Part shown: one piece after another, positions 1 to 26,348 of the stretch
How positions within the stretch are numbered: position 1 is the first letter of the stretch
Layout: every line of letters begins with the position of its first letter
Source: a virus
Lineage: Duplodnaviria > Caudoviricetes
DNA: 26,348 nucleotides
Direction: 5' to 3' (one strand)
IMG/VR virus record: IMGVR_UViG_3300011339_000515
Coordinates: 1 to 26,348 of that record
Position numbers and translations under genes: made by a program
The notes under the pieces: model-generated
What the model was told of the DNA's origin: nothing
Databases searched by the model: none
What the model saw: the letters and a program-made list of their open reading frames with translations, nothing else

Positions 1-2
1 TA

Positions 3-1676
3 TACGCAACAGACCCAAATCAATCTGCTTTTGAACCTGAGTATTTTGGAGACTCGTTGTGTAATATTTACATTTCAACTGCTGATGGTGGTTATGACTT
101 ATACCGCGCCGCTGAAGTTGAGGATAATTTTGATTCGGGGTCGTCTGTTGACCAAGAGCAATATTATGACGATGGCTACGGCAACATTTACGCCCTAAAC
201 GACAATGGCGAATATGAGTTATACCGAGCCGCAGAAGTACCAGAAGACATTGTCGAGGAAGACTACGACCTATTCAATGGCGACAATACAGACTACACCG
301 ACTATGATTTTGGTAACTATGAAGAGCCGCCAGCGTATATTGAACCTGATTTAAGTTATTTAGACGATTACAAGCGCGGAGGCTTGATTACCATGATGAA
401 ACAAGGCGGAGTTGCTCATATGGCAGACGGTGGCTATATGCCTGATGGTGCTGTTGACAATGGAGATGGCACATACAGCATTGGTCGCTTTACTTACGAC
501 ATGATGACAGATGAGTACCTGTACTCTACTGACGACGGACAAATCACCAACGTCAATTCTGACGCCGTGTATTCGACAGACCCTGAAGAAGATTATTACG
601 ACACCGACTCATTAGGGAACGTGTACAAAAACGGAGAGTTTTATCGTGCCGCAGAAGCTGATGAGGACATCACATCCGCTGGCGGCGGTAATCGCCCTTG
701 GTATCAAGACCTTGGTAGTGCGTTATCAAAAGGCTTTACGGGTGCAACCAAATTAGGTAGCGATGCATTGAGCGGCATCACTGGCGCACTTGGTACAACC
801 GCAGGTGCGGCTGGGGCTGGCGCATTGGTTGCCACTTTGTTGGGTTCGGATTTTGGTGGCGGTGAAAATCAAAACCAAGGCTTGGATATGTCCAAGGTAG
901 GGGTCATCAATCCGCGCACCACTGACTTTGGGATTGGCCCAACCAAGTTTGTCGGATACGAAGACTACGGCACAGGTGGTGGTGACTACGCCCCAAACGA
1001 AGAGTTGTTGAGGAACTTGAATGCACCGGGCTTCAACCCCGTGAACGAAGGCGACTACGGCTACGAGGAAGTTGCCGCAGAGGAGCCAAAGATGGCTTCA
1101 GGCGGTCTTTCCTCAATGGCTACCCCTGTGGCTTCGTACTACACGTTTGGACAACCTGCGGACATCTTGGCAAACTTGGGTATGCGCCCACAGCCCCCAA
1201 CAAATCCTCCAGAAATGATGCCTCAGATTGGTCAGCAACAACAACCGCAACAAGCCCAACAGCAAGGTTTGCCACAACAGCAACCCCCTCAAATGGCGCA
1301 ACAAACGCCGCAGGGTATGCCACAGCAGGGCATCATGCCTCAACAACAGGGTATGGCTCCTCCGATGCGCAAAGGCGGTTTGCCCCACGCCTCTAACGTG
1401 CCAATCGTCGAAGGACGCATGGATTTCCGTCAAGGCTCCGCAGTGCATGGAGAGGGCGATGGACAATCTGACGACATTCCCGCTATGCTTGCGGATGGCG
1501 AGTATGTGATTGATGCTGAGACTGTTGCCCAGATTGGTAACGGCTCGACAAAGGCAGGCGCACAGGCTTTGGACAAGTTCCGTGAGGGCATCCGCGCCCA
1601 CAAGCGCTCTGCACCTATCAACAAGATACCGCCAAAGACAAAGGCGTTGACCTCATACCTCAAAGGAGCGAGATAA
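3..1676 (+). CDS. Acidic repeat-rich virion-associated/ejection protein, 5'-truncated
   Basis: Frame is open from base 3 (YATDPNQSAFEPEYFGDSL...), so the TTG at 57 is not the true start. Three Y-x-D/GN-x-Y...YRAAE repeats, five phi-x-x-GG motifs, a Q/P-rich tract and a C-terminal G-x-G-D-G-x-SDDIPAMLADGEYV block seen in phage virion proteins. Stop overlaps next ATG. Confidence 0.7.
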   Translation, partial: YATDPNQSAFEPEYFGDSLCNIYISTADGGYDLYRAAEVEDNFDSGSSVDQEQYYDDGYGNIYALNDNGEYELYRAAEVPEDIVEEDYDLFNGDNTDYTDYDFGNYEEPPAYIEPDLSYLDDYKRGGLITMMKQGGVAHMADGGYMPDGAVDNGDGTYSIGRFTYDMMTDEYLYSTDDGQITNVNSDAVYSTDPEEDYYDTDSLGNVYKNGEFYRAAEADEDITSAGGGNRPWYQDLGSALSKGFTGATKLGSDALSGITGALGTTAGAAGAGALVATLLGSDFGGGENQNQGLDMSKVGVINPRTTDFGIGPTKFVGYEDYGTGGGDYAPNEELLRNLNAPGFNPVNEGDYGYEEVAAEEPKMASGGLSSMATPVASYYTFGQPADILANLGMRPQPPTNPPEMMPQIGQQQQPQQAQQQGLPQQQPPQMAQQTPQGMPQQGIMPQQQGMAPPMRKGGLPHASNVPIVEGRMDFRQGSAVHGEGDGQSDDIPAMLADGEYVIDAETVAQIGNGSTKAGAQALDKFREGIRAHKRSAPINKIPPKTKALTSYLKGAR

Positions 1677-2671
1677 TGGCTGGCTTATTTCAGGGTGACC
1701 CATTACCCGCAATTACCAAGACGACGGAAGCCCAACAGACGGCTCCAGAGGTTTACACGAACTACCTTCAGGACATTGCCAACTTAGGTCAGAACGCTGT
1801 CCAACAGGGCGGTATTGCTGGTTTCAGCCCACTGCAACAGCAAGCCTTCCAGATGGCTCCAGACGTCGCTTTTGCTGGCTCTGGGTCTTTGGGTGCGGCT
1901 TCTCAATTGCTGGGCGAGGCAGGCTCTACGACCGTCCCTGACGTCATTGCTGACTACATGAACCCCTACACCTCAAGTGTGGTGGATGAGATGGGTCGCC
2001 TGACCAATCGCAATGTGCAAGAAAACATCCTGCCCAACCTTGGTGCGGCGGCTGTTGGTTCTGGTCAATTTGGTTCACGCCGTCAACAGCAGGTCACTGG
2101 CAACGCTTTGCGCGACATCCAGTCTGATTTGCTGGGTAAGCAGATGCAAGCCCTTCAGCAAGGTTATACACAGGCTGGCACGCAGGCTCAGACGGATTTG
2201 TCTCGCGCCCTGTCTTCTGGTCAAGCGTTTACCAACTTAGGTCAAGAACAACAGCAATTGGGTACAGCAGGTCTGAAGACCATGTCTGATTACGGCTTAC
2301 AACAGCAGGCTCAAGGTCAGAAGTTGCTCGACTACCCAATGGCGCAAGCTCAACAGTTTGCCAAGCTGATGCAGGGCTACCAAATGCCTATGGGTACAAC
2401 CACGCAGGCGACTGGCTCCGAAGGTTACTCCAACAGCCCGTTGTCGCAGATTGCTGGCTTGGGTTCATTGATTGCTTCGTTGTTCCCGAATAAATCCTCT
2501 ATGGACGCTTACTATGAAGCCATGACGCCAAAAAGAAAAGAGGGCGGCCCAATTCGTAAAGCCAATGGTGGTGGTGTGCGCCTCGCTGATGGCGGAATGG
2601 CTCCAACTGGTTCAGAATATCACGATGGCAACGGAAATTTTTACGATGCCGATGGCTACTTAGTGAGGTAA
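1676..2671 (+). CDS. Putative internal virion / DNA ejection (pilot-like) protein
   Basis: 331 aa, A/G/Q-rich, with 'AGFSPLQQQAF', 'YMNPY...VVD' and 'GQFGSRRQ' blocks typical of podovirus ejection proteins; RBS AGGAG at ~1663; lies upstream of the SLT gene. Confidence 0.6.
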   Translation: MAGLFQGDPLPAITKTTEAQQTAPEVYTNYLQDIANLGQNAVQQGGIAGFSPLQQQAFQMAPDVAFAGSGSLGAASQLLGEAGSTTVPDVIADYMNPYTSSVVDEMGRLTNRNVQENILPNLGAAAVGSGQFGSRRQQQVTGNALRDIQSDLLGKQMQALQQGYTQAGTQAQTDLSRALSSGQAFTNLGQEQQQLGTAGLKTMSDYGLQQQAQGQKLLDYPMAQAQQFAKLMQGYQMPMGTTTQATGSEGYSNSPLSQIAGLGSLIASLFPNKSSMDAYYEAMTPKRKEGGPIRKANGGGVRLADGGMAPTGSEYHDGNGNFYDADGYLVR

Positions 2672-2674
2672 GGA

Positions 2675-4681
2675 ATGGCAAATCCCCCATCAACAGGCGG
2701 CTTAAACCAAGTCTCTGCGCAAAACAAACCACCAGTACAAGCGGGTGGCAAATTTGATGCAAGCGCAGTGCAAGCGGAGAACCTTGAAGAGATAAGCAAA
2801 TCGAAACCGACTGGCTTAAAAGAAAAAATTGTTGACGACCTTGGCGACCAGCGCGAGGCAATGAACGCCGCATTGGTGCGTATGCGCGAGAGTTTAGATA
2901 TTCGCAAGAACAGGATGTTTGACCCTGTTCTGATGCAGACCGCCGCAGGCTTCTTAAAACCCACCAAGACAGGCTCGTTTGGTGAGTCCTTGGGTAATGC
3001 CGCAGAAGGTGCTGGAGCCGCCGCAGAGCGCGAGTTACTCCTTGATAGAGAAAATCAAAAGTTGGAAATGGAACTCCTTGCAAAAGAGCAAGAGTTCCGC
3101 CAACAGCTAGGTGGTGACCAATTGATGAGCGCGTTGCTTGGTGGGCCAAGGACTGGGGCATCTACCACCGCACCTGCTCCTGCGGGTGGAGCGGTGACAT
3201 CGCAAAATGGCGCTCCAAGGGTTTCTGGTGCGGTATCCCCAGTTGACTTGGCAACTCCATCAGGTCAACAGCAAGTTATTGCAGGTGTGCGCTCAGGACG
3301 CATTCAAGTCACTGATGAAATATTGGCTATTGCAAGTCGCGTTGCTCCAAAAATGCTTCCATTCCTTCAGGAGATGCGCAAGTCTCAAGGGGAAGAAGAG
3401 AAAAATCGTATTGCTAGAGAAGACCTTGATTTCAAACTTAAGTCTGAAAAGCGCAAGGTTATCCCTCGTGGTTTGCGCACAGAGCGCGAGATGAATGCAG
3501 GCGAATACGCAAAATATGAAGCCGCTAAAGCGCAATATTTCACTGATGGCGACGAGAACAAGTTGCTTGACTTCTATGACCGAATGGGTTGGCTTCAGTC
3601 TGAGCAGGATGGTGGTCGCAAGCTTACGCCAAAGTCAGCCGACGGAACATCTACAGCAGGTGGAACATCGCAAGCAGATGGAAAGCCGTCAGCAGTTGGA
3701 ACATCAACAACAGGCGGAACATCAACAGTTGGTAGTACATCAACGGTCGGCGGAACATCAACAACAGGTGAAGTTGGGTCATCAACAATTCCTCGCGCTA
3801 AAACTACAACTCAATTGGACGAGGAAAAAGCTAGAAGAGAACTTGAAATTGCTATTGAGAAAAAGAAAAGAGAATCCGAAATTGAAGTTGAAGCATCAGG
3901 ACAAAAAGAAACGCAAACAGAACGCGCCAAAGCGGCTGAAGCGCGTGGAAACTCAATTCTTGCTCGTGGCGAGAATGCTTTGAACATGGAGGCTTTGGCT
4001 ACCGACGTTTTGAGTCTGACTGATTCAAACGCCAAAGCGTTCAATTTGATGCAAAACCCAACCGTGCGTGATTCTGTTTTGCGTGCAATTGAGCAGGGTG
4101 CATCAATAACGACAGGGCCAATGACGGTGGCAATTAATTTGCCTGTTCGCGTTGCGTTGCAGGGTAACAAAGAATACCAATTGACAAAACAAGACATTGA
4201 AGCGTTGCAATTGTTCCAACAAAAGCAATCTGCAATTACGGCAGAGATGCGCAAAATGGCAAGAACACCGGGCGAGGGCGCGACAGACAAAGCCGAGGGT
4301 CAGTTGTACGCCGCTATTGGCATATTGCCTACCGACTCAGCCAAAGTGTTGGCGCTAAAGTCAGAGGCAATGATTCAACGCGCTCGTTACGACGCCCGCG
4401 CCGCAGAGTTGTGGTCTCAGTTTCAAGATAGAGAACCCAACAAGACATTTACATACTTTCAGCAGAACAATCCAGAGTTCAAAGAACTTCAAAAGAACTA
4501 TGTGCGAACGCTCAATGATATGCGTGAGAAGAACGCAGACACATTGCGGTCATCTCCCAAAAAGGCTTCTTCCTCAGCCGAACCTAATGCCGAGAAAAAG
4601 GCAAAGCCTCCTGAAAATGAAAGTCCATTAGATAAATTCAAGCGCGAAAAAGCAGAGCGCGAAGCGAGAGGTAAGCAATAA
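2675..4681 (+). CDS. Putative internal virion / ejection protein (coiled-coil rich)
   Basis: 668-aa ORF in a tightly packed operon, RBS-like GAGGTAAGGA, charged helical segments, internal G/T/S repeat. Confidence 0.6.
   Translation: MANPPSTGGLNQVSAQNKPPVQAGGKFDASAVQAENLEEISKSKPTGLKEKIVDDLGDQREAMNAALVRMRESLDIRKNRMFDPVLMQTAAGFLKPTKTGSFGESLGNAAEGAGAAAERELLLDRENQKLEMELLAKEQEFRQQLGGDQLMSALLGGPRTGASTTAPAPAGGAVTSQNGAPRVSGAVSPVDLATPSGQQQVIAGVRSGRIQVTDEILAIASRVAPKMLPFLQEMRKSQGEEEKNRIAREDLDFKLKSEKRKVIPRGLRTEREMNAGEYAKYEAAKAQYFTDGDENKLLDFYDRMGWLQSEQDGGRKLTPKSADGTSTAGGTSQADGKPSAVGTSTTGGTSTVGSTSTVGGTSTTGEVGSSTIPRAKTTTQLDEEKARRELEIAIEKKKRESEIEVEASGQKETQTERAKAAEARGNSILARGENALNMEALATDVLSLTDSNAKAFNLMQNPTVRDSVLRAIEQGASITTGPMTVAINLPVRVALQGNKEYQLTKQDIEALQLFQQKQSAITAEMRKMARTPGEGATDKAEGQLYAAIGILPTDSAKVLALKSEAMIQRARYDARAAELWSQFQDREPNKTFTYFQQNNPEFKELQKNYVRTLNDMREKNADTLRSSPKKASSSAEPNAEKKAKPPENESPLDKFKREKAEREARGKQ
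3644..3790 (+). repeat. Degenerate 18-bp tandem repeat (GGAACATCAACAxxxGGx) encoding GTSTxG hexapeptides
   Basis: GTSTAG GTSQAD GKPSAV GTSTTG GTSTVG STSTVG GTSTTG read directly in frame. Confidence 0.85.
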
Positions 4682-6426
4682 TGGATTTCAACAAACTTAC
4701 CCCTGAGCAATTTAAAGTTGCCGAGATGGTTATTGAGGCGGCTGAGGCAAATAATGTTGACCCCAACTTACTTTTGGCGCAGGCTTTTCGCGAGTCTCAA
4801 TTTAAACAAATTCCATCAGCCGACCCTAAGAGCGATGCTTTTGGCGTAATGCAAATCCGTCCAAGTACGGCAGAGCAAAACAAACTTGGCGACATTACTG
4901 ATTTGCGAACCAATATTTTTGGTGGCGCAAAGCTGATGAAGCAGTACCTTGATAAGTACAAGTCGCCAGAGGCGGCGTTGCTTGCGTATCACCAAGGCCC
5001 CGGCGTTGCTGACGCATACATTAAATCTGGTGGAGACCTAAAAGCGGTTGGCCCAAAGGGCTTGGACTACGTTATTGCCATTGGCGAGAACGGAGGCTTT
5101 GGGCAATCAACAAAAGCCGACGCCTCAACAGAAGGCAACCCCAACAACCCATTTGCAGTTGGCGTACCTTTAGCGGATAAGGCGCGTGAAGATTCAAAAA
5201 TTGAAGAAGTAATAGAGCCTTCAGAACCCCCTGCCAATGAAATTGACCCAAAAAAAGCGGCGCTTGCTGGAGCGGCGGCAAACTTGTTTTTGCCTATGTT
5301 TACCGACCCGCAGGTATCTCCAAAGGTTGATACGAGCAGGGCGGTTGAGGCAAACTTATCTGCACAAGACAAGCTAGAGTTGGCTCGTCGCAATTTTCAA
5401 GAAGCCGCTCCTCAAGGTATGTATAACCTTGAAGAGACCTATAGACAAAATCAAATGGAACTTGAGCGACTCAAGAATGAACAGCGTCTGGCTCAGGAGC
5501 GTTTGAGGGGGTTACCTAAAAATGCGCCAACGATTGAATCGTCAACACCCCCTGTAGCCGATGAAGTGCCGTCGCGGACAAAAGCAGGAGCCTCTGGCGC
5601 GTCCAATTGGGTGCGGGCTATGGGTGAGGATGTTCCTGACGTTTTGGCTGACCAAGCCGCTAATATGCGCAAGGACAACCCCAGAGGTGGTCAAGCAATT
5701 ATTGATGCCAACACAGCGGCAATTCAAAAACAATCTGATTTGGGCTTGGGTGACTACAGTCTTACCCGCACCGAGGGTGGCGCTCAATTGGCTTTGCCAC
5801 CCACCACCGTGGCAGAACGTCAAGCTGAAATAGAGCGTCAGAACCAAGCAAACCAAGCTGAGTTAGAACGCAAAGCCTATGAAACAAAAATCCAACAAGA
5901 GACTCAAAATTGGGTAGCAGAGCAACAACGATTGGCTCACGAGGAGCAATTAGAGCGCCTACGTCAAGAGCGTGCAACGGCAGGTCAGCGACAAAATGTT
6001 TTGTCAGGTCAATTAAAAGATGTGAAGCCATTGCAAAAAGCAGTTAAAACGGCTGAAACAAACGCAGAGATTGCCCAACGCAAATTGGCGCGTGCAAATC
6101 AACAACCAAACACCGCAGGGCGCTTGCTTGAAAGGGTTGGCGTTGCATCCACCAAGATGGGCGCTATCCCACGAACCGTTGTTGGTGGAGGGCTTGGCTA
6201 TTTTGGCGCTATGAGTTACCAAGAAGCGTTGGAGCGGGCTAAGGCTGGAGACACCAGCGAAGCTGTTTTAAATGCTTTGCAGGCGGGTTCTGCGGGTCTG
6301 TCTTTGTTGCCACCAGCAGGAAAGACGATGACCAAGGCAAAGGGCTTGGGTAAAGCTGGTGTCATTTCTACATATGGTTTTGACTTGGGCAGACGTCTGT
6401 TAAAAGAGCGCCCTGACGAACAATAA
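4681..6426 (+). CDS. Virion protein with N-terminal soluble lytic transglycosylase (SLT) domain
   Basis: SLT motifs VDPNLLLAQAFRES (catalytic Glu), AFGVMQI, NIFGGAKLMKQYLDKY, ALLAYHQGPG; coiled-coil and G/A-rich C-terminus. Confidence 0.85.
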   Translation: MDFNKLTPEQFKVAEMVIEAAEANNVDPNLLLAQAFRESQFKQIPSADPKSDAFGVMQIRPSTAEQNKLGDITDLRTNIFGGAKLMKQYLDKYKSPEAALLAYHQGPGVADAYIKSGGDLKAVGPKGLDYVIAIGENGGFGQSTKADASTEGNPNNPFAVGVPLADKAREDSKIEEVIEPSEPPANEIDPKKAALAGAAANLFLPMFTDPQVSPKVDTSRAVEANLSAQDKLELARRNFQEAAPQGMYNLEETYRQNQMELERLKNEQRLAQERLRGLPKNAPTIESSTPPVADEVPSRTKAGASGASNWVRAMGEDVPDVLADQAANMRKDNPRGGQAIIDANTAAIQKQSDLGLGDYSLTRTEGGAQLALPPTTVAERQAEIERQNQANQAELERKAYETKIQQETQNWVAEQQRLAHEEQLERLRQERATAGQRQNVLSGQLKDVKPLQKAVKTAETNAEIAQRKLARANQQPNTAGRLLERVGVASTKMGAIPRTVVGGGLGYFGAMSYQEALERAKAGDTSEAVLNALQAGSAGLSLLPPAGKTMTKAKGLGKAGVISTYGFDLGRRLLKERPDEQ

Positions 6427-6455
6427 TTTTCAGGAGCAGTTGCCACTCTCCTTTT

Positions 6456-6481
6456 AGCCCCCCTCACGGGGGGCTTTTTTT
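6456..6481 (+). terminator. Rho-independent terminator closing the virion operon
   Basis: AGCCCCCC-TCAC-GGGGGGCT stem-loop followed by a T run, between convergent genes. Confidence 0.9.
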
Positions 6482-6701
6482 ATGCAGGTCGAAGCGTTTC
6501 TAATTTGTCGCCAACAGCGCGGTTCAGGTCTTTGACAATCTTCACACAGCGGGCGTGTTCTTTTCGAGCGTGTTCCACAGCAAGGTACAACTCAATGTTG
6601 TGTGCAAACTGCATGATGTCTACCTCGTCAGCAATCAGCGGGTCTTTACGAGGGCGGTCGCTTTGGAAGAAGATTTGTTTGACGGTTTCTTCACTTAACA
6701 T
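6480..6701 (-). CDS. Hypothetical phage protein (73 aa)
   Basis: ATG preceded by AAGGAG; last gene of the leftward operon. Confidence 0.7.
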   Translation of the reverse strand: MLSEETVKQIFFQSDRPRKDPLIADEVDIMQFAHNIELYLAVEHARKEHARCVKIVKDLNRAVGDKLETLRPA

Positions 6702-6710
6702 TTTTACTCC

Positions 6711-7484
6711 TTACTTGTGTGAATTTTTAAGTTGCCAAAATTGAAGCAGGTGGGTGAACATATCCCAGCCACGGTCAAGGTCTTCAAGGCTCCACTCGCG
6801 CACCACAACAAGGTCAGGAACGCTACGAGAGACAAAGACGTTGGCACAGCGGGCTTTGGGGATACCTAAACCGACTCGGTAAGCTGAGAGTTGCATGAGG
6901 TGTTCGTCATACCCGTCAACCTTTGCGGGGTCGGTGAACTCTTTGGTTTTGATGTCGGCGACGATGCCTTCTCCGTCGGCAGAAAATAAATCGCACTTAC
7001 CGCCAAAACCGAGGTCATGTGCGAACGAACGCTCAGATACCCATCGTTGTTGACCAAAGTGTTTGGTGATTGCGAGGTCGCAGGCTTGGACACTCTCGTG
7101 GTGCTTGCCTGTCGGGTTGTTTTCATAGAAGCCTTGAATGGATGCATGGATGTCAGTTCCCGCATCCGCCGCCGAACGACCCTGTTCTTTGGAATCGTTG
7201 ATGATTCGGTCTATGTATTCCTTTTCAGGTTCGTCGGGGCGGCGGGGAAGGGTAAGAGCGGCGAGTAGCACCTGTTGCTGAAGCCAAGCTGTCAGCGCGG
7301 GTTTTGCCGCAACGCTCAAGATTGTAGTGACGCTAGGAACCAAGTTCATGGTTCTGGCATCGCGAAGGGTAGTTGCACGAGGTGAGCCGTCCTTCTTTGA
7401 GGGTACGGTGTATTGCGGCACGCCATCGCGGGTGTACCAATGGTTGGATTCGCTTGCGCGTATCGCTGGGGTTGTGATGGTCAT
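6711..7484 (-). CDS. PD-(D/E)XK exonuclease (RecB/Cas4-like phage recombination nuclease)
   Basis: PSVTTIL, GTDIH, E...GGKCDL...ADIKT and QLSAY motifs. Confidence 0.85.
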   Translation of the reverse strand: MTITTPAIRASESNHWYTRDGVPQYTVPSKKDGSPRATTLRDARTMNLVPSVTTILSVAAKPALTAWLQQQVLLAALTLPRRPDEPEKEYIDRIINDSKEQGRSAADAGTDIHASIQGFYENNPTGKHHESVQACDLAITKHFGQQRWVSERSFAHDLGFGGKCDLFSADGEGIVADIKTKEFTDPAKVDGYDEHLMQLSAYRVGLGIPKARCANVFVSRSVPDLVVVREWSLEDLDRGWDMFTHLLQFWQLKNSHK

Positions 7485-7708
7485 TTGCGTGTTCTCCGAA
7501 CTGCTTTCTTGGCGACTGGTCGACCGCGAGGCTTGGGTGCAGTCTTGACGTGTTCTGCATACGCCGCATCAAACTGCTCCTCGACGTGCTGTGTGAAGCC
7601 GCGCATAATTTCTTGTTCTGCTTCTTCTTGCAGTTGCCTGATTAAATTGTCTGCTTTTTCTTGTATTGCCTCAATTAAAAATTGAAGTTCAGTTATGTTT
7701 ACATTCAT
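7481..7708 (-). CDS. Hypothetical protein with basic AT-hook-like tail (KPRGRP)
   Basis: RBS AGGAG; 4-bp overlap with the nuclease gene; helical N-terminus, basic C-terminus. Confidence 0.65.
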   Translation of the reverse strand: MNVNITELQFLIEAIQEKADNLIRQLQEEAEQEIMRGFTQHVEEQFDAAYAEHVKTAPKPRGRPVAKKAVRRTRK

Positions 7709-7717
7709 GTTTTTCTC

Positions 7718-7873
7718 CTAGTTGAACCAAAGATAAAAGCCGTGCAATATTCCGATGGGAAAGAAGATTGCGCCAGCCACCAAGAAGCCCCACATTGCCT
7801 GTCCAAAGCAAGTGAAGATGTGTGTGAGCCATGCAATAAAGCAGGTGATGCCAATGAGTCCGCCCCAGTTCAT
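7718..7873 (-). CDS. Small membrane protein (51 aa, two hydrophobic segments); not in ORF track
   Basis: Manual translation MNWGGLIGITCFIAWLTHIFTCFGQAMWGFLVAGAIFFPIGILHGFYLWFN*; RBS AAGGA; fills the gap between neighbours. Confidence 0.75.
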   Translation of the reverse strand: MNWGGLIGITCFIAWLTHIFTCFGQAMWGFLVAGAIFFPIGILHGFYLWFN

Positions 7874-7882
7874 GTTTATTCC

Positions 7883-8260
7883 TTATTGAAATTCTTGGGC
7901 ATCTGCCCAGTTGTACCAGCGCGTGACAAACTTTTTGAGGTCATCAGCAGATTTGCCACGCACCCTGAAGCGACCGTCTGAGCAGAGTTGCTCAAACTTC
8001 TCGACCACCATGTCACCGTCCGTGTTGCCTTGGATGATGACTACGGTGAACTGGGGTTGCCTTGCCAGATTGCGCAGTAGCAACCCCTGTCCTTGGCTTA
8101 TGCCTTCACCCTCCCGCTTCCATTCACCAACAAAGAATTTGCACTTGCGTTCAAAGACCATGTCAATGTTGCAGGGAGTCGCTTTCGGGTTGGTTTCAAT
8201 CAGCCCTTTGAACTGAAAGAAGTCAACGTGCGTCGCGTGTTGGTTGCGCATCAGCCGCAT
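7883..8260 (-). CDS. Hypothetical protein, possible restriction-endonuclease-like fold
   Basis: CNIDMVFERKCKFFVGEWK resembles the D-x(n)-E-x-K catalytic pattern; 2-bp gap after upstream stop. Confidence 0.55.
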   Translation of the reverse strand: MRLMRNQHATHVDFFQFKGLIETNPKATPCNIDMVFERKCKFFVGEWKREGEGISQGQGLLLRNLARQPQFTVVIIQGNTDGDMVVEKFEQLCSDGRFRVRGKSADDLKKFVTRWYNWADAQEFQ

Positions 8261-8262
8261 GG

Positions 8263-8919
8263 TCAGAAGGGGATGTCGTCGTCCATGTCGTCAAAGCCAC
8301 TTGAGGCGGCTTTAGCGGGCGCTGGAGCGCTTGATTTGCCTCCGCGTGCCTGCCACTCAGGGGACTTGCCAATCTTCTCCTTGAGACCGTTGCTGAAGCT
8401 GTCAAACAGCGTCATGTCAGGCTCGTCGATGGAGAACATCTTCAGGTCGTTGTGAGCCTCTGGCATCCCTGCTTTTTTGATGGCTGGGGGTATAGACATA
8501 ATGGCGGCAATGTTGGTGTATTCCTTGCCGTTGTTGCCCATCGCCTTGATGACCGAAATCATTGCCCATACGCCAAGCACGTTCTTGAGTTCAAAGCCAC
8601 GCAACTCGTCTGCGGTGAACTCTTTGCCTCGCCACGTTTGCAGGTCTTTGCGCAAGGTTGCCTTCTCCGCCAGCGAGAGCGTAAAGTTCTTGCTGATGGA
8701 CATCGGTTCGCCCTTGGCGGTAACGATAGGCTTGCCAGTCTCGTCCTCGCCATGCACCTCAAATTGCAACATCACTTTGGGCAGATGCTTAATCGTTCCA
8801 AGGTAGGTTGTCTCTTGGGTTCCCAAGTCAATGATTCGATAACACCGTGCAAGGTGCATCCCTTGTGGTACGGGGGTAAACTCACCGCCCCCTCCGCTTT
8901 CTTTCGCTATTAAAGCCAT
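8263..8919 (-). CDS. Putative single-stranded DNA-binding / recombination protein
   Basis: Likely start MALIAKES (AGGAG RBS, overlap with upstream stop). A flexible linker precedes the acidic SSB-type tail FDDMDDDIPF. Confidence 0.7.
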   Translation of the reverse strand: MALIAKESGGGGEFTPVPQGMHLARCYRIIDLGTQETTYLGTIKHLPKVMLQFEVHGEDETGKPIVTAKGEPMSISKNFTLSLAEKATLRKDLQTWRGKEFTADELRGFELKNVLGVWAMISVIKAMGNNGKEYTNIAAIMSIPPAIKKAGMPEAHNDLKMFSIDEPDMTLFDSFSNGLKEKIGKSPEWQARGGKSSAPAPAKAASSGFDDMDDDIPF

Positions 8920-9101
8920 TATTCGCTCCTGATTGATATGGTTTCTAAAGTCACAATTGGACGCTTGGGCAACCCGCATTCACTGCGGATGATGTTCCAG
9001 TCGTCCCCACTAGCAACGCCTGTCTCAGCCCTTTGCAGAGCCTCCTCAAGCATTTGCATTCTTTCCAGCATAAGCTGGTTCATTTCGTCTTCGCTATGCA
9101 T
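8919..9101 (-). CDS. Hypothetical protein (60 aa), first gene of leftward operon
   Basis: Just downstream of the leftward promoter; stop overlaps next ATG. Confidence 0.6.
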   Translation of the reverse strand: MHSEDEMNQLMLERMQMLEEALQRAETGVASGDDWNIIRSECGLPKRPIVTLETISIRSE

Positions 9102-9128
9102 AGTCCGCTTTTAAGTTAAACTGAACGA

Positions 9129-9180
9129 AGTGTATCACGTTTAATTTCGTGTTGCACGACTTTTTTTTGTAGTGTATGAT
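9129..9180. promoter_or_regulatory. Overlapping divergent sigma70-type promoters
   Basis: Rightward TTGCAC(9152)-17 bp-TATGAT(9175) with a TG upstream; leftward GTGCAA-17 bp-TACACT (9134..9129) with extended -10 TG. The two -35 boxes occupy the same 6 bp. Confidence 0.75.
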
Positions 9181-9204
9181 TCGCTTAAACAAGAAAGGAA
9201 CCCA

Positions 9205-9417
9205 ATGACACTCAGAGAGTATTTTGCAAACAAACCAAGGGGGTCAATGATAGCGATGGCACGCAAGCTGGGCATCAGCAAAACGTGGTTTTCATTGATT
9301 GTTACGGGGCGACAACTGCCTAGTCCCGAACTGGCACGCGACATTGAGTTGCTTACTGGCAGGAAAGTGAAGAGGGCGGAACTTCGACCCGACATTTTTG
9401 GAAAGACAGCGAAATGA
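9205..9417 (+). CDS. Cro/YdaS-like HTH transcriptional regulator
   Basis: MTLREYF...MARKLGISKTWFSLIVTGRQLPSPELARDIE...ELRPDIF is a typical Cro-like pattern; AAGGA RBS favours ATG 9205 over 9172. Confidence 0.85.
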   Translation: MTLREYFANKPRGSMIAMARKLGISKTWFSLIVTGRQLPSPELARDIELLTGRKVKRAELRPDIFGKTAK

Positions 9418-10064
9418 TATGGTACAAATTTCACATTGGGGACTACCTCACACACACGGTTCATCTCAGCGACGCCGAGGATTTAGCGTACCGACGCCTG
9501 CTTGATTTGTACTACATGAGCGAGAAGGAAATCCCACTTGATACCGATTCGGTTGCTAGGAAAATACGCCTAGATTTAGACATAACCGAATCGGTTTTAG
9601 GTGAGTTCTTTGAAAAGACGTCAACAGGGTATTTCAACAATCGTTGTCATGTCGAAATTGCGAAGTATCAACATCAAGTTGAAAATAATCGACAACTCGG
9701 AAAGCGAGGCGGCAGACCGCTTAAAACCGAATCGAAAACCGAATCGGAACCGAACACAAACCCTAACAGAAACAGAAACAGAAATAGAAATACCATATCG
9801 TCGCAAACGACATCAACACGTTTTGATGAATTTTGGTCTGCTTGGCCTACCTCCAAACGCAAGGTTGCAAAGTCTGAATGCCAGAAGAAGTGGGCGAAGC
9901 ATGGGCTGGACTCTGTGGCTGAGACCATCATCGCTCAGGTCAATGCCTTGAAGGTGACCGAGCAGTGGACGTCAGGCTTTGAGCCTGCACCCCTGACGTA
10001 CATTAACCAACGTCGATGGGAAGATGATGCAGGCACGCCAGCCGTGGGAAGGAAGGTCATATGA
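9414..10064 (+). CDS. DUF1376/YdaU-family replication initiator
   Basis: N-terminal WYKFHIGDYLTHTVHLS..EDLAYRRLLDLYY; C-terminal FDEFWSAWP...K...YINQRRWED initiator domain; located between cro and helicase. Confidence 0.85.
   Translation: MIWYKFHIGDYLTHTVHLSDAEDLAYRRLLDLYYMSEKEIPLDTDSVARKIRLDLDITESVLGEFFEKTSTGYFNNRCHVEIAKYQHQVENNRQLGKRGGRPLKTESKTESEPNTNPNRNRNRNRNTISSQTTSTRFDEFWSAWPTSKRKVAKSECQKKWAKHGLDSVAETIIAQVNALKVTEQWTSGFEPAPLTYINQRRWEDDAGTPAVGRKVI
9543..9790. repeat. Iteron-like repeats and A-rich tract; candidate replication origin
   Basis: ACCGATTCGGT (9543), AACCGAATCGGTT (9584), tandem AAAACCGAATCG x2 (9723-9746) plus a partial copy, then (AACAGA/AATAGA)n, all inside the initiator gene as in lambdoid origins. 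Confidence 0.65.
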
Positions 10065-10495
10065 CCCCCGTTGAGCGTATGTTGGGTATGCTGACCAAGG
10101 TCAAGGGTCGCAATGGCTCTTGGACGGCGTGCTGTCCCGCTCATAACGACAAAGGCCCATCCCTTGCTATCCGTGAGGCTGAAGACGGGCGCGTTTTGGT
10201 TCACTGCTTTGCAGGCTGTGAGACCCTGAGCGTGGTGCAGGCGTTGGGCATGGACATGACCGACCTGTTCCCACCTGACGACAAGCGCCGCGAGTACCCA
10301 GTCGAAGGCAAGAAGAGCATGAAGCCTGCGTTCTACGCAAGCGACCTGATGCGCATCATTTCCTTCGAGGCTTTAGTCGTGGCGATTTGCGCCTACGACA
10401 TGAGCAAAGGCAAGAAGTTAAGCGACGCCGACAGAGAGCGATTAAATTTATCCCAACAGCGAATTGAAGAGGCAATGAGATATGCAAACGTCTGA
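10061..10495 (+). CDS. Primase-type CHC2 zinc-finger protein (no TOPRIM domain)
   Basis: WTACCPAHNDKGPSLAI...LVHCFAGC zinc-binding motif; only 144 aa. Confidence 0.8.
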   Translation: MTPVERMLGMLTKVKGRNGSWTACCPAHNDKGPSLAIREAEDGRVLVHCFAGCETLSVVQALGMDMTDLFPPDDKRREYPVEGKKSMKPAFYASDLMRIISFEALVVAICAYDMSKGKKLSDADRERLNLSQQRIEEAMRYANV

Positions 10496-11483
10496 CGTAC
10501 AAAAACGAGCGCAAGAACTTGATGAGGCTCGACGCATTCGCGTAGTTCGACCCGATGACATTGACTTTGCGAAGTACCTTAAAGCCAACGACGTTGCGCA
10601 GAAGGTGCGTGGCGCACATGAATTTTTGGATGAGATTGAAGACGAGTTGGCAAGTCCAACCAAGGACGAGTTCCAAACTATGCCGTGGCCTAAGACCCAC
10701 GAGGGGTTTCAGTTCAGGGCTGGTGAGGTCACGCTGTATGCGGGTGGTAACGGTGGCGGCAAGAGCATGGTGACTGGTTTGATTGCGATGGGTCTCATCA
10801 AACAAAAGCAGAAGGTGATGATTGCTTCGTTTGAGATGAAGCCCAAGCGCACGCTGTATCGAATGCTCAGGCAGTTTGCTGGCGAGAACATTGATGCACC
10901 ACGCTACATCGACAAAAACAAATACATGACAGGTTTGATTGACCGCATGAGGCGCTATGCCCATGAGTTCATGTGGCTGTATGACCAACAGGGTACGGTG
11001 ACTGCACAACAGGTCATTGCGGTATCACGCTACAGCGCCGTGGAGTTGGGTGTGAAACACATTTTCATTGACTCGCTGATGAAGTGCGTGTCAGGTGAGG
11101 ACGACTACAACGCACAAAAGTCTTTTGTGGATGAGTTGACATCGCTTGCGCGTGACCACAACGTACACATCCACCTCATTCATCACATCCGCAAGCTGGC
11201 AAGCGAAGAGGTCAAGCCAAACAAGAACGACATCAAAGGCTCAGGTTCAATCAGCGACCAAGTGGACAACGTCCTTATGGTTTGGCGCAACAAGAAAAAA
11301 GAACACGATGCGCAGAATGGCTCCGTTGACCCGCTCATTCCAGACGCCTACCTGATGTGCGAAAAGCAAAGGAATGGCGAGTCAGAGGATTGGTATTCGC
11401 TTTGGTATCACAAGGAGTCTCAGCAGTTTATTGAGCAACATGACTCGTACCCAATGTCGTTCGACGCTGGAGGTAGATTTTGA
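10482..11483 (+). CDS. DnaB-like (SF4) replicative helicase
   Basis: Walker A GGNGGGKS, SFEM, Walker B HIFIDSL, LIHHIRK, DIKGSGSISDQVDNV, EKQRNG. Confidence 0.9.
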   Translation: MQTSDVQKRAQELDEARRIRVVRPDDIDFAKYLKANDVAQKVRGAHEFLDEIEDELASPTKDEFQTMPWPKTHEGFQFRAGEVTLYAGGNGGGKSMVTGLIAMGLIKQKQKVMIASFEMKPKRTLYRMLRQFAGENIDAPRYIDKNKYMTGLIDRMRRYAHEFMWLYDQQGTVTAQQVIAVSRYSAVELGVKHIFIDSLMKCVSGEDDYNAQKSFVDELTSLARDHNVHIHLIHHIRKLASEEVKPNKNDIKGSGSISDQVDNVLMVWRNKKKEHDAQNGSVDPLIPDAYLMCEKQRNGESEDWYSLWYHKESQQFIEQHDSYPMSFDAGGRF

Positions 11484-11722
11484 ATGAGGGGCAAGAAGGT
11501 CAAGGAGAAGATGAGCATCGTCACCGTTGTCTCGTTCGACACATCATCAAGGTTCGCCTTGAGAATCGCGATAGCGCATACCGTTGGTTCAATGGTCACA
11601 CTGACAAACTTGGGAAGTGTCACAAGGGGTGGAACGAACTTCATCCCAAGTCACGACTTGAAGCGGATGTTAGAGACCAGTGGGCAAAGGGCAACAGAGG
11701 TAACACAGGGGAATGGAAATGA
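11480..11722 (+). CDS. Hypothetical phage protein (80 aa)
   Basis: Overlaps both neighbours; EHRHRCLVR and QWAKGNRG blocks resemble small phage proteins. Confidence 0.6.
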   Translation: MNEGQEGQGEDEHRHRCLVRHIIKVRLENRDSAYRWFNGHTDKLGKCHKGWNELHPKSRLEADVRDQWAKGNRGNTGEWK

Positions 11723-12066
11723 TTGAGATAACACTGCCGTGGCCTCCCACGGTCAACTCTTACTGGCGCAACTTTAACGGTCGCACCATCATCAGTGCAA
11801 AGGGGCGCGAGTACCGCAAGGCAGTCGCTGACCAAGTGCTGATTCAAAGAGCCGCCAAGCACATCGACTACGCAATGAAAGTGGAGATACAAGCCTTCCG
11901 CCCAGACCGTCGTCGTCGCGACTTGGATAACTTGCTGAAGGCGTTGCTGGACTCTATGACCCACGCGGGCGTGATGCAGGACGACGCATTGATTGAAGAC
12001 CTGCGCGTGTACTGGGCAGACGAGGTTGGTGGCATGGTCAAAGTAACCATAGAGGGGATGGAATGA
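11713..12066 (+). CDS. rusA: RusA-family Holliday junction resolvase
   Basis: LPWPPTVNSYWR and PDRRRRDLDNLLKALLDSM...QDDALI signatures. Confidence 0.92.
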   Translation: MEMIEITLPWPPTVNSYWRNFNGRTIISAKGREYRKAVADQVLIQRAAKHIDYAMKVEIQAFRPDRRRRDLDNLLKALLDSMTHAGVMQDDALIEDLRVYWADEVGGMVKVTIEGME

Positions 12067-12185
12067 ACTGGATTATTTCGTTGGTAGTGGTGTACTTCTT
12101 GTTTACGGGGGAGCCTCCTTTGATTGATGTATTGCACGACCACGTCATGCATTACCTTGCAGAGAAAGAAAAGGTTCGTAAATGA
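12063..12185 (+). CDS. Small membrane peptide (40 aa); not in ORF track
   Basis: MNWIISLVVVYFLFTGEPPLIDVLHDHVMHYLAEKEKVRK*; ATGA overlaps at both ends. Confidence 0.65.
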   Translation: MNWIISLVVVYFLFTGEPPLIDVLHDHVMHYLAEKEKVRK

Positions 12186-12355
12186 AAACAGAACCAGACT
12201 TGATTGACATCTACGCAATGTTTGCATTGATGGCGGTCATGCAAAAACACGCCAAGGTGGCTAAGTCAAAGATTGATATTGCCTACGAGGCGTTTGAGCA
12301 GGCTAAAGCAATGATGGAAGTTCGAGAAGATTTTGTTCGAGAAAGGAGTGAGTGA
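12182..12355 (+). CDS. Small hypothetical protein (57 aa); not in ORF track
   Basis: MKTEPDLIDIYAMFALMAVM...IAYEAFEQAKAMMEVR...*; translationally coupled. Confidence 0.65.
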   Translation: MKTEPDLIDIYAMFALMAVMQKHAKVAKSKIDIAYEAFEQAKAMMEVREDFVRERSE

Positions 12356-12477
12356 TGGATACGTTTTTGAATATTGCCGCTTTGTTTTTTATGTTGTCAG
12401 GCATGGTGGCTTGGGTGCTTTGCGCTTTTGCCGCTTGGTTTTATTGGATGTGCAATCGACCACCAGAGGAGGTGTAA
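12355..12477 (+). CDS. Small single-TM protein (40 aa); not in ORF track
   Basis: MDTFLNIAALFFMLSGMVAWVLCAFAAWFYWMCNRPPEEV*; AAGGAG RBS, TGATG overlap. Confidence 0.65.
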   Translation: MDTFLNIAALFFMLSGMVAWVLCAFAAWFYWMCNRPPEEV

Positions 12478-12612
12478 ATGTTTGATTCGTTCGGAGACTT
12501 TTTTTGGACGTTTATGGCGATGTCTGGATTTATGTTTTGGATATGCGTTGTGATTTTTGTTGGCATGGTTATCAAGCGCAATCGCGCAAAAAGGAAGGGC
12601 TACTATGAGTGA
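12478..12612 (+). CDS. Small single-TM protein with basic tail (44 aa); not in ORF track
   Basis: MFDSFGDFFWTFMAMSGFMFWICVVIFVGMVIKRNRAKRKGYYE*; GGAGG RBS. Confidence 0.65.
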   Translation: MFDSFGDFFWTFMAMSGFMFWICVVIFVGMVIKRNRAKRKGYYE

Positions 12613-12937
12613 AGACAGAGACCCGCACAAAGCGGTTGATTACATCCTGAAGCACGCCGCCTTGTTTGCCAAGGCAAAGGCGGAGCGCACCTACATTGAG
12701 CAATTCCGTAAGTCGCTCAAAGGTATTCTGATGAAGCGAAGCATGGAGACTGCAATTGGTGCGCAAGAGCGCGAGGCATATGCCCACCCTGAGATGGTGG
12801 AGTTGCTGAACGGATTGAAAGCCGCAGTCGAGATAGAAGAAAAGCTGAAGTGGGACATAACAGCCGCAGAGTTGCGTGTCGAAATTTGGCGAACAGAACA
12901 AGCGAACAACAGAGCAGAAGGAAAGGCAACGCTATGA
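12605..12937 (+). CDS. Hypothetical all-helical phage protein
   Basis: Likely start MSEDRDPHKA at 12605; AKAKAER...AQEREAYAHP...EIWRTEQANNR coiled-coil pattern. Confidence 0.7.
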   Translation: MSEDRDPHKAVDYILKHAALFAKAKAERTYIEQFRKSLKGILMKRSMETAIGAQEREAYAHPEMVELLNGLKAAVEIEEKLKWDITAAELRVEIWRTEQANNRAEGKATL

Positions 12938-13194
12938 AAACAATTTTTATTGCAGTGTGCGCGGTGAGCGCATTGGTTGGGTGTTCGTCCAGCAAGGAGC
13001 CGTATGTCACGGCGCAAAACCTCGTCATGGATAGGAACATTCAACCCTTGAGTCGCGGTGAGCAGATTGATGCCATCAAGGATTGCCAAGAGGCTGGCTT
13101 ACGCGCCCGTGTGATTTACGGCAAGCGTCTGGTCAATGGCTACAGCACCGAGACAGTTATCGACGTACTTTGCTCAAACAAATATGCCTTTTAA
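12934..13194 (+). CDS. Putative lipoprotein (86 aa)
   Basis: MKTIFIAVCAVSALVG-C signal peptide II/lipobox; ATGA overlap with upstream gene. Confidence 0.75.
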   Translation: MKTIFIAVCAVSALVGCSSSKEPYVTAQNLVMDRNIQPLSRGEQIDAIKDCQEAGLRARVIYGKRLVNGYSTETVIDVLCSNKYAF

Positions 13195-13534
13195 TATATT
13201 TCAATGGGGCATCATCCACGCTTTGGCGTGGGTGGTTTGCTTGGCTGATGGGTGGATTTTCCACAACCACGTCTTGTTTTTGGTTGGGTTATTCTTTTTG
13301 TTTTATTCGCTTTGGGGGATGACTGTGGCAATAGCACCAGAAGACGATGATTTTGAAAAGGCTCAGGGTTGGCGCAAGCGCCATATTGTTTCGCTGAAGA
13401 CCAGCGTTGAATCGTTTGATGAGTGGGGGCATAGCCACCGCCCAGAGCAGTACGACGTAGAGCGCCGCGCCTACCTTGCTGGGTTTGAGGCAGGCTCACG
13501 CAATGAGCGACTCAAGAAAGACGCCAATGACTGA
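13184..13534 (+). CDS. Membrane protein with two N-terminal hydrophobic segments
   Basis: Probable start MPFNIFQWG; hydrophobic N-half, soluble C-half ending AYLAGFEAG. Confidence 0.55.
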   Translation: MPFNIFQWGIIHALAWVVCLADGWIFHNHVLFLVGLFFLFYSLWGMTVAIAPEDDDFEKAQGWRKRHIVSLKTSVESFDEWGHSHRPEQYDVERRAYLAGFEAGSRNERLKKDAND

Positions 13535-13673
13535 CAAGCAACCAACGTGTCAGGTATGCCGCAAGCAACCCGCAGAGGTGAAGAGCAGGAACAGCAGGGG
13601 TTCACCCCAGTGGCGATGCCTCACCTGCCATGAACTCAAGAACCGCGCAGGCTTTACCAAGGGGAAGCAATGA
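13527..13673 (+). CDS. Small C4 zinc-finger protein (48 aa)
   Basis: CQVC...CLTC; overlaps both neighbours. Confidence 0.65.
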   Translation: MTDKQPTCQVCRKQPAEVKSRNSRGSPQWRCLTCHELKNRAGFTKGKQ

Positions 13674-13969
13674 CCACCAAAGCAGAAAAGCAACACATGA
13701 GCAGGGTGGCGGAACTGGGTTGTGCCGTATGCCGACGGTTTGGGTTTGAGGGAACCCCCGCCGAATTGCATCATCCGAGGGCAGGAACGGGGGCAGGAAG
13801 GCGTGCAAGCCACATGGACGTCATCCCACTATGCCCAGCCCACCATCGCGGCTCTCTGAGCGGCATACACGGGGTCGGGACAAAGGCGTGGCCTAAGCTG
13901 ATGGGGTTCACCGAGCAAGACTTGCTGGACGACACCCGCCGCCTGCTAGGCATTACGGTCTGCGAGTAA
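13670..13969 (+). CDS. ref: Ref-family (RecA-dependent) HNH nuclease
   Basis: HMSRVAELGCAVC, AELHH.R.G.G, RASHMDVIPLCPAHH and GIH motifs. Confidence 0.8.
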   Translation: MTTKAEKQHMSRVAELGCAVCRRFGFEGTPAELHHPRAGTGAGRRASHMDVIPLCPAHHRGSLSGIHGVGTKAWPKLMGFTEQDLLDDTRRLLGITVCE

Positions 13970-13991
13970 AGCGGTTGCGTTTTTGCAACAT

Positions 13992-14105
13992 TAGGGTTTT
14001 CCTTAGAAATATTTTTAAAAAGTTCTTGTTGACACGTTTAATTTGAGATTAAACTACCATCACTGACAGCAATCAGGCAGTCAGGCAACTAAACGAAAGC
14101 GAATC
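13992..14105 (+). promoter_or_regulatory. Accessory cassette promoter/leader 1
   Basis: Imperfect palindrome TAGGGTTTTCCTTA, AT tract, TTGACA(14029)...TAAACT(14050) (15-bp spacer, short), 5' hairpin, CGAAAGCGAAT before ATG. Confidence 0.65.
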
Positions 14106-14393
14106 ATGAAATCAAATGACATCCAACTCACAGAAGTAGACACACTCGGTAACCTGTTGGCTCAAATTGCTGAGTTGACCAAGCAAGCCGACAAAATCAA
14201 AGACGACATCAAAGACAGCGCCAGCAAAGGCGGCGCTAAGGTAGTCGAGGGCAACTTGTTCAAAGCTACCTACATTGAGAGCAACCGCTCAGTGTTCGAC
14301 AAGGACGCATTCATCAAAGAGTTTGGCGCAGATGCATACGCCAAGTTCACCAAGACATCCGCTGTGTTCAGCGTCAAAGTAACTTCACGTTAA
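14106..14393 (+). CDS. Hypothetical phage protein (95 aa, N-terminal coiled coil)
   Basis: First gene after the promoter; biased codon usage. Confidence 0.75.
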   Translation: MKSNDIQLTEVDTLGNLLAQIAELTKQADKIKDDIKDSASKGGAKVVEGNLFKATYIESNRSVFDKDAFIKEFGADAYAKFTKTSAVFSVKVTSR

Positions 14394-14406
14394 TCAGGGG
14401 GCGGAC

Positions 14407-14721
14407 ATGAACTTCACATCAATCTACGAAGAAGCAATGACCGCCGCTAAGGCGGCTGAAGCTGAGTATCAAGCCAAGTATGGCGAACCCCTTTACTGCG
14501 GCTTTGCTTGGGTTGACTTCCCAAGCGCACGCACACCGTTTGTGACTTGGTGCAAGAAAAACAACGTCGGTTCTAAACACTGGCAAAAAGGCTGGCAGAT
14601 TTGGAATCCAGCAGGCAACCACACCCAGTCGATGGACATCAAAGAGGCTGGCGCTCATGCGTTTGCTGAAGTGATGAACAAGCACGGCATCCAGTGTTAC
14701 ATGGGTTCACGAGCAGATTAA
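14407..14721 (+). CDS. Hypothetical phage protein with CGFAWV motif
   Basis: 104 aa; AGGGGG RBS; CGFAWV...QSMDIKEAGAHAFA pattern. Confidence 0.75.
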   Translation: MNFTSIYEEAMTAAKAAEAEYQAKYGEPLYCGFAWVDFPSARTPFVTWCKKNNVGSKHWQKGWQIWNPAGNHTQSMDIKEAGAHAFAEVMNKHGIQCYMGSRAD

Positions 14722-14729
14722 CCACAAGG

Positions 14730-14745
14730 GGGGGCGCAAGCCCCC
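14730..14745 (+). repeat. GGGGGC-GCAA-GCCCCC intergenic hairpin (copy 1)
   Basis: Identical 16-mer at 18476-18491; GNRA tetraloop; no U-tract. Confidence 0.8.
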
Positions 14746-14771
14746 GTAACCAAAGCGAAAGCGAATCGGAT

Positions 14772-14957
14772 ATGAAACACGCGCAGGCAGACTACATCAA
14801 TGCAGGGTACAGGTACGAGAAGGCGGACAACGCCAACAAGGCTCGTGCTATGGCTGAGACCATTCGCAAGATGCTCCAAGAGGAACACATCACAGACCAG
14901 ACTGACGCACGCTTCTTTGTTGAGCGCGGTCGTAAAGAGGCAAGGGAGACAGCATGA
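14772..14957 (+). CDS. Hypothetical protein (61 aa)
   Basis: Start MKHAQADY after the GAAAGCGAATC motif; ATGA overlap downstream. Confidence 0.65.
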   Translation: MKHAQADYINAGYRYEKADNANKARAMAETIRKMLQEEHITDQTDARFFVERGRKEARETA

Positions 14958-15268
14958 AAGCCGACCACATCATCAACAACATAGTCACTCAACGCATGGA
15001 GTGCAGGCATTGCGGCTTTACGCAAGCCCTCAAAATGCCAGCCCCTGTTGATGCCATCTTAGGTGAGATGGATGCCTTCCTAGAGGCTCACAAGGATTGC
15101 AAACCACCACAAGCGGAGGCAGTAATGTCTGACTACATCAAAGGCTTTGACGCGGGCTACAGCTACGTCCTGAACGAGATTGAGCAGTATGCCAAAGCGT
15201 ATAGGGGAGACAAGTTGCCCTTCGCCGAGTTGCTCTATCACCTCAAGATGGAAGGCAAGCCTCAATGA
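14954..15268 (+). CDS. Hypothetical protein, possible Zn-binding (CxxC...HxxC)
   Basis: ECRHCG...EAHKDC; coupled to the MTase gene by ATGA. Confidence 0.65.
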   Translation: MKADHIINNIVTQRMECRHCGFTQALKMPAPVDAILGEMDAFLEAHKDCKPPQAEAVMSDYIKGFDAGYSYVLNEIEQYAKAYRGDKLPFAELLYHLKMEGKPQ

Positions 15269-16290
15269 GATTCATTGAGTTGTTTGCAGGCATTGGCGGG
15301 TTCCGTTTAGGGTTGGAGCAGGCGGGACACCAGTGCGTGTGGGCAAACGAAATATTAGAAAAGCCAAGGAGGATTTATGAGCGGAACTTTGGACACCAAC
15401 CTGACCCAAGAGACATTAGAACTGTTCGACCCGACGACATCCCCGATGCCGAACTTTTATGCGGCGGATTCCCGTGCGCGACTTTCAGTGTTGCTGGAAA
15501 GCGCTCTGGATTCTCGACAGAAGATACTCGCGGTACTCTCTTTTTTGAAATCTGTCGCGTTCTCAGAGACAAACGAATACCTTATGTTTTCCTTGAAAAC
15601 GTCAAAGGACTCCTCAACCACGATGGGGGAAGAACCTTTGCTGTCATCATCGCAAGTCTTGATGAACTGGGGTACGACGTTCAATGGGAAGTTGTTAACA
15701 GCCAGAATTTCGGAGTCCCGCAACATCGGGAAAGGGTATTCGTTGTCGGACATTTTAGAGACCGACCCAGACCCCAAGTATTTCCTCTCGGACTCTGCGT
15801 TTCAGAAGATGTTCTCGAAAAAGAAAAAGGAGCGCAAGGAGAAGTTCGAGGAGGGGAACCCGAATCAGGACGACCTGTTCTCATGCCTTTCGTAACGGGT
15901 AAGGTGATGCAGTTCAAGGACGTGTTCCCTACGCTTGACGGTCATTACTGGAAGGGTATCCAAAACAATCAGGGGCGCGGTGCTGTTATGCAGGTTCGCC
16001 CAGTGTTGACACCTCACCGCGAAGAGAAGAGACAAAACGGTCGTCGTGTCAAAGACCACAACGAGCCAGCGTTCACGTTAACCGCTCAAGACAGGCATGG
16101 CGTCATCGTTGGCGAACGCTTGCGTAGGCTCACGCCGCTTGAGTGCGAACGTCTTCAGGGGCTACCCGATAACTTCACCAAGTTCTACGAGGACGGCACG
16201 CTAGTCAGTGACGCAGAGCGTTACGAGCGATGCGGTCGTACCGTCACCATTCCAGTCATCTACGAAATTGCAAAGAGGTTCCCGTTATGA
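15265..16290 (+). CDS. C5 DNA cytosine methyltransferase (Dcm-like), probable carboxymethyltransferase variant
   Basis: Motifs I LFAGIGG, IV GGFPC, VI ENVKG, VIII QHRERVF, IX RRLTPLECERLQG; motif X reads CGRTV instead of the usual GN[SA]V. Confidence 0.92.
   Translation: MRFIELFAGIGGFRLGLEQAGHQCVWANEILEKPRRIYERNFGHQPDPRDIRTVRPDDIPDAELLCGGFPCATFSVAGKRSGFSTEDTRGTLFFEICRVLRDKRIPYVFLENVKGLLNHDGGRTFAVIIASLDELGYDVQWEVVNSQNFGVPQHRERVFVVGHFRDRPRPQVFPLGLCVSEDVLEKEKGAQGEVRGGEPESGRPVLMPFVTGKVMQFKDVFPTLDGHYWKGIQNNQGRGAVMQVRPVLTPHREEKRQNGRRVKDHNEPAFTLTAQDRHGVIVGERLRRLTPLECERLQGLPDNFTKFYEDGTLVSDAERYERCGRTVTIPVIYEIAKRFPL
15377..15895 (+). CDS. Nested +1-frame ORF, putative MTase beta-type polypeptide
   Basis: 172 open codons inside the MTase gene, containing SLKTSKDSST...MNWGTTFNG...SLSDILETDPDPKYFLS, resembling the alternate-frame beta chain of M.EcoHK31I as I recall it. 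Confidence 0.55.
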   Translation: MSGTLDTNLTQETLELFDPTTSPMPNFYAADSRARLSVLLESALDSRQKILAVLSFLKSVAFSETNEYLMFSLKTSKDSSTTMGEEPLLSSSQVLMNWGTTFNGKLLTARISESRNIGKGYSLSDILETDPDPKYFLSDSAFQKMFSKKKKERKEKFEEGNPNQDDLFSCLS

Positions 16291-16943
16291 GTTCATGGAC
16301 GTTTGAGACGCCAGAGATTGCCGCAGGCTTTGATGCCCATGTGCGTGAGCAACTGCCTTGGTATGACATGGTGACCGACGCGGTGGTGTACATCACGCGC
16401 AACTACCTGACAGAGTATGGTGGCATAGTGGACATAGGCGCATCAACGGGGAACATGGTGGATAAACTTCTGCCGCTTGTTTCCGAACGCTCTGCGGACA
16501 TTGTGGCAATTGAAAAAAGCGTGCCGATGTTCAACGTGTTGGAAAAAAAATACAGGCACAGCGATTGCGTTGTTACGGAAAATGTAGATGTGACCAACTC
16601 TCAACTGCCAAAGGCGGATGTGTACATTGTGTTCCTGACAATGATGTTCCTGCCCATCGAAAGCCGCAAAGCCTTAATCAACTCCATGAGGGCGAATTGC
16701 AAGCGTGGTGGAGCCATAGTGGTGGTGGACAAGGTTTGTGACCACGGCGGGTACTTTGCGACCGTCCTGAAGCGTCTCACGATGCAGTTCAAGCTACAGC
16801 AAGGAGTCAAGCCAGAGGATGTGCTGAACAAGGAGATGAGTCTTGCTGGGGTGCAGATACCCCTTGACCCCGCCATGCTGGGGGAGGACGCCAAGCTGTT
16901 CTTCCGTATGGGTGAGTTTGCTGGCTGGGTAATTGAGCGTTAG
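16287..16943 (+). CDS. cmoA: CmoA-like SAM-dependent enzyme (carboxy-SAM synthase family)
   Basis: Start MSSWTF at ATGA overlap. WTF...FDAHVREQLPWY, VDIGASTG, LTMMFL...RKALI...GGAIVVVDK parallel CmoA (WTFD..F.DMI.RSVPGY, YDLGCSLG, FTLQFL...R..LL...GGALVLSEK). Confidence 0.8.
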   Translation: MSSWTFETPEIAAGFDAHVREQLPWYDMVTDAVVYITRNYLTEYGGIVDIGASTGNMVDKLLPLVSERSADIVAIEKSVPMFNVLEKKYRHSDCVVTENVDVTNSQLPKADVYIVFLTMMFLPIESRKALINSMRANCKRGGAIVVVDKVCDHGGYFATVLKRLTMQFKLQQGVKPEDVLNKEMSLAGVQIPLDPAMLGEDAKLFFRMGEFAGWVIER

Positions 16944-17030
16944 GGAAAGTCCCTAGTTTTTACAAGGTTTAATTTGATGTTACACTAACCTCACTGCAAT
17001 AAGCAGGTAACAGCGAATCAGGAGCGAACC
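16941..17030 (+). promoter_or_regulatory. Accessory cassette promoter/leader 2
   Basis: TAGGGAAAGTCCCTA palindrome, TTTACA(16959)-16 bp-TACACT(16981) with extended -10 TG, 5' hairpin, AGGAG RBS. Confidence 0.7.
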
Positions 17031-17918
17031 ATGAATACAGCATCAAACCCTTTCAGCGACATGGCAGACGACTTGGGTGCAATTTACGCATCTACACCCG
17101 TTGCCCGCGCTACCAGCGAAGTGACTTACTTCGAGCAGGCTTGCCCCAAGTGCAAAGGCACTGGTCGTTTCACCTTTGGCTACATCAACGTGCGCTCTGG
17201 CGAGTGCTTTACTTGCAAGGGTGTAGGCAAGCTGTCCTTCAAGACCTCCCCTGTTACCCGCGCTAAGGCAAAGGCTGGCGCACAACGCCGTGCAACCGCT
17301 AAGGTCGAGGCACAAGCCGCTAAGGCTCAGGAGTGGAAAGATGCCAACCCTGCTGAAGCCGCTTGGATGGAGTCCAGCGCACCCCGTTTTGAGTTTGCCA
17401 AGTCCATGCTGGATGCCCTCAATAAGTACGGTCACCTGACTGAAAAGCAGATGTCTACCGTTCAGCGCCTGACCGTGCAGGATGCAGAGCGCCAAGCCGC
17501 CCGCGCTGTAGAGCAAGCCACCCGCGCTGAGTCAGCCCCTGTGGTGTCGGTCGAAGCCATCGAAGTAGCGTTCAACAACGCCAAAGAAGCAGGCGTGAAG
17601 CACCCTAAGTTGCGCCTTGAGTCCTTTGTGTTCAGCCCTGCTGGTGAGAACAGCAAGAACGCTGGCGCTATCTACGTCAAGTCCAAGGGTGACGGCGTGT
17701 ATTTGGGCAAGGTCATGGGCGGTCGCCTTTTCACCTCACGCGACTGCACCACAGAAGCCGCAGAACGCATCACAGCGGTCGCCAGCGACCCTAGACAAGC
17801 CGCCATAGCCTACGGTATGGAATTCGGTTCCTGCTCAATCTGCGCCCGTCAATTGACCGACAGTGACAGCGTGGCTCGTGGCATCGGCCCCATCTGCGCA
17901 GAGAAGTACGGCTTCTAA
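17031..17918 (+). CDS. Zn-finger protein with N-terminal CxxCxGxG repeats and C-terminal DUF6011-like domain
   Basis: CPKCKGTG...CFTCKGVG; C-terminal CSICARQLTDSDSVARGIGPICA. Confidence 0.75.
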   Translation: MNTASNPFSDMADDLGAIYASTPVARATSEVTYFEQACPKCKGTGRFTFGYINVRSGECFTCKGVGKLSFKTSPVTRAKAKAGAQRRATAKVEAQAAKAQEWKDANPAEAAWMESSAPRFEFAKSMLDALNKYGHLTEKQMSTVQRLTVQDAERQAARAVEQATRAESAPVVSVEAIEVAFNNAKEAGVKHPKLRLESFVFSPAGENSKNAGAIYVKSKGDGVYLGKVMGGRLFTSRDCTTEAAERITAVASDPRQAAIAYGMEFGSCSICARQLTDSDSVARGIGPICAEKYGF

Positions 17919-18033
17919 GGGAAACCACTTAGAAAGTATTTTCAAAAGGGGGTTCACAGCCCCCAGTTTGTTTATGCTAGAATTACACCACCAACAGCAA
18001 TAACGCAGTTGGGCAACCAAACGAAAGCGAATT
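17913..18033 (+). promoter_or_regulatory. Accessory cassette promoter/leader 3
   Basis: TTCTAAG-N8-CTTAGAA palindrome, AT tract, extended -10 TGcTAGAAT(17978), 5' hairpin, CGAAAGCGAAT before ATG. Confidence 0.7.
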
Positions 18034-18468
18034 ATGAACTTCTTCAAGACACAGCAAAACCCTCACGCTCCAGCCCACATCATCGTTGTGGAGGTCAGCG
18101 ACCAAGTACAACGTGGAGATGGCTGGGTATCGCGCCACGACTTCAAAACCTTTGAGCAGGCTCAAGAGGTGGCAGATGCCGCCAGCAATTTTGAGGGTGT
18201 TGACTACATCGCTACCGACGAAGGCGAGTGGTGTTCGCCGCGTTATGACGTCATCATGGCTCCAGAGGTGTTAGACCCGGTCTCTTACACATTCAACGGT
18301 GACGCATACCCATGTGGCTTCATTAAGACCATCAGCAAGACCATGAAGAAAATCACCACCACTACTGGCAAGACCTTCTACCGCAAGCGCAACACTGGCT
18401 CTTGGGTGAGTTCACCTTGTTGGTCTATGGTGATGGGTCACATCAATGAGCGTAACCCACACTTCTGA
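18034..18468 (+). CDS. Hypothetical phage protein (144 aa)
   Basis: First gene after promoter 3; biased codon usage. Confidence 0.75.
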   Translation: MNFFKTQQNPHAPAHIIVVEVSDQVQRGDGWVSRHDFKTFEQAQEVADAASNFEGVDYIATDEGEWCSPRYDVIMAPEVLDPVSYTFNGDAYPCGFIKTISKTMKKITTTTGKTFYRKRNTGSWVSSPCWSMVMGHINERNPHF

Positions 18469-18475
18469 AATCACG

Positions 18476-18491
18476 GGGGGCGCAAGCCCCC
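18476..18491 (+). repeat. GGGGGC-GCAA-GCCCCC intergenic hairpin (copy 2)
   Basis: Identical to 14730-14745. Confidence 0.8.
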
Positions 18492-18528
18492 AATAACCCA
18501 TTCACAACCGAAAAGAAAGCGAATCGTT

Positions 18529-18792
18529 ATGTCACACTTTGATACCATGAACACCATCGTCAATCAGTTCTTTGACAACCTGCCTAAGTCCTACGTCGTG
18601 TACTGCGACTACATTGCGCACACCATTGTGGGCAACCTGAAGGCAAACGACACCGAGCGCCTGCTGTCCAGCGTGAGCCGCCCGCAGTATGACCTGACCC
18701 AGTCGGGCGCGTTTGCCAGCACTAAGAAGACCATTGACGTAGAAGACCGCAACGGTCGCAAGTACCGCGTAACTGTGGAGGAGGTCAAGTGA
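18529..18792 (+). CDS. Hypothetical protein (87 aa)
   Basis: Preceded by GAAAGCGAATC; ends NGRKYRVTVEEVK. Confidence 0.7.
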   Translation: MSHFDTMNTIVNQFFDNLPKSYVVYCDYIAHTIVGNLKANDTERLLSSVSRPQYDLTQSGAFASTKKTIDVEDRNGRKYRVTVEEVK

Positions 18793-19088
18793 AGCGCCAG
18801 TCACCCGAAACGCACAAGCAGACTGTGTCTGTTCAAACGGTGGATGAGGCGATAGATATTGCCAAGGCTTGCTCGTCCCTGTGGGGTGTAATCAGGAGTC
18901 AGAACCATTTGGATGAATGGGGGTATCGCACATCCGTTGACCCAATGAGTGTTGCAAAGGCGGAGGGTCAACTGCGTGGGCTGTACCTGTTCCTTTGTAA
19001 CCTCAGCCACCAACTGGCAAACGAAAAGACTTTTGAGTTGAATCAGTACGGCAAGGTGTTTAAGCTGACTGCTGAGGAGGTGAAATGA
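18789..19088 (+). CDS. Hypothetical protein (99 aa)
   Basis: GTG start with GGAGG RBS, GTGA overlap; ends YGKVFKLTAEEVK. Confidence 0.65.
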   Translation: MKRQSPETHKQTVSVQTVDEAIDIAKACSSLWGVIRSQNHLDEWGYRTSVDPMSVAKAEGQLRGLYLFLCNLSHQLANEKTFELNQYGKVFKLTAEEVK

Positions 19089-19252
19089 GAGAAGAAACAT
19101 TGCTTGAGAAGGTTGTAATCGCTATAATGTTCATTGCGTTTTTGGTGTTTTGGATGTGGGTTCCTGACTTTACATTGAGCGAAGAGGACTGCATGAAGCA
19201 GGACTCTAGCGCCTACGTCAAGAACCTTTGTAGCGAATCACAAGCGAAATAA
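19085..19252 (+). CDS. Small single-TM protein (55 aa); not in ORF track
   Basis: MREETLLEKVVIAIMFIAFLVFWMWVPDF...CSESQAK*; GGAGG RBS, ATGA overlap. Confidence 0.7.
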   Translation: MREETLLEKVVIAIMFIAFLVFWMWVPDFTLSEEDCMKQDSSAYVKNLCSESQAK

Positions 19253-19280
19253 AACCGAGTCGGTTTCCGCGCAAGCGGAG

Positions 19281-19391
19281 CCTACACGCATGGGGATTGC
19301 TGATGGAGACAGCGGTAGCATCAGCCAACTCGGAAACGAGTTATGGAATATCGGGGGTTCGACTCCCCCCGGCAGTCCCCAGCCGTGTTGG
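19281..19391 (+). ncRNA. Putative tRNA-like structured ncRNA
   Basis: Long closing stem (ACACG..TGGGGATTGCTG / CGGCAGTCCCCA..CGTGT), T-arm GGGGG-TTCGACT-CCCCC, D-loop-like AGCGGTA, AACTCG-GAAA-CGAGTT hairpin. Confidence 0.6.
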
Positions 19392-19463
19392 TGAAAGCGG
19401 ATGCTGAGTGACTCTGAAGTGAAGCGCATAGCAATCAGACACAGCGAGTAGCCAGCAAGATAT

Positions 19464-19538
19464 TGCGGGGTGGAGAAGTAGTAACTCAGATGGCTCATAA
19501 CCATCAGACCGCTGGTGCAAATCCAGCCCCCGCTACCA
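19464..19538 (+). tRNA. tRNA-Met(CAT), initiator (fMet)-like, with encoded CCA
   Basis: Cloverleaf: TGCGGGG/CCCCGCT acceptor with 1:72 mismatch, A11:U24, GATGG-CTCATAA-CCATC anticodon arm, GCTGG-TGCAAAT-CCAGC T arm, ACCA end. Confidence 0.88.
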
Positions 19539-19610
19539 ATAACCCATAGCGCCCCGAAAGCGAATCGTTTACACTGACGACATTCGTTCAACATACGGGG
19601 AATACGGGTT

Positions 19611-20189
19611 ATGCCAGAAACCGCTAAGAAGCCTGCTAAGGCATCCAACGCTACCAAGACAATGGGTAAGGTCTCCGCGCCCGCAGAGAAGCCTGTAGCC
19701 CCCAAGAAGATGGGACGCCCTTCAAAGTACGACCCTGAGATAGCACGCATCATCTGTGAGCAGTTGAGTGAAGGTATCCCATTACGTCAGATATGCAGAG
19801 AGAACGATGGGTTCCCTGCGTGGAGGACGGTTTACGATTGGATGGGGCGCGACCCTGAATTATCCGCATCCATCGCACGCGCACGCGACATTGGCTATGA
19901 CGCCATCGCTGAGGAATGCTTGCAGATTGCTGACAACCTTGAGTTCGGTCAGCGTCAGGTAATGACTGACGAGGGGACGGCGACGACGGTCGAGGATATG
20001 CTTGGTCACCGCAAGCTACGCATTGAGACGCGCCTGAAGTTGCTGGCTAAGTTCCACCCCACCAAGTATGGCGACAAGCTGGGACTGCATGGGGTCGAGG
20101 GAGCCGCCGCCATCAAGACCGAAGACACCAACGCCAACAAGTTCCTTGAGGTTATCCGCAACATGGAGATGACCAAGCGTGCTGGCTGA
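19611..20189 (+). CDS. terS: Terminase small subunit
   Basis: GRPSKYDPEIARIICEQLSEGIPLRQIC...P...TVYDW HTH; ARARDIGYDAIAEECLQIAD; RKLRIETRLKLLAK..P.KYGDK; directly upstream of terL. Confidence 0.88.
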   Translation: MPETAKKPAKASNATKTMGKVSAPAEKPVAPKKMGRPSKYDPEIARIICEQLSEGIPLRQICRENDGFPAWRTVYDWMGRDPELSASIARARDIGYDAIAEECLQIADNLEFGQRQVMTDEGTATTVEDMLGHRKLRIETRLKLLAKFHPTKYGDKLGLHGVEGAAAIKTEDTNANKFLEVIRNMEMTKRAG

Positions 20190-21594
20190 GATTCTCGAAG
20201 ACCCAGCAGTACAGGCGGAGTTCAACGCCTTCTCTGACCATGACCGCATTGCCTACATCGCCCACGCCAAGTGGGTAGCCAGCGCCCACCGCTACCAAGT
20301 CCCGCCTCCGCTGGAGATGGACTACACCGTGTGGATGATGCTGGCAGGTCGAGGGGCAGGCAAGACCCGCTCCGCCGCTGAGGCGCTCTGGTGGTGGGCA
20401 TGGACAAACCCGCAGTGCCGTTGCCTAGTCCTCGCGCCCACGTCCAACGACATCAAGTTCACCTGCTTTGAGGGTCAGTCAGGACTCCTCGCTTGCATCC
20501 CTGAGCAACTGGTGGTGGACTACAACAAGCAAGACCATCAGATAAAGCTATCCAATGGCTCCATCATCCGTGGCATCAGTGGCGACAGCTACGAGCGCCT
20601 GCGTGGCCCTCAGTTCCACTTTGCATGGTGCGACGAGTTAGCCGCCTTCCAGTACCTCGGCGCTGGTGAGGCGTGGGACATGATGATGATGGGACTGCGT
20701 TTGGGTGACAAGCCTCGCGTCATTGTGACCACGACACCGCGCCCCAAAGACCTCATCATTGACTTGGTCGGGCGCGAGGGTGACGACGTGGTGATTGACC
20801 GCGCCAGCACATACGAGAACGAGGCGAACCTAGCCTCCACCTTCCGCAAGCAGTTGGAGTCATACAAGGGTTCCAAGCTGTATGAGCAGGAGGTGATGGG
20901 GCAACTGATTGACCTCGAAGATGGCAAGGTGGTGAGCCGCTCCATGTTCAAGATGTACCCAGCCGACCGCCCCTTCCCTAAGTTCGAGTACATCGTGCAG
21001 TCGTATGACTCAGCGTACACGGACAAGACCTACAACGACCCGACCGCTATGACGACGTGGGGTGTGTTCAAGCCAACGGATGGGCCTATGTCCGTCCTGC
21101 TCCTCGACTGCTGGGCTGAACACCTGACGTTCCCCAAGCTGAAGCCAAAGGTGCTGGATGAGTGGCGCGTCTCGTATGGGGATGGCAAGGATGCCAAGCG
21201 CCCTGACTTGATACTGGTTGAGGCGAAGGCGTCAGGGCTGAGTCTTGTACAAGAGTTGCAGGCGATGCACTTGCCTGTACGGGCGTGGAACCCGGGCAAC
21301 GCGGACAAGATGACCCGCTTGCAGATTACCGCCTCCATCTTTGCCACTGGCAGGGTCTGGCTCCCAGAGTCCAGCGTGCATAAGGGCTATGTGAAGGACT
21401 GGGCTGAGGGTTTCCTGTCCCAGATATGCGCTTTCCCTGATGCCGCGCACGATGACTACGTCGACTCAACCACTCAGGCAATTCGCCTGCTTAAAGACAT
21501 GGGCTTCCTCGACATCAATCCTGAGCCTCTGTATGATGACGATGATGACTATGCTTATACCCGTAAAGAGCGGGTCAACCCATATGCGGTGTAA
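20179..21594 (+). CDS. terL: Terminase large subunit
   Basis: Walker A AGRGAGKT, LRGPQFHFAWCDE Walker B, VTTTP coupling motif, nuclease QSYDSA...HDDYVDS. Confidence 0.95.
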   Translation: MLAEILEDPAVQAEFNAFSDHDRIAYIAHAKWVASAHRYQVPPPLEMDYTVWMMLAGRGAGKTRSAAEALWWWAWTNPQCRCLVLAPTSNDIKFTCFEGQSGLLACIPEQLVVDYNKQDHQIKLSNGSIIRGISGDSYERLRGPQFHFAWCDELAAFQYLGAGEAWDMMMMGLRLGDKPRVIVTTTPRPKDLIIDLVGREGDDVVIDRASTYENEANLASTFRKQLESYKGSKLYEQEVMGQLIDLEDGKVVSRSMFKMYPADRPFPKFEYIVQSYDSAYTDKTYNDPTAMTTWGVFKPTDGPMSVLLLDCWAEHLTFPKLKPKVLDEWRVSYGDGKDAKRPDLILVEAKASGLSLVQELQAMHLPVRAWNPGNADKMTRLQITASIFATGRVWLPESSVHKGYVKDWAEGFLSQICAFPDAAHDDYVDSTTQAIRLLKDMGFLDINPEPLYDDDDDYAYTRKERVNPYAV

Positions 21595-21596
21595 CT

Positions 21597-24500
21597 ATGG
21601 CTGACGCAAAGAAGATACTAGGTGGACTCGGCAAGGTGGGTAAGCGCCTGTTGGCGACTGATGACGAGGCGTCGTTGAATGCAATTCGAGCCGCAGGTCG
21701 CGCCGCTCATGAGCAAGAAGCCGCTATCCGCGCCGCTAAGAACGCTGAGGTCAAGGAGCAGATGGCAAGATTGCCTGCCCGCAACAAGAAAGCCAACGAG
21801 GCTTTAGGTTTATATCACCCAGTAGGTGGCGGTCTCAAGCTGTCCAAGCCCACGTCAGGTATGCACGCAACAACCGTGGCTGACCCTAAGTTCAACCCTC
21901 CAGACATTGGCATCATTACGCCTGAGCAGTTGGTCAAAGAGGAGGCGGCGTTGTTCCCCTTGGTTGGTGACCGAGCCGCTGGTGGTCGATACCTCACCCA
22001 CGTTGACGAGAACGAGTTGGAGATTCCTGTCAGGTTGACGGGAGGCCCTCGTTACATGGATGCGAACTACAACCCCATAACCCCTGATGACTCAGCCGCA
22101 TGGGAGTCTGGGGCTGGTCGTGTGACTGCGTTAGGTAAGCAGGCTGAACGCGCAGGGCAAGGCGGTCGACCCGTTTACGGTATCTACACCGCAGGCTCAG
22201 GTACGAACACTGACTTCAACATAATGGGCGCGAATGCGTTGTATCAACAGATTGCACAAGGCAAGATTACAAAGAAGGCGGAGCGGGAGTTTGACAGAGC
22301 GATGAAGGAGGGGACGAAAGAGTTTCCGCCCATCCCAAATTGGCCGGGCATCCGAAGCCCTGAAGCCTACGAACTCTTGCTTGACAAAAGCAACGGCATC
22401 GCCCGCACCAAGCTGTTTGGCGTGATGGGCAAAGAGAACTTTCAATCAATGGGCTTTCCTGATGTACCTGCCACCCGCAAAGCCATCATTGAACCTGAGT
22501 TGCTTGATGTGCCGACCAACCAAGCTGGCTTCAGGCTGGCGCGAATGGATACTACTGGGCGCATCATTGAAAACCCAAACATTCCATCCGACTACCCTAA
22601 AGCAATGGCTGGCAAGGTTGCAGGCAGGCTGGATGTACCCGCAGACTACAAAGACATCTTCCAGTCTCACTTCGACGCCCGCCGCTTGCTGAGTCAACCA
22701 GAGTCAGGCGACTACTATTCTTTCTCACGCGCCCATCCTATTCAGTATGCCGACGACGCTTGGCTCAACAGGCTGATGGAGCAACGCCTTGCCACCGAGC
22801 GCAAGATTAAAGAGGGCGAGTACAAGGAAGGCGGAACCGTCGACATCAGCGAAGCAGATAAGCGACTCGCAAAGGCAATCGAAAACCGAATGGCTAAAGG
22901 TGGAGCAGTTGACCTCGAAGCCGCTGACGCTAGACTGCAAGCCGCTATCGACGCCCGCATGGGCATGGCTGATGGTGGCAAGGTAATCAAGGGCGCGGCT
23001 AAAGCGTTCAAGAAGCTATTTGCTGATGACGTGGTAAATGGAATGCGTATCAGGCAGGATATTCCAAACCAATCTTCAATTGGCGCATCCTTGACTGACT
23101 ACTCTACGCATGGTTTGCAAGAAGTACCAATGAGCGCCTTTGAGACTGTTGGCAAGCCAAGATACAGAAGCGTTCAAGAAGAGAAGCGCACCAAAGAGTT
23201 GGCGCGACAAATCCAAGAGAACAAAGAACTGAACCCTCTGATTGTTGTGAGGGACGCCGAGGGTCACTACATCCTTGAGGGCGGTCATAGGTTCGATGCG
23301 CTGAGGGAGTTGGGTATAGATTCCTTCCCTGCTCTGATGGTGCATGACTTAGAGTCCTTGGGAACTCTTGCCAAAGCCGACGGCGGAAAGATTGTCAAGG
23401 GGGCAAGCAAGGTATTCAAGAAGCTATTTGCGGATGCCCCGCAGGTTGATGCTCTCAAGCTGGCGCAAGAACGCGCCGCTCTGCCCGTGTCCCAAGGCGG
23501 CTTGGGTTTGCCCAAGAACAACACTGCGGAGCAAAGAGCGAAGGCGATGGGCTTTGACCGCGACACCTATCACGGTTCGTTCCGCGACATCAAGAAATTT
23601 GACCCTAGCGTCGGCTCAACTGAGAGCCACGCAGGCAAGGGCATCTACTCGACCGACTCACCAGAAGACGCAAGCCGCAACTACGCCAGCATCTATGGCC
23701 CCGACGTGAGCGGCAGGGTTGAGCGCGGCATGGAGCAGAGAGATAAAGACTTTCGCAAGATTCATGGTCGCATGAGGGATGAGGTTTTGACGCCGCGCCA
23801 GCAAGACATCATCTTGCGCAACACGGTTGGCACAGACAACCTTGGGGTTGTTTACCCATTGAAGATTCGCTCCAACAAGTCCATCCATCTCGATGCACCT
23901 GAGTCAGACCCAGTAAGGATTGGCCCATTTGAGCATTACGACGAAGCGTCTGAAACTTATGTAGATACGCCACACACCCCAAAGTTCAATGAGGCTTTGG
24001 ATGAATTTAGGGAACTTGGTGGTGATGCCAACCCAGTCTATGAAACTGTTCAGGACTACGGTGGCCCAATCCCTGCGCGTGATGTATTCAATGCCGTCAA
24101 GAAGACTGGCAACGAAAGCGGTTTGTACGACCCCTTCACTGGCGACATCGTGTCTGGTGGTGTAGCGGCTGGCGACTTTGTGAAACACTTCGGCATTGAC
24201 GAAATCCGCCACACTCCAAGGTTTATGAACCACGAGTTGAACATTGGCAAAGAACACACAATCAGCTTTGACCCTGACAACGTGCGCTCACGCTTTGCGG
24301 CGTTTGACCCGTTCCGCAGGTCGGCGGCTACTGCGGCGTTAATGGGTGTCGCGGCTCCTGACCTGCTGGCAAAAGAAGCCAAGAACAAGAAGAAAGCCCA
24401 CGGTGGCTTGGCTATGGCTAAGGGCGGGAAGTTGGCGGCAATAGGCAAGCTAGGCAAACGCTTGCTGGCTGACCCTGACGCCGTAACCCCTTCTGTCAGT

Positions 24501-26348
24501 GGCGGAACCCGCAAGTTTGGGAATGATGCCAATGGACTCAACATCATCAAGGAGACTGGTGGTAATTGGTTTCCGTCTGGTGAATTGGTTTATCAGTCCC
24601 AACTTGACCGCGAGTTAGACAAACTCAAAAAAGGAAGATTTGATACGCCTATCAATGTTCTTAGGTATCACATGGAGCAAGATGCGCTTGCTGGTAACAC
24701 AGCGCGTAAGGCTCAGATGGAGCAGGCTCTTGCGCAAGCGTTGAAGACGGAAGCCGCAAACAAGTGGATAGATTCAAACTTACGCAACTACGTTACCAAG
24801 CAGATGGCGACCAAGGACGACCCTGTACGAAAGCTGGCTGACGAAGGCATTAAAGCGTTCCCCGTAAACGTAGATGAATTTGATGAGCCTCAGTTGCGCA
24901 CTTATGGAAGCTACAACTCCAAAATGAAAAGAGAAAAAGCGGGCTTACCAAAAGAAGGCGTTGCTAAATCTCCTCTGGCAAAACATTATGAGACATTGGC
25001 TGATGAGGCGATTAACCCAGTTGACGCCAAGCATTACCAACGCATACAAGATTTGCCAAGGAATCAAAGACCAGCGTATACGATGGATATGCCTTGGGTG
25101 AACAAGTTAGACCCAGAGACACCCATCTATTCGTTAGACAAAGACGCTGACCTCAATAAGCTAGGCTTTGACCACATCATGGATGTCTTGCGTGAAGACC
25201 TTGCCGCTGGTCGCATTCGTCCAGAGCAAATGAACAAGATAAGCATGGAGCAGGCGGTGCGTCGCACGCATGAGTATGACGAGGCGCTGAAGGAAAAGAT
25301 GCTTAACGCAAGGATTGCAGAGCAGGCTAACGCTAACGTGTTCAAGGAGTATCCAGAGGGGTACAAGTGGGTGCAGTTAGATAAGCCGGGGCAGTTCAAC
25401 CTTGAGTCCGACATCATGGGTCACTCTGTGCGTGGGTACGAGCCACCACAAGGTCATCCAGATTGGTCTGACATTTCTGGCAACTCAGGTTACAAAGACT
25501 ACGGTCACGGCGGCTATGAGGCTATCAAGTCAGGAGACGCCAAGATTTACTCTTTGCGCGACCCCAAAGGAATGTCTCATGTAACGGTAGAGGTCGGGCC
25601 TAACGACCACTTAGATTACAACGACTGGTTCAAAAAGCAACCAGAAGAAATCCAAAACAAAATTGCTAAACGAAGATTGGATGATAAAAATCACGACATC
25701 TACTCAGGCCCAGAATATCTTGCAGACCGTGGAAAAATCTTGCCAAAAATTACTCAAATCAAAGGTAAGCAGAACGCCGCGCCCAATGAGAATTACTTGG
25801 AATTTGTCCAAGACTTTGTAAAGAGTGGTGATTGGTCTGAGGTGGGCGACCTTAGCAACACAGGGTTGCGTGATGTTAAGTTTATGACCAACCCAGACGT
25901 ATATCAAAAATATTTGGAGCGCGGATTGAAAGTTCCCAAGTACGCCACCGAAAAAGAGTTGGACGAATTGCATAACGAATATTTGCGTTTGGCAGAACCG
26001 CGCAACTACAAGCCACCAGCAGAAGGCATGGCTGAAGGCGGTGGCGCATTTAAGAAACTACAGTTCATGGGTGGGGGCGGCATCACCACTACGGCTGGCA
26101 CGTTTTCCCCTGAAGAGTTGGGTGTTGAAGCCAGCGACCTCGGTATCAGCGACAAGCGCATGAACCAAATCAAGCGCAACGCCGCAGACTTATGGGGTGA
26201 AGGTAAAGAACAACTTGAAAAAGAATACAAGCAACTTGGTCGTAAGGGAGGTAAGAAAGACTTTGCTCTTCGTGTTGGCTCCCAATTCCTTGGCGGTGGC
26301 TCAGACCTCGTCAATCTAGGCTTGGAGGGCATTGACCTGATACAAGGC
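21597..26348 (+). CDS. Very large multidomain (polyvalent) protein, 3'-truncated: unknown module + ParB/Srx-like + ADP-ribosyltransferase-like + PcfJ-like + further module
   Basis: Manual translation from ATG 21597 (2 bp after terL stop) gives 1584 codons with no stop to the window end. ParB/Srx: NPLIVV...YILEGGHRFDALRELG (~23200-23345). ART-like: YHGS...GKGIYSTDSPEDAS.NYA...VYPLKIR...FDPDNVRSRFAAFD (~23540-24310). PcfJ-like: ESDIMGHSVRGY...IYSLRD...HVTVEV...ITQIKGKQN (~25340-25820). Confidence 0.85.
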   Translation, partial: MADAKKILGGLGKVGKRLLATDDEASLNAIRAAGRAAHEQEAAIRAAKNAEVKEQMARLPARNKKANEALGLYHPVGGGLKLSKPTSGMHATTVADPKFNPPDIGIITPEQLVKEEAALFPLVGDRAAGGRYLTHVDENELEIPVRLTGGPRYMDANYNPITPDDSAAWESGAGRVTALGKQAERAGQGGRPVYGIYTAGSGTNTDFNIMGANALYQQIAQGKITKKAEREFDRAMKEGTKEFPPIPNWPGIRSPEAYELLLDKSNGIARTKLFGVMGKENFQSMGFPDVPATRKAIIEPELLDVPTNQAGFRLARMDTTGRIIENPNIPSDYPKAMAGKVAGRLDVPADYKDIFQSHFDARRLLSQPESGDYYSFSRAHPIQYADDAWLNRLMEQRLATERKIKEGEYKEGGTVDISEADKRLAKAIENRMAKGGAVDLEAADARLQAAIDARMGMADGGKVIKGAAKAFKKLFADDVVNGMRIRQDIPNQSSIGASLTDYSTHGLQEVPMSAFETVGKPRYRSVQEEKRTKELARQIQENKELNPLIVVRDAEGHYILEGGHRFDALRELGIDSFPALMVHDLESLGTLAKADGGKIVKGASKVFKKLFADAPQVDALKLAQERAALPVSQGGLGLPKNNTAEQRAKAMGFDRDTYHGSFRDIKKFDPSVGSTESHAGKGIYSTDSPEDASRNYASIYGPDVSGRVERGMEQRDKDFRKIHGRMRDEVLTPRQQDIILRNTVGTDNLGVVYPLKIRSNKSIHLDAPESDPVRIGPFEHYDEASETYVDTPHTPKFNEALDEFRELGGDANPVYETVQDYGGPIPARDVFNAVKKTGNESGLYDPFTGDIVSGGVAAGDFVKHFGIDEIRHTPRFMNHELNIGKEHTISFDPDNVRSRFAAFDPFRRSAATAALMGVAAPDLLAKEAKNKKKAHGGLAMAKGGKLAAIGKLGKRLLADPDAVTPSVSGGTRKFGNDANGLNIIKETGGNWFPSGELVYQSQLDRELDKLKKGRFDTPINVLRYHMEQDALAGNTARKAQMEQALAQALKTEAANKWIDSNLRNYVTKQMATKDDPVRKLADEGIKAFPVNVDEFDEPQLRTYGSYNSKMKREKAGLPKEGVAKSPLAKHYETLADEAINPVDAKHYQRIQDLPRNQRPAYTMDMPWVNKLDPETPIYSLDKDADLNKLGFDHIMDVLREDLAAGRIRPEQMNKISMEQAVRRTHEYDEALKEKMLNARIAEQANANVFKEYPEGYKWVQLDKPGQFNLESDIMGHSVRGYEPPQGHPDWSDISGNSGYKDYGHGGYEAIKSGDAKIYSLRDPKGMSHVTVEVGPNDHLDYNDWFKKQPEEIQNKIAKRRLDDKNHDIYSGPEYLADRGKILPKITQIKGKQNAAPNENYLEFVQDFVKSGDWSEVGDLSNTGLRDVKFMTNPDVYQKYLERGLKVPKYATEKELDELHNEYLRLAEPRNYKPPAEGMAEGGGAFKKLQFMGGGGITTTAGTFSPEELGVEASDLGISDKRMNQIKRNAADLWGEGKEQLEKEYKQLGRKGGKKDFALRVGSQFLGGGSDLVNLGLEGIDLIQG

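Follow-up and report, generated by a model that had tools for sequence, protein, structure and literature searches.

A viral C5 cytosine transferase with a motif-X arginine and its CmoA-like neighbor as a predicted DNA-carboxymethylation pair

Two overlapping genes were analyzed in a 26,348-nt stretch of viral DNA, hereafter called the window (Table 1). The product of the first gene is a C5 DNA methylase (PF00145, E = 1.9e-77) whose best PDB match was M.HhaI (E = 5e-53); SpCmoX (8YF3), the transferase of the CmoA/CmoX/CmoY system published for Synechococcus phage S-B43 (Yang et al., Nat Commun 2025; PMC12783734), was matched with only 6e-16. Motif X reads YERCGRTV, as described in the original prediction, and a CGT codon specifies its Arg325. 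Alignments place Asn of M.HhaI and M.SPR and Arg350 of SpCmoX, which binds the carboxymethyl group of carboxy-SAM (Cx-SAM) (PMC12783734), in the same column. Because Gly-Arg was found at this position in 120 of the 120 best transferase homologues, Arg325 is not a sequencing error. The cofactor contacts F25, E47, and D69 of SpCmoX align with F7, E29, and D50 of the window enzyme. Motif IV of the window enzyme is GGFPC, extended to GGFPCATF in 118 of the 120 homologues, in contrast to the SPPC motif of the published CmoX enzymes. All catalytic motifs were intact in a comparison with 24 relatives.

Table 1. Features of the two-gene locus, in window coordinates
Feature	Position	Strand	Basis
C5 cytosine transferase of GFPC type, 341 aa, with a motif-X Arg; resembles CmoX and is the predicted main chain of a carboxymethyltransferase	15265..16290	+	PF00145
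AAGGAGG ribosome-binding site with a 4-nt gap to the ATG of the nested gene	15366..15372	+	sequence
Nested +1-frame gene, 172 aa, probable second transferase chain	15377..15895	+	frame openness and conservation
Catalytic Cys71, motif IV (GGFPC)	15475..15477	+	aligned with HhaI and SpCmoX PC motifs; invariant in 24/24
Target-recognition cassette 1, residues 208-243; weakly like a cassette found only in M.SPR; target uncertain	15886..15993	+	alignment scores vs shuffles
Target-recognition cassette 2, residues 244-282; common to M.SPR, M.phi3T, M.rho11s, and M.H2	15994..16110	+	alignment scores vs shuffles
Arg325, motif X	16237..16239	+	column of SpCmoX Arg350 / HhaI Asn304; invariant in 24/24
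ATGA stop/start overlap	16287..16290	+	sequence; CmoY-like ligase between the two genes in 15/80 related loci
Predicted carboxy-SAM synthase, CmoA-like, 218 aa, of the REQLPW / KEMSL subfamily	16287..16943	+	PDB matches, fold, TIGR00740 below cut-off
Glu183	16833..16835	+	column of E. coli CmoA Arg199 and SpCmoA Glu188

The second gene starts with an ATG at 16287 that runs into the stop codon of the transferase gene (16288-16290), confirming the ATGA overlap noted earlier. Since the start of the methylase gene is overlapped in this way too, by the ORF upstream of it (14954-15268), such overlaps being common in this operon, the ATGA overlap alone says little; the coupling of the two genes is shown by their co-occurrence. 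Among 54 loci collected from the transferase side, a CmoA-like gene adjoined 48 of 49 Arg-type transferase genes, the remaining locus ending within 700 bp, while two Asn-type genes had no CmoA-like neighbor and three loci were unreadable. In 80 loci collected from the synthase side, which contain CmoA by construction, the motif-X Arg was present in all 64 readable C5 enzymes. When all loci were pooled, no CmoA neighbor was found at any of 86 Asn-type genes, 74 of which had room on both sides. The loci in these counts are redundant and related. One CmoA-linked lineage (L083, L091) is an exception, with Gly instead of Arg in motif X. The association of motif-X Arg with cmoA-like neighbors that the original prediction had proposed to survey was found (48/49 against 0/86).

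The identification of the second gene as CmoA-like also stood, since CmoA chains came first by both sequence and fold. Its top PDB sequence matches were three CmoA/YecO chains, and a structure model (pLDDT 91) gave CmoA/YecO as the best folds (TM 0.86-0.87, Z 26.5; Foldseek and VIA), in agreement with the CmoA fold and its lid helices. The best NCBIfam match was TIGR00740 with 55.1 bits, under the equivalog cut-off of 193.3 bits, which the proven synthase SpCmoA also misses (115.6 bits). The SAM-contact set of CmoA (Y39, D62, G64, S66, D89, D117, and an acidic residue at 164; taken from PMC3663124) corresponds to Y26, D49, G51, S53, E76, D101, and D148 in the window protein, and E. coli CmoA residues F20, F28, Y39, G64, F137, K165, and K198 were invariant in 89 of 89 aligned synthases including that of the window.

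A further gene is nested in the +1 frame of the transferase gene; neither it nor the modular target cassettes had been mentioned in the earlier account of this DNA. This frame is open for at least 150 codons in 61 of 62 Arg-type GFPC genes vs 1 of 62 SPPC genes, and in a synonymous control, 172 open codons were reached in 0.5% of 5000 sequences. The nested protein has 26 invariant columns in 24 relatives. It carries an L-x-D-I-L-E...K-Y-x-L segment that lies after motif VIII and is encoded in the main frame in single-chain SPR-type enzymes, while motif IX (RRLTPLECERLQGLPD) stays in the main chain. Judged from these features, the nested protein probably supplies the second chain of the transferase. 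Recoding or codon optimization of the transferase gene would erase the nested frame, possibly giving a false negative in expression tests.

The variable region of the transferase had its best phage match in M.SPR (61% over 68 aa, E = 1e-20), and ten cassette arrangements were found in a family of 121 proteins. Cassette 2 scored 143-149 against its counterparts, vs shuffle maxima of 38-47. Cassette 1 scored 47 against M.SPR 310-330, vs a maximum of 34 in 200 shuffles, and had no match above shuffles in five other reference enzymes. Cassette 2 is predicted to recognize GGCC, and elimination weakly suggests a CCGG-like target for cassette 1. The assignment of the SPR/phi3T cassettes to targets is partly an assumption, and our literature search found no papers assigning them. 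A reading of the targets from site depletion was rejected. In a pooled first look, GGCC depletion seemed linked to cassette 2; the link failed on the 39 loci left after thinning of 90 (p = 0.11; p = 0.053 for CCGG depletion vs cassette 1) and in G003, which lacks cassette 2 and is as GGCC-poor (30 vs 198 expected) as the closest complete relative, G001. GCGC was barely depleted (184 vs 212 expected), and the cassette points to GGCC.

Trees were calculated under LG+G4 without a mixture model, with the motif-X columns dropped from all of them and with the long branch L091 left out of the 45-row and 99-row trees. In free trees, the window's group and SpCmoX fell into separate groups. A clade joining the window's group with the SPPC enzymes was not rejected, with p-AU 0.13 on 45 rows and 0.96 on 99 rows, the quick free search in the latter test having scored 73 log units below the constrained tree. 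A single clade of all Arg-type enzymes was rejected on 46 rows (p-AU 1.4e-4) and 45 rows (8e-38) but not on 99 rows (p-AU 0.10), and only the GSPC/YNALGR lineage was separated from the window's group (p = 4e-4, 45 rows). An origin of the motif-X Arg separate from that of SpCmoX is not established, the joint clade of the window's group and the SPPC enzymes never having been rejected.

No CmoY ligase was found among the 28 window ORFs scanned or in the open-ended last ORF, as the original prediction had stated, although the window is a 26-kb fragment and a ligase gene could be located beyond its ends. In G001, with a transferase 96% identical to that of the window, 64 ORFs showed no ligase family, and the asparagine-synthetase-like ligase family PF00733, detected in two control genomes, was absent from the complete relatives G001 and G002. 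A ligase was likewise found in none of five further records. In 15 of 80 loci, the two genes flank a CmoY-like ligase with 35-38% identity to SpCmoY. Since neither the window nor G001 has CmoY, plain 5-carboxymethylcytosine (5cxmC) is the likely end product here. A genome scan for the host gave no prophage closer than 55%. Some related loci have a ParB-fused transferase; its fold matches were limited to ParB and generic class I methyltransferases (best E = 7.5e-5).

Other readings of the pair were weighed. An ordinary 5mC methyltransferase, or an inactive enzyme, beside an incidental neighbor would agree with the core identity of the enzyme, which averages 54% to Asn-type methyltransferases vs 34% to SPPC CmoX, and with the frequency of ATGA overlaps in the operon. 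We consider this very unlikely, as the invariant Arg goes closely with CmoA, no Asn-type gene has a CmoA neighbor, the catalytic motifs are all intact, and wild-type SpCmoX accepts Cx-SAM only (PMC12783734). The R350N variant of SpCmoX had no activity with either cofactor. The least probable reading places the second gene among the carboxyl O-methyltransferases, like CysG/BelI or CmoM, with Cx-SAM coming from the host and the carboxymethyl group being capped as a methyl ester. CysG/BelI enzymes are indeed the next-best folds (TM 0.78-0.80, Z 24-25, trailing CmoA by 1.5 Z units), and BelI ranks fourth by sequence, but the CmoA chains precede them on both counts, the gene takes the place that SpCmoA-type and R199-type synthases have in other loci, and the co-occurring amide ligases would compete for the carboxylate. 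A term search of PMC11408123 retrieved no passage on the role of CysG R21.

It also appears improbable that the product of the window-type synthase is a SAM derivative distinct from Cx-SAM and that the Arg-type transferase, as a putative two-chain enzyme with exchangeable target cassettes, writes it on cytosine as a new base. The original prediction had taken a hint of another cofactor from two segments, NKEMSL aligned with E. coli QKRSML (E183 = R199) and VFLTMMFL aligned with LNFTLQFL (F116 = N132). The alignment itself was borne out, but R199E and N132F were ruled out as an argument: the proven Cx-SAM synthase SpCmoA has E188 and L122 in these columns and also shares the His at the M31 column. 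In E. coli CmoA, the residue holding the carboxylate is Arg199 (PMC3663124); in SpCmoA, an Arg follows one turn of the helix further on (R192, R203 column), which the window's subfamily lacks. About 71 of the 89 aligned synthases have no Arg at either column and conserve residues of their own (R20, E21, Q22, W25, M120, R163, and Q190), and the window synthase is only 21% identical to SpCmoA. These points favor another cofactor. Against it, the exchange of synthase types among transferases runs both ways: GFPC-Arg transferases pair with window-type, SpCmoA-type (L107, L109, L112-114, L118, L145), and R199-bearing E. coli-type (L111) synthases, and in Moraxella phage Mcat8, a window-type synthase adjoins a published-type SPPC CmoX. 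Window-type synthases also adjoin SpCmoY-like amide ligases, which require a carboxylate. R20, R163, and H18 are candidates for the carboxylate-holding residue. Were the synthase to make something other than Cx-SAM, both the cofactor and the DNA base, with its programmable sites, would be new.

We return to carboxymethylation, which we hold to be quite probable: the CmoA-like gene would make Cx-SAM, and the Arg-type C5 enzyme would carboxymethylate cytosine in the phage DNA to 5cxmC against host restriction. By homology to CmoA/CmoX of S-B43, the CmoA-like protein would convert SAM and prephenate to carboxy-SAM, and the Arg325 enzyme would transfer its carboxymethyl group to C5 of cytosine. 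The active enzyme would probably consist of two chains, the nested 172-aa protein being the second, by analogy with M.EcoHK31I; it would act at GGCC via cassette 2 and, as a weaker prediction, at a second site such as CCGG via cassette 1. The base would stay unconjugated here, while relatives with CmoY would go on to the amide. 5cxmC would block host restriction, and the predicted purpose is anti-restriction.

The chemistry itself would not be new, a system of this kind having been published in 2025 (PMC12783734). If the carboxymethylation reading is right, natural DNA carboxymethylation extends well past the published SPPC family and also occurs on the classic scaffold of the multispecific phage methyltransferases. 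A stated engineering goal is to obtain carboxymethyltransferases that have longer recognition sites (PMC12783734); natural examples would be provided by this family, in which cassettes for different sites are exchanged between near-identical phages. Plain 5cxmC was not detected in S-B43 DNA (PMC12783734), and the present phages would be ones with plain 5cxmC as the final base and with a CmoA subfamily that has a different carboxylate-binding residue.

The S-B43 system, a published phage CmoA and carboxymethyltransferase pair of the kind mentioned in the original prediction, resembles the window in that a CmoA homologue adjoins a C5 methylase homologue with a motif-X Arg, a PC catalytic motif, and the cofactor contacts; the synthase has Glu at the R199 column, and relatives of the window carry a 35-38% identical CmoY. 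The window transferase differs in being GFPC rather than SPPC, and so lies outside the SPPC-motif filter that yielded the 5,615 CmoX candidates (PMC12783734). It also has modular cassettes where S-B43 has a GC-specific domain, a nested second gene, and the gene order X-A; CmoY is absent from the window and G001, and identities are only 27% for the transferase and 21% for the synthase.

The multispecific C5 enzymes of the Bacillus phages SPR, phi3T, rho11s, and H2 likewise have a variable region of cassettes, the last cassette being common to them and the window enzyme, and window residues 220-339 are 50% identical to M.SPR. Unlike the window enzyme, they have a motif-X Asn, no nested frame, and the LxDILE segment in the main chain. 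M.EcoHK31I is an alpha/beta heterodimer whose second chain is encoded wholly in another frame inside the main gene (PMC2836561), and the conserved nested gene of the window is comparable to it by description rather than by sequence. Its beta chain carries motif IX, which is in the main chain in the window, and it is a SAM-dependent methyltransferase, in contrast to the carboxymethyltransferase predicted here. In the engineered carboxymethyltransferase M.MpeI N374K, a basic residue again replaces the motif-X Asn, although that enzyme is engineered, has Lys instead of Arg, and is CG-specific (mentioned in PMC12783734). The window synthase shares its fold with E. coli CmoA (4GEK, 4IWN) and H. influenzae YecO (1IM8), at Z 26.5 and an rmsd of 2.4-2.5 across 213-215 residues, and keeps E. 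coli CmoA residues Y39, D62, G64, S66, D117, F137, K165, and K198, with D89 as Glu and E164 as Asp. It departs from E. coli CmoA in having Glu for R199 and Phe for N132, in missing a C-terminal helix of about 8 residues, and in having a DNA enzyme, not CmoB, as its partner.

The arginine that the original prediction placed in motif X of the C5 enzyme was confirmed at that position, where M.HhaI and M.SPR have Asn at the aligned site, and so was the ATGA overlap with the CmoA-like synthase gene. The overlap by itself says little, because the start of the methylase gene is overlapped by the gene before it in just this way. The prediction's mention of an already reported phage pair was likewise borne out: Yang et al. 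2025 (PMC12783734) describe a system of Synechococcus phage S-B43 in which CmoA (SpCmoA) makes carboxy-SAM (Cx-SAM), CmoX (SpCmoX), with Arg350 replacing HhaI Asn304, carboxymethylates cytosine in GC sites, CmoY (SpCmoY) attaches glycine, and the resulting product blocks HhaI. There, wild-type CmoX accepted only Cx-SAM, and R350N accepted neither cofactor. In our alignment, SpCmoX Arg350 coincided with Arg325 of the transferase, and F25, E47, and D69 with F7, E29, and D50. The two enzymes are 27% identical overall; the transferase, whose motif IV is GFPC, matched M.HhaI with an E of 5e-53 versus 6e-16 for SpCmoX.

Features of the window and of its modification genes
Feature	Coordinates	Size	Remarks
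Virus contig	1-26,348	26,348 bases	complete record
C5 methylase homologue (transferase)	15265-16290 (+)	341 aa	motifs intact
Arg325	16237-16239		in YERCGRTV (motif X); read from sequence
Nested frame	15377-15895	172 aa	+1 frame inside transferase gene; AAGGAGG 4 nt ahead of ATG
C-terminus of nested protein	15871-15895		QDDLF
CmoA-like synthase	16287-16943 (+)	218 aa	start within ATGA overlap
Open-ended ORF	21597-26348	at least 1584 aa	immediately after large terminase

The motif-X Arg was closely coupled to CmoA. Motif X read G-R in 120/120 best homologues of the transferase, while among 150 representatives (50% clustering) the residue was Asn in 128, Arg in 6, and Asp, Met, or Leu in 1 each, with 13 unparsed; the related C5 proteins P0148, P0184, and P0187 bear Asp, Met, or Leu there. 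The Arg-type GFPC enzymes formed a single well-supported group (98/100). Searching from the transferase side (54 loci, 3 of them cut), we found a CmoA-like neighbor at 48 of 49 Arg-type loci, the remaining one ending within 700 bp, and at neither of the 2 Asn-type loci. From the synthase side (80 loci; 1 cut, 15 without a C5 gene), all 64 readable C5 enzymes had Arg, 61 being window-type and 3 of the GSPC/YNALGR type. The co-occurrence that the original prediction proposed to check held across the 287 pooled parsed genes, with CmoA near 178/200 Arg-type and 0/86 Asn-type genes; 21 of the 22 Arg-type genes without CmoA had no flank. After thinning at 90% identity the counts were 28/28 and 0/17. 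The Fisher p of 6e-10 overstates the coupling because the rows are related and partly CmoA-selected, but the pattern recurred in three Arg groups. One CmoA-linked lineage of staphylococcal phages has Gly in motif X.

In that lineage the C5 genes adjoining CmoA lie at L083:4672-5679 and L091:5497-6504, the latter locus also having CmoY. In the third Arg lineage (GSPC; L062-L064, L253-L262), CmoA accompanies the YNALGRS members and is missing from the YKALGNS (Asn) members. CmoA-like genes of several subtypes also adjoin a 500-aa fusion of a double ParB with a class I methyltransferase (DFGAG, SVLNSVPF) near the terminase (L070-L079, L284-L310, and L087 of Gordonia phage Evaa). No C5 enzyme was found in the flanks of these loci, CmoA was nearby in 26/27 loci found via the fusion, and a fold search gave only generic matches; the fusion is a candidate second carboxymethyltransferase class. 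Yang et al. 2025 report no case of CmoA paired with an N6/N4 enzyme. R199-type CmoA genes without a C5 enzyme within 4 kb occur in Alcaligenes phage Afa-NA1 (L082), near an adenine methylase, and Erwinia phage Y3 (L088), adjoining an asparagine-synthase-like gene and an oxygenase.

By sequence and fold, the synthase matched CmoA and YecO best (model pLDDT 91), with CysG/BelI O-methyltransferases ranking close behind; it missed the NCBIfam cut-off, which is uninformative because SpCmoA also misses it. Arg199 of E. coli CmoA forms a salt bridge with the carboxylate (PMC3663124), and the original prediction held that the NKEMSL and VFLTMMFL changes, which fall at the Arg199 and Asn132 columns, could mean a different cofactor. 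Comparison with the proven SpCmoA did not support this idea: when 89 non-redundant synthases (of 138) were aligned, SpCmoA had Glu188 and Leu122 at these columns, the same kinds of change as Glu183 and Phe116 of the window synthase. Arg199 was present in 4/89 synthases, each with Met at column 31, and the remaining 85, including SpCmoA and the window synthase, had His there.

There is still a small chance that window-type synthases make a product other than Cx-SAM, since column 203, one turn on from 199, is Arg in SpCmoA and 13 others but not in the window's subfamily, which has conserved R20 and R163 instead. Against this, the partners appear in mixed pairs: window-type transferases adjoin SpCmoA-like synthases (34-39% identity to SpCmoA; L107, L109, L112-114, L118, L145) and, at L111, an R199-bearing synthase, and in Moraxella phage Mcat8 an SPPC CmoX adjoins a window-type synthase. 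Moreover, an SpCmoY-like ligase (35-38% identity) sits between both genes in 15/80 loci, which implies a carboxylate handle. Cx-SAM remains the favored product. The ligase itself comes and goes: G002 lacks it and G007 has it, yet two thirds of the length of these genomes align at 87% identity. PF00733 was not detected in G001, G002, or G004 (controls G006 and G007 were positive), nor any ligase family among 64 G001 ORFs of at least 80 aa. The end product in the window phage is likely unconjugated 5-carboxymethylcytosine (5cxmC), as judged from relatives because the window is a fragment.

The +1 frame was open for at least 150 codons in 61/63 rows classed as Arg-type GFPC (61/62 without the Mcat8 SPPC gene, wrongly classed there and one of the two misses), versus 1/62 SPPC genes; the +2 frame was open in 0/63. 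In 5000 synonymous randomizations, 172 codons were reached in 0.5%, but openness is partly built in because the random versions average 96 codons. Conservation of the nested gene is the stronger evidence: 24 relatives share 26 invariant columns, including L-E-x-x-P-D-x-K-Y-F-L-S, at a stretch where the main frame varies. SPR-type single-chain enzymes carry this segment in the main frame, whereas 0/63 Arg-type GFPC rows do. The relatives' proteins end in QMSLF, QMDLF, or QLGLF; we take this type of ending to resemble a sliding-clamp-binding motif. The nested frame is not specific to carboxymethylation, because some Asn-type relatives have it. By analogy with M.EcoHK31I, whose activity depends on such a nested chain (PMC2836561), the nested protein probably binds the main transferase chain.

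The top phage match of the variable region was M.SPR (61% over 68 aa), for which bioRxiv 10.1101/2020.03.09.983320 gives the targets GGCC, CCGG, and CC(A/T)GG. Residues 244-282 match the sole cassette common to M.SPR, M.phi3T, M.rho11s, and M.H2. Since all four are GGCC methylases, we infer that this cassette would direct the enzyme to GGCC. Residues 208-243 weakly match the SPR-only cassette (score 47; shuffle maximum 34), whose target, by elimination, is presumably CCGG. The 121 family members show ten cassette arrangements, and the cassettes of G001 and G003 differ despite 91% identity between the two. In the window, GGCC occurs 21 times versus 111 expected and CCGG 8 versus 54, and GATC, GCWGC, CCWGG, and GGWCC have zero occurrences, a pattern consistent with several restriction systems in the host. 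Across loci, site depletion does not follow the cassettes (p 0.11 and 0.053) and so speaks neither for nor against the predicted targets. The set of missing palindromes varies from one related phage to the next and documents the restriction systems of their hosts.

The window's terminase subunits, DnaB-like helicase, primase zinc finger, RusA, and transglycosylase protein identify it as part of a tailed phage. No close cultured phage was found (top terminase match 52%); the complete 55.5-kb genome G001 shares about 80% identity across 65% of the window length. In G001, the closest complete relative, a beta-ketoacyl synthase gene (L146:12759-13871) lies amid virion genes. In the window's open-ended ORF, residues 508-586 are weakly ParB-like.

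We propose that the synthase would convert SAM and prephenate into Cx-SAM, and that the transferase and its nested partner chain would flip out the target cytosine, with Cys71 attacking C6 and Arg325 holding the carboxylate. 5cxmC would be left at GGCC, perhaps also at a second site, and would shield these sites from restriction. We regard this scheme as a whole as the most likely explanation; the carboxymethyl group might, in our own reasoning, also evade 5mC-dependent nucleases.

Our initial reading, that the Arg arose separately from that of SpCmoX, was not borne out by the trees: joining the window group with SPPC enzymes was not rejected (p-AU 0.13, 0.96). Both share E-R-x-G-R, and P0241, an apparent chimera of a window-type N-terminal and an SPPC-type C-terminal half, suggests recombination between the two groups. 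Only the GSPC/YNALGR lineage was clearly separate from the window's group (p 4e-4), making it the best case of a separate Asn-to-Arg origin. The carboxymethylation chemistry is already known, and literature searches for natural DNA carboxymethylation listed, besides PMC12783734, only work on engineered enzymes. The abstract, results, discussion, and methods of that paper make no mention of the scaffold, cassettes, nested chain, or ligase-free form, and the paper selected its 5,615 candidates for carrying SPPC together with R350, whereas the window transferase has GFPC. The core of the window's group is 34% identical to SPPC versus 54% to Asn-type enzymes, and its scaffold, including the nested gene and cassettes, differs from that of the SPPC enzymes.

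What the first reader, a model, noticed from the sequence alone, without database searches (positions are those of the whole stretch)
21597..26348. Modular effector polyprotein after terL: enzyme modules separated by phi-[AK]-x-G-G motifs and re-started by a repeated amphipathic leader
Seen: a >=1584-aa ORF missing from the ORF track. Its module boundaries coincide with YKEGG (22821), MAKGG (22890), MADGG (22965), KADGG (23373), KAHGG (24393), MAKGG (24414), MAEGG (26028) and MGGGG (26067). After the last GG of three boundaries comes a cationic amphipathic helix that mirrors the true N-terminus: MADAKKILGGLGKVGKRLLA (start), GG-KVIKGAAKAFKKLFAD, GG-KIVKGASKVFKKLFAD, GG-KLAAIGKLGKRLLAD; a shorter GG-GAFKKLQF follows at 26028. 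Known: polyvalent phage/plasmid proteins combine ART, ParB and similar domains, and diglycine-directed polyprotein cleavage exists in adenovirus, ASFV and ubiquitin-like systems. Inference: this is a precursor packaged in the head and cut at the GG sites into separate effectors, each exposing the same targeting/ejection leader. That would amount to a cargo-loading system for injected anti-host enzymes.
Basis: partly seen in the sequence, partly recalled or inferred. Interest (0 to 1): 0.9.

Follow-up and report, generated by a model that had tools for sequence, protein, structure and literature searches.

The report
Swappable-module phage cargo polyprotein
A freshwater phage gene strings swappable protein modules together, joined by a short Gly-Gly peptide and mostly restarted by a copy of the protein's own N-terminal leader; the joints are likely cut, so that each module would be carried in the virus head and injected as a separate piece, which is untested.

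Summary
The ORF (21597 to the contig end, at least 1584 aa) lies after terL; in relatives the portal gene follows. It is a polyvalent-type protein: unknown family, ParB-like, ART-like and PcfJ-related modules. The joints are real. Among 138 relatives of module 1, the motif sits at the module end in 45 of 51 that continue, and in 0 of 50 that stop there. Close strains swap modules between leader and motif. Natural N-termini keep the leader but lack GG (0 of 47). Cultured phage CRP-902 carries such domains as four separate genes with a shared leader and no motif. The motif also marks a basic head-cluster protein and two ejection-region proteins. Cleavage is not shown and no maturation protease was found. 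The nearest mapped precedent, T5 pb2, is cut before A-E-G-G rather than after GG, and that site is disputed. The last module has no leader. This scan noted the GG motif before in other phages (six notes); I saw the leader, stop-codon and strain-swap evidence in none of them. Best reading: cut cargo polyprotein (0.45); rival: uncut docking tag (0.33).

The parts
21597..26348 (+). Large modular protein, at least 1584 aa, cut off by the contig end; about 100 aa probably missing by comparison with L001
   Evidence: L001 (1601 aa) matches aa 927-1583 at 70% and goes on about 100 aa
21597..21659 (+). Natural N-terminal cationic amphipathic leader, no GG at positions 4-5
   Evidence: third-best site in the protein for a matrix built from internal leaders only; strain swap begins at 21659
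21660..22820 (+). Module 1: family without Pfam or PDB match, 1109 relatives at 50% clustering; also occurs as free-standing genes
   Evidence: CRP-902 gp72
22821..22979 (+). Joint 1: YKEGG, 18-aa spacer, MAKGG, 20-aa spacer, MADGG
   Evidence: strain swap ends at 22830/22833
22980..23027 (+). Leader 2 (KVIKGAAKAFKKLFAD)
23028..23372 (+). Module 2: ParB/Srx-like domain
   Evidence: PF02195, 28.1 bits as isolated module; PDB ParB matches E 3e-4
23373..23435 (+). Joint 2 KADGG and leader 3 (KIVKGASKVFKKLFAD)
   Evidence: strain swap begins at 23425
23436..24392 (+). Module 3: likely ADP-ribosyltransferase-like (YHG start), weak match; free-standing motif-less relatives exist (L108-L110)
   Evidence: PF18760 E 0.004, below cut-off
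24393..24473 (+). Joint 3 KAHGG-LA-MAKGG and leader 4 (KLAAIGKLGKRLLAD)
   Evidence: strain swap ends at 24393
24474..26027 (+). Module 4: related to PcfJ-like modules of relatives; no Pfam hit of its own
   Evidence: 38% identity, E 5e-85, to cluster M21, one member of which matches PF14284; DSL-LC04 PcfJ-like protein
26028..26081 (+). Joint 4: MAEGG, spacer GAFKKLQF, MGGGG
   Evidence: strain swap ends at 26031
26082..26348 (+). Start of the terminal module, acidic opening, no leader; in relatives it often ends in basic-GG plus a short tail
   Evidence: 24 of 39 complete relatives end so
20179..21594 (+). Terminase large subunit directly upstream
3..1676 (+). Acidic ejection-region protein (5' cut off) with five motifs and a C-terminal element shared with tape-measure proteins
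1676..2671 (+). DNA ejection protein with three GG motifs in its last 45 aa (RKEGG, KANGG, LADGG)
   Evidence: phrog_4287 E 7e-5

Best explanation
The gene is a cassette array of leader-domain-motif units that strains exchange, and its product is likely a head-packaged precursor that is likely cut at the phi-A-x-G-G joints, so that each domain would be released with its own N-terminal cationic helix, predicted to be the loading or ejection signal. Shown: modular build, motif exactly where a stop codon stands in unfused forms, leader homologous to the natural N-terminus, exchange between leader and motif. Inferred: packaging (from gene position and family), cleavage (from the stop-replacement pattern, short C-terminal tails and the T5 precedent), leader function (by analogy with T4 and P1 targeting peptides). 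I slightly favour the cut before A-x-G-G, which would give A-D-G-G-K-V-I-K-G in register with the Met-trimmed natural start A-D-A-K-K-I-L-G-G. The protease is unknown.
For: Motif at the end of module 1 in 45 of 51 relatives that continue over 60 aa (random windows 7.4, max 13), 20 of 37 with a 16-60 aa tail, 0 of 50 that end within 15 aa; 4 of 37 single-module proteins have any motif against 57 of 64 large ones with two or more. Homology blocks start within 15 aa of a motif in 182 of 398 cases and end so in 228 of 418 (random 55 and 60). 31 architectures in 40 proteins. Strain contigs of two studies replace 21659-22830/22833 and 25789-26031; one replaces 23425-24393. GG at positions 4-5 in 0 of 47 natural N-termini and 1 of 35 in the wider set. 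Internal-leader matrix ranks this protein's N-terminus first in G001, G002, G004. CRP-902 has four free-standing genes with a shared leader, bearing module 1, GNAT, PBECR5 and an unknown domain, without motifs. All four A-D-G-G codons differ synonymously between two copies. Motif two or more times and above shuffles almost only in the cargo protein, basic head-cluster proteins and ejection-region proteins. T5 pb2 is reported cut after R1127 (PMC10038345), which reads R|A-E-G-G.
Against: No cleavage data for any phage of this group. No maturation protease by Pfam in G002 or G004; only a tail-fibre S74 chaperone, an M15 endolysin and, in G004 alone, an ArdC-type metallopeptidase. No HExxH in this protein. 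The T5 site is disputed: V1148 was reported earlier and R1127 is also a trypsin site (PMC11937520). My profile does not link T5 pb2 to the element here and links lambda H only weakly. The terminal module has no leader; only 48 of 136 module-opening contexts pass my leader test (the list includes in-domain hits). The matrix fails for G003 and gives CRP-902's leaders negative scores. N4 virion RNA polymerase and plasmid polyvalent proteins travel uncut (PMC5512222). A joint-only motif is also what an uncut hinge would give.
Confidence: 0.45

Rival explanations
1. The motif is an uncut docking and hinge tag: it binds a head or portal component and loads internal proteins; the chain is ejected whole and the leaders act inside the chain.
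For: The motif occurs 10-17 times in a very basic head-cluster protein (67 copies), in tandem 7-8 aa apart, and near C-termini with tails of a few residues (24 of 39; 66 of 67), where cutting frees no domain. No protease found. In crAss001 the authors model cargo C1 as one continuous chain and the text has no 'cleav' or 'proteas' (PMC10172136); I did not check its motifs myself.
Against: A loading tag should help single-module cargo too, yet 33 of 37 such proteins have none and CRP-902's four genes have none. GG is absent exactly at natural N-termini.
Confidence: 0.33
2. Motif and leader are fusion scars and recombination arms kept as flexible linkers, with no receptor or protease.
For: Strain swaps use leader and motif as flanks. 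Met is the first motif residue before 41 of 55 leaders against 117 of 298 other motifs, as expected of former start codons.
Against: Copies differ at synonymous positions while keeping the peptide. Position-specific preferences beyond glycine: Ala 65% at the second place, A/V/I 74% two after GG in 291 contexts (partly set by my pattern). The motif also marks proteins that are not swapped cassettes, where its glycines are better conserved (0.93) than other glycines (0.83).
Confidence: 0.1
3. The Met of M-A-x-G-G is an internal translation start, giving nested products that each begin with a leader.
For: Met enrichment before leaders (41 of 55), and 54% of 41 such Met codons have an upstream stretch that pairs with the 16S tail against 13% of other Met codons.
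Against: 14 of 55 leaders follow K, F or Y, among them leader 3 here. The pairing comes from Gly-Gly codons, and the first is GGA in 0 of 33 cases, so there is no selection for a real ribosome site. Nested starts would not free C-termini.
Confidence: 0.06

Closest known systems
Polyvalent proteins of phages and conjugative elements (Iyer et al. 2017, PMC5512222; passages read)
   Same: Disparate domains in one chain, beside virion genes; ART-PolyVal, ParB-like, LPD23, PBECR5 and GNAT domains in this family or its unfused forms; processing was proposed.
   Different: Processing there is ascribed to zincin metallopeptidase domains, absent here. The main text has no 'glycine' or 'linker'; no junction motif or repeated leader appears in the passages seen.
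T4 capsid targeting sequences of IPI-IPIII (PMC9026906) and the P1 DarB N-terminal signal (PMC9024508); passages read
   Same: A short shared N-terminal peptide on unrelated internal proteins that lets a phage vary its cargo.
   Different: T4's peptide is removed by gp21; here the leader lies after the joint and would stay on. It is repeated inside one chain, and no gp21-type protease was found.
Tape-measure protein processing in T5 (pb2) and lambda (gpH) (PMC10038345, PMC11937520, PMC12617516; passages read)
   Same: T5 pb2 has R-A-E-G-G at the reported cut; lambda H has FATGG and YATGG in its processed end. The window's ORF 3-1676 shares an element with tape-measure proteins, including Douge gp16.
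   Different: One cut in a tail protein, site disputed (T5) or unknown (lambda), catalyst unknown; homology of T5's element to the one here was not detected.
Gly-Gly-directed maturation in adenovirus and African swine fever virus
   Same: Basic core proteins and polyproteins with GG sites; adenovirus protein VI exposes an amphipathic helix after the cut (recalled).
   Different: Those viruses encode a clan CE cysteine protease; none was detected here.

Membership tests
Polyvalent proteins | Several unrelated domains in one polypeptide, in varying combinations | tested here: met
Polyvalent proteins | Domains of the described repertoire (ART-PolyVal, ParB-like, LPD, PBECR) | tested here: met
   ParB above cut-off here; ART-PolyVal weak here, strong in relatives; LPD23 in 2 of 25 proteins scanned
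Polyvalent proteins | Encoded among late or virion genes | tested here: met
   after terL here; between terL and portal in relatives
Polyvalent proteins | Zincin metallopeptidase as processing domain (common theme, not universal) | tested here: not met
   no HExxH in the part held; the 12 of 65 pattern hits read GHEGRHR, which I take as a ParB-type motif (recalled)
Polyvalent proteins | Packaged in the virion and delivered to the host | not testable with these tools
   inferred from gene position only
GG-cut viral polyproteins (adenain, pS273R type) | GG sites at product borders | tested here: met
GG-cut viral polyproteins (adenain, pS273R type) | Virus-encoded cysteine protease | tested here: not met
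   no such Pfam family in the G002 and G004 proteins scanned; several proteins have no family at all
GG-cut viral polyproteins (adenain, pS273R type) | Cut after the second glycine | not testable with these tools
   no proteomics; the T5 precedent points to another register
T4-type capsid targeting sequence | Shared N-terminal peptide on unrelated cargo | tested here: met
   CRP-902 four genes
T4-type capsid targeting sequence | Peptide removed by a prohead protease | tested here: not met
   the leader lies after the motif and no motif follows it; no prohead protease found
T4-type capsid targeting sequence | Sufficient to load a reporter | not testable with these tools
   needs a cultured phage
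Tape-measure processed-end element | Profile homology to T5 pb2 or lambda H ends | tested here: inconclusive
   Douge gp16 E 1e-6; lambda H 739-769 E 0.04 in a two-sequence search, T5 none; applies to ORF 3-1676, the large protein has the motif only

The most novel reading that the evidence does not exclude
A large group of short-tailed phages uses a two-part peptide code for internal proteins: a processing site cut before A-x-G-G, related to the unexplained tape-measure cuts of T5 and lambda, and a retained cationic leader that addresses each freed effector for loading or ejection. One gene is thereby a plug-in rack of separately delivered effectors, processed without a classical prohead protease.
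Probability: 0.3. Interest if true: 0.9.

Novelty: new variant of a known kind. Interest (0 to 1): 0.7.

Why it matters
It would explain how phages without a recognisable prohead protease load and deliver a fast-changing set of enzymes, and it gives a rule for cutting many dark phage polyproteins into true units. It predicts exact new N-termini, including a site for lambda gpH, whose cut site and catalyst are stated to be unknown (PMC12617516). A transferable leader would be a cargo-loading tag like T4's. Even if uncut, the leader-domain-motif grammar with base-level strain swaps is a clear picture of how polyvalent proteins are shuffled.

Tried and rejected
Single-sequence AlphaFold of aa 322-1001: mean pLDDT 38.9, uninformative, so 'motifs lie in disordered linkers' was not tested structurally. 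Fold of the tape-measure-like element: pLDDT 58.8, no PDB match. Trimer prediction of that element: no verdict. The idea that this element is the processing unit stays open: present in G004, RW, DSL-LC04 and the Manatee phage, absent in CRP-902 (4 of 5), but RW has it without a jointed cargo gene between terL and portal. The 179-aa head gene as protease: rejected, no invariant catalytic-type residue across 24 sequences and present in RW and CRP-902; Atlas gave only unnamed clusters. Module 1 identity: no Pfam (0 of 37), PDB or Atlas lead. Host: only two unrelated genome hits, not determined. No RNA holder listed. DNA-repeat origin of the leaders: rejected, 74% identity with mostly synonymous changes. 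In-domain matches of my pattern (KETGG, YGHGG, FKAGG) exist and were not counted as joints in the parts list; they remain in the counts. Paper searches for the motif system gave nothing relevant; a search for CRP-902 listed one paper with a single mention, not read; PMC12014285 and PMC13033339 passages held nothing on such cleavage. The T5 supplement with the mass data could not be read. Look-ups of earlier notes by sequence, by place and by leader words were blank.

Full report
Observation. The window is a whole 26,348-base contig, about half of a phage whose complete relatives are 54-55 kb with terminal repeats. The ORF from 21597 is open for 1584 codons to the contig end. The motif exceeds shuffles (5 vs 0.31; 7 vs 0.92), but those patterns were fitted to this protein, so I tested relatives.

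Setting. The window holds terS, terL, replication genes and, at its left end, ejection-region genes: a DNA ejection protein match and a lytic transglycosylase. In relatives the order is terL, large protein, portal, GroES-like, three small head genes, capsid, a very basic 390-aa protein, adaptors, tail and ejection genes. I infer a short-tailed phage from the adaptor and ejection matches. The host is unknown. Laid holders are riverine and freshwater metagenomes. Cultured Caulobacter phage RW and Roseobacter phage CRP-902 share the head gene order.

Modules. Of 80 terL relatives, 64 distinct proteins of 290 aa or more follow terL, 39 of them complete, 851-1693 aa. Cutting at motifs and clustering gave 31 architectures in 40 proteins, with my merging of split clusters. 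Module families include ART-PolyVal, ParB, PcfJ-like and GDSL lipase; most have no family. Here module 2 is ParB-like, module 3 weakly ART-like (below cut-off), module 4 related to PcfJ-like modules, and module 1 belongs to a family of 1109 representatives without Pfam or PDB match. 'Enzymes' is therefore partly inference.

The joints are real. First, ungapped homology blocks found without reference to the motif start within 15 aa of one in 182 of 398 cases and end so in 228 of 418; random placement gives 55 and 60 (relatives are not independent). Second, an independent set: of the best 150 relatives of module 1, I used 138 and left out 12 short or partial matches. Where the protein continues over 60 aa, 45 of 51 have a motif at the module end; with a 16-60 aa tail 20 of 37; where it ends within 15 aa, 0 of 50. 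The motif stands where unfused forms have a stop codon. Third, contigs of close strains in runs X13 and X17 (two studies) replace module 1 from 21659, the end of the leader, to 22830/22833 inside YKEGG, and replace 25789-26031 ending at MAEGG; X17 also replaces module 3 from 23425 in leader 3 to 24393, the first base of KAHGG. The 25789 end lies inside module 4, not at a motif, and two smaller joints lie inside module 4 too.

The leader. 35 of 47 distinct natural N-termini are cationic and amphipathic by my thresholds, against 3.8% of random windows; 48 of 136 module-opening contexts are. A matrix from 18 internal leaders ranks this protein's natural start first among the ORFs of G001, G002 and G004 but not G003, and 23 of 48 starts reach 10 bits. 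The natural start is in register with motif plus leader, M-A-D-A-K-K-I-L-G-G against M-A-D-G-G-K-V-I-K-G; 28 of 47 begin M-A-[DEG]-x-K and none has GG at 4-5. CRP-902 has no jointed protein but four free-standing genes between portal and GroES that share an M-A-N-P leader, the only 4 of its 80 proteins to start so. They bear module 1, a weak GNAT, PBECR5 and an unknown domain and lack the motif. Their leader resembles ours by eye but scores below zero on my matrix, so it is a parallel, not a proven homologue. Some relatives split the array into two genes, each with its own start (L104-L107). The terminal module has no leader.

The motif is wider than this gene. It occurs five times in ORF 3-1676 and three times at the end of ORF 1676-2671. 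In four complete genomes, repeated copies above shuffles fall on the cargo protein, the basic protein, a small basic protein and the ejection-region proteins; G003 is weaker, and single copies elsewhere look like chance. The basic protein has 10-17 copies and median net charge +43 in 67 sequences, and 66 of 67 end in basic-GG plus a short tail. The second-last glycine is sometimes Ala, 4% of 291 contexts. Selection is on the peptide: leaders 2 and 3 are 74% alike in DNA and all four A-D-G-G codons differ.

Cut or not. No protease was found. Pfam on the proteins of G002 and most of G004 gave only a tail-fibre chaperone, an endolysin and an ArdC-type peptidase in G004; the conserved 179-aa head gene has no invariant catalytic residue. 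The closest precedent is in tape-measure proteins. The C-terminal element of ORF 3-1676 matches four tape-measure PHROGs and Douge gp16, where it begins YANGG; in RW it follows MARGG directly. T5 pb2 is reported cut after R1127 (PMC10038345, passage), which in the record reads R|A-E-G-G. A reply paper notes an older site, V1148, and that R1127 is a trypsin site (PMC11937520, passage); both lie in the same 22 residues. For lambda gpH, site and catalyst are stated to be unknown (PMC12617516, passages); it has FATGG at 733. My profile did not reach T5 and barely reached lambda, so this is a resemblance, not shown homology. Supplements that I could not see bear on the T5 site.

Reading. I put cutting at 0.45, because GG is lost exactly where a free N-terminus already exists, replaces stop codons and is missing from most single-module cargo. 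An uncut docking tag gets 0.33, because of the saturated basic protein, the short tails and the missing protease. A mere linker or recombination arm gets 0.10 and internal starts 0.06. If cut, I slightly prefer the register before A-x-G-G.

Novelty. The protein is a polyvalent protein by three tested features (PMC5512222, passages) but lacks the metallopeptidase. It works like a T4 or P1 targeting system (passages) but is not one. Four searches found no paper on the motif or leader; the library lacks most subscription papers. This scan noted the GG motif before in six other phage windows, and a GG system in one giant virus; those notes are unchecked leads, and one gave me the T5 lead. New here are the retained leader, the stop-codon test, the strain swaps and the unfused cultured counterpart. 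Verdict: new variant of a known kind, interest 0.7.

Noticed in passing
L087:9378-10762 (G002), also G001: A ketoacyl-synthase gene (PF00109, PF02801) and a small gene that looks like an acyl carrier protein by eye (no Pfam hit) sit between tail and ejection genes; not seen in the ORF list of G004.
   Followed up: no
L086:9461-9886; also RW, CRP-902, DSL-LC04: A GroES-like gene is fixed in the head cluster between portal and the next head genes.
   Followed up: no
L086:14280-15449: Very basic 390-aa protein after the capsid gene, saturated with the motif; at least 46 of 67 copies end in Cys three or four residues after the last GG. At least 585 stretches in IMG/VR encode a relative.
   Followed up: partly
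window 1353-1676: A tape-measure-type element at the end of an acidic ejection-region protein of a probably short-tailed phage; strongly conserved G-Q-S-D-D-I-P-A and H-K-R.
   Followed up: partly
window 21660-22820: Module 1 is a widespread family without a name, with near-invariant G-D-R, W, D, R, Y and Q residues that suggest an enzyme.
   Followed up: partly
L079:11549-12553: A GDSL lipase/acylhydrolase serves as one of the exchangeable modules.
   Followed up: no
L086:12024-12935, residue 70: The capsid protein has YQQGG (YSSGG in RW); one copy, at chance level, probably structural.
   Followed up: partly
window 15265-16943: A C5 DNA methyltransferase followed by a SAM methyltransferase annotated as tRNA methyltransferase-like; G004 has an asparagine-synthase/QueC-like gene between the two, and G002 a TET-associated glycosyltransferase in its early region.
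   Followed up: no
L121:543-3104 (lambda H): FATGG at 733 and YATGG at 778 lie in the processed end whose cut site is unknown; the piece after FATGG weighs 12.2 kDa against the reported ~14 kDa.
   Followed up: partly
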